A stretch of DNA of 64,000 bases from Nitrososphaerota archaeon (GTDB lineage: Archaea; Thermoproteota; Nitrososphaeria; Nitrososphaerales; Nitrosopumilaceae): contig JAGWFT010000002.1 in NCBI GenBank assembly GCA_028867755.1, forward strand, positions 128,001 through 192,000, given 5' to 3'. The translations under genes were made by a program, and so were the position numbers. The first letter of the stretch is position 1, and each line of letters opens with the position of its first letter. This document shows positions 1 to 64,000 of the stretch, piece by piece. The notes beneath the pieces are model-generated. The model did no database searches. It had not been told where the DNA came from and was given only the letters and a program-made list of their open reading frames with translations.

Positions 1-799
1 TAATATGGGCTCCTTTGTTATAGCCCTCGTAGATGTATACTCCAACTGCCTCTACGTTCTTTGGCATCTTGGGAACCAAGAGTTTTATTATTTCAGTTGA
101 CAGGTTTTCTACCGTAGCTTCTCCCTCTAGAAGATACGTAGTATTTTTTGGAAGTTGTAGATCGAATTTTCCTTTAGGGCCATCAAATGCAATATTATAG
201 TGAAGATCATCTTCTTTTACAAGATACCTTTTGTTGATGAAGAATTTGTGGTCTATGACTGAGATCACTTCCTTGATTATTTTTTTTGCATCGCCAAAAT
301 CTAAAAGCAAATTATTTTTCATTTCACCTACAAGTTCTACCATGACTGATGATGTATGACCATGCAAAATGGAGCATTTTTCTACTAGAGGTAAGATATG
401 TGCATAATCAAATGCAAATGATGGATCTTCCATAAATATTGAGCCTGTCTGGACATCCCTTGTCTTGTAAAGTACAATGTCATCAAGCTCTTTTAGTTGG
501 GCAGCAAGTTTTGGATGACCTATGGCAATTATTCTTGAATCGGGATTTTCTTGTTTTAATTCCTTGTATTTTGATATGTCCTTCTCGTCATCTATTATCT
601 CTATGAGTCCTTTTTCAGTCTTAAAATCAATGTTAACCTTTTTTCCATTGTTTAGTGTGAAGTTGTGATCATATTCGTACTCCATGCCAAGAAATGTTAG
701 CATCTCAGCTATGGAAAGCTCCGTCCTGCTTCTCATGAGATTTCCCTTTTTGTCGATATAGCGAAAATCCGAGTCAAGAATTGCCGAACCGCTTGGCAT
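1..799 (-). CDS. QueD/6-pyruvoyl-tetrahydropterin synthase family protein with N-terminal nuclease-like domain (3' end runs off the window; absent from ORF track)
   Basis: Manual translation from ATG at 799: MPSGSAILDSDFRYIDKKGNLMRSRTELSIAEML...FDYAHILPLVEKCSILHGHTSSV...LLDFGDAKK...DHKFF...EATVENLS...YIYEGYNKGAHI. The C-xx-LHGH, DFG, DH, TxENL and EG motifs fit the T-fold QueD/PTPS family. Frame stays open to base 2. Confidence 0.85.
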   Translation of the reverse strand, partial: MPSGSAILDSDFRYIDKKGNLMRSRTELSIAEMLTFLGMEYEYDHNFTLNNGKKVNIDFKTEKGLIEIIDDEKDISKYKELKQENPDSRIIAIGHPKLAAQLKELDDIVLYKTRDVQTGSIFMEDPSFAFDYAHILPLVEKCSILHGHTSSVMVELVGEMKNNLLLDFGDAKKIIKEVISVIDHKFFINKRYLVKEDDLHYNIAFDGPKGKFDLQLPKNTTYLLEGEATVENLSTEIIKLLVPKMPKNVEAVGVYIYEGYNKGAHI

Positions 800-854
800 T
801 TGAAAAATTTTGGATTGTCCGTATATAAATTCTGTACAGATTGTTAGTATGGTG

Positions 855-1142
855 TTATCTTGCCAAAGAGTTGAGTGTCTTTGCAAGATTGATGTCATTT
901 TGTGTTATTCCTCCTGCATCATGAGTAACCAATTCCACCTTGATCTTATTGTAAACGTTGAACCATTCTGGATGGTGGTTCATCTTTTCTATGTGTATAG
1001 CAGCCTTGGTCATAAAACCAAAGGCCTCTATAAAATCGGTAAAAACGAAATCCTTGTGAAGCTTACCATTTAAGACACTCCACCCTTGCAAGCTTGTCAA
1101 CTCTTGTTTAATTTGTTCCTCGGTTAGTTTGGCTAATGCCAT
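855..1142 (-). CDS. phhB: Pterin-4-alpha-carbinolamine dehydratase
   Basis: NHHPEWFNVYNKIKVELVTHDAGGIT signature. Confidence 0.93.
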   Translation of the reverse strand: MALAKLTEEQIKQELTSLQGWSVLNGKLHKDFVFTDFIEAFGFMTKAAIHIEKMNHHPEWFNVYNKIKVELVTHDAGGITQNDINLAKTLNSLAR

Positions 1143-1193
1143 GATTTTTTCTAGCGAACCCTATATTTAACTCTCATAGAAAAAATATCACAC

Positions 1194-1964
1194 ATGAGCA
1201 AAATGACAAACCTTGTTACACAAACACATGAGAAAATAATTCATGCAGTAAAAAACACGGTAACATCAAAAAAAATTGGAATTGCATTTTCTGGTGGAGT
1301 TGATAGCTCACTTTTGGCAAAAATTTGCTCTGACATTGGATTTGATGCAGTGCTGCTTACAATAGGATTTGAAGGCTCACATGATATTGAATTTTCAAAA
1401 AAAATTGCAACTTTTTTGGGGTTCAGGCATATTACTTTGACTATACAAAAAGAATCATTCTCAAGTGTAGCAAAAGAGATAAGACTCAAAATCAAGACAG
1501 ACAATCTTTCTTGGAATGAAAACTGTATTGCATTTCATTATGTATCAAAACTTGCACAAGAGCATGGGATTAAAAAAGTTCTTACCTCAAATGGCATAGA
1601 TGAGCTCTTTTGTGGTTACAATGCTTACAGGGAAGTTGTAGAAAATGGAGAAAAAGCAGTCATGGCTCTGATGGACTCAAAACTTGAGAACGAACTTAAC
1701 ATGATGAAGGCAGTAGATACTGTATCTGCGGATTTTGGTGTAAAAATACTCCAACCATTACTCTCTGAGGAATTTATTGCCTTTGCCAAAACCATTCCAA
1801 TTGAGGAGAAGATAAAAAACAAAGATGACTTGATTCGAAAACACATAATCCGGAGACTGGCTTTATCCATTGGTGTTCCTAGCGACTCTGCATTGAAAAG
1901 AAAAAAGGCGTTACAATACGGTTCTCTTATTCACAAAAATTTGATAAATCTCAAGAAAACTTAA
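1194..1964 (+). CDS. Asparagine-synthase C-terminal-domain (PP-loop) protein without glutaminase domain
   Basis: SGGVDSSL PP-loop, SNGIDELFCGY, P(L)L, KxxIR and RKKALQYGS motifs. Confidence 0.8.
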   Translation: MSKMTNLVTQTHEKIIHAVKNTVTSKKIGIAFSGGVDSSLLAKICSDIGFDAVLLTIGFEGSHDIEFSKKIATFLGFRHITLTIQKESFSSVAKEIRLKIKTDNLSWNENCIAFHYVSKLAQEHGIKKVLTSNGIDELFCGYNAYREVVENGEKAVMALMDSKLENELNMMKAVDTVSADFGVKILQPLLSEEFIAFAKTIPIEEKIKNKDDLIRKHIIRRLALSIGVPSDSALKRKKALQYGSLIHKNLINLKKT

Positions 1965-3312
1965 AACATGACTTTTTGACTAGGTTGTAGACATTTCTGA
2001 TTATTTGACCAGATGCACCCAAGTGGTTTTCTGGAACAAAAATTCTGTCTATCTCTTCTTCTGTGAGATGCAATGAGATTGCACTATCGTTTTTTACTGC
2101 ATCTTTGAAATCAATTCTATTCTCTGATGCTGCAAATGCAACACGCTGTATGTCTCTGTATGCTTCAAATCTGGGAACTCCTTTCTTTATGAGAGCCTCA
2201 AGTACAAATTCTGAAAAGATCTGACCTTTGGTGAATTCCAAATTATTTCTGATTTGTTCCTCGTTGACATATAACCTTCTTAGAATTATTGTCATCGCTT
2301 CTAGCATCTCGTCTATGAGAATGGAGCCTGTGGGAAGAATGAATCGTTCATTGGCAGAATTTGAAAGATCTCGTTCATGCCAGAGTGGAATGTTTTCAAA
2401 TGCTACAGAAATCTGGCTTCGCAATAGCTTTGAAAGTGATGTAACACGTTCGCTTTTTACTGGGTTTCTCTTAACTGGAACCGCACTACTGCCCATCTGC
2501 CCTTTCTTGAATGGTTCTGCCACTTCTCCTATCTCTGTTCTTTGAAGATTTCGTATCTCTACTGCCAACTTTTCTAGCGTAGCGCCAATTAGTGCTATAG
2601 AAAAAATAAACTCTGCATATCTCTCGCGAGGCACAACTTGAGTTGTGACGTCTGCAGGAAACAAGGCAAGTTTTTTTGCAACTCTTTTTTGAACCTCAAG
2701 TGCCTTTGCTCCCATGAGAGAGCCTGTTCCTACCACTCCAAGAGTCTTGCAAATTAGAATTCTTTTCTTTACTTCCTCAATTCTTTCAATGTGTTTTGCC
2801 ATTTCAAGTGACGAGTTTGCAAATTTTAAACCAAATGAAATTATGCTCGCATGTTGACCATGAGTTCTGCCAACTGCTGGTGTATCCTTGTACTTTACTG
2901 CTAATTCTGCTAAAATGATGGCAAGTTTTGCTATCTTGGGTTCTATTATGCTAATTGCATCTCTTATTTGCAAAGAATTACTAGTGTCAACAAGATCATT
3001 GCTTGTCAAACCGTAATGAATCCAAGGCCTTGCAGAAGATTTGCATATCTCACTGAGCGCTTCCACCAAGGCTGCTGTGTCATGATCGCTTTTTGCCTCT
3101 AACTGTTTTACTCTCTTTACAGTTATCTTTCCAGATCTTGCCATTTGTGCTATGTTCTGTGCTGCACTTTTTGGTATCATCCTTATCTCTGATTGTGCCT
3201 GAGCAACAGCTCCTTCGATCTCTAGTTGATATGAAATCTTTTTTTGGTCGTCAAAAATTTCCTTCATGGCATCTGTTCCGTAACGACCTGCATCAATTGG
3301 CAGTATTGTCAT
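1951..3312 (-). CDS. purB: Adenylosuccinate lyase
   Basis: GRTHGQHA and GSSAVPVKRNP fumarase-superfamily signatures; start placed at ATG 3312. Confidence 0.95.
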   Translation of the reverse strand: MTILPIDAGRYGTDAMKEIFDDQKKISYQLEIEGAVAQAQSEIRMIPKSAAQNIAQMARSGKITVKRVKQLEAKSDHDTAALVEALSEICKSSARPWIHYGLTSNDLVDTSNSLQIRDAISIIEPKIAKLAIILAELAVKYKDTPAVGRTHGQHASIISFGLKFANSSLEMAKHIERIEEVKKRILICKTLGVVGTGSLMGAKALEVQKRVAKKLALFPADVTTQVVPRERYAEFIFSIALIGATLEKLAVEIRNLQRTEIGEVAEPFKKGQMGSSAVPVKRNPVKSERVTSLSKLLRSQISVAFENIPLWHERDLSNSANERFILPTGSILIDEMLEAMTIILRRLYVNEEQIRNNLEFTKGQIFSEFVLEALIKKGVPRFEAYRDIQRVAFAASENRIDFKDAVKNDSAISLHLTEEEIDRIFVPENHLGASGQIIRNVYNLVKKSCFKFS

Positions 3313-3418
3313 ACATCTAAAAGAAACCATACTAGCAAAATAAATCTACTTGAAGAGATGAGCCTGTGCCTTACTCATGATTTAAATTGTGTCCAAATAT
3401 CCTTTTTCGCAGAAAGAA

Positions 3419-4870
3419 ATGACTTCGTTAACTCCAAAAAAAATAGGTAACATGGAATATAGAATTGAAGCAGACGCTTCTCGGGGCATGAAGGTTCCAG
3501 TCACAATATATGCAGACGAAGGATTATTGCAAAAAATGCTAACTGATAGGACTATTACTCAAGCTGTAAATGTTTCTACTTTGCCAGGAGTTGTAAAACA
3601 CGTGGTGGTACTCCCAGACGGCCATGAGGGATACGGCTTTCCTGTTGGAGGAGTAGCAGCCATGGATGCTGAAGAAGGAATGATCAGCCCTGGTGGAGTT
3701 GGCTATGACATAAACTGTGGTGTCAGGCTGATAAGGACAAACCTCACAGAAAAAGATGTAAGGCCAAAACTCAAGGACCTCGTGCTTGAGCTCTTCAAGT
3801 CTATTCCTTCTGGTGTTGGCTCTAAAGGAGCTGTAAAACTAAGTTCCTCAGATCTTGATGAGGTTCTTGTGCGGGGAGTACAATGGGCAGTAGATCATGG
3901 ATATGGTTCAAAAGATGATGCTGATGTATGCGAAGAAAATGGCCAAATAAAAAACGCTGACCCAAATAGAGTATCACAAACTGCACGTAAGCGAGGCTCT
4001 CCACAACTTGGTAGTCTTGGTTCAGGTAACCATTTTCTTGAGGTTCAGCGTGTTGAACAAATTCATGATAAAGAAGCTGCAAATAGGATGGGAATTTACA
4101 ATGAAGGACAAATAACTGTGCTAATCCACTGTGGTTCACGAGGATTTGGGCATCAGGTCTGTAGCGATTATCTTAGAACATCTGAACAAGCACTTCAAAA
4201 ATATAAAATAAATCTAGTAGACAGAGAACTTGCCTGCGTGCCAAATTCTTCTGAAGAGGGAGAGTCTTATAGAAAAGCAATGTTTGCAGCGTTGAACTTT
4301 GCGTGGAGCAACAGACAGATGATCACACACTGGACAAGAAAGGCATTTGAGAGAGTCTTCGGGCAAACCGAAGCAGATTTGGATATGCGACTTATCTATG
4401 ATGTAGCTCATAACATAGCAAAGGTTGAAAAACACAAAATTGATGGTGAATTACGCTCAGTGGTAGTTCACAGGAAAGGTGCAACAAGAGCATTTCCAAA
4501 AGGCAGAGATGAGATACCGCAGAAATATCGTGACTTGGGGCAACCTGTCTTTATTCCAGGTTCTATGGGTACGGGTAGCTGGATTCTTTTAGGAAAACCT
4601 GGCTCAATGGACTTGAGCTTTGGTTCTACTGCACATGGAGCAGGAAGAATGATGTCAAGATCTGCAGCACGACGTAGTTTCACTGAAAGCCAAGTTCAAA
4701 AATCTCTTGGTGACAAAGGAATTTTCATAAAAGCTTTGACAAGAGAAGGTGTAGTTGAAGAGACACCAGAGGCATACAAGGATGTGGATGCCGTGGCAAA
4801 TGTATCTCATGAAATGGGGATAGCAACAAAAGTAGCTAAACTTGTTCCTATAGGTGTAATCAAGGGATGA
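3419..4870 (+). CDS. rtcB: RNA-splicing ligase RtcB
   Basis: PDGHEGYGFPVGG, GYDINCG, GNHFLE, HRKGAT and HGAGR motifs; start placed at ATG 3419. Confidence 0.97.
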   Translation: MTSLTPKKIGNMEYRIEADASRGMKVPVTIYADEGLLQKMLTDRTITQAVNVSTLPGVVKHVVVLPDGHEGYGFPVGGVAAMDAEEGMISPGGVGYDINCGVRLIRTNLTEKDVRPKLKDLVLELFKSIPSGVGSKGAVKLSSSDLDEVLVRGVQWAVDHGYGSKDDADVCEENGQIKNADPNRVSQTARKRGSPQLGSLGSGNHFLEVQRVEQIHDKEAANRMGIYNEGQITVLIHCGSRGFGHQVCSDYLRTSEQALQKYKINLVDRELACVPNSSEEGESYRKAMFAALNFAWSNRQMITHWTRKAFERVFGQTEADLDMRLIYDVAHNIAKVEKHKIDGELRSVVVHRKGATRAFPKGRDEIPQKYRDLGQPVFIPGSMGTGSWILLGKPGSMDLSFGSTAHGAGRMMSRSAARRSFTESQVQKSLGDKGIFIKALTREGVVEETPEAYKDVDAVANVSHEMGIATKVAKLVPIGVIKG

Positions 4871-5307
4871 CAGAGGAAGACAAAGAACTAGAACTTTTGA
4901 AGGCAAAAAGACTACTTGAGATGCAAAAAAACCTCTCTCAGAAACAGAAAATTGACGAGTCAAAAACGCAACAACCAGCGCCTTCTGTACCTGCACGAGA
5001 AGTTGTTGTCAAGCAACTTGGCTATAGGGGACTTGAAGTTCTTGAAAATGCAGAGGCACAGTTTCCCGGGGAAACCAAATTGGTGATAGAAAAACTTGCA
5101 GAGCTAATGCAATCTGGAGAGGTATCTGAAATAATTGATGGAGGTAAACTGCTTACGCTTTTTAGGTCAATTGGAGTACGAGTCAAAGTACAAACCACGA
5201 TAAAAGTTGAACAGGATGGAAAATTGGTATCATGGTCTGACAAATTAAAGAAGGTAGAAGATGATCTTGACGTAGTTGATACAGATATTCCACCTGAAAA
5301 TCCTTAG
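4867..5307 (+). CDS. PDCD5-like double-stranded DNA-binding protein
   Basis: DxELELLKAKRLLEMQ start and ExLAxLxxSG core; overlaps rtcB stop (ATGA). Confidence 0.7.
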   Translation: MTEEDKELELLKAKRLLEMQKNLSQKQKIDESKTQQPAPSVPAREVVVKQLGYRGLEVLENAEAQFPGETKLVIEKLAELMQSGEVSEIIDGGKLLTLFRSIGVRVKVQTTIKVEQDGKLVSWSDKLKKVEDDLDVVDTDIPPENP

Positions 5308-5388
5308 TTTATTTATGCCGACAAATCAAATTTTATAATTGCATGGCCAACCTAGAATAGTAAAGATGGCTTTATCTGCAGGCTATAG

Positions 5389-5724
5389 TTGGGGAACTTG
5401 ATGAATAACAGACCAACTATCTTAGAAATTGCAAGTACTAGTTATGAAACAGAAATTGAATTGATTTCTTTTGCAATGAATAGCTTACAATTGCTTTGTG
5501 ATGTACGTAATGGATTTCTTATCAGCGAACCCATGCATAGATTTGGTTGGGCGTTTTTCAAGATATTGATAAAAGATGAACTCTTGTCTGCGATGCAACT
5601 AAAAGTTGATGACAAGATCCAAAAATCTAAAGGAAAAAAATATGAAGAAAAATTTGCTAGCTTTATGGCAAATCTCTTCGAACAAAATAATGCAAAAGTA
5701 AAGGTAAAATTGATAGAAGGCTAG
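5389..5724 (+). CDS. Hypothetical protein
   Basis: 111-aa ORF filling the gap between convergent genes; normal composition. Confidence 0.7.
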
Positions 5725-6125
5725 ACTCTTCTTCCTCTTTTGCCACCCTTTTTACGGGTAGTGTCATGAGGAATTGGCGTTACGTCATCGATTCTTCCGA
5801 TCTTAAATCCGCCTCTTGCTAGTGCTCTAATTGCTGCTTGTGCTCCAGGTCCTGGAACTCTAGATCCGACTCCGCCAACAGCTCTTACTCTAATATGAAG
5901 TCCTGTGAAGCCCTTGTCATGAGCAGACTCGACTACTGCTGCAGTAGACTTCATTGCAGCATATGGAGATGACTCGTATCTGTCTGCATTTACATGTCTT
6001 CCACCAGAACTGATGGATACAGTCTCGGCTCCGGAGACATCTGTGATATGAACAATAGTATTGTTATAACTACTATAGATGTGGGCGACGCCCCATTTCT
6101 CCTTAGTTTCTTGCTCTGACAACAT
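5721..6125 (-). CDS. rps11: 30S ribosomal protein S11 (uS11)
   Basis: [42 protein letters not shown]. Confidence 0.98.
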
Positions 6126-6155
6126 TTCAGAGCTCTATAACGGGTTTAAAAAACA

Positions 6156-7112
6156 TTAGGATCTAAGATGAACCCAACCACATCGTTTGAGAATCCTTTC
6201 TTGCGTCTTGTCTCTGAGAACGACGTTTTTGCCATTGGTGACATGGCCTATTTCAAAAATGGGAACATGGAGTCTTTTTGCAAATCTCCTGACTGCATTC
6301 ATGTTCTTTGTAGGTATTGTGGCAACTATCTCGTATTCTTCGCCGCCGCAAAAGACAAGATCTGTCAAGCTAACTTTCTTATTTTTTGCAAATGTCTCTA
6401 CGTCGGCTCCAGTTGGAATTTTTGTTATGACAAATCTCTTCTTGCTCAATTTGCTCATGTCATTTAGAGTGATAGATAGACCATCGCTTGAATCCATGGA
6501 CGAAGAAAAATATCTCGCAGATCTCAATCCGAACTCTAGTCTTGGTGTAGGTAAAAAGACGCTTTTCTTACATTTTTTAACAAATTTTGTATGTGTTCTG
6601 ATGTTTTGAAGAATCATCTTTAATCCTGATGAAGAATACCCAAAAGGCCCAGACACAATTATTCTGTCACCATTTCTTGCTCCACCTCTTGGTATTATTC
6701 TGTCGCCAATTCCAAACATAGAAACTTCAATGACAATCTCTTTTCCCTTGTTTACATCTCCGCCAACTATCTTTACGCCAAATTCCTTTGATGCTGTAGA
6801 AAAGCCATTTGCTAGCTCACTTATCATTTTTCTAGTAAATCCATGAGGAATAGCTAGTGAAATAGTCGCGTATCTAGGCTTGATTCCCTTGCAGGCAAAG
6901 TCGCTCACACATGAAACCATGCTCTTTCTAGCCACCTGATGTAACTTCATGCCAAGTGGAACGTCTGTACTTTGAACCAACATGTCTGATTTTACAATAA
7001 AGTTTCTGCTTGGCATTGTCAAGATCTCCAAGTCTTCTGGAACAAAGTTTGATTTTTGTCCAAAACGACTCTGGAATATTCTAATGATTTCTATTTCGTC
7101 TGGCTTCTTCAT
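6156..7112 (-). CDS. thiL: Thiamine-monophosphate kinase
   Basis: SDFA, IVGGDV, DSSDGL and GGEEYE motifs. Confidence 0.9.
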   Translation of the reverse strand: MKKPDEIEIIRIFQSRFGQKSNFVPEDLEILTMPSRNFIVKSDMLVQSTDVPLGMKLHQVARKSMVSCVSDFACKGIKPRYATISLAIPHGFTRKMISELANGFSTASKEFGVKIVGGDVNKGKEIVIEVSMFGIGDRIIPRGGARNGDRIIVSGPFGYSSSGLKMILQNIRTHTKFVKKCKKSVFLPTPRLEFGLRSARYFSSSMDSSDGLSITLNDMSKLSKKRFVITKIPTGADVETFAKNKKVSLTDLVFCGGEEYEIVATIPTKNMNAVRRFAKRLHVPIFEIGHVTNGKNVVLRDKTQERILKRCGWVHLRS

Positions 7113-8394
7113 AGCTCTTACTGACTAGACTGGTCACTTCTTTTTCTATATCCTTTACTTTCCTAAAATCATTTGATTCAGCAGAAACTCTGATACTGTG
7201 TTCTGTATTGGATTGTCGCACTAGAACCCAACTATCATCATCTATGATTGACTTTACCCCATCCATTGTTATTATATGACTGAATTTCTTTTTCATCTTC
7301 TTTGTTAGTATTTCAATAGTTTTTTTGTGAAATTTCGAGTCTACATTTACCTTGGCTCTTCTTTGGAAATAACCTTCCATGAATTTGACAATGTCTAAAA
7401 ATTCCTTTGTTCCAACCATTGATGCAATCAAACCGCTGGTGAGCAGCCCATCTCTACACATATTAAATTCAGGTAAAATAAATCCAGCACTACTTCCTTC
7501 CCCACCTGCTTGAGAATTTGTCTTTAACATTAAATCAACAACATTGGCTTCTCCCACCTTAGATATCTTAACTTGACCTCCTTCATTGTTGATGAATTTT
7601 TCAATTGCAACACTTGTATCTATACTCAAAACAAATTTTTTGTATCCAATTTCAAGTGCTTTAGCAACTCCCAGTCCGAGAGTAGTATCTGGGGTTTGCT
7701 TCTTACCATCTCTTACTACTACTAGCCTGTCTCCATCTAAATCAAATGCAAATCCAATGGCTCCATTCTTGGATAGTCTTGTCAGGTCTGATAGCCTGTC
7801 AGAAGTTGGATCAGGACCACGCGAGGACTTGCCGGGAATGTGATTTATTTTTTTTACTTTGCATCCAATCCTGTCTAAAAGCAATGGGGCTACTTCAAAG
7901 GCTGCTCCGCCTCCAACGTCTACAACAACATTTGGTCTGCCCTTTACATTACCAATTAATTTTGCTGCCTCGTTGACATAGCTTGAATCAATCTCCGATT
8001 CTGAGCCAATTTTTTCCCTTGAATCTGGTTTTTTCTTTAGTAGGCATTCTAATTCTGATTCATTGATGCCTCTGCCATCTATGATAAATTTTAGACCGTT
8101 CCATTCAAGGGGATTGTGAGATGATGTTACTATCAATCCACTCCCATACTTTCTTGATTCTCTGAATGCTACTGGAGTAGGTGCTATTCCTAAATTGTAA
8201 ACTGCGATGCCTCTTTCCATGAGAGCCGCAGAAGCAACATGAGAGAGAATCTCACTTGATGGTCTGGTATCACGAGCCAGAGCACATTTTTTTGATTTTA
8301 TTAGATGAGAAAAATTATAACAAAAATGAATTATATCTTTGAGGTTAAGGTCGTCTAAAAAAATTCCGCGTACTCCGGAAATTGATACCTTCAA
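7081..8394 (-). CDS. Phosphomannomutase/phosphoglucomutase family
   Basis: SISGVRG, TSSHNP (phospho-Ser loop), FDLDGDR, GGEGS, VRQSNTE; start placed at TTG 8394. Confidence 0.92.
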   Translation of the reverse strand: MKVSISGVRGIFLDDLNLKDIIHFCYNFSHLIKSKKCALARDTRPSSEILSHVASAALMERGIAVYNLGIAPTPVAFRESRKYGSGLIVTSSHNPLEWNGLKFIIDGRGINESELECLLKKKPDSREKIGSESEIDSSYVNEAAKLIGNVKGRPNVVVDVGGGAAFEVAPLLLDRIGCKVKKINHIPGKSSRGPDPTSDRLSDLTRLSKNGAIGFAFDLDGDRLVVVRDGKKQTPDTTLGLGVAKALEIGYKKFVLSIDTSVAIEKFINNEGGQVKISKVGEANVVDLMLKTNSQAGGEGSSAGFILPEFNMCRDGLLTSGLIASMVGTKEFLDIVKFMEGYFQRRAKVNVDSKFHKKTIEILTKKMKKKFSHIITMDGVKSIIDDDSWVLVRQSNTEHSIRVSAESNDFRKVKDIEKEVTSLVSKSYEEARRNRNH

Positions 8395-8416
8395 TGACTG
8401 GAAAGCACAAAGGCTT

Positions 8417-8424
8417 TTTATAAA
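8417..8424 (+). promoter_or_regulatory. Archaeal TATA box of tRNA-Thr
   Basis: TTTATAAA about 24 nt upstream of the tRNA 5' end. Confidence 0.6.
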
Positions 8425-8447
8425 CTCTGATGGCATTGCGAACCAAT

Positions 8448-8521
8448 GCCTCGATAGCTCAGCCTGGTAGAGCGAACGCCTCGTAAGCGTTAGGCCGCGG
8501 GATCGAATCCCGCTCGAGGCT
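8448..8521 (+). tRNA. tRNA-Thr(CGU)
   Basis: Acceptor GCCTCGA/TCGAGGC, anticodon arm AACGC-CTCGTAA-GCGTT, T arm GCGGG-ATCGAAT-CCCGC. Confidence 0.95.
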
Positions 8522-8953
8522 CATCAATTACATTTTCAAAAATTTTACAAATATTTTTGTTATATGGAATGTCGAAAATTCAAAATTGTTTGTTCTGTTC
8601 GTGTCCTTCATCCAGAGTTTCTATATCTAATTCTAATTCTTTTGCAAGCCCTTTCCACCATACTAACACTTCTGTCATCCCAATACTCCCCAAACATAGA
8701 CAAGACTACACCTTTATAGATCTGTCGGTCGCTTTATACCCAATCTGCAGATCCATTTCTGATCTAAAAAATTCATTAGAACTTTTCAATAATGATTTTT
8801 GTATCTTTTTGTAAATGTAGTAAAGGAATTCTGCAAGATCGCTTTTTTGAAATCTGATGACACATATCTCAAAATCCACTTTGAAACATTTTAGATAATC
8901 TATTGGTTTCTAGATTAGAGTTTCTGAAATTAAAAATGTAGTAGAGGTGTGGC

Positions 8954-9235
8954 TTAGAGTTCTAGGCCGAAAGAGTCAGCCAAGCTCTGGAATTGTATGT
9001 AGGTTTCTAGGTACTGCTTGCCTTTTGAAGTAATGACAAACGTATTTTTGCCATCGAATTCTATCCTGTTTATTAGGCCTGCTCCAGTTAGGTTGTCAAT
9101 AAACTTGGAGAGCCTTGAATGTGATAAGTTAGCCTTTGTTAGAAGTGATGTTACATTAATGCCATTTACGCCACTTTCTTCTGTGACCGATAGCAGATCT
9201 CGTACTATCTGCATGCTAGTTCTATACGCAACCAT
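8954..9235 (-). CDS. Winged helix-turn-helix regulator (paralogue of 15793-16083)
   Basis: YRTxMxIxxDxL...KANLSHSRL...ITSKGKQYL...ADSFGL. Confidence 0.85.
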   Translation of the reverse strand: MVAYRTSMQIVRDLLSVTEESGVNGINVTSLLTKANLSHSRLSKFIDNLTGAGLINRIEFDGKNTFVITSKGKQYLETYIQFQSLADSFGLEL

Positions 9236-9353
9236 ATTCGGTACTTATAAGGCGTGGTGATATAAGGGTATTACGCTTCCTCTCACGAAACACTGCTTAC
9301 CAAATAATTCTATTATGAAACAGATTTTATCCCTTTTCAATACTTAGATCGTA

Positions 9354-9911
9354 TTGGATTTTTCTTGCATAGAGGGGTGTTCCAAATGCTGTATAGAAAG
9401 GGAATACTATCCATCTGTGAAATTTGGCAAAGTAGGAGTGCTAATCCTGCCTGACGAGAAACAAAAAATAGAGTTTCTTGCAAAAAATCACTCTACTAAA
9501 GTGATAATTCTTCCTAGGATAGGAATCTCAGAAAAAAATGACAAGCCAGATGAAATTCTTGCATATCAAATGATGGGCAAAGAACCTAATGGAAACACAT
9601 GTCCTTTTCTTGATACTGAAAGCAGTGAGCGATCGCCACATGGTGGATACAAGTGTAAGATATACCAAGATAGACCACTTGCTTGCAGGGCTTATCCACT
9701 AATCGAGTCTTCACCTCCTGTATTAGATCCAAAATGCAAATTCTGCGAAAGTTGTTCTAGTCCTACTGGAAATATTCATTCTGAACTTGAATCGCTTGCT
9801 AAAATAAAGAACAAGATGGAAACCAAAGCGCAATACATATGGCGATATGCTACGGGAATAGGGGAAGAGTCAGATAAATCTCAGATAAAGACTGGTTGGT
9901 TTTTAGTTTGA
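9354..9911 (+). CDS. YkgJ-family cysteine-cluster (putative Fe-S/Zn) protein
   Basis: CxxxCSKCC, CPFL, CKIYQDRPLACRAYP motifs. Confidence 0.88.
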   Translation: MDFSCIEGCSKCCIEREYYPSVKFGKVGVLILPDEKQKIEFLAKNHSTKVIILPRIGISEKNDKPDEILAYQMMGKEPNGNTCPFLDTESSERSPHGGYKCKIYQDRPLACRAYPLIESSPPVLDPKCKFCESCSSPTGNIHSELESLAKIKNKMETKAQYIWRYATGIGEESDKSQIKTGWFLV

Positions 9912-10067
9912 TTTGTTCACTCTTTCATGAGTGCCTGGATAATGTTCAGAGATCTTTTTGGAATAGCACTTGCTACACAAAAGTCCCTTGACATTCCATG
10001 TTTCCATAGGATGGTATTCATGATCCAAGGGGCCGTTGCATACACCACATTTTTTTGCTTCTTCCAC
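9903..10067 (-). CDS. Small CxxC...CxxC zinc-finger protein, 54 aa (absent from ORF track)
   Basis: GTG start: VEEAKKCGVCNGPLDHEYHPMETWNVKGLLCSKCYSKKISEHYPGTHERVNKSN*. Confidence 0.75.
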   Translation of the reverse strand: MEEAKKCGVCNGPLDHEYHPMETWNVKGLLCSKCYSKKISEHYPGTHERVNKSN

Positions 10068-10132
10068 GTTTGAAAATTCATTTTTTCGTTATAAAAAGCA
10101 TGTTAAATACTACTAATTTCATACAGTAAGAC

Positions 10133-10196
10133 AGCGGTAGACGGATGGCTAATGTGGACCTCCTGCAAGAGACCTATCGGTCACCCATCTGCCGCT
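10133..10196. ncRNA. Candidate structured small RNA (GC-rich hairpin)
   Basis: 37 of 64 bases are G+C within AT-rich intergenic DNA; AGCGGTAGA(10133-41) pairs with TCTGCCGCT(10188-96); followed by a T-run. Confidence 0.4.
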
Positions 10197-10214
10197 ACTT
10201 TTCATATATAGTTT

Positions 10215-11969
10215 TTAGAAAAGATCTTGTACTATTTTTCGGATGCCAGTTATCTCGTCTTCTTCCTGTTTTATTTTCTTCTCAATGACCCGTATCATGG
10301 AATCTAGCCAAAGATGGTGTGAGAAGAAATTATGATATGTATTTGCAGCAGTCATCTCATCGTCAACTACAGTATCCTCTAAAAATTTTGTCACTACAGT
10401 ATCTGTAAGTTTTAAGATTCTCTGGTTTAGTTTGACACTTTTAAAAATTGGCTCTAACTTTGAAATATCTTCCTTGAAATCCCCTTTGGTAAGAAGTATT
10501 TTTTCATGCAGAATTTTAAAGTAAACTGCAACAAAAAACAGTGTTGCGTATCTTTTTGTTTTGTGGCCTCCCTTCTTTCCATAACTTAATGCTACTTTTG
10601 CATATTCTTTTACAAGATAAGGATACAACAACAGCCTGCAATCGTCTTTTAATTTTTCATTGAATACTTCGTCATACTTACTTCCCCTTGGTAAGAACTG
10701 TGCAGGAGAACTGTATGATTCTGTAGGTCTTTGTTCAATTCCGGCTACAAATACCTGTATTGCATCTTTGGCAACAATTACTTTTTTGTGGTTGTCAGGA
10801 AGATACTTGTTGTATGTGGGGTCACCTAAGAATTCAGATTGCTGAGATTTTGCTTTACTATCAAATGACCCAGCTTGTATCTCATAAAAATACCTGAAAT
10901 TCTCCATTTGAGATTTGATTGATTTGTGAAAGTCCATAAGGGAAACCAGATCTTTTCCTCTTACTGCATTCTGAGAGTTTCTATATTTTGTAATGTTGTT
11001 CTGGTCCATCTCATCCGCTGCCTTGATTATGGTCACAGTAATACTTCCATCCAGATTGTGAGTTCGCTTTGCATGGTCTAGTACTGAATTGGATGTTTGA
11101 GCACCATTGACTATTTGTGGTGCATGCAAAAGTATCGAGTTATCTTCAAGCTCTTCAAAATCATTTACAACTATAGTTATACCGTTATTATAGTAAAAGA
11201 ACTTGTTTGGCGATTCTTGCAAGGTCTCACGAAGACCCTTGTTTACAGTAGTTTTGAACTGCATCCATTGCCTTATGTTTGATTCAAAGACATAATCCCT
11301 GTTTTTTGTAACAAAGTTAGTTAATTCTCTCAGCTTTAGGATGCCAAGAAGTGTATTCTGGTATCGTAGCTTGCATTCTAGCCTTATGGAGGCCTTTTTT
11401 CCAACTGCTGGCTTTCTTATCCTGTCCCAAAGTTTTTGAATTATTATATCAATATCGTATATCTCAATAGATTCGTAATTTTCCTCATCTACTCTTTGGT
11501 CAGTAACATAAACACATTCAATTTTTAGATTTTTTTCCTGAATCTGTGTTACAAGGCGTGCAATCTCAGGTCGCATTTTTGAAATGTCCTTTGCACGTAA
11601 ACTTTGTACGTCTTGCCTAAACTTGGCAATTGCTTCCATAGAGTGTGATGTACCATATTTTGATTGAAAGAGATAGACCTTGTCTTCAGAAAAGTCAACT
11701 GGTAGATATGCATCTATGCCAAGATCGTTTGGGCCATCAACGATCGCATCAGTTGCATCATCTTCCGTTGCTTCAAAAACTCTTGTAAGCACCCATTGGA
11801 GAAAATTATGGCCTTTTTCAACTTCACTTTGAGCGTCTTCTGCATATTCTTTAACACTATCTCGTATGTTTTGAGCAAATCCTTCTAATGGTTGCCCACT
11901 GAGTGACTGCTGTAAAAGGGGTCTTGCACCTGGTATGTATTCTAGTAATCCATTATTTCTATCGGCCAA
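10215..11969 (-). CDS. AIPR-family (abortive infection phage resistance) protein
   Basis: N-terminal DGPNDLGIDA...FQSKY nuclease-like motif; FFYYNNGITIV and IVNGAQT core motifs. Confidence 0.88.
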   Translation of the reverse strand: MADRNNGLLEYIPGARPLLQQSLSGQPLEGFAQNIRDSVKEYAEDAQSEVEKGHNFLQWVLTRVFEATEDDATDAIVDGPNDLGIDAYLPVDFSEDKVYLFQSKYGTSHSMEAIAKFRQDVQSLRAKDISKMRPEIARLVTQIQEKNLKIECVYVTDQRVDEENYESIEIYDIDIIIQKLWDRIRKPAVGKKASIRLECKLRYQNTLLGILKLRELTNFVTKNRDYVFESNIRQWMQFKTTVNKGLRETLQESPNKFFYYNNGITIVVNDFEELEDNSILLHAPQIVNGAQTSNSVLDHAKRTHNLDGSITVTIIKAADEMDQNNITKYRNSQNAVRGKDLVSLMDFHKSIKSQMENFRYFYEIQAGSFDSKAKSQQSEFLGDPTYNKYLPDNHKKVIVAKDAIQVFVAGIEQRPTESYSSPAQFLPRGSKYDEVFNEKLKDDCRLLLYPYLVKEYAKVALSYGKKGGHKTKRYATLFFVAVYFKILHEKILLTKGDFKEDISKLEPIFKSVKLNQRILKLTDTVVTKFLEDTVVDDEMTAANTYHNFFSHHLWLDSMIRVIEKKIKQEEDEITGIRKIVQDLF

Positions 11970-12029
11970 GTCTGATTTGGATAGAATTTGGTGTATTTAG
12001 TAAAGTAGGTTATTATGATATACTCAAAA

Positions 12030-12101
12030 AGGTGAGGAAGGGATTCGAACCCCTATAGATTCGCTCTGCAGGCGAACGCATAGCCGCTCTGCCACCTCAC
12101 C
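12030..12101 (-). tRNA. tRNA-Cys(GCA), intron-less
   Basis: GGTGAGG/CCTCACC acceptor, TTCGC-CTGCAGA-GCGAA anticodon arm, GGTTCGAATCC T loop. Confidence 0.95.
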
Positions 12102-12142
12102 GCAATCAAAAAGGTTTCCTATGAACAATTAAATCTTTTAGA

Positions 12143-12364
12143 TCAGAATTTTGAAAACTGTTTTGCAGCTAGCCTGACATCTTCTGCCTTGATTGTTTTT
12201 CTACCCGCATGTGTAGACATCTCAACTGCACTCTTGGCAATGGATGCTCCCACCTCTTCCAATATTCTTCTCAATTCATTTGCTGACTCGTCGCTTACTC
12301 TGTCAGCACCAGCCTTTTTTAGGATCCTGTACATGACAGAGAGACCAAATTCAGATGTTGTCAT
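12143..12364 (-). CDS. Archaeal histone
   Basis: RILKKAGADRVS...HAGRKTIKAEDV histone fold (R-T-D motif). Confidence 0.93.
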   Translation of the reverse strand: MTTSEFGLSVMYRILKKAGADRVSDESANELRRILEEVGASIAKSAVEMSTHAGRKTIKAEDVRLAAKQFSKF

Positions 12365-12461
12365 GTTTTAATTTCAAGTATCTGAGATAAAAGACTTCAA
12401 GTGGAAAAAAGACTATCTGTGGATCGATTTATACACACTATTTCGTGGTTTATAGTATACC

Positions 12462-13220
12462 ATGAGCTGGTTGACTGACGCCCACATTCACTTGTCTGAT
12501 AGTGAGTTCAAGCCAGAATGGCAGTTCATACTTGTCGCCATGGATAAGATGCGAATAAAAGCATGTTGTGTATCTATGGACTATCAAAGCTCAAACGCAA
12601 CATTAGAACTAGGTACAAAAAGCCCACTAGTTCTTCCGTTTCTTGGAATACATCCAGAAAAAGCTGGAAATGAAGAACTAGAACCAGTATTAGATTTGAT
12701 AATGAAAAACTCTAACAAAATATCAGGTATTGGGGAGATTGGTCTTGACAGGACATATGTCTCTGACGAGAATGGTTTTAATCGTCAGGTTGATGTTTTT
12801 GAGAAGATGTTATCCTTGGCTGAAAAGCTCAAAAAACCAGTATCAATTCATTCCAGAAAGACATTAGAGGAGATATTTTCTATTTTGCCATCGTATCATA
12901 TTGATGGAGTTTTGTTACATTGGTTTGCAGGAAATAAAAAACAACTACAAAAAGCCATGGACTTGGGATGTTATGTTTCGTATGGTCCTGCCATGGTTTA
13001 TTCTCAAGATAAGCAAATTCTTCTCACCCAGACAGAACCTAGTAAGATCTTGTTAGAAACAGATGGACCGGTAAAATTCTCAAAATGTTTTGGATACAAA
13101 ACTACACAAATAACATTTCTTCCAAGTGTTCTTTTTTGTGCATCACAGATTCTAGGTAAAAGATATGATGAGACACTTGAAGCTATAGAAAAAAATATGA
13201 ATTCATATCTTGGCGTATAG
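12462..13220 (+). CDS. TatD-family metallo-hydrolase
   Basis: DAHIHL, GIHPE, IGEIGLD, IHSR, LHWF, LETDGP. Confidence 0.93.
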   Translation: MSWLTDAHIHLSDSEFKPEWQFILVAMDKMRIKACCVSMDYQSSNATLELGTKSPLVLPFLGIHPEKAGNEELEPVLDLIMKNSNKISGIGEIGLDRTYVSDENGFNRQVDVFEKMLSLAEKLKKPVSIHSRKTLEEIFSILPSYHIDGVLLHWFAGNKKQLQKAMDLGCYVSYGPAMVYSQDKQILLTQTEPSKILLETDGPVKFSKCFGYKTTQITFLPSVLFCASQILGKRYDETLEAIEKNMNSYLGV

Positions 13221-13251
13221 GTATAAAATACCCCTTATGCCAACCGGTAAC

Positions 13252-13512
13252 GTGAATAGAGTCAGACGAATTTCTACCGAACTGATGGCTACTTATAAAG
13301 GAGAATTTGGTACTGATTTTAAGCAAAATAAGACACTACTTAACGAAGTTGCAATTGTAAGATCAAAAGGACTAAAAAATGAGATTGCAGGCTATATCAC
13401 GGCCCATTTGAGACGAGAACTTGAAGAGCAAGAAGAAAAAGATGCACAAGCAATGGATCGTGCACAACCTGTAGAAGAAACTGAAGAGATGGAAGAGCAA
13501 CTTATCAGCTAA
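13252..13512 (+). CDS. rps17e: 30S ribosomal protein S17e with acidic C-terminal tail
   Basis: FGTDFKQNK...SKGLKNEIAGYIT; GTG at 13252 lies about 25 nt after GTATAAAA. Confidence 0.92.
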   Translation: MNRVRRISTELMATYKGEFGTDFKQNKTLLNEVAIVRSKGLKNEIAGYITAHLRRELEEQEEKDAQAMDRAQPVEETEEMEEQLIS

Positions 13513-13571
13513 GTTCTCAGGCAATTCACAAACCAAAAATTCCATATTGAGCTAATGAATTTCTTAATCTT

Positions 13572-14351
13572 ATGATAACAGTAAAACTTCTAGGTGGTGC
13601 CAAGCGGTCTTTTCCATCTGACAAGTTATCGATTGAAAACTCTATGATGGTATCTGATCTGCTTGTCTTTCTTCAGGGCTCTGTTCCAAAAAATATGCCT
13701 GCATTTGATACAAGAAATATCCTAGTTGCAATAAATGGAATAGACTCTTCTGTTTTGCAAGGAGGTGACACATTACTCAAGGATGGAGATGTTGTCAGTA
13801 TAATTCCAGTAGTACATGGCGGCAGTAAAACTAGAGTCAGCTTTTGTATCTCAAATCACAATGTAGAACTAATCCGACTAGGAAAAACTGATGATGATCC
13901 TATATCACTTCTTGATAGTCTGAGAACAAGATTTCCTGATCTAATCATTCAGGGTGTTCGATTACAATATGTTCTAAATGTCAACCATGCAAAGAGAGTA
14001 ATTGGAATCTCGTTGGAGGCAAGAAAGACTGGTACGTTGCTTTCTAACAAAATTGAGACTGATATATTGATGAGATTTGCAGGTACTAGACAGATTAATG
14101 ATGCAATCAATAAAGTAGGATTACAAAAGGACCAAGACTCTATCTTGGTTTTGATTGGAAAAAAGTCTCTAATCAACAAGCTTTTTGCTGTGATCTATGG
14201 CATGACCAAGCCAATAACCCCATTTCCTAATAATGCTAATTTCATAAAGAAAGAATTCAATATAACAAAGAAAGAACTTGACTGTGTAGTATTATCAAAG
14301 GATCCACTAGAGGATCTACTAGTTGAGAGATCTGCAGTATTACTCCATTGA
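13572..14351 (+). CDS. Ubiquitin-like (MoaD/ThiS/Urm1) domain fused to KEOPS subunit Cgi121
   Basis: N-terminal beta-grasp domain ending LKDGDVVSIIPVVHGG; C-terminal EtDILMRFAGTRQINDAIxKVG Cgi121 motif. Confidence 0.85.
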   Translation: MITVKLLGGAKRSFPSDKLSIENSMMVSDLLVFLQGSVPKNMPAFDTRNILVAINGIDSSVLQGGDTLLKDGDVVSIIPVVHGGSKTRVSFCISNHNVELIRLGKTDDDPISLLDSLRTRFPDLIIQGVRLQYVLNVNHAKRVIGISLEARKTGTLLSNKIETDILMRFAGTRQINDAINKVGLQKDQDSILVLIGKKSLINKLFAVIYGMTKPITPFPNNANFIKKEFNITKKELDCVVLSKDPLEDLLVERSAVLLH

Positions 14352-14861
14352 GTCTCGCTTTAGTTTTAGAGTGCTTACTATGCCCTGTTCTTTTAGTACT
14401 GATACCCCAGTCATGTTTCCAAGAACTTCAACTATGATATTCCAGTCATATTTTTCAAGAGATACTTTGTTTTCTACAATTTCTGCAATAGAGTCAATTA
14501 TCTCTTTAGAGGACAACTCTGATCCACGTTTTTCAATTGTGATTCTATAGGAATCATCTGATTGCATATTCCCAATGTGCCTTTGTACAGATTCCACTAT
14601 TGCACCAAGCGTAGTCTTGGTTGACTCTTGAATTGGTATGAACCTATGACAGTATCTAACGCTCCAAGGCTCATCAAGAATTTTTGTTCTAATCTTACCT
14701 ACAGCTTCGAAAGGATCTAGCGATGTATCAACTATAACTATGCCTGAAAAATCACTACTCTTCGCCTTTACCTCATCATCTCCTAGTGTTTGAAGAATGT
14801 TTGAAATCTCGTCAGATGCTTCTTCTTCAAGATGTCTGCTGCATGTTACAATTAGATTCAA
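14340..14861 (-). CDS. THUMP-domain RNA-binding protein
   Basis: SYRITIEKRG...KVSLEKYDWNIIVEVLG. Confidence 0.85.
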   Translation of the reverse strand: MNLIVTCSRHLEEEASDEISNILQTLGDDEVKAKSSDFSGIVIVDTSLDPFEAVGKIRTKILDEPWSVRYCHRFIPIQESTKTTLGAIVESVQRHIGNMQSDDSYRITIEKRGSELSSKEIIDSIAEIVENKVSLEKYDWNIIVEVLGNMTGVSVLKEQGIVSTLKLKRDSME

Positions 14862-15457
14862 ACTAGTGCAAGTAGCTCCTTTTCATTAATTTTTCCTTGA
14901 CGTATTATGCGAAATTTACTTCCGACCACTTCTACTATGGTAGACTCTATGGGATTTGGTATTATTCCACCGTCTAACAGTATGTCATACCCTTCTAACT
15001 TGCCTATTATTTCCTGAGAGTTTGATGAAGATGGATGACCAGAAACATTTGCACTTGTTCCTACAAGCAATCTGCATTCTTTGAGAAGATCTAGTGTGCA
15101 TGGATGATTTGGTACGCGCACTGCTATTTTTTTATCAAGACCAAGAGATTCTGCAATTTTTTGTTCTTTTATGTCAAGAAGTAACGTTAACGGACCTGGC
15201 CAGAACTTGGCTGCAATTTTCTTTGACAGATCATCAAAAATGGCGATCTTTGATATCTCAGAGATAGAAAAACCCAGAACAGGAAGTTGCTTTGATTCTT
15301 CTCGCCCCTTGATTCTGTAAATCATTCTAACTGACTTGCTGTTAAATGGATCACATCCTATTCCATATACTGTATCTGTTGGGAAAACCACAACACCACC
15401 ATTTTTGACTATCTTTGATGCTGTGATGATTCCATTATGGTCACAAGGCACGATCAT
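14858..15457 (-). CDS. tsaC: L-threonylcarbamoyladenylate synthase (short TsaC/YrdC type)
   Basis: VFPTDTVYGIG, KGR, FWPGPLT, AVRVP, TSANVSG. Confidence 0.93.
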   Translation of the reverse strand: MIVPCDHNGIITASKIVKNGGVVVFPTDTVYGIGCDPFNSKSVRMIYRIKGREESKQLPVLGFSISEISKIAIFDDLSKKIAAKFWPGPLTLLLDIKEQKIAESLGLDKKIAVRVPNHPCTLDLLKECRLLVGTSANVSGHPSSSNSQEIIGKLEGYDILLDGGIIPNPIESTIVEVVGSKFRIIRQGKINEKELLALV

Positions 15458-15529
15458 GACCTATTTGATAAATGGCAGTAAATTATCTCTTCTAAAAATG
15501 ATATAAGGTCGTATGCTGTATGTCTCTTC

Positions 15530-15643
15530 ATGGACGATGAAATACCTCAATGTCAGTGTCCACCAGGCGCAGAAACATACGTAAATGATGACGGCATGAA
15601 CATTTGTGTTTCATGCGGCGGCTGGGTAGCACCTGTCATGTGA
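15530..15643 (+). CDS. 37-aa Cys4 microprotein (absent from ORF track)
   Basis: MDDEIPQCQCPPGAETYVNDDGMNICVSCGGWVAPVM*; GATATAAG TATA-like box about 25 nt upstream. Confidence 0.55.
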   Translation: MDDEIPQCQCPPGAETYVNDDGMNICVSCGGWVAPVM

Positions 15644-15712
15644 TGATACCATTTACAAACAATATAGGTACGTCTGCAAGTCTTTTATAGGAAAATATTT
15701 TCTTTGATCTTG

Positions 15713-15796
15713 ATGTCTGAGGAGCTTGAGAATGATTTTGAAGATGATTTTGATGACGATATAGAAGACGAATACGCTGAAAATGAATCTGACTAA
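15713..15796 (+). CDS. 27-aa hyperacidic microprotein (absent from ORF track)
   Basis: MSEELENDFEDDFDDDIEDEYAENESD* (16/27 D/E); TTTTATAG box about 25 nt upstream. Confidence 0.5.
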   Translation: MSEELENDFEDDFDDDIEDEYAENESD

Positions 15797-16083
15797 ATTC
15801 TTAACCCAAAGGAATCTGCAAATTCTCTAAAACCTCGATAGGCCTGTAGAAATTCTCTGCCCCTTGAACTGATTCTGTATTTGCAAGCCCTATCTGATGT
15901 GGTCTGTTCCAGAAGGCCCTGTTGAACCAAGGTTTCCAAGATCTTGGCCAGTCTTCCATATGAGACATTTGCTTTTCTTATTAGGTATGTTACACTTGCC
16001 CCCGATTCATCTGGAGCTTCATCTCTAGTAGTAGAGAGAATATCTCCTATGATACTCATGTGAGTTCTATACACTGCCGCCAA
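15793..16083 (-). CDS. Winged helix-turn-helix regulator
   Basis: YRTHMSIIGDIL...KANVSYGRL...ISSRGREFL...ADSFGL; overlaps upstream membrane gene. Confidence 0.85.
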   Translation of the reverse strand: MAAVYRTHMSIIGDILSTTRDEAPDESGASVTYLIRKANVSYGRLAKILETLVQQGLLEQTTSDRACKYRISSRGREFLQAYRGFREFADSFGLRI

Positions 16084-16717
16084 GTTTCATACCTCCTCTT
16101 AATGGGACCTGAGAAATTGGAATGAATAGTGCACCAAGGCCTGTTATTTTTGTGGAAATTGAGATGAAATAGAGTATTGATTTTGGAAATACTACTGAAT
16201 ACCAACCTAGGAACTCGCCTAGGGCAAGTAAGCCAAGTCCGGCAGCAACAAAGATAGTGCTCCTCTTCCTATTCTCCATATACGACATAATGGTCTCAAT
16301 CGTGCCATATACCAATAGGATAAAAGAAATTGACCTTATAATATGCTCAATTGAATTTCCTGGTATGATGAAAAGCGGGAATATGATGGATTTGAAGTAC
16401 CTAGACTTTGGGAAAAACGATTTAATACCGTGTGAGAATGCGATGAAAAAGTACCCTATTGTCTGAATTCCTATGCCGAGTGTTTGAATCCAACTGTCAA
16501 GCTGTGCATATTTTAGTATGAACAACTCTGTCATGTACCCAAATCCAACTACTCCAAAACCTATGCCAATTGAAAAAAAAGCGATGTTTAACCTGAATAA
16601 TGTAGGACTTCCTGTATTTTTGAATCCAATATAAGAGAAAATTCCTAATGCGAGTCCAACAACAAACCCTAACAAGTTAAGGGTTGTTTCGAGAACTGCA
16701 TCAGGTGCGAAGGCCAA
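16067..16717 (-). CDS. Polytopic membrane protein (two tandem ~3-TM units)
   Basis: 6-7 hydrophobic segments; second unit has GLGLLALGE. Confidence 0.8.
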   Translation of the reverse strand: MAFAPDAVLETTLNLLGFVVGLALGIFSYIGFKNTGSPTLFRLNIAFFSIGIGFGVVGFGYMTELFILKYAQLDSWIQTLGIGIQTIGYFFIAFSHGIKSFFPKSRYFKSIIFPLFIIPGNSIEHIIRSISFILLVYGTIETIMSYMENRKRSTIFVAAGLGLLALGEFLGWYSVVFPKSILYFISISTKITGLGALFIPISQVPLRGGMKLGGSV

Positions 16718-16769
16718 CTAAACGCACTAGTATTTCGAAATTAATTAAAGCCTTGTAGTAGCTTTTTTT

Positions 16770-16976
16770 CTACCACTCATCAAGAGTTCCTGCTGGGGAA
16801 CCGTTTGTATCTTTGGCATAATCTCCAAGTATGTCAGAATATGTGGCATCCTTATACGCTACGAACCTAACATATTCCCCATACGTCATATCCAAGGAAC
16901 ATTTTGCACATTTTACATAGGAAAAGTCATCCCCTAATTCAGCTATTGCGTCGCATTTGGGACACTTGATCTTCAT
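16770..16976 (-). CDS. Small zinc-ribbon protein
   Basis: CPKC...CAKC. Confidence 0.75.
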   Translation of the reverse strand: MKIKCPKCDAIAELGDDFSYVKCAKCSLDMTYGEYVRFVAYKDATYSDILGDYAKDTNGSPAGTLDEW

Positions 16977-17047
16977 ATTCTATTTTGGGCGATTTCCCTA
17001 ATATCTCTTCTTAAAGAAATAAATTTGCTAAATTCTGATGGCTTGCT

Positions 17048-17323
17048 ATGGCAAAAAATTGTACCAAGTGCAAAAAGGAAATTCCTGATAATGTAGAGCT
17101 AGATCCAATAGCAGCTGTCTATCCTTGCTGTAATGAGTGCTGGGAAGAATGGAAGCAGTATAGGGTTATGGTCATGAATGAAATGCGACTAGATATGTCA
17201 ATGCCAGACCACAGAAAAGTGGTAAAAAGATACGAAAAGGTCTTTGTTGGTGTAATGACACCTGAAGGAGATGTTGTCAATTTTGCCGATGAGAATCAGC
17301 GAAAGCCTGACAAGCCACTCTAA
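17048..17323 (+). CDS. YggX-like Fe(II)-trafficking family protein
   Basis: CWEEWKQYRVMVMNEMRLDMSMPDHR resembles the YggX CWxxW...xNExRL motif. Confidence 0.75.
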   Translation: MAKNCTKCKKEIPDNVELDPIAAVYPCCNECWEEWKQYRVMVMNEMRLDMSMPDHRKVVKRYEKVFVGVMTPEGDVVNFADENQRKPDKPL

Positions 17324-17781
17324 ATTCTTATCTCTTTTTTGGCCCTTTCTGGAATTAAAAGATAAAGCCTCTTTCTTGAATCGTTATCAAGGGAATTCAC
17401 AACTTTGCCTATGGAGTTTGATATCTTATTTTTTTGTTCATCTGTTAATGAAAGATATATCTCTAAAATTCCATCTAGATTAAATGCAATTATCTTTTCG
17501 GGATGATTTGTAATCTCAATAATGTATGTGCTAAACATTACATGTCTTTGTTCTTCTGATAGATTGCATAACACTTCAAGCCATGTCTTAAACAAGGTTG
17601 AGAACTTGTCAAACTGGATGGTAGGGCCTGCCTGTAGTGCGTTATTTATGATCTCCGCCTTGTCTTCCTTTGACATTGAAAAAAATTCTGACAGCCTTTT
17701 TTGTAGTATGGGTTTGCGGAGAAATTCAGGAAGATTTGCCAAGGAAATGATGATGTTTCCTGCATAGTTTGGCTCTGACAT
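17320..17781 (-). CDS. Conserved hypothetical helical protein
   Basis: 153-aa ORF with its own intergenic promoter region. Confidence 0.7.
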   Translation of the reverse strand: MSEPNYAGNIIISLANLPEFLRKPILQKRLSEFFSMSKEDKAEIINNALQAGPTIQFDKFSTLFKTWLEVLCNLSEEQRHVMFSTYIIEITNHPEKIIAFNLDGILEIYLSLTDEQKNKISNSIGKVVNSLDNDSRKRLYLLIPERAKKEIRI

Positions 17782-17861
17782 GCAAAGTTGCAGTTCATCT
17801 TCTTTGCTAAAATTGTATTGCTAAGATTTGGCTTAAATATCTCCCCATATGCTCCTCCTTT

Positions 17862-18866
17862 ATGCCTTCTACAGTTATTGTTGGTGGTTTCTTTGGAGAT
17901 GAAGGTAAAGGCAAAATTGTTTCATATCTTGCCATGAAGGATAATCCTGTAATAGCTGTTAGAGGAGGTGTAGGACCCAATGCAGGTCACACTATAGAAC
18001 ATGATGGTAAAAAATACAAAGTAAGAATGCTTCCAAGTGCGTTTCTAAATCCTAATACAAGATTACTAGTGGGACCAGGTGTTGTGATAAGCTTGGATGT
18101 GTTGCTAAAAGAAATATCTGAATTTGGTACTCAGGATAGATCCTTTGTTGACTATCAATGTGGAATCATTGAGGACTCTCACAGGGTGGCTGATTCTCAA
18201 GGAAGACTGAAAGAATCTATTGGCAGTACAGGAACAGGAACCGGGCCTGCCAATGCAGATAGAGCCATGAGAACACTGAAACTTGCAAAAGAGATTGACT
18301 CTCTCGCATTGTATCTTGATGATATTCCAAATGCAGTTAATTTTGCTCTGGAAAGAAAAGAACAAGTTTTGGTAGAGGGAACCCAAGGAACTTTTCTCTC
18401 ACTATGGCACGGAACATATCCATATGTTACCTCAAAGGATGTCACAGCATCTGGAATATGTGCCGATGTGGGGCTAGGGCCAAAAAGCGTTGACGAGGTG
18501 GTAATTGTCTTCAAATCGTTTGTTACTAGAGTGGGAGAAGGTCCTCTGAAAAATGAAATAAGTCCAGAAAAGGCAACTGCAAAAGGATGGCAAGAGGTTG
18601 GCACTGTTACAGGTAGACAAAGACGAGCGGCAGAATTTGATTTTGAACTTGCAAAAAGATCTATAATGCTAAACAGTGCAACACAGATTGCAATCACAAA
18701 GCTTGATGTAGTTTATCCTGAATGTGCCCACATGCAATCGTTTTCTGACCTCAGCTCGCCTGCCAAATATTTCATCAAAACCATTGAAGATAAACTCAAG
18801 GTGCCTGTAACTTTGATTGGTACTGGTCCTGAAGTCAACGATACTATTGATAGACGAAACCAGTAA
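17862..18866 (+). CDS. purA: Adenylosuccinate synthetase (short archaeal type)
   Basis: FGDEGKGK, GPNAGHT, EGTQG, GTVTGRQRR. Confidence 0.96.
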   Translation: MPSTVIVGGFFGDEGKGKIVSYLAMKDNPVIAVRGGVGPNAGHTIEHDGKKYKVRMLPSAFLNPNTRLLVGPGVVISLDVLLKEISEFGTQDRSFVDYQCGIIEDSHRVADSQGRLKESIGSTGTGTGPANADRAMRTLKLAKEIDSLALYLDDIPNAVNFALERKEQVLVEGTQGTFLSLWHGTYPYVTSKDVTASGICADVGLGPKSVDEVVIVFKSFVTRVGEGPLKNEISPEKATAKGWQEVGTVTGRQRRAAEFDFELAKRSIMLNSATQIAITKLDVVYPECAHMQSFSDLSSPAKYFIKTIEDKLKVPVTLIGTGPEVNDTIDRRNQ

Positions 18867-18912
18867 AACAACAAACGACTACTTTTAATGGGGTAATTTT
18901 AGGAGGGATTCT

Positions 18913-19566
18913 ATGGTTAAGCATCCATGTTATGTTGAAGTTTCTGATATGATTGAATTCTCAAGACTTGTCTGTGCTTTGGAAAGAATTCCTCGTACGG
19001 TCTTTTCTTTTGCATTAGATGGAAAGGATGTAATTTGTGTTCAAATGGATCTCCTAAAAGAAAGGCCAGTTAGCTATTATGTACAAAATACAAAAGTTGG
19101 CCACTATCTTTCATATGGTTTTAAAACAAATAAGGAAGATTGCGATGTTGTCAACACCATAACAAATCCAACCTATCTTTACTCTCCAATCATAAGGGTA
19201 AAATCATTGCCAGAATCACTCAAACCTGAAACTGCTGAACCTGAAGTGATGTATGAACCGCTTGAGCTTGAGGATCTGGCAAGCTTGATAAAACTAAGCT
19301 ATGGTTTTGAAGAATCTCCGTTCCCATTGTTTGCATTTTCTGATGGTACAAAATGGTTTGTAGGTGTGTTTATGAACTTTAACGAATCTGATGAGGCATC
19401 ATATTTTTGTCATGTCAAAATTGACTATGAACCTGCAAAACCATTCCTAAAGTATTCAAGTAAGGATGGCATTGAACCCTCCTTTGTTAGTGGTCTAAAT
19501 GAACATGGTTACTCATACCTTAAGGTAATAAAGCTAAAAGGTAAACATCCACTAGTCAAGCTATGA
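18913..19566 (+). CDS. Conserved hypothetical protein
   Basis: 217-aa ORF; overlaps pyrF start. Confidence 0.75.
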   Translation: MVKHPCYVEVSDMIEFSRLVCALERIPRTVFSFALDGKDVICVQMDLLKERPVSYYVQNTKVGHYLSYGFKTNKEDCDVVNTITNPTYLYSPIIRVKSLPESLKPETAEPEVMYEPLELEDLASLIKLSYGFEESPFPLFAFSDGTKWFVGVFMNFNESDEASYFCHVKIDYEPAKPFLKYSSKDGIEPSFVSGLNEHGYSYLKVIKLKGKHPLVKL

Positions 19567-20315
19567 TTGGTTTTAGAAAAAGAATAGAAAAAGCTTCTTC
19601 AGGAAAGAGTAGAATAATACTTGCAAATGATTTAGATGACACTGATGTTGGCAAATTAGAAAAAAAAACAATTGCCAACATAAACAGGCTTAACAAATAT
19701 CTCTGCGCAATCAAACTCAATTTTCATGTTATACTACCTTTGAGTGACAAAAGCTTAACAAAAATAAATCGACTTGCTCACAGCAAAGGATTACAAACAA
19801 TTGCTGACATCAAACTAAACGATATCGGAAATACAAACATGATTGCTATCCAGAGACTTTGGAAATGCGGATTTGATGCAGTCATAGCAAATCCCATAAT
19901 GGGACTTGAAAATCTCAAGCAACTAGTCAAGACTGCTCATAGTGATGGACATGGCGTGATAACGCTTGTACACATGAGTCATCCAGGTGCAAAGTTAGGA
20001 TATGGGCTTAGCATAAAAGATCCTAGAACAGGAAAAACGCAAAAGCTTCATGATTTATTCTTAAAATGGTCGTACTCTTCAAATGTTGATGGCATAGTTG
20101 TGGGAGCTACAGTACCCGATATCATATCTTCTGTAAAAAAAACTGTTAGAGGTCACTGTGAAATTTATTCACCAGGTGTAGGAACACAAGGTGGAGACGC
20201 AAACAAGACTTTGCAAGCAGGATCTAGTTATCTAATAGTAGGAAGGACAATTCTTAATTCTAAAAACCAGATCCTAGAAGCAAAAAAGCTCCAGCAACTA
20301 AGTCTTGAATCCTAA
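19563..20315 (+). CDS. pyrF: Orotidine-5'-phosphate decarboxylase
   Basis: ADIKLNDIGNT, VVGAT, SPGVGTQGG, IVGR. Confidence 0.93.
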   Translation: MIGFRKRIEKASSGKSRIILANDLDDTDVGKLEKKTIANINRLNKYLCAIKLNFHVILPLSDKSLTKINRLAHSKGLQTIADIKLNDIGNTNMIAIQRLWKCGFDAVIANPIMGLENLKQLVKTAHSDGHGVITLVHMSHPGAKLGYGLSIKDPRTGKTQKLHDLFLKWSYSSNVDGIVVGATVPDIISSVKKTVRGHCEIYSPGVGTQGGDANKTLQAGSSYLIVGRTILNSKNQILEAKKLQQLSLES

Positions 20316-20714
20316 CTCGCTTATTTTTTTCAACAAATTCTGAGCTGTTTTATACGTTAATTTCTTCAGTGCATCATCGAATTTGAGCCATGTGAATGCG
20401 AGATGTTCGTGTGATATCTCAACATGTTCTGTTGGGGTCTTTGCCAGAAAGAAAACAACTTCTTTGTGTACTAGTTCTCCATCTCGTTGATAATGATATT
20501 CCACCTTGTTCTGAAAACCATCTACAAAATCAACCTCAGTTATGCCTGTCTCTTCTTTGATCTCTCTTAAGACTGTCTGCTTGAATGTCTCTCCTTTCTC
20601 AATATTTCCTTTAACAAAATCCCAATGTCCAGAGGGATAGTTCAAAAGCAAGTAGAATTTACCTGATGGCGTTTCACGGTATAAAATTGCTCCAGATGAT
20701 CTTTCTTCAAGCAT
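20298..20714 (-). CDS. NUDIX hydrolase (Ap4A hydrolase-like)
   Basis: KGNIEKGETFKQTVLREIKEETG Nudix box; SHEH. Confidence 0.9.
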   Translation of the reverse strand: MLEERSSGAILYRETPSGKFYLLLNYPSGHWDFVKGNIEKGETFKQTVLREIKEETGITEVDFVDGFQNKVEYHYQRDGELVHKEVVFFLAKTPTEHVEISHEHLAFTWLKFDDALKKLTYKTAQNLLKKISELGFKT

Positions 20715-20751
20715 ATGATTGTAATTTTAAAACTAGGAGTATTTCTCTTTT

Positions 20752-21513
20752 TTATTTGCCCAGTCTGCGGCCTCTCTTCTGAAACGTTCTGATAGCTCGC
20801 ATAAGATCAATTTTTCTAAATTCTGGCCAATAAACATCCATGAAAACAAGCTCGCTGTAGGCACTCTGCCACATTAAAAACCCACTCAGTCGTTTCTCGC
20901 CTGAAGTTCTCAATATCATATCAGGAGATGATTGTGGAAGATGTGATGTGTAAAGACATGATTCTATTACATCTTTGTCTATCTGATTCACATCAAGAGA
21001 ACCATCCTTGATCCTAGTAGCAATTTTCTTTATCGCATCAACCAATTCATTTTGCCCTCCATAAGCTATTGCTATATTGAGATAATGGTTATCATAGTCT
21101 TTTGTCACTGTTTCAAGCTTGTTTAGGATTTCTCTTAGGAAATCTGGTAGCAGCTCAACACTTCCAATTGCCTTTACTCGCATGTGGTTTTTATGAATTC
21201 GAGGATCATTGTACAGTTTCTCTAATCTCTTGTTAATCAATTCATAAAGCTGACCTAATTCTTCATCATTTCTGGCTAGATTTTCTGCTGACAGGACATA
21301 AAGAGTGATTATCTTGATGTTTAGCTCCTCACACCAGTCTAACAGTTTTTCAACTGCGTCTGCTCCTCTAAAATGTCCATCTGCTTTCAAAACTAGGTTT
21401 CTTTTAGCCCATCTTCTATTACCGTCAAGTATGATTGCTATGTGTTTTGGGATCTCTCCAGTCCGTATTTCTTTTTCAAGCTTCCTAGAATAAAGTGTGT
21501 AAAAACCACCCAA
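20752..21513 (-). CDS. uppS: cis-Polyprenyl diphosphate synthase (UppS family)
   Basis: ILDGNRRWA, RTSGEKRLSGFLMWQ. Confidence 0.95.
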   Translation of the reverse strand: MGGFYTLYSRKLEKEIRTGEIPKHIAIILDGNRRWAKRNLVLKADGHFRGADAVEKLLDWCEELNIKIITLYVLSAENLARNDEELGQLYELINKRLEKLYNDPRIHKNHMRVKAIGSVELLPDFLREILNKLETVTKDYDNHYLNIAIAYGGQNELVDAIKKIATRIKDGSLDVNQIDKDVIESCLYTSHLPQSSPDMILRTSGEKRLSGFLMWQSAYSELVFMDVYWPEFRKIDLMRAIRTFQKRGRRLGK

Positions 21514-21530
21514 CTGGAAAGTCTTATCTT

Positions 21531-22679
21531 TTATTCCGATAGTACCTCGCCACCCTTCTTCCTTCTATATTTGTGGAAGAGCAGTGACGCTGATATCAGT
21601 ATTACTGCTAGGCCTGCAAGCAATGGCGGGATTAGCGTGAACGGGCTTTCACCTTTTGTCATGACTGTAGCAAATTGTGCAACTATTGGGTAGAGAGTTA
21701 CAAGCACGATGATTCTTAGTATGTCGGTAATTGATCTCATGCTTCCTCTAAACCAGCTACTCAGCAATGATCCTCCGAGTATACAACCAAATCCCATCCA
21801 GAGAAATGGCAACATTCCGGAGAAAAACAAACCCATTGTTTGTTTGTTCATGATCAGTTTGAGTACTTCATCTGGTTTTGCTGCTGATATTTGTGGAGTG
21901 ATAGTACCAATTCCAGCTGTTACCGATGCTAGAACAAAAATAATTCCTGCCACAAGTGTAAATACTCTTATGAATCCAGCAGGAGTTGGCTTTGTCCAAT
22001 GTGTCCACGCTCTGTCGATATCAAATGCTCTGATAAGAAATGCCCCTCCTAGAACGCTTACCATTACTGCAAAAATTTCTTTAGTAAGTCCAAGAACTGT
22101 TGCGATTCCTCCAATTACCAATAAAATTCCAGGAACTCCTAGAAAGAATTTTGAATACTTTGAATCAAATGCAATAGCTTTCAGATATCTTCCCAAGACT
22201 GCATAAGAATATTCTACAGTTCTACTGACTCTCATAACAACTCGTTTGACTGATACGATAGGTAAAACATTTTGAATTATTGGAATTACACTTTCATCAT
22301 CTTCTCCATCTGACACAATCACTGCGCCGTTAGCTGAAAATGCTTCTACAATGCTTCGTACCTGTAAAACAATTTTTTCATCTCCTTGAACTCCCTTGTT
22401 TTCTGTTCCAGAAACAATTGCTACTTCTGCTTGGTATCCTTTGCTTACCAAATCTTCAAAAGTTTTAACAGCTGCAAAAATGGAATTAGAATCTGCATCT
22501 TCTGGATCTTCAAGCGCTAGTCTCTGTGCTGCTTCGATGCAAGCATTTCGTCCTACCACTGGAGTAGCAACACCTGCCTTACTTCCTATATCATCATCTC
22601 TATCAACACATATTACCAATAACCTGCTGGTTTTTGTTTCTGTACTGCTCTTTGGTAAGCTTGTCTCCTTGGTAGACAT
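21531..22679 (-). CDS. DUF373-family membrane protein
   Basis: CVDRDDDIG, DPEDADSN, VSDGEDDE followed by multiple TM segments. Confidence 0.85.
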   Translation of the reverse strand: MSTKETSLPKSSTETKTSRLLVICVDRDDDIGSKAGVATPVVGRNACIEAAQRLALEDPEDADSNSIFAAVKTFEDLVSKGYQAEVAIVSGTENKGVQGDEKIVLQVRSIVEAFSANGAVIVSDGEDDESVIPIIQNVLPIVSVKRVVMRVSRTVEYSYAVLGRYLKAIAFDSKYSKFFLGVPGILLVIGGIATVLGLTKEIFAVMVSVLGGAFLIRAFDIDRAWTHWTKPTPAGFIRVFTLVAGIIFVLASVTAGIGTITPQISAAKPDEVLKLIMNKQTMGLFFSGMLPFLWMGFGCILGGSLLSSWFRGSMRSITDILRIIVLVTLYPIVAQFATVMTKGESPFTLIPPLLAGLAVILISASLLFHKYRRKKGGEVLSE

Positions 22680-22781
22680 ACATACGAAAATCGTACTTCC
22701 TATTAATTAATCTAATTTCTACTAAATATTACAAAAATTGAAGAAACTTTTGACCCTCTCATGAGACCATATTTGATAATC

Positions 22782-23279
22782 TCAGGGTCTTGTCTCATTA
22801 GATTTTGCAATAAATGAGTTAGTATCGTTCTCCAACGAGTCTAACTTTGACATCTCATCTGACAGGTCGTTAGAAGAAATGTTGCCCTTCATCTTGTTGG
22901 CAAGAGAGATGGTCTCTGTGAGATAATCATTGTACTTTTTCAAAGCCTCATCATAGCTGAGATAACTCATCCTCCATTCAGGTGGAGGATTACTTTCTAT
23001 AAGCTCAGTTACAAGGGAGGTAGTTTGAGACGATGATGTCTGTGCTCTAGCTATAAAGTCGTCAGGTGCAAGAGTATTGTTTAACAAACTCTTTAGATCA
23101 GAATCCATCTCAGTCATTATCAACAGGTGTTTCTCTTTTACCCCGTCTATCTCATTTCCATAGTCTGATACAACAAAAGTCGGTCCTCTATTTTCTGGCA
23201 TTATCCATATGACAGAACTTGCGGCTGCTATGGCACCGAGTATTATTATAGTGATGACAATGCCTTTTTTGGTTGCCAT
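22782..23279 (-). CDS. Membrane-anchored hypothetical protein
   Basis: N-terminal KK plus hydrophobic helix, then helical domain. Confidence 0.75.
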   Translation of the reverse strand: MATKKGIVITIIILGAIAAASSVIWIMPENRGPTFVVSDYGNEIDGVKEKHLLIMTEMDSDLKSLLNNTLAPDDFIARAQTSSSQTTSLVTELIESNPPPEWRMSYLSYDEALKKYNDYLTETISLANKMKGNISSNDLSDEMSKLDSLENDTNSFIAKSNETRP

Positions 23280-23531
23280 TCAGATGAGTCTCTTTAAGAC
23301 GTTTAAAAGTATAACTCAGTAAAACAATTTGATGATTCAATTAGTCAATCTGTTAATTTCTTCAAGTTGGATCATTTCAATCTAAGAAATATCAAAAAAA
23401 TGCAACTATTTATATAAATTCTTCACATGCGATCTAAGAAGGACATTGTAAAAATTTAACAGCCTCTAGCGTATAGTGAAATAATTTTTACAGCGTCTTG
23501 CTAAATACCACTTCCTTCGTAAGAAAACGAA

Positions 23532-23675
23532 ATGACTCAAGCATACTGCGTAAAGTGCAGGAAGAAAGTCGAGATCGCAAATCCAAAAGAAGTTAAGCTA
23601 AAGAATGGACGACCTGCGGTAAAGGGAACCTGCCCAAAGTGTGGCACTAATGTCTTTCGAATAGGAAAGCCTTAA
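23532..23675 (+). CDS. 47-aa basic zinc-ribbon protein (DUF5679-like; absent from ORF track)
   Basis: MTQAYCVKCRKKVEIANPKEVKLKNGRPAVKGTCPKCGTNVFRIGKP*. Confidence 0.85.
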   Translation: MTQAYCVKCRKKVEIANPKEVKLKNGRPAVKGTCPKCGTNVFRIGKP

Positions 23676-23724
23676 GTGCCATTTTCTTCTTTTTTGAAGT
23701 AAATCCATATAGGTAACACTATTT

Positions 23725-24159
23725 TTGAATAGGCAGTTGACAAAAAGTGATTATGAAAAACTACTAAAAAAAGTACAAGATAAAGTATCTGAAACTAGAA
23801 AAGATACTACATCTAGATTTGAACTTCCAAAAGTAGATATCATGTGGCAAGGAAATAGGACATTCTTTCGTAACTTTTCAGAATTTCCAAAGATCTTGCG
23901 CAGAGAGCCTGAAAAAATACTTCAGTATCTTTCTAAAGAATTTGCCACTCCAGCTCAATTTGCAGGTGACAAAGCTGTGTTTGTAGGTAAAAAGGAGCCT
24001 CAGGAATTTACATCTCTTCTGAACATATATGTCAAAGAGTATGTAGAATGCCCAACATGTAAGAGTCCTGATACTAGAGTAGAAAAATCTAACCGCGTTC
24101 ACTTTCTTGTTTGTGAAGCCTGTGGTGCCAAGTCGTCTCTAAAGGGCCAATACGCATAA
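23725..24159 (+). CDS. eif2b: Translation initiation factor 2 beta subunit
   Basis: RFELP...NF...R; CPTCKSPDT...CEACGA zinc ribbon. Confidence 0.93.
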   Translation: MNRQLTKSDYEKLLKKVQDKVSETRKDTTSRFELPKVDIMWQGNRTFFRNFSEFPKILRREPEKILQYLSKEFATPAQFAGDKAVFVGKKEPQEFTSLLNIYVKEYVECPTCKSPDTRVEKSNRVHFLVCEACGAKSSLKGQYA

Positions 24160-24455
24160 TGGCTTTTAGTGTAAAAATTGTTAATCATCAACGTAACAGA
24201 ATGCTAAACATATGTGACGTTGATCTTGTCGGACGAACACTCGTTGAATCAGATTTTAAAATGAACCTGACTCCAAGTTATTTTTCAGAGAGAGTAGTAG
24301 ATGAAAAAGAAGCAGAACAATTACTACTGCATTCTTCTATCATCAACATGGTTGGAGAAAAAACAATTGCTTTGTCTGTAAAACTTGGAGTAGGATCACC
24401 AAAAGGAGTCAAAAAGATTAACGGTGTACCATTCCTTCTGGTTTTTAAATTTTAA
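24159..24455 (+). CDS. DUF424-family protein
   Basis: NICDxDLVG...IINMVG...GVP. Confidence 0.85.
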   Translation: MAFSVKIVNHQRNRMLNICDVDLVGRTLVESDFKMNLTPSYFSERVVDEKEAEQLLLHSSIINMVGEKTIALSVKLGVGSPKGVKKINGVPFLLVFKF

Positions 24456-24503
24456 CAAATACAACAGTTATATACGCACTGAGCAGATCGAAGACTGATA
24501 ATT

Positions 24504-24815
24504 TTGGGAAAGCGTAAGGTGTTAAACGAAAGCGAACTGAAGGAAATGAAAATACCTGAAGAGGGAGAAATGCTTGGTAGAGTTATCAAACTATTAGGTA
24601 GTGATCACGTCTTGGTAAGATGTACTGATGAAAAAACAAGAATGGGAAGAATCCGTGGTAAACTGAAACGAAAAATATGGATCCGTGATAATGACATTGT
24701 TGTTATAGCACCTTGGGATTTCAAGGCAGATGATAGGGGAGATATCACATGGAGATACACATTGTCACAGGTAGATTGGTTAAAGGAAAACGGCCACTTG
24801 GCAAAAGATTTCTAA
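24504..24815 (+). CDS. eif1a: Translation initiation factor 1A
   Basis: RIRGKLKRKIWIRDNDIVVIAPW...DITWRY. Confidence 0.95.
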   Translation: MGKRKVLNESELKEMKIPEEGEMLGRVIKLLGSDHVLVRCTDEKTRMGRIRGKLKRKIWIRDNDIVVIAPWDFKADDRGDITWRYTLSQVDWLKENGHLAKDF

Positions 24816-24852
24816 TAGCGCAATCAATTTTACCAAGTTTGTTTAATTCAAA

Positions 24853-25638
24853 ATGTTGACAGATGAACTTGAAAAAAAGTTAGCAAAAAGAATTGACGGT
24901 AAACTTTTAGAAAAAGAAAGAGAACGAAAATCAGAGAAAGATGGATTTGACAAGAACAAAGTTCTAGATGAGGTTTTTGACAAATCCACAATGATGACTC
25001 TTTCAGGACTAAAAAACTCTGGAACAATTTCTTATGTAAATGGTGCTGTAGGTTCAGGCAAAGAATCGAAAACATATTGGGCTGTTGGACCGTCTGGGAA
25101 GGATTTGGCATTGAAGATATATCTTGTAGCAACTTCGAACTTCAAAAAGAGATATCCGTATTTGCTGGGAGATCCTAGATTTACGAAAATAAGGAAAGGC
25201 ACAAGACATTTGGTTGAGCTTTGGGCACAAAAAGAGTTTGGGAACCTAACTCAATGCTTCAAGATGGGGTTGCCATGTGTAAAGCCTATAACTGTGATAA
25301 AAAATGTGCTTGTACTAGAGTTTGTAGGTAAAAATGGTGTACCTGAACCCACCCTGGTTGAGACTGAAGTTGATTACAAAGATTATGAAAATGCTATATC
25401 CATTATTGAAGACTTGTACAATAAGGCAAAGATAGTACATGCAGACTTTTCTGAATACAACATATTCAAGACAGAAAAAGGGCTACTAGTTTTTGATTTT
25501 GGATCTGCCATAGATATAAGACATCCTAATGCGATCAAATTTCTTGAGAGAGACATTAAAAATATAACTAAATTCTTTGTTAAAAGGGGATTGACAGTTA
25601 CAAATCCATCTGATATCGTAAAGAGGATAATGAAATGA
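24853..25638 (+). CDS. rio1: RIO1 serine kinase
   Basis: SGKES, IVHADFSEYNI, DFGSA, FLERDIKN. Confidence 0.93.
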   Translation: MLTDELEKKLAKRIDGKLLEKERERKSEKDGFDKNKVLDEVFDKSTMMTLSGLKNSGTISYVNGAVGSGKESKTYWAVGPSGKDLALKIYLVATSNFKKRYPYLLGDPRFTKIRKGTRHLVELWAQKEFGNLTQCFKMGLPCVKPITVIKNVLVLEFVGKNGVPEPTLVETEVDYKDYENAISIIEDLYNKAKIVHADFSEYNIFKTEKGLLVFDFGSAIDIRHPNAIKFLERDIKNITKFFVKRGLTVTNPSDIVKRIMK

Positions 25639-26207
25639 TCTTTGAAAAAACCATTCTAGTACCTCTTGAAAGAGTAGGGGCTCTAATAGGAAAATCTGGA
25701 AGAATAAAGGCCAAGATAGAAAAAATATGTTCAGTTTCTTTATCAATCGATGGTCAAACAGGAGAGATTATTATTAGAGGAGCTGGTGATGTTGAAAATG
25801 TGTTGCCATTCAAAGCAGAAGAGATTGTACTGGCAATAGGTCGTGGGTTTTCTCCTGACAAAGCCATGCGACTTCTTGAAGGCGAAAACTCATTACATAT
25901 AATTGATTTACGAGAATTTGTGGGAAAATCAACAGCACAAATTGAACGAGTCAAGGGCAGAATAATAGGTGAAGGTGGAAGAGTTAGAAAAAATATTGAA
26001 GAACTAAGCGGAGCCACTCTCTCTGTTTATGGTCGCACTGTTGCTATAATTGGAGAAGGCAAGCAACTACGATCTGCTGTTCAAGCTATTACTGCTCTTT
26101 CAAATGGAAGTACTCATGGGAAAGTTTACAACGATCTTCAAGAATCAAGGAGAAGACAAAAGATGGAAAAATTACAACTCTGGGAAGGAGAAAACATCTT
26201 TGAGTAA
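25635..26207 (+). CDS. KH-domain rRNA-processing protein (Dim2/Pno1)
   Basis: GALIGKSG, AIGRGFSP, GRIIGEGG, HGKVY. Confidence 0.92.
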   Translation: MIFEKTILVPLERVGALIGKSGRIKAKIEKICSVSLSIDGQTGEIIIRGAGDVENVLPFKAEEIVLAIGRGFSPDKAMRLLEGENSLHIIDLREFVGKSTAQIERVKGRIIGEGGRVRKNIEELSGATLSVYGRTVAIIGEGKQLRSAVQAITALSNGSTHGKVYNDLQESRRRQKMEKLQLWEGENIFE

Positions 26208-28035
26208 AGAAACCTTTAGCCAAATCTCGCCTAGTGAGTTTTTCTACAGAAATAGAGATCTTGCAGGCTTTAGTAATCCTACTAGGTCATTATACACATC
26301 AGTAAGAGAATTTGTAGAGAATGCGCTTGATGCATGTGATCAAAAGAAAATACTGCCAGACATACATTTATCCATAAAAGCAGTAGATCCTGAACAACCA
26401 GACCCAAAACATTATGTTTTAACGGTAAAAGACAACGGTCCTGGAATAGATCCAAAACATGTACCTCATGCGTTTGGAACTGTTCTTTATGGCTCAAAAT
26501 TTGGGCTCAAGCAGGCAAGAGGAATGTTTGGTCTTGGTGCTACAATGGCTATACTGTATGGTCAAATAACTACAAACAAACCAGTGACCGTCAAAAGCTG
26601 TTCTGATGGAAAAACAGTTGATGAATTTGTGATGTTGCTTGATATCCAGAAAAACAAACCTGTGATTTTAAAACATAACACAAAAGAGGCAACAAAGACA
26701 GGACTGTCTGTAAGTATAGTGCTTGAGGGAGATTACTCAAAAGCAGGATTGAAGGTACGTGATTATGTTTCACAAACATCGCTTATCACACCTTATGCTT
26801 CTATAACATTTGAAGATCCATCTGGCGAAAAATCACATTATCCAAGAATTGTAAAAGAAATGCCACCCCCACCTACAATAATCAAACCGCATCCACATGG
26901 TGTAGATGTTGAAACAATCAGGAGGATGATAGTAGATACTCATTATCAGATTCCTGTACTTGATGATAATATGATAGGGAAAGTAAAGAAGGAATTAGGT
27001 TTACAAAAGAAAAATCTTGGAACTAAAGATATGCTTGAAAGAGCACAGAAGAGATGGTCTGACCTATCAAGGCCTGTGAGAATAATAGTTTCCGTTATGT
27101 CATTTTTGAATGTAGATTTTGATGGGTTGCAGAAGATACGGATTGACGATATTGATGTTGCTAATAAAAAAATCACTTATTGGGATTTTGGTCAGTCACA
27201 ATCTCACGCAATAGATCTTGATCCAGAGAGTCCATACTATAAGCAACTTGCAAACACAGTTCAAGGAGATACTCTGCTTACCTTTCTGACTAAACGATTC
27301 CAAAGGATAGGGCCAACTACTGCAGAAAAATTCTGTGAATTTGCAAAATTAAAACCTGAAAGAAGGATAGGTAGTATGACCAACGAGGAATTAGTTAGAT
27401 TATCTGATGCACTGCAAAAATTCGATGATTTCCTGTCTCCTGACCCAAGCTGCTTGGCACCATTGGGAGAAGAACCTCTTTCTAAGGGAATTATGAAGTT
27501 TTTCAACCCTGAATTTGCTTCTGTAATGCAACGCAGTGCTTCTGCATATTCTGGATTTCCATTTGTAGTGGAGATGGGTATTGCATACGGGGGAGATATT
27601 CCATCATCTGGGCTCAAGGTATACCGCTTTGCCAACAGGATTCCTCTGCTTTATGATGAAGGAAGCGATGTTGTACTAAAGATTGTCAATGAAATGGATT
27701 GGAGTAGATACAAAGTAAAAGGAGATCCACCTCTTGTTATTGTCTCTCATATCTGCTCTACTAGAATTCCGTATAAGACTGTAGGAAAAGAAAACGTTGC
27801 AGATAGACCAGAACTTGAACGTGAACTAAAAAATGCGTTGCAATATTTAGCAAGAAAACTTGCTGTTCACATGTCAAGGCAGGGAGCAGCAGACATGGCA
27901 AAGAAAAGAGCAAACCTTTATGCAAAATATGTTCCACTTATCGCACAATTTGCAGCAGAATTGTCTGGAAAGAAAAAGGAACCAAATTATAAACAACTGA
28001 TAAAGATGGGAAGTGAATTTGAAGAACAAGTCTAA
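26200..28035 (+). CDS. top6B: DNA topoisomerase VI subunit B
   Basis: EFVENALDA, DNGPGI, GSKF...ARGMFGLG GHKL motifs, RFANRIPL; start placed at TTG 26200. Confidence 0.96.
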   Translation: MSKETFSQISPSEFFYRNRDLAGFSNPTRSLYTSVREFVENALDACDQKKILPDIHLSIKAVDPEQPDPKHYVLTVKDNGPGIDPKHVPHAFGTVLYGSKFGLKQARGMFGLGATMAILYGQITTNKPVTVKSCSDGKTVDEFVMLLDIQKNKPVILKHNTKEATKTGLSVSIVLEGDYSKAGLKVRDYVSQTSLITPYASITFEDPSGEKSHYPRIVKEMPPPPTIIKPHPHGVDVETIRRMIVDTHYQIPVLDDNMIGKVKKELGLQKKNLGTKDMLERAQKRWSDLSRPVRIIVSVMSFLNVDFDGLQKIRIDDIDVANKKITYWDFGQSQSHAIDLDPESPYYKQLANTVQGDTLLTFLTKRFQRIGPTTAEKFCEFAKLKPERRIGSMTNEELVRLSDALQKFDDFLSPDPSCLAPLGEEPLSKGIMKFFNPEFASVMQRSASAYSGFPFVVEMGIAYGGDIPSSGLKVYRFANRIPLLYDEGSDVVLKIVNEMDWSRYKVKGDPPLVIVSHICSTRIPYKTVGKENVADRPELERELKNALQYLARKLAVHMSRQGAADMAKKRANLYAKYVPLIAQFAAELSGKKKEPNYKQLIKMGSEFEEQV

Positions 28036-29116
28036 ACATAGAACATCAGAGGAAAAAAAGGAAAAACTTCTTTCCTTACTGCAAAAGCAAGGTCTTAACA
28101 TCTATGAAGATCTTGACCATGGAAAATTTCCGCAGTTTGTTATTCCAAGTAGATCTGTAAATAACATTGTCTACGACAAGAAACTAAGACAGTATATTCT
28201 TGGAAATGCAAGCGCAATCAGAAGCGCAAGAAACATGTCACAACTTCGTTCTTACACACAGCTAGCATGGCTTGCATTTTTTGTTAATAGATTAGTAAAA
28301 GAGGGCAAATCCTCTACACTGAGAGACATTTACTATTCATCGCAAGCATTCAGTATTGATTTTGAAGACCAGCCAGAATCAGATAATATCATAGTAGACT
28401 TGGAAGCTGTCACTTCAAGCCCTCGTGAAGAATTCCATATCTTTCCTGAGGAAAGAAGCAGTGTATTTGGAGATTTGACTATTGAATATACGGTACCAGG
28501 CTATGAAGGTAAAAGAATGAATCTTTCTGATCATCCTGATGGATATCTCATAGGGCCAAGTCTTAGTAGTGCAGAATTGGTGGATACTAGCGCTGAATTG
28601 GTCATCGCAATTGAGAAGGGTGGTCTTTTCACAAGATTTGTAGAAGAAAATGTACACAAAAAATTTAAGTCAATCATTGTGGATACTGCTGGTCAGGCTC
28701 CAAGATCTACACGAAATCTCTTGAGGAGACTGAATCAGGAAATGGGGTTACCAGTAGTAATTCTGGCTGACGGTGATGTATATGGTGAACATATTGCTAT
28801 GGTTATAAAATCTGGATCAGCTAATGCTGCACATTTACGTGAACTAACTGTCCCAGATGCCAAATGGCTTGGAGTGTGGGCTACTGATATTGAAAAATAC
28901 AAACTTCCAACCATTCCAATGACAGAGTCTGACATTAAAAGAATCTATGATTTACAAAAAGATCCAAGATATCAAGAAGGAAATTGGAAGAAACAATTAG
29001 AAGTCTTTCTAAAACTCAAACGAAAAGCAGAACTAGAGGCCTTCTCAAAATATGGCTTGACAAATATCACTGACAAATATCTTCCAGCAAAACTGGAAGA
29101 ATCAAAGAGCTTCTAA
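28013..29116 (+). CDS. top6A: DNA topoisomerase VI subunit A
   Basis: TLRDIYY (catalytic Tyr), IEKGG, DGDVYG, KAELEA. Confidence 0.96.
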   Translation: MNLKNKSKHRTSEEKKEKLLSLLQKQGLNIYEDLDHGKFPQFVIPSRSVNNIVYDKKLRQYILGNASAIRSARNMSQLRSYTQLAWLAFFVNRLVKEGKSSTLRDIYYSSQAFSIDFEDQPESDNIIVDLEAVTSSPREEFHIFPEERSSVFGDLTIEYTVPGYEGKRMNLSDHPDGYLIGPSLSSAELVDTSAELVIAIEKGGLFTRFVEENVHKKFKSIIVDTAGQAPRSTRNLLRRLNQEMGLPVVILADGDVYGEHIAMVIKSGSANAAHLRELTVPDAKWLGVWATDIEKYKLPTIPMTESDIKRIYDLQKDPRYQEGNWKKQLEVFLKLKRKAELEAFSKYGLTNITDKYLPAKLEESKSF

Positions 29117-29590
29117 TTTCTTTATTCTTAGCGTTAGTACACCATTTCTGTATTTGAAGTCGTGTATGGCCATATCTGGCGTCGCCTCAATTGGAACTTC
29201 CTTTGAAAAGTGACCTGAACCACGCACATACAAGATTCCGCTAATTAATCTCACAGTAACCTGATCCTCTGGACCTGGGACCTCTGCTACAAATACAATC
29301 TCATTATCGCCTTTAATTAGATCGTAGACCCAGTTCTTTGTTTCTGATTCTTTAGGCGCATATTGAGGCTGACTGTCTTTTGTCATTTTCTTGAGCACTC
29401 TTACCCAATAGATCATAATCACAGCTGTTATTCCAATTAAAATGAAGCTAACATATCCAGAATCATTTCTCAATGATAGTGCATATACGACTCCTAAGAA
29501 GAGCAAAACCATCAGTGGTATTATAAAATCAAACGATTTATCGTTAGAATATCGGTTTTTGTAGCTGGTCAATCTGTTCTGTATAAGCAA
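29102..29590 (-). CDS. Hsp20/alpha-crystallin-domain protein with two N-terminal TM helices
   Basis: VAEVPG...YRNGVLTLRIKK; two hydrophobic helices in the first 65 aa. Confidence 0.75.
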   Translation of the reverse strand: MLIQNRLTSYKNRYSNDKSFDFIIPLMVLLFLGVVYALSLRNDSGYVSFILIGITAVIMIYWVRVLKKMTKDSQPQYAPKESETKNWVYDLIKGDNEIVFVAEVPGPEDQVTVRLISGILYVRGSGHFSKEVPIEATPDMAIHDFKYRNGVLTLRIKKLEAL

Positions 29591-29660
29591 TCATCCATCC
29601 AAATATAAATACTCGTTGAATTTTCAAGATGATATTCTAGTTTATTCTCTGTAGGTATAC

Positions 29661-30236
29661 TTAATCGTTAATTGATGGGTTTGATGTTCCCCATCTCTTG
29701 AAAAGATCGTGCTCAATTCCAAATTGGTCAAGGCACTTTCCAACTACATGATTTAACAGGTCATCTACATTTTTTGGTTTGTTGTAAAATCCAGGCATTG
29801 CAGGTAGAATTACTATTCCTATTCTTGCAAGCTTTAACATGTTTTCAAGATGAATGCTTGTCAATGGGGTCTCTCTAGGAACAATTACCATCTTGCGAGA
29901 TTCTTTTATGGTTACACCAGCAGCTCGTGCAACAAGAGTCTCTTCATACCCATTAGCTATGCTTGAAAGTGTCTTCATACTGCAAGGTATTATGATCATT
30001 CCATCTGTTTTGTGCGTTCCACTTGAAACACTTGCAGCCATATTGGAATCTTCAGAATAGCTACCTGCTAATGATTTGACATATTTTAAATCAAAATCTG
30101 TTTCTAATGCCAGACATTTTTTAGCCCATTCTGTCATTATTAGATGAACATCAACATTACAGCGTTTTAGGACTTCAAGCATTCTTATTCCATAAACAAT
30201 GCCTGAACTACCTGTTATCCCTACTATTAGTCTCAT
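29661..30236 (-). CDS. ubiX: Flavin prenyltransferase UbiX
   Basis: GITGSSG, SSGT, PCSMKTL, VPRETP, PAMPGFY. Confidence 0.95.
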   Translation of the reverse strand: MRLIVGITGSSGIVYGIRMLEVLKRCNVDVHLIMTEWAKKCLALETDFDLKYVKSLAGSYSEDSNMAASVSSGTHKTDGMIIIPCSMKTLSSIANGYEETLVARAAGVTIKESRKMVIVPRETPLTSIHLENMLKLARIGIVILPAMPGFYNKPKNVDDLLNHVVGKCLDQFGIEHDLFKRWGTSNPSIND

Positions 30237-30290
30237 AATAGAACTGATCACATTCGTTATTTAATTTCATAGTTTTGAGCATCTTTAATT

Positions 30291-30674
30291 ATGGCAAAAT
30301 TTGTCTCAGAATTTGTGAGTGTAAGCATAAATGACGTTGAAGAAAAACTTGCTTCAGAACTCAGATTATCTCCAATGCAAGCAAAAGTTTTCGTTTTGGT
30401 TGTAAAAGAAGGAAAAAGATCTGCAAATGATATTGCAAAAAGTCTTGGAATATCAGACTTGGAAGCATCTATGATTGCAAAAAGTCTTGTTGACTTGGGA
30501 GGTTTTATAGACATAACAAAGACAGAGTTTGAATCCATGCATCCAAGATTTGCTGTAGTTAATATGTATCGAAGAATGTGTTTGAGAGAAAATATTACTT
30601 TTAAAAAGAATTTATTGGTAGACAACATATCAATTATTTTAGAAAAACCATATGATGATGCAAGAACTAAATAG
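30291..30674 (+). CDS. TrmB-like HTH transcription regulator
   Basis: LSPMQAKVF...SANDIAKSLGIS...L; HPRFA. Confidence 0.7.
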   Translation: MAKFVSEFVSVSINDVEEKLASELRLSPMQAKVFVLVVKEGKRSANDIAKSLGISDLEASMIAKSLVDLGGFIDITKTEFESMHPRFAVVNMYRRMCLRENITFKKNLLVDNISIILEKPYDDARTK

Positions 30675-30696
30675 AACTAAATATTGAGAAGGAACG

Positions 30697-31095
30697 ATGT
30701 CTGGAGAACAAGATTCCTGTAAACATGAGATAGTTTACTTTGGGGTTACTAACATAAACTATGAAAAAAGGACCATAGGTTCTGTAGACACTTGGCGTTG
30801 TGCAAAGTGCAAGAAAATCTTTTGTGAAGAAAAACAACTTGGAATTGAGAGTATTGTTGATTATGTAGGAATGCCAAAAATATCTTCAGATCAGAAATGG
30901 GCTGTTCTTCTGTGTAATCTGAAAAAACACAAGGAAAAATGGAAACTTGTTAAAATTAAAAAAGATGATGAAATTCAACATGAGTGTTTGGAAGAAAAAG
31001 TTGTTACTCTTAAAGTTAAAGACTTTAAAATAGAAGATGACAAGCACTGGAATTTTTTAATTGAAAACTCTGTAAATAAGGCAATAGAGATATAG
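30697..31095 (+). CDS. Conserved hypothetical protein (CxH...CxxC)
   Basis: 132-aa ORF with CKHE and CAKC. Confidence 0.7.
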   Translation: MSGEQDSCKHEIVYFGVTNINYEKRTIGSVDTWRCAKCKKIFCEEKQLGIESIVDYVGMPKISSDQKWAVLLCNLKKHKEKWKLVKIKKDDEIQHECLEEKVVTLKVKDFKIEDDKHWNFLIENSVNKAIEI

Positions 31096-31103
31096 AATAT
31101 ACT

Positions 31104-31388
31104 ATGAATCTTGAGGTTCATATCAACAATGTGCATGGCAGTCAAATGGCAGCCAAAATAACAGGTATTTTTATCATAGATGGTAATTCCTTCAAGTTTA
31201 GCGCTATAGCCTTTGGAAGAATAGGGGGGCATAATATTGGGGCAAAGATTTCAAAATCTGTTCAAAAAGAATTGGCAAAACTCGGCTATGATGTAGATGA
31301 AGTAATAGGTGAACTGCAACAAAAGCTAGTTCATGGGGATATATCTCTCCCTGAGGGCCTTACAAAAGAATCCTTTGCAGATAGCTAA
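31104..31388 (+). CDS. Conserved hypothetical protein
   Basis: 94-aa ORF in run with the previous gene. Confidence 0.7.
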
Positions 31389-32179
31389 AACCCTGCTTCT
31401 TCTAATGCCTTGGCACAAGAACAACTTCTTTGTTGAGGGATCAAGTCGAGAAGTATTCCAAGAAGATTCTTTGTGGTATGTACATTTTTTGAGAGCGTCT
31501 CTAAAACCTCTTTGGCAGTTACTGGCTTGTCTGCCCATACATCATAATCTGTAACAGTAGAAACTGAGACATAACATATTTGAGCCTCTCTTGCAAGCTG
31601 GCATTCTGGAACTAGGGTCATTCCTATGATGTCAGCTCCTATGACATTTTTGTAGAACTTGGACTCTGCTCTTGTAGAGAATCTCGGTCCTTCTATGCAA
31701 ACATAGGTAGCATCCTTATGCAAGTGCAAATCCATCTTTTTTGCAGCACTATATACTGAGGTCTGAAGCTCCGGACAAAAAGGATCAGCAACTGATATGT
31801 GGACTACCTTATTATCTTCATACAAAGTATATTTTCTTGATTTTGTAAAATCGATAAACTGAGTAGGAATTACAAAATCCCCAGGTTTTAATTTCTCTTG
31901 CAGGCTGCCAACAGCTGATGGTGCTATTATTCGCTTTATGCCCATTTCCTTGAAGGCCCAAATGTTTGCTCTAAAGTTTATCAGATGTGGAGGAATTGTA
32001 TGCTTTCTTCCATGTCTTGGCATGAAAGCAACTTTTCTACCTTTGTAAATTCCAACTGTTATTGAATCAGAAGTTTTTCCAAAAGGAGTTTCTACTGTAA
32101 TCTCTCTACTCTCGCTTAGTAACCCTGGATCATAAATCCCAGTACCACCAAATATTCCAATTTCAGCCTGTTCGGTCAA
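31385..32179 (-). CDS. mtnP: S-methyl-5'-thioadenosine phosphorylase
   Basis: [29 protein letters not shown]. Confidence 0.94.
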
Positions 32180-32688
32180 TATTTCACCAATGTCTCGTGT
32201 CGATAATTCTTGATTACTTTAGATCCTTTCAGGTCTGTTAGTTCTATAATGAATGCAAAACCAATAACCTTTCCACCCAATTTTTCAACTAATTTGGCTG
32301 CAGCCTTTGCAGTTCCACCAGTTGCAAGTAAATCATCACATATGAAGATCTTCTCGCCTTTTTTGATTGCACTACTCTGAATTTCCATGGTAGCAGTACC
32401 GTACTCTATATTGTATGTCAGTTTGTGCGTGGGGCCTGGTAATTTTCCTTGTTTTCTTATCATTATCATCCCTTTGTTATATTTGAGGGCCAATGCACAA
32501 GCTAGTGGAAAGCCTCTTGATTCTATGCCAACAAAGACGTCTACTTCGTTAGAATGTATGCGCTTTGAGAATTCGTCTACTACAAGTGAAAGTGCGGCTG
32601 GATCTCTTAAAAGAGGACTAATATCTCTAAACAAAATGCCCTTTTTTGGAAAATCAGGAATCTCCGCAATTTTGTCTTTTAGGTTCAC
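32176..32688 (-). CDS. apt: Adenine phosphoribosyltransferase
   Basis: [28 protein letters not shown]. Confidence 0.95.
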
Positions 32689-32736
32689 AACTGTCTCACA
32701 ATCTGTGGATGTAAAAAATATTTCTTAATTTGGAGT

Positions 32737-34902
32737 TTATTGAATTGTTATAGGTGTAGTCACTATTCCAACTGTGGTCTTCACTTGTACTGTATAAATT
32801 CCAGGGCTAGCAGTCTTTGGAACTATCCACTCTGTGCTATAGTCTCCACGATTTGTTGACTGTATTTGTAAGGTATCAAGTGTAGAGTTGCCTGCTCCAA
32901 GTATCTTGATAATTACACCCACTGACTGACCTACTCCGCTTCCTGAAATCTGAACAATGCTGTCTGCCGAATAGTTTGGAGGATTTTTATCCAATTGGAC
33001 TGTCATTAAAGACTGAGATCTTACATTGATGGGCAAACTCTTGTGATCTATACCGCTTGTAGCATCTATCTCCCAAGTTCCAGGAGAACCATCATCAGGT
33101 ATTCTAAAGTCAAATGCCGAAAAAATTCCTGATTTATCAACAAATGTCTGTTCAGATTTTGTCTCTTGACCAGTTGGGTCTGTCAAAGCAATTTGTAGGA
33201 TACAATCGGCATTGGCATTTCCAAAAAGAAGTATGTTGTCTCCTGGGAAGTACGTGTCTTTCACAGTTCTAAGCGATATCTGTCCGCATCCTGTTTGAAG
33301 TCCTACTGCAAAGGACTCTGCTACTTTATCATTGCCTCTAGTAAGTACTGCAGAATAAATGCCTGGAGTGTAAGATGTTAAATTAAATGAATATGTGGCT
33401 ATTCCATTTGTCCCAACTTCAATAGTGTCAGAAAACTTTTCTTGGTTAGAAGGATCCACTATTACAAGATTTAATGTTGAAGCAGGAGGTGCTGAAATGT
33501 TGAGAACTGGTTTATCAGAAACTTGGTAATTTAATTTGTCCAAAGTAGCTGTTAGTCGTGCTACAGGATCAGCTCCGACTCCGACATAGAGTGGAACTGA
33601 ATCTGTTCCTTGCGATGCAGTTATAATGTAAGTGCCTATGATAGCAGTACCGCTTGTTTCATATGTTAATGAAATTTTTCCATCAGATGTGACATTAACA
33701 TCTTTTGCATATACCTGAATTCCGGTCGGATCTGTTATTATAACAGCTATAGGTTGGTTAGATATGGCGGTACCATTGATTTCTATGGTTTGTCCTGGCT
33801 CGTATTTCTGCTGTGGTGTTGATATTGAAATTTGATGTATAGTTGTTACGGTATAATCCTTGGTAACTTGGTGTTTCCCATCAGAAGATATCACTGTGTA
33901 CTTGCCAAATGGTCTGTCGATAGGAATCGTTTGTAAAACTGAATAGTTTCCATTTTTGTCAGCTGTTGCTGTAAAAGTTGTTATGCTTGTTCCAGTTGAA
34001 TCAGATATGGAAATTGTTACGGTACTACCAGGATTTGAAGTTCCATTGATTGCCCCTGTATCTCCAGGATGCAATATGGGGTTAACATTCACAGTTAATG
34101 GAATTGCTTGTTGGCCAGTTATATGAGATGGTGGTGCCTGCACTATTGTTGTAGTGAACGTTTTCTGATTGTTGGCCTGATCTTTTATAACAAAATCTAC
34201 GCTTCCGGGTTGTTGATTTTGTGGAACTGTTGTGGTAACTACAAAGTTACCATTGCTATTTGATGAAAAAGAGTATAATTTTTGGTTGCCTAGATACAAA
34301 TCAAGAGGTGTCGATGATGCAAAACTTTGACCAATAATGCGAATATCGAAGCCAGGCGCTGGTGTTGAGGGTATTATTCTGAAATTTGACATTCCTAATA
34401 TTCCAGGATTTGTTGATTGTTGGTTAGTTTGCTGATTTTGCTGTTGATTGTTTTGTTGGTTCTGCTGTTGATTTTGTTGTTGGTTCTGTTGCTCTGGAGC
34501 TCCAATTTCACCTGTGCCTAGTTGATTGTTATTTGCATTGGATGCAGTCCATACAAGATCTGGTGTTTGCTGATCCGTACTGATTGTAAATGTTATAGAG
34601 TTGCCAGGATTGATTGGGATTGAAGTAGAAAAAGCTATTGTGGTAGGAGATGTTTTCTTTCCAATCCACCCATTTCCTAACGTAAACGATTTAAAATCTC
34701 CATTTTTAATCTGCAAAGTAAAAGATGTAATGTCTGAAGTGTTTGAAGCACTGTTAGTAATTTGGAGCAATGTTTTCTCACCTACATTCGTTGCAGTTAC
34801 TGTGACCAAGTCTGATGAGGCATGTGCTGCTGGTATGAGGATGGCAAGCATGCCGCTAATAATTAAAGCAAGAATGACGCTAGACTTCAATATACTCAAC
34901 AA
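32737..34902 (-). CDS. Large secreted beta-rich (Ig-like repeat) surface protein with Gln/Asn linker
   Basis: Signal peptide, T/S/N-rich beta strands, QQNQQQN linker. Confidence 0.8.
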   Translation of the reverse strand: MLSILKSSVILALIISGMLAILIPAAHASSDLVTVTATNVGEKTLLQITNSASNTSDITSFTLQIKNGDFKSFTLGNGWIGKKTSPTTIAFSTSIPINPGNSITFTISTDQQTPDLVWTASNANNNQLGTGEIGAPEQQNQQQNQQQNQQNNQQQNQQTNQQSTNPGILGMSNFRIIPSTPAPGFDIRIIGQSFASSTPLDLYLGNQKLYSFSSNSNGNFVVTTTVPQNQQPGSVDFVIKDQANNQKTFTTTIVQAPPSHITGQQAIPLTVNVNPILHPGDTGAINGTSNPGSTVTISISDSTGTSITTFTATADKNGNYSVLQTIPIDRPFGKYTVISSDGKHQVTKDYTVTTIHQISISTPQQKYEPGQTIEINGTAISNQPIAVIITDPTGIQVYAKDVNVTSDGKISLTYETSGTAIIGTYIITASQGTDSVPLYVGVGADPVARLTATLDKLNYQVSDKPVLNISAPPASTLNLVIVDPSNQEKFSDTIEVGTNGIATYSFNLTSYTPGIYSAVLTRGNDKVAESFAVGLQTGCGQISLRTVKDTYFPGDNILLFGNANADCILQIALTDPTGQETKSEQTFVDKSGIFSAFDFRIPDDGSPGTWEIDATSGIDHKSLPINVRSQSLMTVQLDKNPPNYSADSIVQISGSGVGQSVGVIIKILGAGNSTLDTLQIQSTNRGDYSTEWIVPKTASPGIYTVQVKTTVGIVTTPITIQ
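34417..34493 (-). repeat. Imperfect Gln/Asn (QQN) coding repeat
   Basis: Repeated CAA/CAG/AAT/AAC codons encoding QQNQQQNQQQNQQNNQQQNQQTNQQ; boundaries approximate. Confidence 0.8.
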
Positions 34903-35012
34903 AAGAGCAACTCGCCTCTAAATTAAAGCTTAATGATAATTTATTCATTCATGGTTATCTTGATTTGAGTGTGATCTGTGAGTACGATAAAAATTCTAAA
35001 AATAGATGCCTC

Positions 35013-37091
35013 TCATGGATGGCGTGTTGTTGCCTGTGAGACTAGATTTTGATTCTGTCTTATGCGCTCAGCTATTAACCTGTACAAAGACCTAAACTGG
35101 TCCTTGGTTTTATCAGTTAAAAAGTCAGTCTCACCTATAGATATTTTTTCACATATGTATCTGCATATTTCCTCTCTATCGAATTTCTCCCACCCTAGAT
35201 GTTGATTTTCCTTCCAAATTTCATTTAGGTTATCTATTATGCTTTTTTTCCCCTTGGACAAGACCACATCTTTAGTTAGTGCCTTGTATCCCTCTTTTCT
35301 GAGCTTTACTTCGTATGTTTGATTTACAGCATACAAATAATCGTCATCCATTACCAAATCTTCCAAAAACTGCTTTGCCTGTCCACCAAGCTCAAAGAAT
35401 ATCATTTGTACCTTTTTGAATTGATTTGATTCAAGCTGAGCGGCAATCTGACCAGACTCGTCTGTGTTGTCAAGCAATACAAATGTATCATATCCATGAT
35501 TTCTGTAAAATATGGCCAAAGACATGACAGAGTTTTTGCTATAAGCAGGAACTATGTTCAATGGGTTCATGGAAAGGTTTGGGTCTTTTAGAAACTTGTC
35601 AAATGCGTTAAGATACATGCAATCTGACATTGTTTCAACAATGATTACTGGTCTTGAATTAAACCCAATCTGTCTGTCTACAATTGATTCTGTCAGTCCT
35701 CTTGAAAGACCGTATAGTATGGGGATTAATGTCTGATCGTCTGCATTCCAGTAATCATAGTAAATATGACTTAGGTGCTTTCTTTTATCGAGTTCCACAA
35801 CCAAAAGATTTCCAGGAGTATAATCAAATATCATGAACGGTGAATGTGTAGCATACAGTATCTGATTGGATCCGGCAAGACCTTTGAGCAGATCAGATAT
35901 GCCTCGCTGCTGTGCAGGATGTAAGTTTCTTGCTGGCTCATCAAGCAACAATATTGCTTCTTTTAATTCTGCTTTTTGAGTTTCTGCTGCAAAGTTTACT
36001 ATGAAAGAAAATGTCCATTTGAATCCTTCAGCTCTTCTATTCAAAAGACCTGTATTGGTAACGGTTCCATCCTTGTGAACATCAGATATTACTACACTCA
36101 AAATATTTCCTGGATTCCATCTCAACTCTACATGAATGGGATCTCCTTTCCATGCTGGATTGAGTCTATCACTAAGTTTTCTACTTGATGTGTGAAGCAG
36201 TTTTATCAGCCTTGAAGGACTATCCTGCGCATCTGCAAGTTTTTGTGCGTCAAGTTCTGCCAGATAAAATAAATTCATGACAGTTTCGGCCTTGTCAAAC
36301 TCTTCTATATACTCCAGTCCTTTTGGCCTAATTCCCTTTGTCTCTCTCAAGAACTCTTCGAGGTCAATGTTTCCAAGTATCTTCTTGTAGTCTGAAAAAT
36401 AGACAAACCTTGGATGTAATCTATCCTCGATGAAATTCTCCAAGGCAGACCTTTCAGTCGTTCCTATCAGCATGTTATCAAATATGTAATCCAAATCTTC
36501 ATAGATCTTTTTCCATTCTGATATTATGCGTGGATCCTCTGAGGCCAGTAAGTATATGTTGTTGTTGAATTCTGCCATCATATTCATGAAAACATCTCTT
36601 GTTCTTGGTGGGGGGGTGACTAGGAATTTTGTATCTACACGTATTCTTATGGGGTTTGGCATGGCATTGACAAAATCCTGTATTCTTTCTACGAAATTTT
36701 CCCAGGAATTGAGCCTCTTGCTTGCTTCGCCGCTTATCTTGATCTCTCCAAAGTCGTATTGAACGCGCGGATTCTTGTTTGTCCTGTAAATCTTAACTTT
36801 TCTTACGTCCTGTAGATTTGGAAATTTTTCTCTAATTAGTGTAATCTCCTTTTCATTGAATTCAAAATCTCCTTCGGCAAGCCTAACTTCAGACTTTAAC
36901 TCCTCTGTCATTTCATCACAGAGATCTAAATCTGAAATCTTTTGATCTTTATTTAGTAAAGTTAGAGCTTCAAGTATTGTTGTCTTGCCACTCTCATTTC
37001 TTCCCACAAATGCAGCCAAATCTCCAACCTTAATTTCACCAGAATCATGAATGCAACGATAAGCTCTAACTCTAAATTTCCTAAGTCGCAT
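35013..37091 (-). CDS. OLD-family ABC-ATPase + TOPRIM nuclease
   Basis: GRNESGKT Walker A, LLLDEP Walker B, YATHSP H-loop, VETMSD...LLDNTD TOPRIM-like. Confidence 0.82.
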   Translation of the reverse strand: MRLRKFRVRAYRCIHDSGEIKVGDLAAFVGRNESGKTTILEALTLLNKDQKISDLDLCDEMTEELKSEVRLAEGDFEFNEKEITLIREKFPNLQDVRKVKIYRTNKNPRVQYDFGEIKISGEASKRLNSWENFVERIQDFVNAMPNPIRIRVDTKFLVTPPPRTRDVFMNMMAEFNNNIYLLASEDPRIISEWKKIYEDLDYIFDNMLIGTTERSALENFIEDRLHPRFVYFSDYKKILGNIDLEEFLRETKGIRPKGLEYIEEFDKAETVMNLFYLAELDAQKLADAQDSPSRLIKLLHTSSRKLSDRLNPAWKGDPIHVELRWNPGNILSVVISDVHKDGTVTNTGLLNRRAEGFKWTFSFIVNFAAETQKAELKEAILLLDEPARNLHPAQQRGISDLLKGLAGSNQILYATHSPFMIFDYTPGNLLVVELDKRKHLSHIYYDYWNADDQTLIPILYGLSRGLTESIVDRQIGFNSRPVIIVETMSDCMYLNAFDKFLKDPNLSMNPLNIVPAYSKNSVMSLAIFYRNHGYDTFVLLDNTDESGQIAAQLESNQFKKVQMIFFELGGQAKQFLEDLVMDDDYLYAVNQTYEVKLRKEGYKALTKDVVLSKGKKSIIDNLNEIWKENQHLGWEKFDREEICRYICEKISIGETDFLTDKTKDQFRSLYRLIAERIRQNQNLVSQATTRHP

Positions 37092-37199
37092 CTAGCGGCT
37101 ATTGCCAAGTCTATGATTTAACTTATTCGTCAAAATTATCATGAGGATTCATTTTTCGACCAAATAGATATAAGGGAATTCAAGTGGTTAGATTACGAA

Positions 37200-37673
37200 A
37201 TGGGTGCAAGAAAAATAGCTTATGTTGTTTTTGTACTTCCTGTAGTTATTTCAGTAATACTTGGTGGTTATGTTCTATCAAATGTTTTGGCACAACCAGA
37301 CAAACAACTAAACATGTGGCAGTTTAACTTTGTAATCCTACCTGCTCAAGAAGGTAGCAAAGATATCAAAATAGTAAATCTTTTGAATTCATATTCGATA
37401 TCTGCACCACTTAACTTTACTGTAAGAGTGAATAACACTTCTTTTGACTGTGGAGACTTGTACATGACAGTTTACAATCTAAATACAAAGCAAGCTGTGG
37501 CTCAAAATGCCTACTTTTCACAGTGTTTTGTACAAAATAATTCAACTCTGCCAATTAATGAGGTATTTTCTCCAGCTATCAATAGCACAGGAAGTTACCA
37601 GATCGTGGCAGATATGAGAGACAAATCATATCAAAATGACATAAACGTGACTGCTACATTTAACGTTCAATAA
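37200..37673 (+). CDS. Membrane-anchored hypothetical protein
   Basis: N-terminal TM helix plus beta-rich domain with several N-x-S/T sequons. Confidence 0.75.
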   Translation: MGARKIAYVVFVLPVVISVILGGYVLSNVLAQPDKQLNMWQFNFVILPAQEGSKDIKIVNLLNSYSISAPLNFTVRVNNTSFDCGDLYMTVYNLNTKQAVAQNAYFSQCFVQNNSTLPINEVFSPAINSTGSYQIVADMRDKSYQNDINVTATFNVQ

Positions 37674-37740
37674 ATGAATTATATGTTATTATATTGCAAT
37701 TGACCAAGTACTTGTAAGGAAACGTTATTGGGATATAATT

Positions 37741-38403
37741 ATGGCTAAAAAAACAGAAAAAAAATCATCAAAAACTGAAGAGAAATCAAAGAAAGCAGAA
37801 GAGAAGACAAAGAAGACAGAAGAAAAGAAATCAAAGAAAGCAGAAGAGAAGACAAAGAAGACAGAAGAAAAGAAATCAAAGAAAGCAGAAGAGAAGACAA
37901 AGAAGACAGAAGAAAAGAAGATGTCAAAGGCAGACAAAAAGAAGCTCGAAGCAAAGAAAAAACAAGTAGAGCTTACCGAAGAGGAGCTAGAAGAAATTGA
38001 TGAAAAAGAGATTGAAAACTTTGAGATTGAAGGATTGGATATGGAAAAACTCAAAACAACAGTGCTTGACTATGTCGCAAAACGAGGAGATGATGGCATG
38101 TTCCAAAGCGAACTGTGGAAGAAACTCAAACTCTCAAGCAGAGATGGTTCAAGACTTGCTCTAAAACTTGAAAGACAGCATCTTATAAAAAGGGAAAAAA
38201 TTCTACAAGACGGAAGGTGGACATACAAACTTAAGATTGCTCATGTTCCTGTTAGTACTCAATCAATTGAATCCGCACCATGTCTTATCTGCCCTGTAGA
38301 ACAAAAGTGTACAGTAGAAGGCGAAGTGAGCCCAAGAACTTGTCCATTGATAGAGCAATGGGTTTTGACTGAATTTGCAAATTCTAAAACGAAAAAGAAA
38401 TGA
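37741..38403 (+). CDS. TFE-beta / RPC34 orthologue (wHTH + Fe-S Cys4) with Lys/Glu-repeat N-terminal extension
   Basis: GMFQSELWKKLKLSSRDGSR wHTH; PCLICPVEQKC...SPRTCP matches the RPC34/TFE-beta 4Fe-4S motif. Confidence 0.8.
   Translation: MAKKTEKKSSKTEEKSKKAEEKTKKTEEKKSKKAEEKTKKTEEKKSKKAEEKTKKTEEKKMSKADKKKLEAKKKQVELTEEELEEIDEKEIENFEIEGLDMEKLKTTVLDYVAKRGDDGMFQSELWKKLKLSSRDGSRLALKLERQHLIKREKILQDGRWTYKLKIAHVPVSTQSIESAPCLICPVEQKCTVEGEVSPRTCPLIEQWVLTEFANSKTKKK
37786..37920 (+). repeat. Three tandem 45-bp units (SKKAEEKTKKTEEKK)
   Basis: TCAAAGAAAGCAGAAGAGAAGACAAAGAAGACAGAAGAAAAGAAA at 37786, 37831 and 37876 (last base of third copy differs). Confidence 0.95.
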
Positions 38404-38996
38404 AACTATTAGATGCAAGACGAGATTTATACCGAAGATTAGCTCATCAGGAAGGCTATAGGAGCAGAGCTGCATACAAGCTCAAAGAACTAAACACATC
38501 TTACAGAATTATTGGACCGGGATTTTATGTATTAGATCTAGGGTGTTCTCCTGGCGGATGGACTCAGGTTGCTCTTGAATTGGCAGGAAACAGAGGAAAA
38601 GTTATGGGCATTGACAAATCCTTTGTTGAAGAAATCACAAATGCTCACATAATACGAGGAGACATTGAAGATGAGTCAATTGTAGAATCCGTCTTTGAAT
38701 ATTTTGGCTCAAAGGTAAATGCTGTAATATGTGATCTTTCTCCACAGATTACAGGCACGTGGTCTATAGATCACGGCAGACAAATCTCTCTGAATTATGC
38801 CGCAAGTAAAATAATGGATCATGTTCTTGCAAAAAAAGGAAATGCATTGTTTAAGGTCTTTGACGGCGAGTATTCAAATGAATTTCGTGATTATTTGAAG
38901 AAAAAATTTGCCAAAGTACAGCTAAAGAAACCAAAAGCAAGTAGAAAAACAAGTAGTGAATTGTATCATATCTGCTTGGGATATCTTGGGCATTAG
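38400..38996 (+). CDS. rlmE: 23S rRNA 2'-O-methyltransferase RlmE/FtsJ
   Basis: YRSRAAYKL, DLGCSPGGW, CDLSP, KPKASRKTSSE. Confidence 0.94.
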   Translation: MKLLDARRDLYRRLAHQEGYRSRAAYKLKELNTSYRIIGPGFYVLDLGCSPGGWTQVALELAGNRGKVMGIDKSFVEEITNAHIIRGDIEDESIVESVFEYFGSKVNAVICDLSPQITGTWSIDHGRQISLNYAASKIMDHVLAKKGNALFKVFDGEYSNEFRDYLKKKFAKVQLKKPKASRKTSSELYHICLGYLGH

Positions 38997-40129
38997 ATTA
39001 TAGCCAAGATTTCATCTACACGTGCGTCTGTCTTAAAGGCTGCAGGATTAAGACTTGTCGCACTTGCTCTAAAACCAGATTTTTGAAGCTTTTCTATTGT
39101 TTTTGCAAGTGAAATTGGTGCAGACTGCTTTATGTGAGCTATCTCGTCAATTGTGAAATATGTGGGAGGCATATCGATTTCAGCCTTGCATTTTTCTAGT
39201 ATTTTTTTACATGATTTGTCCACTTGAAATTGGTTTTCTTCAACAATCATGTCATTTACAAAGTCCTTGGTGTAGAGATTTCCAATCCAGAGTGGACCTG
39301 CAAGTTCTGCCTTTGAATTACAAACTTTGCATTCATGGCTAGTCTCTTTTGTAATGTGTCTATTGCCACATTTTTTACAATGTAATATGTAGCCTATTTC
39401 CTCGTCATCACCTGTTCTGACAAGTACCTTGACGTATGTCTTGTAGTAATGCATATTATTTTGTACAAATAGCGGTACTATTTTTACATCTAGTCTTCCT
39501 GCAACCATGCTTATGCATCCAAGAATTAGTCTGAGTGCAATCTCATTGCCATATTCAGTTCTAACTGGGACACCATAGTATTTTCGCTTACAAGCAACAG
39601 GAAATAATCCGTGCAATACTGTAAGATCTGTGGCTGTGGCAGACAGAAGGCCACCATGAAATGTAGCTCTAATCCCACAATCTAGGTACCTAGATGGAGA
39701 TCCAAAAGGATCTATGTCTACAATTGCTCCTCTTTGTTCTCTTTTGGAGTGCAAGCTAAGAAACCTACAAGCTTCATTTTCAGAAAAAATACAATTTGTA
39801 ACATTGTTTAATTTAGCAATGTTCTCAGCAATCTCTAAGGCCTTTGGGTTTACGTCATTGATGAAAACTTTTTCTATAATATTCAATTCGTTTGCGGCTC
39901 TGATGCTTCTTGCACCTATGCCTGAAAGCGAATCAAGCAAGATTTTTGGTCCCTTGAAATTTTTTAGGAAAGTAGCATATGCTATTATTGAAAAGTCTCT
40001 GCTCACCTTTGCTCTTGGATTGAAGAAAGCAGGCTCTCTGGGAGGGGCTTTCTCTACTAATGATTCCTTAGGTACTAGGAGCTTGGTTGTACCCTCAACT
40101 ATCTCGGCAAGATCTGATTCCAACTGCAT
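38993..40129 (-). CDS. trm1: tRNA (guanine26-N2)-dimethyltransferase
   Basis: AFFNP...RD, SGIGAR, DIDPFGSP, TATD, LAGPLW. Confidence 0.94.
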   Translation of the reverse strand: MQLESDLAEIVEGTTKLLVPKESLVEKAPPREPAFFNPRAKVSRDFSIIAYATFLKNFKGPKILLDSLSGIGARSIRAANELNIIEKVFINDVNPKALEIAENIAKLNNVTNCIFSENEACRFLSLHSKREQRGAIVDIDPFGSPSRYLDCGIRATFHGGLLSATATDLTVLHGLFPVACKRKYYGVPVRTEYGNEIALRLILGCISMVAGRLDVKIVPLFVQNNMHYYKTYVKVLVRTGDDEEIGYILHCKKCGNRHITKETSHECKVCNSKAELAGPLWIGNLYTKDFVNDMIVEENQFQVDKSCKKILEKCKAEIDMPPTYFTIDEIAHIKQSAPISLAKTIEKLQKSGFRASATSLNPAAFKTDARVDEILAII

Positions 40130-40205
40130 GATGTAATCTAAAATGAATTAATAAGTTAAAATGTACGCACTAACGCTCAGGCAAGCCACGGAATTTTTGT
40201 AAAAT

Positions 40206-40555
40206 TTAATGATCTAAAACAGGTAATAAGATGTGAATTTGAGTTCCCCCATTGACTCCTGATTCTGCCCAGATTTTGCCACCATGACTTTCAATTATGC
40301 CTTTACAAACAGATAAACCAAGTCCAGTTCCACCATGCTCTCTTGTGGAAGATGTAGAACCAGAGGTTCGCTTTATCTCAGCACCACTCCAACCGTCTGG
40401 TATTGCAACTTGAACTCTATAGTTGGTGTTAACATACGTTGTTCCATTTACGGGAGTACGTGTTCCTTGAAATTGGTGCTGGCCTGAGTTGCAAATATTG
40501 AACCTGCAAAAAAGATGATCGCTACAAACCCTAAAAATAAAATAGTTTTCAACAC
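40206..40555 (-). pseudogene. Chimeric pseudogene: signal peptide + secreted-protein start fused to histidine-kinase ATPase C-terminus
   Basis: MLKTILFLGFVAIIFFAGSIFATQA, then a frameshift to QFQGTRTPVNGTTYVNTNYRVQVAIPDGWSGAEIKRTSGST, then SSTREHGGTGLGLSVCKGIIESHGGKIWAESGVNGGTQIHILLPVLDH* (G2 box). Confidence 0.8.
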
Positions 40556-40711
40556 GTAAACTTGGTTTTCATATATTTATGGATTGGTAAACATTGTTCT
40601 TGATGAGAACTTTTTATTTTGTTGAAGAATAAAAATTACAGTTAAAGATATTTCTACATTACTGATGATTCCTACCCGAACCTTAAGTACAAAAATCGAC
40701 GAATCAAAATC

Positions 40712-41287
40712 ATGAAGACATTCATTCTTCTTTTGTTTCTAACAGGCTCACTAATGATACCAATGGGATTGTCATCAGCTGAATCAGAAGATCAGTCAAG
40801 CAAAAACAATTCTGCCTCTTCACAGTATGGCACACTTTCGTTTGTAGACTATTCTAGCGCTACAGGGGAAGGTATAGGCCAACAAACCTCTGATTTTGTG
40901 CATAAATCCAAAGAATTACTTAAAGAACAAAGGCAAGAAACACTTGCCTCGATAAAAGAAACTCATGCAAAAATTCATGATACATCTATACAAGAGAAGA
41001 AAACAATAACTGAGCAGCGCAAAAATGAAATGACAGCAATTAAAGAAAAATCCCACACAGAAACACAACAATTTCAAACACTTTTCAAAGACTTTAGAAA
41101 TAGTGTCATTGAACTAGGACATGGCAAAGGCTCTGGTTCAAATCAAGATGGAAATACTACATCGAAAATAAATAACAAAGCTTCCATAGATCAAATACTA
41201 TCAGGTATCACGCACACGTCAAACTCTTCTGCCCTGTATGAACATGTAAACCGCAGTACTTCCAATCACTCTCATGGAAAGCATTAA
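40712..41287 (+). CDS. Secreted hypothetical protein (coiled-coil)
   Basis: MKTFILLLFL...SSA signal peptide; charged helical middle. Confidence 0.75.
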   Translation: MKTFILLLFLTGSLMIPMGLSSAESEDQSSKNNSASSQYGTLSFVDYSSATGEGIGQQTSDFVHKSKELLKEQRQETLASIKETHAKIHDTSIQEKKTITEQRKNEMTAIKEKSHTETQQFQTLFKDFRNSVIELGHGKGSGSNQDGNTTSKINNKASIDQILSGITHTSNSSALYEHVNRSTSNHSHGKH

Positions 41288-41365
41288 AATTGTACATTGT
41301 AGAAAAGTGAGTACAAAAAATCAAGACCTACACAATTTAATACATCTAGCGAAAAAACAATTCAA

Positions 41366-41986
41366 ATGTTAGTCTGCGGGGTTGATGATGCTGGAAGAGG
41401 CTCAGTACTGGGCCCGCTTGTTATTGCAGGCATACGCATAGAGCGTAAAAAAATAAAACAGCTTTCTGATATTGGGGTCAAAGACTCAAAGCAGCTTAGC
41501 CCTTATGCACGTGAGAATTTGTACAAAAAAATACTTGCAATCGTAGATGATTACTATGTGGCAAAAATCTCTCCACGTATAATAGATCAAAGCGTAAAAA
41601 AGAATGCGCTAAACCAACTGGAGGGAAGATACATGGCCAAAGTAATTGCTAAACTAAAGCCTGATTCTGCATATGTTGATTCATGTGATGTAAATCCAAA
41701 AAGATTTGGTTTGTTAATTTCGAAACTTGCTCACATTAACAAAGTATACTCAAGCCATCATGCTGATCAGAGATTTCCAGTAGTTTCTGCAGCTTCTATT
41801 ATAGCCAAGGTGAACAGAGACAGGGCTATTGAGAAGATAAGGAAAAATTTTGATGTGGGAAGCGGCTATCCGTCAGATTCTAAGACAATGAATTTCATAA
41901 AAAAAGCCATTGACTTGGATGGTGTACCGCCAAAATTTGTGAGAAAGAGTTGGAAGCCAGTTAAGATCTTGCTTGGCATGAGCTAA
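41366..41986 (+). CDS. rnhB: Ribonuclease HII
   Basis: GVDDAGRG, KDSK, SAASIIAKV, GSGYPSD. Confidence 0.95.
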   Translation: MLVCGVDDAGRGSVLGPLVIAGIRIERKKIKQLSDIGVKDSKQLSPYARENLYKKILAIVDDYYVAKISPRIIDQSVKKNALNQLEGRYMAKVIAKLKPDSAYVDSCDVNPKRFGLLISKLAHINKVYSSHHADQRFPVVSAASIIAKVNRDRAIEKIRKNFDVGSGYPSDSKTMNFIKKAIDLDGVPPKFVRKSWKPVKILLGMS

Positions 41987-42661
41987 TTATCCTAGATATT
42001 TTGCAACAATCATGCTATGATCCTTCTCATACGGCTCCAAGTTAAGCTCTTGGACTATCTCAAAATTGTCTTTTAATTTTCTGGCCTCATTGCGAGTTAT
42101 CTCTGAAGGATCTTTAGTAACGTCTATGCTTCGTGTTTTTATTACAAGCATCATGTAACCGTCTTTTTTTAGATATGTCTTGCAATTTAGTATTGCAATC
42201 TCTGTCTGGTCTGGCTGTGCAATGTCTACATAAACAACATCAACTCCCCCATACACTGAAAAGTACTCTTTAGGATTTCTTGCGTCTTGAAGAATGGGTA
42301 CAATGTTTGCCCTGTAAGATGCAACTCTGTCAAGAAATTCTCGTGCAACTCTGCTTGTGTGCTCGACGCAAAATACAATTCCGCTTGGACCTACAATGTC
42401 TGAAACATGGCTTGCAGTAGTTCCAGTGGAGACTCCAAGATAAAGAACTCGTGACTTTCTAACTATCGGAAGCATTCCAAGATTATTCATTATGGCGGCA
42501 CCAAGCTTACTCCTAAACGGATCCCAGGCCCTGAATTCTTCGTCACTGATTTTGACTAGTTTTTCTTTGTAAACTTGATTTCCTGGAACGAGATTTAAAG
42601 TAGCGAGTTTTTTTTCTCCATCTATTTTAACCCAGAAAATGTTACCTTCTTCGTTTTCCAA
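41987..42661 (-). CDS. flpA: Fibrillarin-like rRNA 2'-O-methyltransferase
   Basis: WDPFRSKL, LYLG-GTT-SHVSD, PILQDAR, DIAQPDQ, PYEKDH; start placed at TTG 42661. Confidence 0.95.
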   Translation of the reverse strand: MENEEGNIFWVKIDGEKKLATLNLVPGNQVYKEKLVKISDEEFRAWDPFRSKLGAAIMNNLGMLPIVRKSRVLYLGVSTGTTASHVSDIVGPSGIVFCVEHTSRVAREFLDRVASYRANIVPILQDARNPKEYFSVYGGVDVVYVDIAQPDQTEIAILNCKTYLKKDGYMMLVIKTRSIDVTKDPSEITRNEARKLKDNFEIVQELNLEPYEKDHSMIVAKYLG

Positions 42662-43904
42662 ATTTCCTTCGTTTTGACTTTTGCCAGTCGTTCTTTTTGT
42701 CTCTTTGTCTGCCAAAATCACCTTGTCTTCCATCTCTGCGTTCAAAAGGTCTACGTTGTTGGCGTTGTACTGGTATTGGAGGCCTCTCAGGAGGTTCTTT
42801 GTATTTTTCTCCAATCTCGCCTATTCTTACATTTAATTTTTCAAAGAGTGTATCGTTTCTTCCTGCTCCAAAGACATCTACTCTGGCAGCAAGAGCCGCT
42901 TTTGCTGCAATTGCTCTTGCAATCTTACCCCGCTGCCACTTGGGAGCTGCATGAACAAGAGTATGCTGGAACAGTAAACCATGTTTTGGAGGCTGTGCAC
43001 CAGTTTTCAGAGAACGGAAAAGTGCTTTTTCTGCTCCTAGGATTTGAATCGTACTTGCAGGCATGGTGGCTAGTCTTTTGAGACTGCCTGCTCTTCCAAG
43101 TATCCTGGCCCCCACCGAAGTTCCTAAAATTACAGAAATATTTGGAGCTATTGTCTGCATCTGTGTCTCTATGTGTTTTTCTAAAGTTGCCCTCAACTCA
43201 AACAATTCCAAGATCTGTTTTGCAATGCTTTGTACTATTGCAAGATTTTCATTAGAAATTTGACCTCCCCTGCTCTTTGCTTGCAAGAGAGACAACATCT
43301 CTACCTTTTCATCAGGAAATCCTGCGTCAGCATATACTTTTTGATTGAGATCATCTCTACGACCAGCTAGAACTATTTTAGAATAACCAATAATTGTATC
43401 AATTAGATTATCCAATTCTGGAAAGTGAAGACCGTACCACTCTCTGAGTCTTGAGCTTAACAGATTGATAATCTTGTCAGTCTCATCCAATACGTTAATG
43501 GCTTGAATGATGTGAAGATCGGGGCTTTCTGATATTTCCGTAACCTTTGAAGAGGACAGTTGCATTGCAAACTCTCTTAATTTTCCCCTCGCATCACCTT
43601 CATTTGTTGCAAAACCCGAATCTACAAGAACTCTGAGTTTGGATGATTGGATTGTTTCAATCTTGTTCTCCTCCATAAGTTCGGCATCTATTGATTTTTT
43701 CCTTAGTATTTTGAGAAGGCTTGTGTCGTTAACAGATATGCCTGTTCCTATCTTGGAAAGGAATTGTTCAAGCTCGTTAATGTTAGCCAATTCCTTTTTT
43801 ACTTCGATGTATTCCTTTGCAGAATTTCTAAATGGAATTGATTTTACACATTTGTTGTTATCAAAAATTGCTATGCCGAGCTCTGTTAGAATTACAGAAT
43901 GCAT
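42642..43904 (-). CDS. nop5: C/D-box RNP protein Nop5 (Nop56/58)
   Basis: LREWYGLHFPEL, IAPN, PASTIQILGAEKALF, PKHG, GKIARAIA. Confidence 0.95.
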   Translation of the reverse strand: MHSVILTELGIAIFDNNKCVKSIPFRNSAKEYIEVKKELANINELEQFLSKIGTGISVNDTSLLKILRKKSIDAELMEENKIETIQSSKLRVLVDSGFATNEGDARGKLREFAMQLSSSKVTEISESPDLHIIQAINVLDETDKIINLLSSRLREWYGLHFPELDNLIDTIIGYSKIVLAGRRDDLNQKVYADAGFPDEKVEMLSLLQAKSRGGQISNENLAIVQSIAKQILELFELRATLEKHIETQMQTIAPNISVILGTSVGARILGRAGSLKRLATMPASTIQILGAEKALFRSLKTGAQPPKHGLLFQHTLVHAAPKWQRGKIARAIAAKAALAARVDVFGAGRNDTLFEKLNVRIGEIGEKYKEPPERPPIPVQRQQRRPFERRDGRQGDFGRQRDKKNDWQKSKRRKFGKRRR

Positions 43905-43991
43905 ACAAGGCATTTCCATGTCTTACTAAAAAAGGTAACATTAGAGGACTCGTATCAACTGTTATAAGAGAACCAATTTTTATAATTAGAA

Positions 43992-44900
43992 GTGACTCCC
44001 GACATCTCGACAAATGTGGGGCCAATATCACTTGAACGACCCACAATGCTTGCCTCAGGCATTCTTGGTATTTCACTTGAAGTTTTTGCTCGCTTATATA
44101 AGGAAGGAGCAGGTGCGCTTGTAACAAAATCACTAAGCAAGGAACCTTGGGAGGGATATCCAAATCCTACTGTAGTTGGAGTCAAAAGTGGATATCTAAA
44201 TGCGGTTGGACTTTCAAATCCTGGAGCAGAATATTTTGCAAAGATGATCTCATCTAACAAAACTATTCCAATTGTTGTCAGCTTGGTCGGTTCTATTCCA
44301 GAAGACTTTACTTTTATGATAAAACAATTTGAGAACGCCAAGGTTCTTGCTTACGAGTTAAACCTATCATGCCCTCACGTTGAAAAAGTAGGACTTGAAG
44401 TAGGCGATGATCCTAATCTTGTACAAAAAATAGTAAAAGAAGTAAAACAAGCATCAAAGGTTCCAGTAATAGCCAAAGTAGGTCTTGGCTCATCTGATTA
44501 TCTAGAAACAGTAAGAGCATCTTGTGAAGCAGGCATCGATGCGATAACTGCAATAAATACAGTAAGGGCAATGGCAATTGATGTTGAAACTATGCGGCCA
44601 ATTCTTAGTCACAAAATAGGAGGACTGTCGGGAACTCCAATAAAGCCAATTGCAGTACGATGTGTTTATGAAATCTCGTCAAAATTTGACATTCCAATCA
44701 TGGGATGTGGCGGAGTGTCAAGCTGGGAAGATGCAGTTGAATTCATACTTGGGGGTGCTAGCGCAGTACAAATTGGAAGTGCCATTGCAGAAAAATGGGT
44801 TGGAACATTCTCTGAAATAAACAGCGGAATATCAAAATACATGGAAAAGAAAAATTTTCAGAAGATTGGTGATATGGTTGGCATTGCAAAGAAATACTGA
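43992..44900 (+). CDS. pyrD: Dihydroorotate dehydrogenase B, catalytic subunit
   Basis: LASG, NAVGLSNPG, ELNLSCPH, INT, GGLSG. Confidence 0.94.
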   Translation: MTPDISTNVGPISLERPTMLASGILGISLEVFARLYKEGAGALVTKSLSKEPWEGYPNPTVVGVKSGYLNAVGLSNPGAEYFAKMISSNKTIPIVVSLVGSIPEDFTFMIKQFENAKVLAYELNLSCPHVEKVGLEVGDDPNLVQKIVKEVKQASKVPVIAKVGLGSSDYLETVRASCEAGIDAITAINTVRAMAIDVETMRPILSHKIGGLSGTPIKPIAVRCVYEISSKFDIPIMGCGGVSSWEDAVEFILGGASAVQIGSAIAEKWVGTFSEINSGISKYMEKKNFQKIGDMVGIAKKY

Positions 44901-44910
44901 TTCCTCAACC

Positions 44911-45696
44911 ATGGTCACAATTGAGAAGGTAATTGATGAAACTCCAACTGTGCGTACTCTGGTCTTTTCTGATGACTTTTTAGCAAATGTATTGCCAGGA
45001 CAGTTTGCAATGGTTTGGATTCCAGGAACAAACGAGCTTCCAATGAGTGTAATGGTATCCCAAGAAAAAGGAAAAGCAGCCTTTACGGTTAGAAAACATG
45101 GCTTGTCCTCAACAGCACTTTATTCTGTAAAAGCAGGTGAACAAATTGGAGTTAGGGGGCCATATGGAAATTCCTTTACCATAAAGCAGGGAAGATTATT
45201 GCTTGTGGGAGGAGGAACCGGACTTGTTCCTCTAATGCGACTAGTGACATTTTTGAAAAAGACTAATGATGTGACAGTAATAATGGGAGCTAAAACAAAA
45301 CAAGAAGTTTTCTTTGATGGATTGGCAAATAAACTTCTAGAGCAAAACAAACACAAAGTTCTAGTGGTAACTGAGGACGGAACACATGGACAATCAGGAT
45401 TAGTAACAGACGTAATGCAAAGATTGCTCAAAGAAAGTACATTTGATGCAGTTTACACCTGTGGACCTGAAAAAATGATGCACAAAGTAGTACAACTTGC
45501 TTTTGAAAAAGGAATCTATGCTGAAGCAAGTATTGAAAGAATGATGAAATGTGGGATGGGACTCTGCGGAAGTTGTTGCTTTGGCGATGTCTTGGCATGC
45601 AAAGATGGCACGGTGTTTGATGGCCAATACTTGCTTACAAACAAGGAATTTGGATACACTCATAGAAGTAAGTCAGGCATATTAGAAAACTATTAG
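44911..45696 (+). CDS. pyrK: Dihydroorotate dehydrogenase electron-transfer subunit
   Basis: PGQFAM, RGPYG, GGGTG, CGPE, MKCGMGLCGSC. Confidence 0.93.
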   Translation: MVTIEKVIDETPTVRTLVFSDDFLANVLPGQFAMVWIPGTNELPMSVMVSQEKGKAAFTVRKHGLSSTALYSVKAGEQIGVRGPYGNSFTIKQGRLLLVGGGTGLVPLMRLVTFLKKTNDVTVIMGAKTKQEVFFDGLANKLLEQNKHKVLVVTEDGTHGQSGLVTDVMQRLLKESTFDAVYTCGPEKMMHKVVQLAFEKGIYAEASIERMMKCGMGLCGSCCFGDVLACKDGTVFDGQYLLTNKEFGYTHRSKSGILENY

Positions 45697-45757
45697 ATTT
45701 TAGACTCGGAAATACGGGAAACCTTAAAATGCTATAGAAATTCATTGAGATTGAAAA

Positions 45758-47482
45758 TTGGGTCACCCAAAAGTTGTATTAAGTGCTGATCGTACGTTAA
45801 TGTCGCCTTATCGTGGGATATCTTTAGCTACATTCTTTGGATGTGCTCCTGCAATTGATCCTCACAGACCAAAGAACAGTATGTGGTATTTTCTTTTAAA
45901 AAATCAAGTAACTCCTAAGGTACTTTTCGATTTCATTTGTAATCCAATCACACATACAAATGGAGTTGCTAACTTTGCACCATATGGACTACGAAAAGTA
46001 GAGGCTGCTCTGTTGAGAGATGGCTACAGAAGAGAAGATGTTGTAGTTGCACATCCAGATCACATTGACAAATTCATCGGTCCTGAAACCGAAGTTGTTG
46101 GTACATACGAAATGGACCCATTAGGAATGGGGCCTGTTACGATGACTTTCACTTATGGTAGAAAACAGACGTCATATGATGAATTTTACAACGCAGATTT
46201 ACACAAGAAAATCAATGAAGCAAAGAAAAAGAATGGAAGCCATGCCAAGGTAATTGTTGGTGCATCTGGAACTTGGCAATACAACTATGATCCAAAGAAA
46301 ATCCAAGAATATGGTTTGTATGCCGTATTGGAAGGAGAGCTTGGTGGCATTGCTCCTGAAATAGATGGCCACGCAGGTCAATTCTTTAACAAACTAATCG
46401 GCGGAGAATTTGATAACATGAATCCTTTTGTTAAAAGTGATTTCAAAGTTGAAGTAAAAGAATTTGGAAGAGATAATGACAAGTTTCACGGAAGATTCAT
46501 CCATTATTGGGATGAGCCTGAAATTGATCAAATTCCTGATATTGTGGAACCTAGCATGCACGGAATGGTTGAGGTCATGCGAGGCTGTGGTAGAGGTTGT
46601 AAATTCTGTGATGTTACTTTACGACCTCTCAGATACTATCCTCCAGAGAAAGTAAAAAGAGAGATTGAAATTAACATAAAAAAAGGCGGACAAAAAAATG
46701 CTTGGCTGCATAGTGATGATATCTTTGTGTACGGTCTTGACCCGAAAAAGACAAAGAACATGGCACCAAACAGGGAGGCACTTGAAGAGCTATTCACGGC
46801 AGTAATGTCTACTGGTATAGTTCACACAAATCCTACTCACGGTACACTTGCAGGTGCAATAGCTGATGAAAAATTAATTCCAAACATTTCAAAAATTATC
46901 AGATCAAGTGTAGAGAACAAGATTGGAATTCAGTGTGGATTTGAGACAGGAAGCCTCAGACTAATCGGAAAATATGCTGATAGAAAATTATCACCATACA
47001 AACCAGAAGAATGGCACTGGGTTGTAAAAGAAGGTGTAAAGACACTAAACGAGAATCACTGGATACCTGCATTTACACTCATCATGGGCCTTGACAATGC
47101 AGAGACCGAAGAGGATGCATGGGAGACAATACGCCTCATAAACGAACTAGAAAGAGAACAGCCAGAATCCATGTTTACTACAACACCTTTGACTTTTGTT
47201 CCAATTGGATTACTTGAAAAATCAGAGTTCTTCGATATTGGAAATGAGATGACTGCAGCTCAGCTGGGTGTAATGTACAAGACATGGCAGCACAACTTCA
47301 AGTATGGAATTCAAAAGTTCATGGACAAGACAGGACACAACAGCACAGTCAAGAGAAAGTTGTTCACAGCACTTGCAAAATCTCTAGGTGGTGTTCCATT
47401 GGGTGCAATGGAAAAGTTTGCAAGAAAGAAAGGCGGAGAACACGAAAGAGTAATTGAAACAATCAAAGCCAAATACTGGTAG
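45758..47482 (+). CDS. Radical SAM protein resembling GDGT ring synthase (Grs) family
   Basis: GCGRGCKFC 4Fe-4S motif; N-terminal ADRTLMS, APYGLRKVEAAL, DPLG motifs that I recall from Grs-type proteins. Confidence 0.65.
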   Translation: MGHPKVVLSADRTLMSPYRGISLATFFGCAPAIDPHRPKNSMWYFLLKNQVTPKVLFDFICNPITHTNGVANFAPYGLRKVEAALLRDGYRREDVVVAHPDHIDKFIGPETEVVGTYEMDPLGMGPVTMTFTYGRKQTSYDEFYNADLHKKINEAKKKNGSHAKVIVGASGTWQYNYDPKKIQEYGLYAVLEGELGGIAPEIDGHAGQFFNKLIGGEFDNMNPFVKSDFKVEVKEFGRDNDKFHGRFIHYWDEPEIDQIPDIVEPSMHGMVEVMRGCGRGCKFCDVTLRPLRYYPPEKVKREIEINIKKGGQKNAWLHSDDIFVYGLDPKKTKNMAPNREALEELFTAVMSTGIVHTNPTHGTLAGAIADEKLIPNISKIIRSSVENKIGIQCGFETGSLRLIGKYADRKLSPYKPEEWHWVVKEGVKTLNENHWIPAFTLIMGLDNAETEEDAWETIRLINELEREQPESMFTTTPLTFVPIGLLEKSEFFDIGNEMTAAQLGVMYKTWQHNFKYGIQKFMDKTGHNSTVKRKLFTALAKSLGGVPLGAMEKFARKKGGEHERVIETIKAKYW

Positions 47483-47522
47483 AAACCAAATACATAAATT
47501 GCATTAAAAGACAAAGTGATTC

Positions 47523-47702
47523 GTGCCAACTCACGGATCGCTTACTAAAGCAGGTAAAGTTAGAGGCCAAACTCCAAAAGTTCCAGCAAGAGAAAGGCAT
47601 GGAGAAATTGGCAGTGCAAGAAATCGTGATAATTTTAGAAAAAGATTCATCCTAAAACGAGTTCCTGGACAAAATAAACCAGGCCAAAGAAGAAGAAAGT
47701 AA
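47523..47702 (+). CDS. rps30e: 30S ribosomal protein S30e (absent from ORF track)
   Basis: GTG start: MPTHGSLTKAGKVRGQTPKV...RRRK*. Confidence 0.95.
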   Translation: MPTHGSLTKAGKVRGQTPKVPARERHGEIGSARNRDNFRKRFILKRVPGQNKPGQRRRK

Positions 47703-47788
47703 AATCATAATTTTACTGTATTTTACAAAAAACTCCCTTAACCCAGTAACAGAATCCTTTTTTATAGTTAAAGACGGGGAATCTTTGA

Positions 47789-48043
47789 ATGTCTATATCT
47801 GAATCCAACTCTGTTGGCTGTTCCAAATTAATTGACGTGCGAGGTTGCCAAGAATCAAAACCGACCAAGCAGGGAAAGCATTATTCTGTTGATATCAATA
47901 ACGACCCGCGAGTTCTCTTCAAGGATACAATAGGTAATGGAAGAGAGATGAAGTTCAAGCGAAACTCTACTATTACCATAACAAGTGAGAAGATATTTTA
48001 TAATCGAGACGATGTGGAAATAAAGCCTGCTAGCATAACCTAG
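47789..48043 (+). CDS. Hypothetical protein
   Basis: 84-aa ORF with TTTTTATAG about 25 nt upstream; no recognised motif. Confidence 0.45.
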   Translation: MSISESNSVGCSKLIDVRGCQESKPTKQGKHYSVDINNDPRVLFKDTIGNGREMKFKRNSTITITSEKIFYNRDDVEIKPASIT

Positions 48044-48181
48044 TCAATTTGTAAATATTAATTTTACAAGTAGCGATGATTATAGAGAAAGAAAACCAAG
48101 TCAAACATGTACACATGAATAGAACTGTATCGCGAAGAACTAGAGAAAACATAATTGTGTGTAATTATATTACAGTATAGT

Positions 48182-48352
48182 ATGGACGACCCTACACTAG
48201 GAGTAAAAAAGAAATTCAAAGAATACCAGGTAAAAACAGACGATCTTCTAGAAGATATAGGAAACGTATTAACGGATTTTGAGAAAAAGAAAGATCCACA
48301 ACTATTGTATGAAGGAATTAAAGAATTGGTAAAAAAGTTCTCAGATGTATAA
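48182..48352 (+). CDS. Small helical hypothetical protein
   Basis: MDDPTLGVKKKFKEYQ...KFSDV*; amphipathic. Confidence 0.45.
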   Translation: MDDPTLGVKKKFKEYQVKTDDLLEDIGNVLTDFEKKKDPQLLYEGIKELVKKFSDV

Positions 48353-48379
48353 ATGGACAAAACTTGACAGAAAGAAAAG

Positions 48380-48514
48380 AATACCTATCTCAGATCACAC
48401 ATGGGATTAGAGGGAAAAACTCCTAGTGAAGCCTGTGGCATCAAGATAGAAGGAGATAACAAGTGGGTTACATTGATACAAAATGCAGTAAGGGATAAAC
48501 ATCTTCCAAACTGA
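48380..48514 (+). mobile_element. C-terminal remnant of a DDE transposase/integrase
   Basis: NTYLRSHMGLEGKTPSEACGIKIEGDNKWVTLIQNA matches the HNxxRPHxxLxGKTPAE tail; no catalytic core or start upstream (stop at 48365). Confidence 0.7.
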
Positions 48515-48576
48515 GTAACTTTTCAGTTGTTTCGTCTGGTGTCATAAATCAAATAAAATATGATGAAATTAGAGAA

Positions 48577-48867
48577 CTATTTTTTCAGGCTTTCTATTTC
48601 GGCTTTCAGTTGCTCAATCTCTGTTCTTAGATTAATTATAGTAACCGCATGTTTGTTCATTTGATCCCCCATTTGAGAAACTAGATTGTACAACACAACT
48701 ACTTGCTTCAATATTCCACTGTCTACATCAGCCCTTCTTTTTATCTCTGGGTCTGTTGCATTTCTTGATTCTAAACCATATCCAGCTATTATCTCATTAA
48801 GTTCTGAGATCCTCTTTTGCATGTTATCTTTTGCTTGATCTACTTTAGCTCTATCTTCTCTCTCCAC
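48577..48867 (-). CDS. Coiled-coil hypothetical protein
   Basis: Heptad-rich 96 aa. Confidence 0.6.
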   Translation of the reverse strand: MEREDRAKVDQAKDNMQKRISELNEIIAGYGLESRNATDPEIKRRADVDSGILKQVVVLYNLVSQMGDQMNKHAVTIINLRTEIEQLKAEIESLKK

Positions 48868-48996
48868 GCTGAGAAAACTAGGTTCTAAAACTTAAACTTA
48901 CCAACCGATCTTAACAGGTTTAGAAAACAATCGCAAACCTAACAGTTCCTCAAATCAATATCTTTATTAGGTACTCGTACCGTAACATACGGTAAG

Positions 48997-49995
48997 ATGG
49001 ATGATTTAAGATTAGAAAGTCTAGAAGGGGTAGGCCCCGTAACTTCCAAGAAGCTTAGCGATGCAGGAGTCCATAACATACTAGATCTTGTTGTAAGAGG
49101 TCCTGTAGACATATCAGAAATCACCGGCATGGATATTGATGCTGCTGTAAAACTGGTAAACAAGGCAAGACAACAACTAGTTGAGAATGGTCAACTCCAA
49201 AAAGAGTTTGTCACTGCAACAGAGATTTACAAAAGAAGACAGGATATAGGTAAGATCTCTACTGGAACTAACTCACTTGACACTCTATTTGATGGAGGAA
49301 TCGAGACACAGGCAGTCACCGAAGTTTATGGTGAATTTGGTTCTGGAAAGACACAACTTTGTCACACATTATGTGTAAATGTTCAAAAGCCAAAAGAAGA
49401 AGGTGGACTCGATGGTGGAGTCTTGTATATTGATACTGAAGGAACTTTCAGACCAGAAAGAATAGTTTCAATTGCAAAAGCAAAGGGAATAGAACCAGAA
49501 AAAGCCCTTGACAGAATCATAGTGGCAAAAGCATACAATAGCTCTCATCAAGAGCTAATCATGCAAGAAGTTGGTCCTGTTATAGAAGAAAACAAGATAA
49601 AACTAATTGTAGTGGATTCCGCAGTTGGATTATTCAGGGCAGAGTATCTTGGCAGAGGAACTCTATCCGTAAGACAACAAAGACTAAACAAGTTTATGCA
49701 TTTACTTGCAAGAACTGCAGAAGCATACAATATTGCAATAATTGCTACCAATCAAGTCCAGTCGTCTCCAGACACGTTCTTTGGCGATCCAACAAGACCA
49801 GTTGGAGGAAACGTTGTCGGTCACGCATCAACTTATCGTGTTTACCTGAAAAAGTCTGGCAAGAAGAGAATTGCAAGAATGGTAGACAGTCCACACCACC
49901 CAGAACAAGAAGTGCTCTTTACTGTTACTGAGGGCGGCATCGCAGATTCAGAAGAAGATACAAAGAAGAAAAAGAAAGATGGACTTGAAGAATAG
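48997..49995 (+). CDS. radA: DNA repair and recombination protein RadA
   Basis: HhH N-terminus, GEFGSGKTQ, YIDTEGTFRPER, GGNVVGH; no intein. Confidence 0.96.
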   Translation: MDDLRLESLEGVGPVTSKKLSDAGVHNILDLVVRGPVDISEITGMDIDAAVKLVNKARQQLVENGQLQKEFVTATEIYKRRQDIGKISTGTNSLDTLFDGGIETQAVTEVYGEFGSGKTQLCHTLCVNVQKPKEEGGLDGGVLYIDTEGTFRPERIVSIAKAKGIEPEKALDRIIVAKAYNSSHQELIMQEVGPVIEENKIKLIVVDSAVGLFRAEYLGRGTLSVRQQRLNKFMHLLARTAEAYNIAIIATNQVQSSPDTFFGDPTRPVGGNVVGHASTYRVYLKKSGKKRIARMVDSPHHPEQEVLFTVTEGGIADSEEDTKKKKKDGLEE

Positions 49996-50109
49996 GTCCA
50001 ATCCTTATTTCCTTTATTTGTCGTAGATGTTCAAGTGCCAAAACAAACCGATTTTTTCCTTTTTCTAGCCAGTAAGTGTTAAATTAAGGTCAACTGAAGT
50101 CCTAGCGAT

Positions 50110-50409
50110 ATGACTACCAAGAAACCACGAGGTCACTCTCACGGCTTTATGCACAAGGCAAGATCCGTTATGACAAAAGATGGGGTTAGAGGAGTATCCT
50201 TCTTACTTCGAGAGTACAAGGTAGGAGACAAAGTTCTGGTAATCATAGACCCGTCACAACACAAAGCTCTTCCACATCGCAGATATCACGGCAAGGTAGG
50301 TACTGTAAATGCAGTGGGACGTAGAACAGTAAAATTGGCAGTAAAACTTGGCAACAAGACAAAAACCTTAATCACTAGGTTAGACCATATCAAACCGTTT
50401 GGTGTATAA
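50110..50409 (+). CDS. rpl21e: 50S ribosomal protein L21e
   Basis: YKVGDKV...PHRRYHGKVG...DHIKP. Confidence 0.96.
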   Translation: MTTKKPRGHSHGFMHKARSVMTKDGVRGVSFLLREYKVGDKVLVIIDPSQHKALPHRRYHGKVGTVNAVGRRTVKLAVKLGNKTKTLITRLDHIKPFGV

Positions 50410-50411
50410 TA

Positions 50412-50738
50412 ATGGAAGAAATTAAGAAAAAACAACCTATCTCTATTCCGGAAGTTAAAGAAATTATGGAAAAAGTAGATCCTGAATCTATGGATCAAAT
50501 TCAGAGATGGACATATGATTATGTTACCAAATTTACAAAAATTGATTCAAAGGCTGGAAAGAAACTCAAGCAACAACTTGTAAAAGAATGTGCTGTGACT
50601 GACGAAGAAGCAGTTGAAATTGTAAATAATCTTCCAAGTACCGAGGCAGAGCTGAGAGCGTTTACTTTTGGCTGGAAAAAATTGATTCTAGCAGAGACGC
50701 TTGAAAAGATGCTAAAGATAATCAAGGAGAACACCTAG
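50412..50738 (+). CDS. rpo4: RNA polymerase subunit Rpo4 (F)
   Basis: IPEVKEI...EIVNNLP...ELR; conserved rpl21e-rpo4-DUF655-ksgA order. Confidence 0.88.
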   Translation: MEEIKKKQPISIPEVKEIMEKVDPESMDQIQRWTYDYVTKFTKIDSKAGKKLKQQLVKECAVTDEEAVEIVNNLPSTEAELRAFTFGWKKLILAETLEKMLKIIKENT

Positions 50739-50758
50739 TTTTAGGAGCAGGAGTTTTC

Positions 50759-51319
50759 TTGGAGAGAGCTCAAACTAGAAAGTATGAAGAGTACGCATAC
50801 GTGTTAGATTTTGTAACTAGAGGAAAATCAACTACCGTGCGCGGAAGAGATGGAATCATTGTTACAGCATTAGGAGAGGAAAGACTCACTATACTGGAAT
50901 TACTTGCAATGCCAAATTCTACTTTTGAAATTGGAGAACGTGTATACATTGGAAAGGAAGGAAGGACAAAAATTCTCTCAGTACTAGGAAGACTGGAATA
51001 TAATCAAATATCATCTTCTGCACAAAGCGAGTTAGTATCGGTAGTTGAAAAGATAGTTACACAAAATGAACAGCGATTTATGGATTATCTAAACAATGCA
51101 CAGCCCCTGACTCCTAGGATACATGCACTAGAATTGATTCCAGGAATTGGAAAGACCTACATGAAGACAATGCTTGCAGAAAGAGAGAAACGAAAGTTTT
51201 CTGACTTTAAGGATTTGCAAGGAAGAGTGGGACTCAAAGAACCTGCAAAACAAGTTGCAAAAAGAATCATTGAAGAGATCACCGGTGAATCTAGGATGAA
51301 TCTCTTTGTCAGAAAATAA
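50759..51319 (+). CDS. DUF655 putative RNA-binding protein
   Basis: EEYAYVLD, LELIPGIGK HhH. Confidence 0.9.
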   Translation: MERAQTRKYEEYAYVLDFVTRGKSTTVRGRDGIIVTALGEERLTILELLAMPNSTFEIGERVYIGKEGRTKILSVLGRLEYNQISSSAQSELVSVVEKIVTQNEQRFMDYLNNAQPLTPRIHALELIPGIGKTYMKTMLAEREKRKFSDFKDLQGRVGLKEPAKQVAKRIIEEITGESRMNLFVRK

Positions 51320-52016
51320 GCGTCGCTTACTTGGGCAGCACTTTCTAACTTCAAATTCTGTTGCAAAGTCTATCGTTAATCTTGCAGCCATTAAACGAGA
51401 TGATATTGTTCTTGAAGTGGGAACCGGAAAGGGAATACTGATTCCGTATCTGTGTAGAAAAGCAAAAAGAGTAATCTCTGTTGAAAAGGATTCTGGGCTT
51501 TACAAGGATGCAAAGGCCAAGTTTTCTGCCACTTCTAATCTGTCTTTAGAACACGGTGATGCCTTTGAGATGGATGATCTTGATTTTACTGTATTTGTCT
51601 CAAATCTACCCTATTCAGAGAGCCGAAATGCCATAGAATGGCTTGTACAACAGGAGTTCTCTCATGCAGTAATAATGGTCCAGAGTGAATTTGCCCAAAA
51701 ATTGCTTGTAGGGGAGGGAAAGAACAGACGGGCAGTTTCTGTGATTGCTAGGTATTGCATGGAAATGAAAAAAATCATGGATGTCAAAAAAACCAACTTC
51801 CAACCTAGGCCAAATGTTGATTCAGTAGTAATCTATCTAAAACAAAAACAAAAGATATCAAAAGAGGTCATAGCAGCTACTAACAAGCTCTTTTCCTTTA
51901 AGAGAAAGACCATACGAACTATTGCACGAAAATTTGACCTGACTGTAGATTCTGATAAAAGACTAGAAGATCTATCTGATGGAGAGATAATTGAGATTGC
52001 AAAAAAAGTCATTTGA
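51306..52016 (+). CDS. rsmA: 16S rRNA dimethyladenosine transferase KsgA/Dim1
   Basis: LGQHFL, EVGTGKG, SNLPY, FQPRPNVDS. Confidence 0.94.
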   Translation: MSENKRRLLGQHFLTSNSVAKSIVNLAAIKRDDIVLEVGTGKGILIPYLCRKAKRVISVEKDSGLYKDAKAKFSATSNLSLEHGDAFEMDDLDFTVFVSNLPYSESRNAIEWLVQQEFSHAVIMVQSEFAQKLLVGEGKNRRAVSVIARYCMEMKKIMDVKKTNFQPRPNVDSVVIYLKQKQKISKEVIAATNKLFSFKRKTIRTIARKFDLTVDSDKRLEDLSDGEIIEIAKKVI

Positions 52017-52530
52017 TGATTACTACAGGCCAGCAGAAGATACATTCTTTCTTGCCAATTATATCCAAAATGAAAAGGGAAGTACAGCACTTGATATTGG
52101 CACAGGGTCTGGTTTTCTTGCAAAAATTCTATCTGACAATTTCAAACTTGTAGTATCAACTGATATCAACTTTAATGCATTAAAAAAAGCTCACGAGATT
52201 GTAGAAAATTGCATTTGCTGTAATGCTGCAGACGCCCTGAATTGCAATTTTGATTTAATAGTATGTAACTTGCCATATCTGCCATCTGATCAAATCATTG
52301 ATCCTGCAGTAGATGGACTAACAGAGGGGCTTGATGTTACTACAAATATAATAAAATCAGCAAGTAATGTAGTCAAGCAAAAAGGCAAGCTGGTATACCT
52401 AACATCATCTCTTGCAAACTATACAGAATTAATGAAAAGGACTGAGAGCCTTGGTTTTTCTATAAAAATAATTGCAAAAAAGAAACTGTTCTTTGAAGAA
52501 CTAGTGCTTGTAGAATGTATCAAACTCTAA
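51991..52530 (+). CDS. HemK2/PrmC-like N5-glutamine methyltransferase
   Basis: YRPAEDT, DIGTGSG, NLPY. Confidence 0.88.
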   Translation: MRLQKKSFDDYYRPAEDTFFLANYIQNEKGSTALDIGTGSGFLAKILSDNFKLVVSTDINFNALKKAHEIVENCICCNAADALNCNFDLIVCNLPYLPSDQIIDPAVDGLTEGLDVTTNIIKSASNVVKQKGKLVYLTSSLANYTELMKRTESLGFSIKIIAKKKLFFEELVLVECIKL

Positions 52531-52570
52531 ATCTATCTCAAAGCGAATAAGCATTACGTATAAGATATGA

Positions 52571-53494
52571 GTGGGGTTTATCTCTAAAATGGTTGTATTG
52601 TATTCATTGAAACTAAGGTATGTGGGGTATGGTATTGTACCAATACTTGCCTGTCTTTTCATGTTGACAGGAAGTGCATATGCGTCGGACGCTCAGGTAG
52701 TAATTGTCAATGGGACATCAAACCACTGCCTGCCGTATCTCTCATGCTACAAGCCTTTTGAGATAGACGTGACTCCAGGCTCTACTGTTACATGGATAAA
52801 CAATGATAACAGAACCCATACTGTTACAACAGGAACATCAAATTATGGTCCTATGGGATTATTTGATAGCGGACAAATACTTCCAGGTCATTACTTTACA
52901 CAGTTCTTTGGTACAATAGGAAAATACCCATATTACGATAAGACAGACATGTGGCCTTCCGGAGTAGTTGTTGTAAATAATGAAGGTCCAACTCATGCCG
53001 AGCTTGGATGGATTAACGGTTCACTTTTGATAACTAGAGAAGGCAATCAGAGTCCAACACTTGTGATGACAAAACAGATTAAAAATACAGGAGGCACTGA
53101 TGCAAACTCGATAATTTTCAGATTACGCATACTTAACGACAGTGGATTTCTCTTTTATGACAACATCACTACTGAAAATATACCAGCAAAGCAGGTATCT
53201 CCAGTAACATTTGCATGGAACGACCCGCAACCTGGAAAGTACAGGTTGAATTTTGAAGCAGCAGCTGACAATCTTATCGGACAGAACAATGCAAGTGGAG
53301 GCTATACATACGACATCATTTCCATTCCAAAGATTAACGTAGGCCAAGAACAAAATCTGGCATCAGAAAACTTTACACTAAATGGAAATGCAACAGTTCC
53401 AGAATTTGGCCCGCTGTCTTATGTGATCTTGATATTTGCAGTCTCCTCCGTTCTAGTGGTATCTACTCGCTCTAGACTTAACGCTAGAATTTAA
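52571..53494 (+). CDS. PEFG-CTERM surface protein with degenerate cupredoxin and Ig-like domains
   Basis: GSTVTWINND...HTVT cupredoxin start; C-terminal VPEFG + TM + basic tail; start codon uncertain. Confidence 0.82.
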   Translation: MGFISKMVVLYSLKLRYVGYGIVPILACLFMLTGSAYASDAQVVIVNGTSNHCLPYLSCYKPFEIDVTPGSTVTWINNDNRTHTVTTGTSNYGPMGLFDSGQILPGHYFTQFFGTIGKYPYYDKTDMWPSGVVVVNNEGPTHAELGWINGSLLITREGNQSPTLVMTKQIKNTGGTDANSIIFRLRILNDSGFLFYDNITTENIPAKQVSPVTFAWNDPQPGKYRLNFEAAADNLIGQNNASGGYTYDIISIPKINVGQEQNLASENFTLNGNATVPEFGPLSYVILIFAVSSVLVVSTRSRLNARI

Positions 53495-54523
53495 TTATTT
53501 TCGCAACTTTTGTTTTGCAATCTCTGCAATTGTTTCTGCCATTTTTGTAGTTGTAGCACTCCCACCAATGTCAAATGTTACAGATTTGCCTTCATTGATG
53601 ACTTGTTCTGTAGCTGCAAAGATTGCGTCCTTTATGTGGGCCTCCCCTAGGTATTCAACCATCCAAGCACCAGATAATATTGCAGCAGTCGGATTTACCT
53701 TGTTTTGACCCTTGAAGGAAGGGGCACTTCCATGTGCAGCTTCAAACATGGCAAACGAGTCTCCCATGTTTGCCGAATATACTAATCCTATTGACCCAAT
53801 TATGCCTGACGCAAGCTCAGATATGATATCCATGAACAGGTTGGTGCTTACAAGAACAGCTCCGTTGAATTGTTCTGGTTTTATGACCAGTTGCTGAGTC
53901 ATGTTGTCAATATACAATTCTTCTATTGCTATGCCAGGATTTACCTTGGCTGCTTTTTCAATCTCTTCCCAAAAAATTCCATCTGTAACTTTTAGTATAT
54001 TTCTCTTGGTTATGGCTACAACTTTTCTCATGTTGTATCTTTTTGCCCATGAAAATGCAGAATTGATGAATCTACCAGATCCCTGTCTTGTAATCTTTCT
54101 TATTGCTATTGCAGCATCATTTGATATTTTAAATTCAATTCCTGTGTAAAGACCTTCAGTGGCTTCTCTGAAACAAACAAAATCAAGCGATCTGTCTGGG
54201 GTTATTCTTTTGTATGTCTTGATGGGTCTGATGTTAGAATAAAGTTCAAATTTTTGGCGTAGCGTGACTGCAACACTTCTTGGTGCATTTGGTTTTGGAA
54301 TTGTTGTGGTGGGTCCCTTGAAGCACGCATCAGAGTCTTCCAGTATATTCATGGTAGAATCAGGAATGTATGTCTCTCCGCCATGTTTTTCCCATTGCTC
54401 AGAGCCTGCATCACATAAAATTAATTCAGTCTGAGTGTTGCATAATTTTAAGACATGTAGCATTGCGTCTACTATTTCAGGTCCTATACCGTCGCCTCTT
54501 ATCACAGCAGCTTTTTTACCCAA
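53495..54523 (-). CDS. Isocitrate/isopropylmalate dehydrogenase family
   Basis: GDGIGPE, FREATEGLY, NLFMDIISE, FEAAHGSAP, NPTA. Confidence 0.92.
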   Translation of the reverse strand: MGKKAAVIRGDGIGPEIVDAMLHVLKLCNTQTELILCDAGSEQWEKHGGETYIPDSTMNILEDSDACFKGPTTTIPKPNAPRSVAVTLRQKFELYSNIRPIKTYKRITPDRSLDFVCFREATEGLYTGIEFKISNDAAIAIRKITRQGSGRFINSAFSWAKRYNMRKVVAITKRNILKVTDGIFWEEIEKAAKVNPGIAIEELYIDNMTQQLVIKPEQFNGAVLVSTNLFMDIISELASGIIGSIGLVYSANMGDSFAMFEAAHGSAPSFKGQNKVNPTAAILSGAWMVEYLGEAHIKDAIFAATEQVINEGKSVTFDIGGSATTTKMAETIAEIAKQKLRK

Positions 54524-54633
54524 AACAGGCGAGCTTGCAGATCCAGTATATTTAACTCTATAGAAATTTTTCTTGGAATAAGATCACAGAAAATCCCAAA
54601 CCTTAAACCATAATTCTCTGATGATATAATTAT

Positions 54634-55380
54634 ATGAAAATAGTTCAAATCTCAGACATTCACGTAGGAGGACAATTCCAAGAGGATGTCTTCGATCAAG
54701 TGGTATCTGAAGTCAATGAACTCAGGCCTTCTGCTATTGTAGTAACAGGTGATCTAACTAACGAGGGCTTGCTCAAGGAATATGAAAAATGCAAGAAAAA
54801 ATTTGCAGAGTTTGAGACCAACAGGATAATTGCAGTAAGTGGTAACCATGATTATAGAAACACAGGATATCTCTTGTTCAAAAAATTCTTTCCTATAGAC
54901 TCTGTAAACGAGCTTGATGAAGATACTATACTTGTAACTATTGGAACTGCAAGGCCTGACAGGGATGAAGGCGAGGTTGGGTACAGGCAGAACCTCTGGC
55001 TTGAGCGTACCATGAAAAAATATGAAGGTAAGACAAAGATACTTGCCATGCACCATCACCTGATTGGTGTGCCAGATACAGGCACTGACAGGGTTACAGT
55101 GATTGATTCTGGTGATGTATTGCGTACTGCACTTGCAAGCAAGATAGATTTGGTAATTTGTGGCCACAAGCACAGGCCGTGGTTTTGGCATTTTGGACAT
55201 TTGACTATTGCTAATGCCGGTACTGCATCATCTGAAAGGATGAGAGGTCTTTTTGCAAATACCTACAACATAATTACTATTGAAAAAGGCAAGATCAAAG
55301 TAGACCTTAAAATCGTTGGTGGCAAAAGAATGTCACTAAAAGACCTTGTTGAAAACTACAAGCGTTTTGGTGAAGAATAG
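54634..55380 (+). CDS. Calcineurin-like metallophosphoesterase
   Basis: SDIH, GDL, GNHD, HHH, GHKH. Confidence 0.92.
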   Translation: MKIVQISDIHVGGQFQEDVFDQVVSEVNELRPSAIVVTGDLTNEGLLKEYEKCKKKFAEFETNRIIAVSGNHDYRNTGYLLFKKFFPIDSVNELDEDTILVTIGTARPDRDEGEVGYRQNLWLERTMKKYEGKTKILAMHHHLIGVPDTGTDRVTVIDSGDVLRTALASKIDLVICGHKHRPWFWHFGHLTIANAGTASSERMRGLFANTYNIITIEKGKIKVDLKIVGGKRMSLKDLVENYKRFGEE

Positions 55381-55430
55381 GTAAATTATCTACCAAGATT
55401 AATTAACAGTTTAAATTTCAGCACATCTGT

Positions 55431-55514
55431 GCGGGGGTCGCCTAGCCTGGTAGGGCGTGGGATTGCTAATCCCATGTCCGCAAGGACCCGTGGGTTCAAA
55501 TCCCACTCCCCGCG
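55431..55514 (+). tRNA. tRNA-Ser(GCU)
   Basis: GCGGGGG/TCCCCGC acceptor, TGGGA-TTGCTAA-TCCCA anticodon arm, long variable arm GTCC-GCAA-GGAC. Confidence 0.95.
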
Positions 55515-55520
55515 CTTTTT
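55515..55520 (+). terminator. Oligo-T terminator after tRNA-Ser
   Basis: CTTTTT directly after the discriminator base. Confidence 0.5.
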
Positions 55521-55572
55521 GCGATCTATAACACTTAGACTTAATAAACCGAATTTGAGATTCTTTCCAATA

Positions 55573-55734
55573 ATGGTAAGGCGAAAAACAGTAAAACCAA
55601 GAACAAGTGGTCCAAAGAACATTACAACAGGTTTGTGTCCAAAGTGTGGGACAATAGGCAAAATTTTGATTATAGGCGTGATTGGCAGCGAGAAAGGCAA
55701 GTGCCAAGCATGCAATGGCGAATTTGACCTGTAG
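55573..55734 (+). CDS. 53-aa basic zinc-ribbon protein
   Basis: MVRRKTVKPRTSGPKNITTGLCPKCGTIGKILIIGVIGSEKGKCQACNGEFDL*. Confidence 0.7.
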   Translation: MVRRKTVKPRTSGPKNITTGLCPKCGTIGKILIIGVIGSEKGKCQACNGEFDL

Positions 55735-55806
55735 CAAAATACTGACAAAACCCTCAACAAAATAAACCATAAATTTTTAAGATCAGATCTAGCGCAGACT
55801 GGGTAT

Positions 55807-55980
55807 ATGTCACAAGGTGCAGAAGAATCCATTTACGAACGAGTAGCTAGGCTTGAAGATGAAGTAGCAACACTTCGACACGAAGTGGATATCATAAAAG
55901 GTACAATGAGAAACAAGATTGTACGATATGAACACAGACTGATAAAGAAAGGAAATGACGTTAAATCAATTATTGATTAG
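55807..55980 (+). CDS. 57-aa coiled-coil protein (absent from ORF track)
   Basis: MSQGAEESIYERVARLEDEVATLRHEVDIIKGTMRNKIVRYEHRLIKKGNDVKSIID*. Confidence 0.7.
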   Translation: MSQGAEESIYERVARLEDEVATLRHEVDIIKGTMRNKIVRYEHRLIKKGNDVKSIID

Positions 55981-56791
55981 CTTTTTCCTTTATACTTCTT
56001 ATCAAATCTAAAACATAATCAACATCATTTGCTTCAGGTGCCAATTCCAAGTATTGCTCAAGTGATTGTATAGCAGATTCGTTTTGAAGCAGTCGTGACT
56101 GGATGATTCCCTTGTCTCTGATCTCTTCTGGCGAATCAGGGGCAAGCCCTAGAACCATGTTTATGCAATGCATGGCCATCTTGTAATTAAAAGACTGCAT
56201 ATAGGAATTTTTTAGATTGTTTGTAATCCGAATCAATATTTTTTCTGGCTCTATCTCATTTAGGTAGTCTGGGCTGAACTGGATACCGCTGCCATATGTG
56301 GTATCAAGTATCTCCTGCAGATCCTCAACATCTAACAGAATGCCTCCGTTGAAAGGATCAAGTATCATCTCTTCTGAATATTTTACCAAAAAGTGTCCTG
56401 GAAAACCAACAGGTCTTAGGTCTAGTCCTATGTGGGTGCCAAGCTGGCTGTAAATTATTGATAGAGTAATTGGTATGCCGCTTTGCTTGTCAATTACTAC
56501 ATTTAGAAAGTTGTTCCTAGGGTTGTAATAATCATCACTATCGCCATGAAAACCAAGATTATCAAACATGTATTCATTTAACATAGAGATAAGATACGTT
56601 GGATTTTTCACATCCGAAACAGAGTTTCGCAGCTCTTCTCCCATGAAATTTAATTTTTGAATATAGTGATTCAGATCAAGATCGGGAAATTCTAGTGTCT
56701 GGGCAAGCTTTAGGCATTTTTCCACAAGTGAGTATTGCGGACTCTTTGCATAAGTAATCCATTCTGCTACAAATGGATCAAAATCGCTCAT
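55970..56791 (-). CDS. SirB1-family protein (transglutaminase-like fold + TPR)
   Basis: YYNPRN..LN.V...GIPITLSIIY...VGFPGHFLV...DPF; C-terminal TPR (EIRDKG...YLE). Confidence 0.88.
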   Translation of the reverse strand: MSDFDPFVAEWITYAKSPQYSLVEKCLKLAQTLEFPDLDLNHYIQKLNFMGEELRNSVSDVKNPTYLISMLNEYMFDNLGFHGDSDDYYNPRNNFLNVVIDKQSGIPITLSIIYSQLGTHIGLDLRPVGFPGHFLVKYSEEMILDPFNGGILLDVEDLQEILDTTYGSGIQFSPDYLNEIEPEKILIRITNNLKNSYMQSFNYKMAMHCINMVLGLAPDSPEEIRDKGIIQSRLLQNESAIQSLEQYLELAPEANDVDYVLDLIRSIKEKANQ

Positions 56792-57978
56792 ATTCTTTTA
56801 AGATAACTTTCAGGATTTTTGAGCTCTCTTGTTGTAGGAGGATTGCTAATCAGTGTCTTGTATGTGTCTTTTCCAAGCTTACCTGACACATATTCTGTGA
56901 AATCCATTCCCATGCTCTTTCTTACCTGATATGAGGATATGTCTGTGTTAGCAAACGTTACCAAGTAGTTGTGAAAGTCTCTGTCATCTTTTAGGATGCT
57001 TCTGACTGCAAACTCTGCCATTCCTTCCATCATTGTAAATGCCGCATGGTGAGTTTGTATGGGCTTGAGCCATCTTTGATAAATGTCTAGAAGTTGTGGA
57101 ATTATTTCTAGTATCTTTGGGTCAACTGATACATTTGTAAATGTCATCACATCAGGACCAAGAACTTTTACAATAAAATTATCAGGATTCAAAGTGAAAA
57201 AGAGATTCGCCCTCTGCGTTATTGGATATTCCTCTGGAACAGGAGGAAGCTGCAAGTATTCATAGAGTTCTTTTATTTTGGAGCTATCTAATGCAAGTAC
57301 TATGTTTGCAAGTTCTTCGTTTATCTCATTTACTGTAGTTACTGCATTCTTGTTTGTTTCATAGAGATTTTTTTGCACAGAGTGAACTTGCTCTTCTAAT
57401 ATGGTCATCTTCAAAGCTCCAAGGTAGCCTGAATTTACTTGCTGATAATTAGATTCGTATGGAGCTCCCTGCTTGTGCAAAATTATTTTCGGATAGCTTG
57501 AGAGTACAAATCTGTTTAGGTATATTGTTGACTCGTAAAAGTCTCCATATGTAGTAGATATCTGCGAGATGTACCCTTTGGCATATGTAGAATATACTAA
57601 AAATTGTGAAGTATTACTCTTTGCAAGCTGGGCTATTTTCTCTGTATTTTCATGTGCTATTGCAGTGAACAGTTCATCTACAAACAAAGCCGAGTTTTGT
57701 GTAGGGAATACCTTGCGACCTTTGAGGCGCTTGAATTCTATCAAATCTGGAAACTCTACTTTGACTGTGTCTGAAACCAAGATTCCGGTAAACTGGAGGA
57801 CTTTTTGGGCACTCTCAGAAAACAGCCTCTCTGATATCGTCTTGATGTCCTCAAAAGATATCTTTGAGGCAAAGACCTCGGTAGCCTTTGATTGTGATTC
57901 TTTTATTGTATTTTCCTCGCTTAATTCAACTGAAATCTGGTCCAAAAGTGCAAAGGCAAATTCCTCAAACTCGTCCAT
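56788..57978 (-). CDS. Hypothetical protein with zincin-like (EExxH...EG) motifs
   Basis: ILEEQVHSVQ and TMMEGMAEF. Confidence 0.6.
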   Translation of the reverse strand: MDEFEEFAFALLDQISVELSEENTIKESQSKATEVFASKISFEDIKTISERLFSESAQKVLQFTGILVSDTVKVEFPDLIEFKRLKGRKVFPTQNSALFVDELFTAIAHENTEKIAQLAKSNTSQFLVYSTYAKGYISQISTTYGDFYESTIYLNRFVLSSYPKIILHKQGAPYESNYQQVNSGYLGALKMTILEEQVHSVQKNLYETNKNAVTTVNEINEELANIVLALDSSKIKELYEYLQLPPVPEEYPITQRANLFFTLNPDNFIVKVLGPDVMTFTNVSVDPKILEIIPQLLDIYQRWLKPIQTHHAAFTMMEGMAEFAVRSILKDDRDFHNYLVTFANTDISSYQVRKSMGMDFTEYVSGKLGKDTYKTLISNPPTTRELKNPESYLKRI

Positions 57979-58176
57979 TCCAATTTTGATAACCTAAACC
58001 AATTTAACATTAACTTTGGCATCAAACATTGCTAAAAGATCAAAAAAGGCAGCAAAGCTATTAGAAATATTACAAAATGGCTCAAAACAGCATGTTACCA
58101 GTACACAACTCAGGCAAGGGCATGCTAAAGTCTAAGTTACAAAAGCATTATCTTTCTGTTTTGATAATAAAAAACA

Positions 58177-58926
58177 ATGCAGTCAAACTGCTCTAGTCTT
58201 GATTTTGGTGCTATCAAGAACTCTTTTCTGTTTTACAAGACCGTAACAAGCCAGTACAAAAACCCTCAAGTATTAAGGTCTGTCAGGGAATTGATACCTA
58301 AAGATGTACTGGAGGCAGACTTGGTTCCATCACTTTTGAAGTGGTTCAAGGGTTTTATGACCTGGACTCCAAACCAAATTGTCTGCGACAAATGTAACAC
58401 AGGAGACAAGATGCAAGTTACGATACAAACAGGAAATACTTGGATGATACGCAAAACAGAGGTTCATACTTGCAGTAAGTGTGGAACAGAGAAGATAATT
58501 CCAAGATACAATGACGTGTTGAAAATTGCCAAGACAAGATATGGAAGATGCGGTGAATGGTCCATACTTTTTGGCGCCATCCTAAATTCATTATCTATTG
58601 AATCTAGAATTGCATATGATTACCTTGATCACTGCTGGAATGAGATACTTGTTGATGGCAAGTGGTTTCATGCAGATTCTACGTTTGAATATCCATATTC
58701 GTTTGATAATCCTCACTATTACGAACGAAACTGGAAGAAACAGTACGTCTATGTCATTGCATTCTCGCCAGACAAGATAGAAGACGTTACAGGCAGATAC
58801 ACAGAACAATGGGACACAGTTTTGTTACGAAGAAAGAGCTTGGGCCAGTCTGGAAGTGTCAATGTAAGCTCCATTGACGACCTTCAGAATTTTTACACTA
58901 CTATACAATCACTTTATAGCAATTAG
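58177..58926 (+). CDS. Peptide:N-glycanase (Png1/NGLY1)-like transglutaminase-fold protein
   Basis: LLKWFK, C70xxC73, C99xxC102, PRYN, TRYGRC125GEW, DH152CWNE, HAD167, YERNWKK, YVIAF, DVTGRY. Confidence 0.88.
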   Translation: MQSNCSSLDFGAIKNSFLFYKTVTSQYKNPQVLRSVRELIPKDVLEADLVPSLLKWFKGFMTWTPNQIVCDKCNTGDKMQVTIQTGNTWMIRKTEVHTCSKCGTEKIIPRYNDVLKIAKTRYGRCGEWSILFGAILNSLSIESRIAYDYLDHCWNEILVDGKWFHADSTFEYPYSFDNPHYYERNWKKQYVYVIAFSPDKIEDVTGRYTEQWDTVLLRRKSLGQSGSVNVSSIDDLQNFYTTIQSLYSN

Positions 58927-60203
58927 GACTTTTGTGATGTATCAACTGATCTTTGTTTTCCAGGCTTTAGGAAAAATGCACAAGTTATGATTGCTCCGGA
59001 ACACAACTCAATTGCAGTGAAACTATAAAACGGCAACGCATAACTTATTGTGAAAAGTATTGCCCCTATGATTGTTCCAGCAGACGCTGACACATTTCTT
59101 AATACGTCATATACAGCAAATAGTGCTGGTCTTTTCTCTCTTGGTGTCAGCTCAATTTGAAGAGCCTCATGTGTTGGGCCATAATTTACGCCTGTTGCAA
59201 TCATTGCAAGCAATATTGCAAGTATCCACCAAAATGAATGCTCTAGTATAAGAAATATCGAGAGCGGGGCTGTCGTGATGACAGACAGCAATAGTATCTT
59301 TCTCTTGTCAAACCTGTCTGAAACAATTCCAAGTGGTGTTCTAACTAGATTTGCAAACAAGATCTGCATGCTCAGTATTATTCCCCACTGGAAGCTGTCA
59401 AGCTTTGCAATGGTGATGCCATAAAATATCAGGTAAGGGCCCATTATCGAATTTGCTACAATAACTAGTATGTAAGCTGAAAGCAATGGAATCAGTGCTT
59501 TTGGTAGCGTAACAAGATTGGACCAGAAATTCTTTGAATGGTAAAATACCGATTCAAAAGACTCTGGATTTTTTCTATTGTGTAACAGTGATTGTTCTGG
59601 TTTCACATGTAACGGTTTTAGCTCGTTTTCACGCAAGAACTTGACTAGCAATATGGTAGAAATTGGTGATATCATAAGTGCTATTATTGCTCCAAGCCTG
59701 AATCCGTCTACTGCTCCCATTGTGTAAACTAGGTATCCGCCCACAAGGGGTGCAAAGATGGAGGGTATGGTGGTAAGTGTTTGGTAAAGTGAGAGCTGAG
59801 CAGTCCTATTTTTTTGTACTGTGGCATCAGCTACTAGTTGTCGCCAAGCAGTAGAACTGATTCCCCCTATTGCTCCAATCAATATTGGAATTGAAAGCAC
59901 GGCCCAGCTGTTTGATAGGTAATAACCAAAAAGTATGGCAGGTCCTATCCATGATGTCATGATTGCAATCTTTTTGAGATTGTGCCTTCCAGTAATGACT
60001 CCGCCTGCAATAGTTGATGGTATTCCAATGAGTGTTGCAAATGTAGCAATTATTCCATACTGGAGGACTGTTCCACCAAGTGAGGTAAAGTAGATTGGTA
60101 GAAATGATAGTGCAATGTTGCCTATGCTTCCAATTGAAGTGGCAATAACCAGTACTGCAATGTTTCCCCTTGGAATGATCTCTTTCGTATTATTACATCT
60201 GCA
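58923..60203 (-). CDS. MFS transporter; frame open to 60203 but no in-frame ATG/GTG/TTG before 59960 (possible start-disrupted pseudogene)
   Basis: Motif-A-like GVITGRHNLKK upstream of the ORF-track start and GIVSDRFDKRK in the C half; out-of-frame ATG at 60198. Confidence 0.75.
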   Translation of the reverse strand, partial: CRCNNTKEIIPRGNIAVLVIATSIGSIGNIALSFLPIYFTSLGGTVLQYGIIATFATLIGIPSTIAGGVITGRHNLKKIAIMTSWIGPAILFGYYLSNSWAVLSIPILIGAIGGISSTAWRQLVADATVQKNRTAQLSLYQTLTTIPSIFAPLVGGYLVYTMGAVDGFRLGAIIALMISPISTILLVKFLRENELKPLHVKPEQSLLHNRKNPESFESVFYHSKNFWSNLVTLPKALIPLLSAYILVIVANSIMGPYLIFYGITIAKLDSFQWGIILSMQILFANLVRTPLGIVSDRFDKRKILLLSVITTAPLSIFLILEHSFWWILAILLAMIATGVNYGPTHEALQIELTPREKRPALFAVYDVLRNVSASAGTIIGAILFTISYALPFYSFTAIELCSGAIITCAFFLKPGKQRSVDTSQKS

Positions 60204-60274
60204 CTAAATTCTTCTTTAATCTGTTGGGTTGTAATTTTTTGTAAATGAAATTGTTATGTGTCAAAAAAAGGTGT

Positions 60275-60291
60275 ATACCGGGGGTGGGTTT
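60275..60291 (-). repeat. attR-like copy of the tRNA-Met 3' end
   Basis: ATACCGGGGGTGGGTTT is identical to 63828-63844. Confidence 0.9.
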
Positions 60292-60414
60292 AGCTAAATT
60301 AATTTAATACCCTAACAAATTACTGCCTTAATTTCTTATTTTTAGACGTGCGTTACCTATCTTAAACTACCTCTAGATTTAATGGACATCCTGCTATTAA
60401 ATCAAAATATGAAA

Positions 60415-60759
60415 TTACCTTTGCCACATCATGCCATGATAGGTGAAGTTGTTACTCATCATCCATGGACCCATGTACTGATTCTGAAAGTTAGGATTAC
60501 TCATCATACTATACATGAAATCTTTGTTTTGAAACATGTAGTTATACATCTGCTGTCTTAGTTGAGGATCTTGCATCATATATCCCATGTACTGACCTGC
60601 AAACTGTGGATTTCTACCCATCATTTGATTGAAAATTGAAGGGTTTTGGTACATCATTGTATATGGGTTGTAGGTGTTCAGGAAAACTGCGTAACCAATT
60701 CCAATGCCCGCAACAAATACTCCAACTGTAATGCCGATCCAAACGTATCGATTGATCAT
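60415..60759 (-). CDS. Membrane-anchored Met/Tyr/Gln/Asn-rich repeat protein
   Basis: N-terminal TM helix; 18 Met in 114 aa; repeated MMxxNP/DP. Confidence 0.8.
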   Translation of the reverse strand: MINRYVWIGITVGVFVAGIGIGYAVFLNTYNPYTMMYQNPSIFNQMMGRNPQFAGQYMGYMMQDPQLRQQMYNYMFQNKDFMYSMMSNPNFQNQYMGPWMMSNNFTYHGMMWQR

Positions 60760-60961
60760 GAATATAATATGATGATTTTAGATATTATACCAATGACAAA
60801 ATTATCATTACTGAGAATCATCATTTTACTCAGTTATTCCTAAGCAAAATTATCAGATCTGATAATCGGATTTTCTCGTTAAATAGGATCAACGGCTTAT
60901 TCTATCCATGTTCGAAAAACATTGCCAAGTTTGCGGTATTGGTGTAAAGAAAGAGACAACA

Positions 60962-61287
60962 CTAAAGTGATTTAACAAATATTTTTGCACTAGGTGATGC
61001 CTGATGGTGCTTGTTCCACATAAAACAAGACATCTGAAGTTGAGAGGAGATTTGAGTTTGGGATGCCAAATGGTGTAGCAATCTCAAGACAATTGTTTGT
61101 CACCGTACATGTAGGAAGGCTAGCTTGAGAACTGTATGCTGCTAGATCATTTTCCAAAGTAGGATCATTTCATGTAACAATAATTGCAATCATGGAACTT
61201 CCACTTGTTGCAAATACCGTAGGAATGGTCAAAGATGAAGATAAAATCGATAGAACTATTACACTAACGAAAATATTTTTCGTTCAA
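60962..61287 (-). pseudogene. Decayed secreted S53 (sedolisin-like)/S8 peptidase fragment
   Basis: Signal peptide, then IAIIVT*NDPTLENDLAAYSSQASLPTCTVTNNCLEIATPFG...VEQA/HQASPSAKIFV; in-frame TGA at 61170-72 and at least two frameshifts. Confidence 0.65.
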
Positions 61288-61370
61288 CCTATATTATCGC
61301 ATCACTTCTTTCCTATTAGGTTCTTCTTATCTGTGATTTGCATGCATTATGAATAATCATATAAATTATT

Positions 61371-61856
61371 TCAATATGGAGGAGGTTGCACTATAAGCTG
61401 GCCCCTCATGGTAGGATAGTGAAATGTACAATAGTAAGTAAATACACCAGTAGTATTTGCATCCAATGTCATGGTTGTATTCTCACCTGGATGTACAACA
61501 ACATTGATGTTGTACGGCTTGTCAAAGATAGTAAATGAATGATTATCTCCGCCAGGTTGTTCAATGTTAAAAAAGTGGATCACCATTTTATCGCCTTTGA
61601 AGACTGCCATAACGGGCATACTGTAAATATCCTTGGGCATTCCCATTTGGGTCTCATTGAAACCAGGGATCTCACTATCAGACAGCCAAAATTCTCTCTT
61701 TTCTCCAGTGTAATGTTGAATGTTGCTTGTTTGCAGTGTGTTCTGGTTTGTTGCCTGTGATGTGGTGGTGATGGACATTGTTACAGCGATTAAGGCAATA
61801 GTAATTGCAGCAATAGCTATGCCAAGTGTTATTATTGTAGTACTGGAGGACAACAA
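61371..61856 (-). CDS. Membrane-anchored cupredoxin (type-1 blue copper) protein
   Basis: HSFT His and YYCTFHYPTMRG (C-x2-H-x3-M); N-terminal TM. Confidence 0.88.
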   Translation of the reverse strand: MLSSSTTIITLGIAIAAITIALIAVTMSITTTSQATNQNTLQTSNIQHYTGEKREFWLSDSEIPGFNETQMGMPKDIYSMPVMAVFKGDKMVIHFFNIEQPGGDNHSFTIFDKPYNINVVVHPGENTTMTLDANTTGVFTYYCTFHYPTMRGQLIVQPPPY

Positions 61857-61951
61857 AAATTCTAGTTACCTACCTATTTTTAATGATAATCACCATTCTC
61901 ACCAATAGAAATGGTAGGTAGCATATTATGCATTATAAAGAACTGATTGTC

Positions 61952-62167
61952 ATGAATAAAAAAATCCTTTTAGGCATTGCGGTTGGAGTTGTCATTATCG
62001 CTGCAACGCTAGGAGTAAAATCAATCATGGGAGAGAAAATAGCACTACCTGGCGAAGAACACACCGAAAATGCATTAAACTTACAAGAAAACAATCAATC
62101 ACAGATCAAATCACTAACTACAAGTAACGAGTCAAGTTCTTCCGAGTCAACAGAATCTGGTCCATGA
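61952..62167 (+). CDS. Small single-TM protein with Ser/Glu-rich tail
   Basis: MNKKILLGIAVGVVIIAATLG...SSSSESTESGP. Confidence 0.6.
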   Translation: MNKKILLGIAVGVVIIAATLGVKSIMGEKIALPGEEHTENALNLQENNQSQIKSLTTSNESSSSESTESGP

Positions 62168-62207
62168 GAAAGTATCTATTGATCCAAATACGATAGGTTG
62201 AGTAGAC

Positions 62208-62477
62208 ATGGCAGAATTATCAATTACCAATTATGTACTTCTTGCGGCACATCTCATAGTTGGATTTTTACTTGTCTTCTTTGCTGCCAAAGCGTTCAAG
62301 AGAACAAAATATCTTCCTATGGCACTTCTAGTCATAGGATTCACACTTTTGGTTCTTGGAGAAACTGTCATGGAATATGCATTTTCATTTGCTGGCGAGA
62401 GCTTGCAAAAAATAATAGAAGAAGGGTTTGAGATAGCTGGATTTATCGTACTTATCATAGCAGTCAAGAAAAGCTGA
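62208..62477 (+). CDS. Small 3-TM membrane protein
   Basis: Three hydrophobic helices; GFTLLVLGE; 4 nt upstream of the wHTH gene. Confidence 0.8.
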   Translation: MAELSITNYVLLAAHLIVGFLLVFFAAKAFKRTKYLPMALLVIGFTLLVLGETVMEYAFSFAGESLQKIIEEGFEIAGFIVLIIAVKKS

Positions 62478-62481
62478 AAAA

Positions 62482-62823
62482 ATGACAAACGATGATGAGA
62501 TCCTAGGCATATTGGGAGATGAATATAGTAGAAAGATACTTGCAATACTGGCAAAAAATGAGCTCAATGCCCAAGAAATATCAGCAAAACTTGGTATTCC
62601 CGCTTCGACAACCTATAGAAAGATCAAGAGCTTGGAAAGTCTAGGCCTCATAAAGAAGACTAAGGTTGTTCGTACGCTTGAGGGTCTTGACGAAAGTTAC
62701 TACAAGAGTTTGGTCTCAGGTATAGATGTAAAGTTCAGAGATGGCGAGATGTCGTGCAAACTTGAAAAGTTTGCCATGGATGAAAAGATACAAAGGCTTT
62801 GGGAAAAATTCTCAGAAAAATGA
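62482..62823 (+). CDS. ArsR-like winged-helix regulator
   Basis: LGDEYSRKIL...EIS..LGIPASTTYRKIKSLESLGLI. Confidence 0.88.
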   Translation: MTNDDEILGILGDEYSRKILAILAKNELNAQEISAKLGIPASTTYRKIKSLESLGLIKKTKVVRTLEGLDESYYKSLVSGIDVKFRDGEMSCKLEKFAMDEKIQRLWEKFSEK

Positions 62824-62933
62824 ATTGATTTTATTGTAATGCTGTGTTATAGATTTAATAAAATATCTGCTATCATTCTCGTTGATGAAAATGGTAGAAC
62901 CGATTTTATTCCAATCTGCATATTAATTATTCG

Positions 62934-63170
62934 ATGAAAACATCTTCATATGTACTAATGACGCTTGTCATACTTGCCACAAGTGCACCGACACTAGCTC
63001 TTGCACAATATGAAAACGAAGGAGGAGATCAGGGAAACACTGTGATGATCCTGGCAATCTTTAGTTTGACATTATACGTAACCATATCCGCAATACTTGG
63101 CGTAGTTGGATATTCAATTTGGAAAGTATGCAGGATAAGAAGAAAAGCTGCAAAAATGAGAGCGACGTAA
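62934..63170 (+). CDS. Small exported/membrane protein
   Basis: Signal peptide + acidic linker + TM + basic tail. Confidence 0.6.
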   Translation: MKTSSYVLMTLVILATSAPTLALAQYENEGGDQGNTVMILAIFSLTLYVTISAILGVVGYSIWKVCRIRRKAAKMRAT

Positions 63171-63175
63171 TCTTT

Positions 63176-63712
63176 ATGCATAATTTTTCTATCCATTCAT
63201 ACTTGAAAATATCAATAATGATAGTTCTTGCATTTGTTCCCACTCTAGCCTATGCTGATGATGACAATGGATTTAGTACGGCTGCCACTCTTGGCTGGTT
63301 AGCAATTGGCTGTGGAATGGCAGCAAATCTCTCACTTATCATATTCAAAATGATAAAGAAGATGCCTATCATGAAATTAGTAGGCGGTTCTAGTACTTCA
63401 CAAAGTTTGACATCCATGTACCAACCTGTATTGAATTTCCACATCCTGTTAAATTCAGTGGGATTCTTTGCTGGTTTATCGCATGGATTTATGCTCATAC
63501 GAGGACTGGACTACATATCACTCTCATTGGTCATAGTCATGACCGTATCAATGATTAGTGGCATAATACTCAAATTCGCATCTGATAAAAATTTAAAATT
63601 CTTCAGCAGACTAGTTCATGGTCAAGCCATTCTTGCTGCATTACTAGTGACACTTGTTGTTTTACATGTAATTACTAGATGGCATCATGGAATTATCATG
63701 CATTTCATATGA
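63176..63712 (+). CDS. Membrane protein with two His pairs in TM helices (di-haem cytochrome b / ferric-reductase-like)
   Basis: FHILLNSVGFFAGLSHG (H-x13-H) and VHGQAILAALLVTLVVLHV (H-x15-H). Confidence 0.6.
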   Translation: MHNFSIHSYLKISIMIVLAFVPTLAYADDDNGFSTAATLGWLAIGCGMAANLSLIIFKMIKKMPIMKLVGGSSTSQSLTSMYQPVLNFHILLNSVGFFAGLSHGFMLIRGLDYISLSLVIVMTVSMISGIILKFASDKNLKFFSRLVHGQAILAALLVTLVVLHVITRWHHGIIMHFI

Positions 63713-63828
63713 GGTATATGACATATTCTTACAGGTCTGAATCCCAATCTTAACTATGATAATGACACGTAAAAACATCAGTTTGAAACCTTTGATGAGT
63801 GTTACAATATTAGTTTAATACCAAAACA

Positions 63829-63923
63829 TACCGGGGGTGGGTTTCGAACCCACGACCTCCAGATTATGAGTATTACCCTTTTTGTGGAGACTGGCACTCT
63901 AGGCCAGGCTGAGCTACCCCGGC
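63829..63923 (-). tRNA. tRNA-Met(CAU), probably elongator, with 19-nt intron at a non-canonical position
   Basis: GCCGGGG/CCCCGGT acceptor, CCAG...CTCATAA-TCTGG arm interrupted by a 19-nt insert (63872-63890), GTGGG-TTCGAAA-CCCAC T arm. Confidence 0.88.
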
Positions 63924-64000
63924 ATAGATTACGCCTAATTTCAACTGCAATTAAATGTAGCTTGTAGAAAATGTTCGGAAAAATTTCGAAAACTAATTTC

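What the first reader, a model, noticed from the sequence alone, without database searches (positions are those of the whole stretch)
60275..63844. Integrase-less 3.55-kb island inserted at tRNA-Met, bounded by a perfect 17-bp att duplication
Seen: ATACCGGGGGTGGGTTT occurs at 60275-60291 and at 63828-63844. The second copy is the T-loop-to-discriminator end of tRNA-Met. On the tRNA strand the distal copy is followed by a CTTTTTTTG run, as expected for the displaced original terminator. Known: this is the geometry of tyrosine-integrase insertion at tRNA 3' ends. Inference: either a remnant of a larger element, or a small cargo cassette mobilised in trans. No integrase lies inside it.
Basis: partly seen in the sequence, partly recalled or inferred. 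Interest (0 to 1): 0.75.

Follow-up and report, generated by a model that had tools for sequence, protein, structure and literature searches.

The report
Integrase-less mobile island at tRNA-Met
A 3.5-kb block of copper-related membrane genes was spliced into the end of a methionine tRNA gene of an ammonia-oxidising archaeon by a mobile-element enzyme it no longer carries, which is a known kind of genomic island in a group where it has hardly been described.

Summary
The 17-mer occurs exactly twice in the window (60275-60291, 63828-63844; 0 expected). The second copy is the 3' end of an intron-bearing tRNA-Met(CAT). Three congeneric genomes (G121, G192, G154) have the empty site: the same MFS-gene flank joined straight to the tRNA with one copy of the core. 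The island (60292-63827) has no integrase or recognisable remnant. Its cognate enzyme exists in the genus: a 401-427-aa tyrosine recombinase sits directly 3' of tRNA-Met in G185, G189 and G175. It is truncated in G141 and reduced to a ~70-aa relic in G165. G000 gave no match to it. Non-tRNA copies of the core occur in 21 of 59 genus genomes, and 19 of 29 distinct copies carry one homologous arm. Cargo differs between genomes: kdpABC, an NTase/HEPN pair, or this cupredoxin/wHTH/membrane cluster. The cargo is a mosaic with a pseudogene, and the same genes lie elsewhere in relatives. Best reading: a non-autonomous, CIME-like, probably decayed element. This scan has reported similar integrase-less tRNA islands in other archaea.

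The parts
60263..60274 (-). Displaced original tRNA terminator: ACACC plus a run of 7 T on the tRNA strand, directly after the distal core copy
   Evidence: Sequence. Empty-site relatives G121, G192 and G154 have a T-run directly after their tRNA.
60275..60291 (.). Distal att core: a 17-bp copy of the tRNA-Met 3' end
   Evidence: Homology with G121, G192 and G154 runs from the MFS flank up to 60291 and then jumps to 63828.
60292..60312 (+). Element arm of type A: AGCTA followed by a 16-mer that starts 5 nt after the distal core
   Evidence: The same arm family follows 19 of 29 distinct non-tRNA core copies in genus genomes. The 16-mer, with up to 3 mismatches, occurs in the 64-kb window only at the two island ends.
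60415..60759 (-). o1: 114-aa protein with an N-terminal hydrophobic segment and a Met/Gln/Asn-rich repetitive tail; no Pfam family
   Evidence: Homologues lie at unrelated loci in relatives, for example inside a syntenic core stretch in G010.
60975..61360 (-). Pseudogene remnant: homologous to a 150-aa ORF that is open in G192, broken and truncated here
   Evidence: There is 78% nucleotide identity over about 375 bp to G192, where the stretch lies in an open 150-aa ORF. Only a 55-aa ORF remains here. The block of homology with G192 stops at 60975.
61371..61856 (-). Cupredoxin-domain protein of 161 aa with an N-terminal hydrophobic segment
   Evidence: PF13473 Cupredoxin_1 at E 7.5e-8 and PF00127 at E 8.2e-5.
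61928..62167 (+). o3: small protein with one predicted membrane segment and a Ser/Glu-rich tail
   Evidence: no family above cut-off. Conserved next to the cupredoxin gene in G192 and G199.
62208..62477 (+). DUF7521 membrane protein of 89 aa
   Evidence: PF24365 at E 7.9e-8. A paralogue with 86% aa identity lies at G000 C24:130583-130852 in a core-gene context.
62482..62823 (+). Winged-helix transcription regulator of the ArsR/TrmB type, 113 aa
   Evidence: PF01978, PF13412, PF12840 and PF01022 at E about 1e-8. A paralogue with 80% aa identity lies at G000 C24:130858-131196.
62934..63170 (+). o6: 78-aa membrane protein with a signal-like N-terminus
   Evidence: The o6-o7 pair is found at 79-88% nucleotide identity in many genus genomes, in differing contexts.
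63176..63712 (+). o7: 178-aa polytopic membrane protein with a weak DUF4405-like C-terminus
   Evidence: PF14358 at E 0.008, below the cut-off. The start codon is placed by comparison with the G192 homologue.
63790..63827 (+). tRNA-proximal element arm: a copy of the 34-nt motif M, whose right half is the same 16-mer as in the distal arm, followed by AAAAC
   Evidence: M is scored at L046 11790, which is window 63789-63822, with 3 mismatches. Copies of M at 82-92% identity occur in mobile-element-rich loci of G010, G179, G131, G182, G153, G156, G191 and G165, but only once in G000's large contigs.
63828..63844 (.). Proximal att core, which is the functional 3' end of the tRNA
63828..63924 (-). 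tRNA-Met(CAT) gene with a 19-nt intron 5' of the anticodon
   Evidence: ARAGORN with introns allowed; Rfam RF00005 at 47.2 bits.

Best explanation
The stretch 60292-63827 is a non-autonomous integrated element. It belongs to a family of integrative elements in this genus of Nitrosopumilaceae. A tyrosine integrase of that family recombines an element site (attP) with the last about 17 nt of tRNA-Met. Integration rebuilt the tRNA 3' end from the element's copy. It pushed the original copy, with its poly-T terminator, 3.55 kb away. The present island keeps both junctions, meaning the core plus family-specific arms on the inner side of each. It carries no integrase gene and cannot move by itself. 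The most likely history is decay and mosaic reshuffling of a larger integrase-bearing element or tandem array. That would make it the archaeal counterpart of a bacterial cis-mobilizable element (CIME). It could move again only if an incoming element of the same family supplied the integrase. The cargo is a cupredoxin, a DUF7521/wHTH regulator pair, a Met-rich protein and small membrane proteins. Its proposed function, a copper or redox-handling membrane module, is inferred and not shown. Shown here: the att duplication, the empty sites, the cognate integrase family in relatives, its non-detection here, and the pseudogene. Inferred: the order of events and the ability to be mobilised.
For: The repeat is exact and non-random. 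Empty sites with the same MFS flank and one core copy are present in G121, G192 and G154. A 401-427-aa PF00589 recombinase lies immediately 3' of tRNA-Met, at the same topoisomerase-IB/tRNA-Met locus, in G185, G189 and G175. In G175 and G189 the next large gene beside that integrase encodes a HerA/TrwB-like ATPase. A decay series exists at the same site. The integrase is truncated to two overlapping ORFs of 78 and 205 aa in G141. Only a ~70-aa N-terminal relic (tblastn E 3e-21) remains in the 5.7-kb kdpABC island of G165. No integrase is present in the 2.35-kb island of G094 or in this one. Non-tRNA core copies occur in 21 of 59 genus genomes. Of 29 distinct copies, 19 are followed at +4 or +5 by the same arm, which shows one element family. 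The arm 16-mer is found in the window only at the two island ends. Signs of decay and mosaicism: there is a truncated pseudogene at 60975-61360. The three cargo blocks (o1; pseudogene to wHTH; o6-o7) lie at separate or differently arranged loci in relatives. The proximal arm looks shortened compared with the unsplit arm-core-arm units of C13, G190 and G182. Island GC is 0.361 against 0.383 for the genome.
Against: No integrase relic is left in the island, so prior possession of an integrase is inferred from sister islands, not seen here. The sequence next to the tRNA in this island is motif M. It is not the one found beside the tRNA in the integrase-bearing elements of G185 and G165, which carry a related motif in the opposite orientation. 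Descent from exactly that element type is therefore not shown. Cargo identity to G192, G154 and G194 (85-88%) is about the same as core-genome identity (83-86%). The cargo may therefore be old resident genes that were relocated, not recently imported DNA. The 1.2-kb NTase/HEPN unit is bounded by att copies in two genomes with different flanks. That fits units that move as such. The assembly is a bin that includes fragments of relatives, so a chimeric join cannot be excluded formally. A misjoin would not, however, create an att duplication.
Confidence: 0.64

Rival explanations
1. The island is a trans-mobilised mini-element (a satellite or cassette) that never had an integrase. It is a small circle carrying only an att unit and cargo, inserted and excised by the integrase of a co-resident full-size element of the same family. 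That would make tRNA-Met a cassette-accretion site.
For: Both arms are retained. The 1.2-kb NTase/HEPN unit is bounded by att copies in G141 C30 and G094. Homology stops at both att copies (about 9 bp outside the first core, 15 bp past the start of the second), and the flanks differ. The same gene pair lies between two M copies in G182. G010 has core-arm units separating short gene blocks next to an integrase. Unsplit arm-core-arm units exist on C13, C45, G190 and G182 C66. They could be attP sites or tandem junctions.
Against: This particular 3.5-kb combination was seen in none of the 58 other genus genomes searched. It holds a truncated pseudogene and a mosaic of blocks, which is not the look of a streamlined unit. 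G000 gave no match to the cognate integrase. A decay series from intact integrase to relic is visible at the same site in relatives.
Confidence: 0.22
2. The island is ancestral at this site. G121, G192 and G154 lost it by precise excision or recombination between the 17-bp repeats, so nothing was inserted in the G000 lineage.
For: Excision is the exact reverse of integration and leaves the same empty site. Cargo and core divergence from G192 and G154 are similar.
Against: Three of the three relatives that share the MFS flank are empty. G192 and G154 still carry the cargo cluster, but not beside tRNA-Met; in G192 it lies about 105 kb from its tRNA-Met. Several independent losses plus relocations would be needed. 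Either way the unit is an att-bounded mobile segment, so the main claim is unaffected.
Confidence: 0.1
3. The repeat is a chance match or an assembly artefact, and there is no insertion.
For: The bin contains 108 small contigs, of which 107 match other contigs at diverged identity and appear to come from related organisms.
Against: No shuffle of 100 gave a match. The boundaries of absence in three relatives coincide with the repeat to the base. The same core-plus-arm unit recurs in 20 other genus genomes.
Confidence: 0.02

Closest known systems
Cis-mobilizable elements (CIMEs) of Firmicutes, as defined in the review PMC5704250 (I read the passage): elements that have lost their integration and transfer genes but kept attL and attR, often in tandem accretion with ICEs or IMEs at the 3' end of a target gene
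   Same: The island is bounded by attL and attR at the 3' end of a tRNA gene and has no integrase. Integrase-bearing relatives occupy the same site in sister genomes, and tandem or stacked units occur in relatives (G094, G141, G010).
   Different: The host is an archaeon. The parent elements are not shown to be conjugative; only a HerA/TrwB-like ATPase was seen beside the integrase in G175 and G189. Mobilisation by accretion is untested.
Cryptic integrated elements (CIE) of Thaumarchaeota, Krupovic et al. 2019, PMC6563490 (I read passages)
   Same: The host group is the same. Targets are tRNA genes, including intron-bearing ones. Att sites are short (reported mostly under 26 bp, down to 8 bp). 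Elements are small (down to 2.6 kb) and carry wHTH and hypothetical genes.
   Different: In that paper the integrase is by definition the most conserved CIE protein, and this island has none. The term 'tRNA-Met' does not occur in the paper's main text.
Integrase-bearing elements at tRNA-Met in congeners G185, G189 and G175
   Same: The attB is the same (a topoisomerase-IB/tRNA-Met locus). The same core is used, and these genomes hold a distal core copy with a type A arm.
   Different: They encode a 401-427-aa tyrosine recombinase directly 3' of the tRNA, with other element genes beyond it. Their tRNA-proximal arm differs from the one in the window.
Integron gene cassettes
   Same: Both are small promoter-poor gene units bounded by short, partly palindromic recombination sites, and both can be stacked at one site.
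   Different: There is no integron integrase, attI or attC here. The sites derive from a tRNA 3' end, and the enzyme is carried by an element rather than being resident beside the array.

Membership tests
Site-specific integrative element at a tRNA 3' end (tyrosine-integrase type) | Direct repeats (attL and attR), one of which is the 3' part of the tRNA gene | tested here: met
   A 17-bp exact repeat, with the second copy forming the tRNA-Met 3' end.
Site-specific integrative element at a tRNA 3' end (tyrosine-integrase type) | An empty site in related genomes with boundaries at the repeat | tested here: met
   G121, G192 and G154 each have the MFS flank, one core copy and then the tRNA.
Site-specific integrative element at a tRNA 3' end (tyrosine-integrase type) | The element encodes its own integrase | tested here: not met
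   Pfam on 7 ORFs gave no recombinase. tblastn with 6 integrase sequences gave a best E of 0.25. PHROGs gave only HTH hits.
CIME (cis-mobilizable element) | Lacks integration and transfer genes | tested here: met
CIME (cis-mobilizable element) | Retains attL and attR recognisable by a cognate integrase | tested here: inconclusive
   Core copies are identical, and family arms are present on the inner side of both. Whether the shortened proximal arm is still a substrate cannot be told from sequence.
CIME (cis-mobilizable element) | Derived by decay from an autonomous element of the same att specificity | tested here: inconclusive
   There is a decay series at the same site in relatives (G185, G189 and G175 intact; G141 truncated; G165 relic) and a pseudogene in the island. 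No integrase relic is left in this island.
CIME (cis-mobilizable element) | Mobilised in cis after accretion with an incoming element | not testable with these tools
   This needs mating, infection or excision assays.
SSV-type (suicidal) integrase element | The integrase gene is split by integration into N- and C-terminal parts that abut the two att copies | tested here: not met
   No integrase-like ORF touches either att copy. In relatives the integrase gene lies whole beside the tRNA.
Integron cassette | An IntI-type integrase with attI next to an array of attC-bounded cassettes | tested here: not met
   No integrase lies at or near the site in G000. The repeats are tRNA-derived.
Transposon, IS or MITE | Terminal inverted repeats and a target-site duplication made by a transposase | tested here: not met
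   The terminal 16-mers are direct and not inverted. The duplication is the tRNA end itself. No transposase was found.

The most novel reading that the evidence does not exclude
In this genus the tRNA-Met 3' end anchors a cassette system. Small integrase-less gene units carry cargo such as an NTase/HEPN pair, kdpABC or the copper/redox cluster. Each is bounded by a roughly 34-nt, partly palindromic site derived from the tRNA T-arm/acceptor end: either core plus arm A, or its diverged paralogue, motif M. The units would be exchanged as modules between the chromosome and other mobile elements by an element-borne tyrosine integrase acting in trans. That would be an archaeal, tRNA-templated analogue of integron cassette traffic rather than mere decay debris.
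Probability: 0.18. Interest if true: 0.6.

Novelty: new member of a known kind. Interest (0 to 1): 0.36.

Why it matters
Surveys of archaeal mobile elements, including the thaumarchaeal one (PMC6563490, passages read), take the integrase as the defining conserved gene. Integrase-less att-bounded islands may therefore go uncounted. Here one tRNA gene is a genus-wide hot spot: 21 of 59 sampled genomes hold spare att copies. In relatives the spare copies accompany adaptive-looking cargo, including the kdpABC potassium pump in G165. That gives a concrete route by which ammonia-oxidising archaea gain and shuffle niche genes, and it names a candidate integrase and att pair that could be tested in vitro. 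As a kind of island it is ordinary. This scan has already reported CIME-like islands at tRNA ends in several other archaea.

Tried and rejected
SSV-type split integrase: rejected. No integrase-like ORF abuts either att copy.

The arm as a common promoter motif: rejected. The 10-mer at the heart of the arm occurs 3 times in the large contigs against about 6 expected from base composition. The one occurrence near an integrase (C24:995068) showed nothing att-like.

An older decayed att copy at the 58088/58089 junction: not found with up to 5 mismatches.

The three integrases of G000 as drivers: they are C24:603195-604301, C24:993220-994425 and C35:101155-102237. All are 38% or less identical to the G010 integrase that lies about 1 kb from att copies. 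None is near a 17-mer copy. Hits to that family appeared in 1 of 21 element loci scanned. I set this aside as unsupported, not disproved.

tRNA-Phe as a second target of the same cargo: G179, G169 and G186 have the cluster next to tRNA-Phe, but no repeat of 11 bp or more of that tRNA was found there. This is left open.

A general screen for tRNA-derived repeats in G000 gave mostly short, noisy matches. One lead was not followed: a 16-bp match 12 kb from tRNA-Val(GAC).

The search for related loci with the G185 integrase returned only G185's own record, titled 'Nitrosopumilaceae archaeon', so I have no genus name from a tool. 'Nitrosotalea-like' comes from an earlier AI note and is unchecked.

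The metagenome scan with a 24-mer gave 2 short contigs, both distal junctions or arm copies from relatives, and no excised-circle junction of this island. I did not search for the predicted attP junction of this island, because typing it would have meant joining two separate stretches.

The supplementary tables of PMC6563490, which list targets and att sites, were closed. They may list tRNA-Met elements in this genus.

Unpublished genomes (G077, G092, G093, G163, G171, G176) enter only the tallies. No specific claim rests on them.

Full report
OBSERVATION. The 17-mer ATACCGGGGGTGGGTTT is present at 60275-60291 and 63828-63844 and nowhere else in the window, even with two mismatches. None of 100 dinucleotide-preserving shuffles gave a match. 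The right-hand copy is the 3' end of a minus-strand tRNA. Rfam scores RF00005 at 63829-63923 with 47.2 bits. The default run had returned '???'. On the tRNA strand the distal copy is followed by ACACC and seven T's. The window is C35:128001-192000 of a 1.64-Mb assembly. That assembly has four large contigs plus 108 contigs under 2 kb, of which 107 match other contigs, mostly at roughly 65-90% identity. I take these small contigs to be fragments of co-assembled relatives. In the large contigs the 17-mer occurs only at the two places named. Two small contigs (C13, C45) also carry it.

EMPTY SITE. I fetched the tRNA-Met neighbourhood from congeners and aligned it to G000. In G121 the homologue of window 58089-60291 (a transglutaminase-fold gene and an MFS transporter gene) runs straight into the homologue of 63828-64047, with one copy of the core. 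G192 and G154 show the same arrangement: the homologue of window 58776-60291 is followed directly by the tRNA. These three genomes are 83-86% identical to G000 in the core genes to the right of the tRNA. The 3,536 bp between the repeats are therefore absent precisely at the repeat in three relatives. In G010, G035 and G094 the stretch 58089-60274 is missing as well, so the whole zone 3' of this tRNA is variable.

WHAT THE ISLAND HOLDS. The island has seven ORFs and one pseudogene:
- a 114-aa Met/Gln/Asn-rich protein with an N-terminal hydrophobic segment (no Pfam family);
- a cupredoxin-domain protein (PF13473, E 7.5e-8);
- a 79-aa protein with one predicted membrane segment;
- a DUF7521 membrane protein (E 7.9e-8), followed 4 nt later by an ArsR/TrmB-type winged-helix regulator;
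- a 78-aa membrane protein;
- a 178-aa polytopic membrane protein with a sub-threshold DUF4405 hit.

PHROGs gave only helix-turn-helix hits. tBLASTn with six integrase sequences from G000 and relatives found nothing in 58000-64000 (best E 0.25). The 610-bp gap at 60760-61370 is not empty. From 60975 it is 78% identical to a stretch of G192 that lies in an open 150-aa ORF there, and only a 55-aa ORF survives here, so it is a truncated pseudogene. Island GC is 0.361 against 0.383 for the genome.

THE CARGO IS A MOSAIC OF GENUS-WIDE FLEXIBLE GENES. Island DNA finds matches in 52 of 59 genus genomes, G000 included. No other genome has the whole island, and none of the relatives whose tRNA-Met site I examined has it there. 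The block from the pseudogene to the wHTH gene and the block o6-o7 occur at 79-88% identity, separated by 0.4 to 3.4 kb of other DNA, in contexts that differ between genomes. They lie next to tRNA-Phe in G179, G169 and G186. In G197 they are inserted into a site that is continuous in G000. In G192 they lie about 105 kb from tRNA-Met, in a region with no counterpart in G000. Homologues of o1 sit at yet other loci, for example inside a syntenic core stretch in G010. The DUF7521/wHTH pair has a paralogue in G000 itself, in a core-gene context (86% and 80% aa identity). In G199 the same cargo set lies beside a non-tRNA core copy, but inverted relative to it.

THE ATT FAMILY. Among 151 family genomes, 55 have the 17-mer with at most one mismatch, nearly always once, as the tRNA. 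Extra copies are concentrated in this genus. A pattern that excludes the tRNA copy (the core followed by any base except C) hits 21 of 59 genus genomes, with 33 copies listed. I extracted 29 distinct copies, leaving out the unpublished G077 and G176 and two copies for which no locus was returned. Nineteen are followed at +4 or +5 by one homologous arm (at most 4 mismatches to a 16-mer), and many continue into a conserved CATTTTGT block. Five have a second arm type. Three carry a further-diverged variant of the first arm. The G000 copies (window, C13 and C45) share one arm subtype. In the window the arm 16-mer, with up to 3 mismatches, occurs only twice: 5 nt inside the distal core and 5 nt inside the proximal core, both in direct orientation.

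The proximal copy is part of a 34-nt motif that I call M. M recurs at 82-92% identity in mobile-element-rich loci of eight relatives but only once in G000's large contigs. By my count M matches 'core plus arm' at 23 of 34 positions, so I read it as a diverged paralogue of the att unit. The arm is not a common promoter word in this genome: 3 occurrences against about 6 expected.

THE COGNATE INTEGRASE. In G141 a broken integrase gene (overlapping ORFs of 78 and 205 aa) starts about 125 bp 3' of tRNA-Met. Using its C-terminal part as query, 31 of 59 genus genomes have a match at E up to 1e-5, and G000 has none. A search of G000 with the full-length G185 protein also found nothing at E up to 10. 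I examined ten loci with the best matches. ARAGORN finds a tRNA gene in eight of them. It is tRNA-Met in G185, G175 and G189; the G189 tRNA was mis-called Cys, but it holds the core. It is tRNA-His, Tyr, Ser or Thr in the others. In G185 the order is topoisomerase IB, tRNA-Met, then a 427-aa integrase, which is the same chromosomal site as in G000. Pfam scores the integrase as PF00589 at E 2.4e-9. In G175 and G189 the 401-aa integrase lies beside a gene for a HerA/TrwB-like ATPase, with other element genes beyond. G165 has a 5.7-kb island bounded by the core. It carries kdpA, kdpB and kdpC (Pfam) and only a ~70-aa N-terminal relic of this integrase next to the tRNA (E 3e-21). G094 has a 2.35-kb integrase-less island at the same tRNA. 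One site thus shows a series: intact integrase, truncated, relic, none.

INTERPRETATION. The island is the product of site-specific recombination between an element att site and the tRNA-Met 3' end, and it is now non-autonomous. It fits the definition of a cis-mobilizable element: integration genes lost, attL and attR kept (PMC5704250, passage read). I favour decay of a larger element or tandem array, for three reasons: the pseudogene, the mosaic cargo, and the decay series in relatives. Three weaknesses remain. First, there is no integrase relic here. Second, the tRNA-proximal arm (motif M) differs from the one in the integrase-bearing G185 and G165 elements. Third, the cargo is no more diverged from G192 and G154 than the core genome is, so it may be old resident DNA that was moved, not a recent import.

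THE RIVAL. The strongest rival is that such units move as integrase-less cassettes. The 1.2-kb NTase/HEPN unit (Pfam) is bounded by att copies in G141 C30 and in G094. The 83%-identical homology stops at both att copies (about 9 bp outside the first core, 15 bp past the start of the second), and the flanks differ. In G182 the same gene pair lies between two M copies. The G094 island is in fact two such units, separated by a worn core copy. This is what tandem accretion predicts, but it also fits traffic in trans.

COMPARISON WITH WHAT IS KNOWN. Krupovic et al. 2019 (PMC6563490; passages read) describe thaumarchaeal cryptic integrated elements of 2.6-98 kb with short att sites, 57% of them in tRNA genes, including intron-bearing ones. 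The integrase is by definition their conserved gene. The review of archaeal tyrosine recombinases (PMC8371274; passages read) repeats these points. It contains none of the terms 'remnant', 'arm-type' or 'lacking an integrase', which I searched for. I did not read either paper in full. Earlier notes of this scan report CIME-like integrase-less islands at tRNA or gene ends in DPANN, Asgard and soil archaea. They agree with my reading, which I had reached before that look-up.

VERDICT. The thing is a new member of a known kind. The genus-wide att family, the identified integrase and the possible cassette traffic give it moderate interest.

Noticed in passing
L108 (G165:C60) 2997-8738: A 5.7-kb island bounded by the tRNA-Met core carries kdpA, kdpB and kdpC (Pfam) plus an Lrp/AsnC-like regulator, with only a ~70-aa integrase relic. 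The potassium pump is therefore mobile-island cargo in a congener.
   Followed up: partly
L038 (G141:C30) 6219-7442; G094:C1, about 1079700-1082100: A 1.2-kb nucleotidyltransferase/HEPN gene pair is bounded on both sides by tRNA-Met core copies in two genomes with different flanks. In G141 it lies about 2.6 kb from a 396-aa integrase that abuts tRNA-Glu.
   Followed up: partly
window 58089-60274: The transglutaminase-fold (PNGase-like) gene and the MFS gene between the conserved 396-aa gene and the distal att are present in G121, G192 and G154 but absent in G010, G035 and G094. This may be an older insertion layer at the same hot spot. No worn att copy was found with up to 5 mismatches.
   Followed up: partly
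window 58923-60190 (minus strand): By my reading of the sequence, the MFS reading frame stays open about 77 codons upstream of its first ATG, GTG or TTG (59960), with no standard start codon in that stretch. Either a non-standard start is used or the N-terminus is truncated.
   Followed up: no
G000 contigs C1-C112 other than C24, C35, C46 and C57: There are 108 contigs of 0.5-1.4 kb, and 107 of them match other contigs, mostly at roughly 65-90% identity. They look like fragments of co-occurring relatives binned with this genome. C13 and C45 carry unsplit or otherwise flanked att units of the same arm subtype.
   Followed up: partly
G000 C24:290104-290180 and C24:302046-302061: A 16-bp same-strand repeat of part of tRNA-Val(GAC) lies 12 kb from the gene. 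It may mark another integrated element.
   Followed up: no
L060, L061, L064 (G179, G169, G186): The cupredoxin/DUF7521-wHTH/o6-o7 cluster lies within about 300 bp of the 3' end of tRNA-Phe in three congeners, without a detectable repeat of that tRNA of 11 bp or more.
   Followed up: partly
window 63828-63924: By my reading, position 72 of this tRNA is U, which would give a G1-U72 wobble at the top of the acceptor stem. Other genera of the family have the variant of the 17-mer that would give G1-C72.
   Followed up: no
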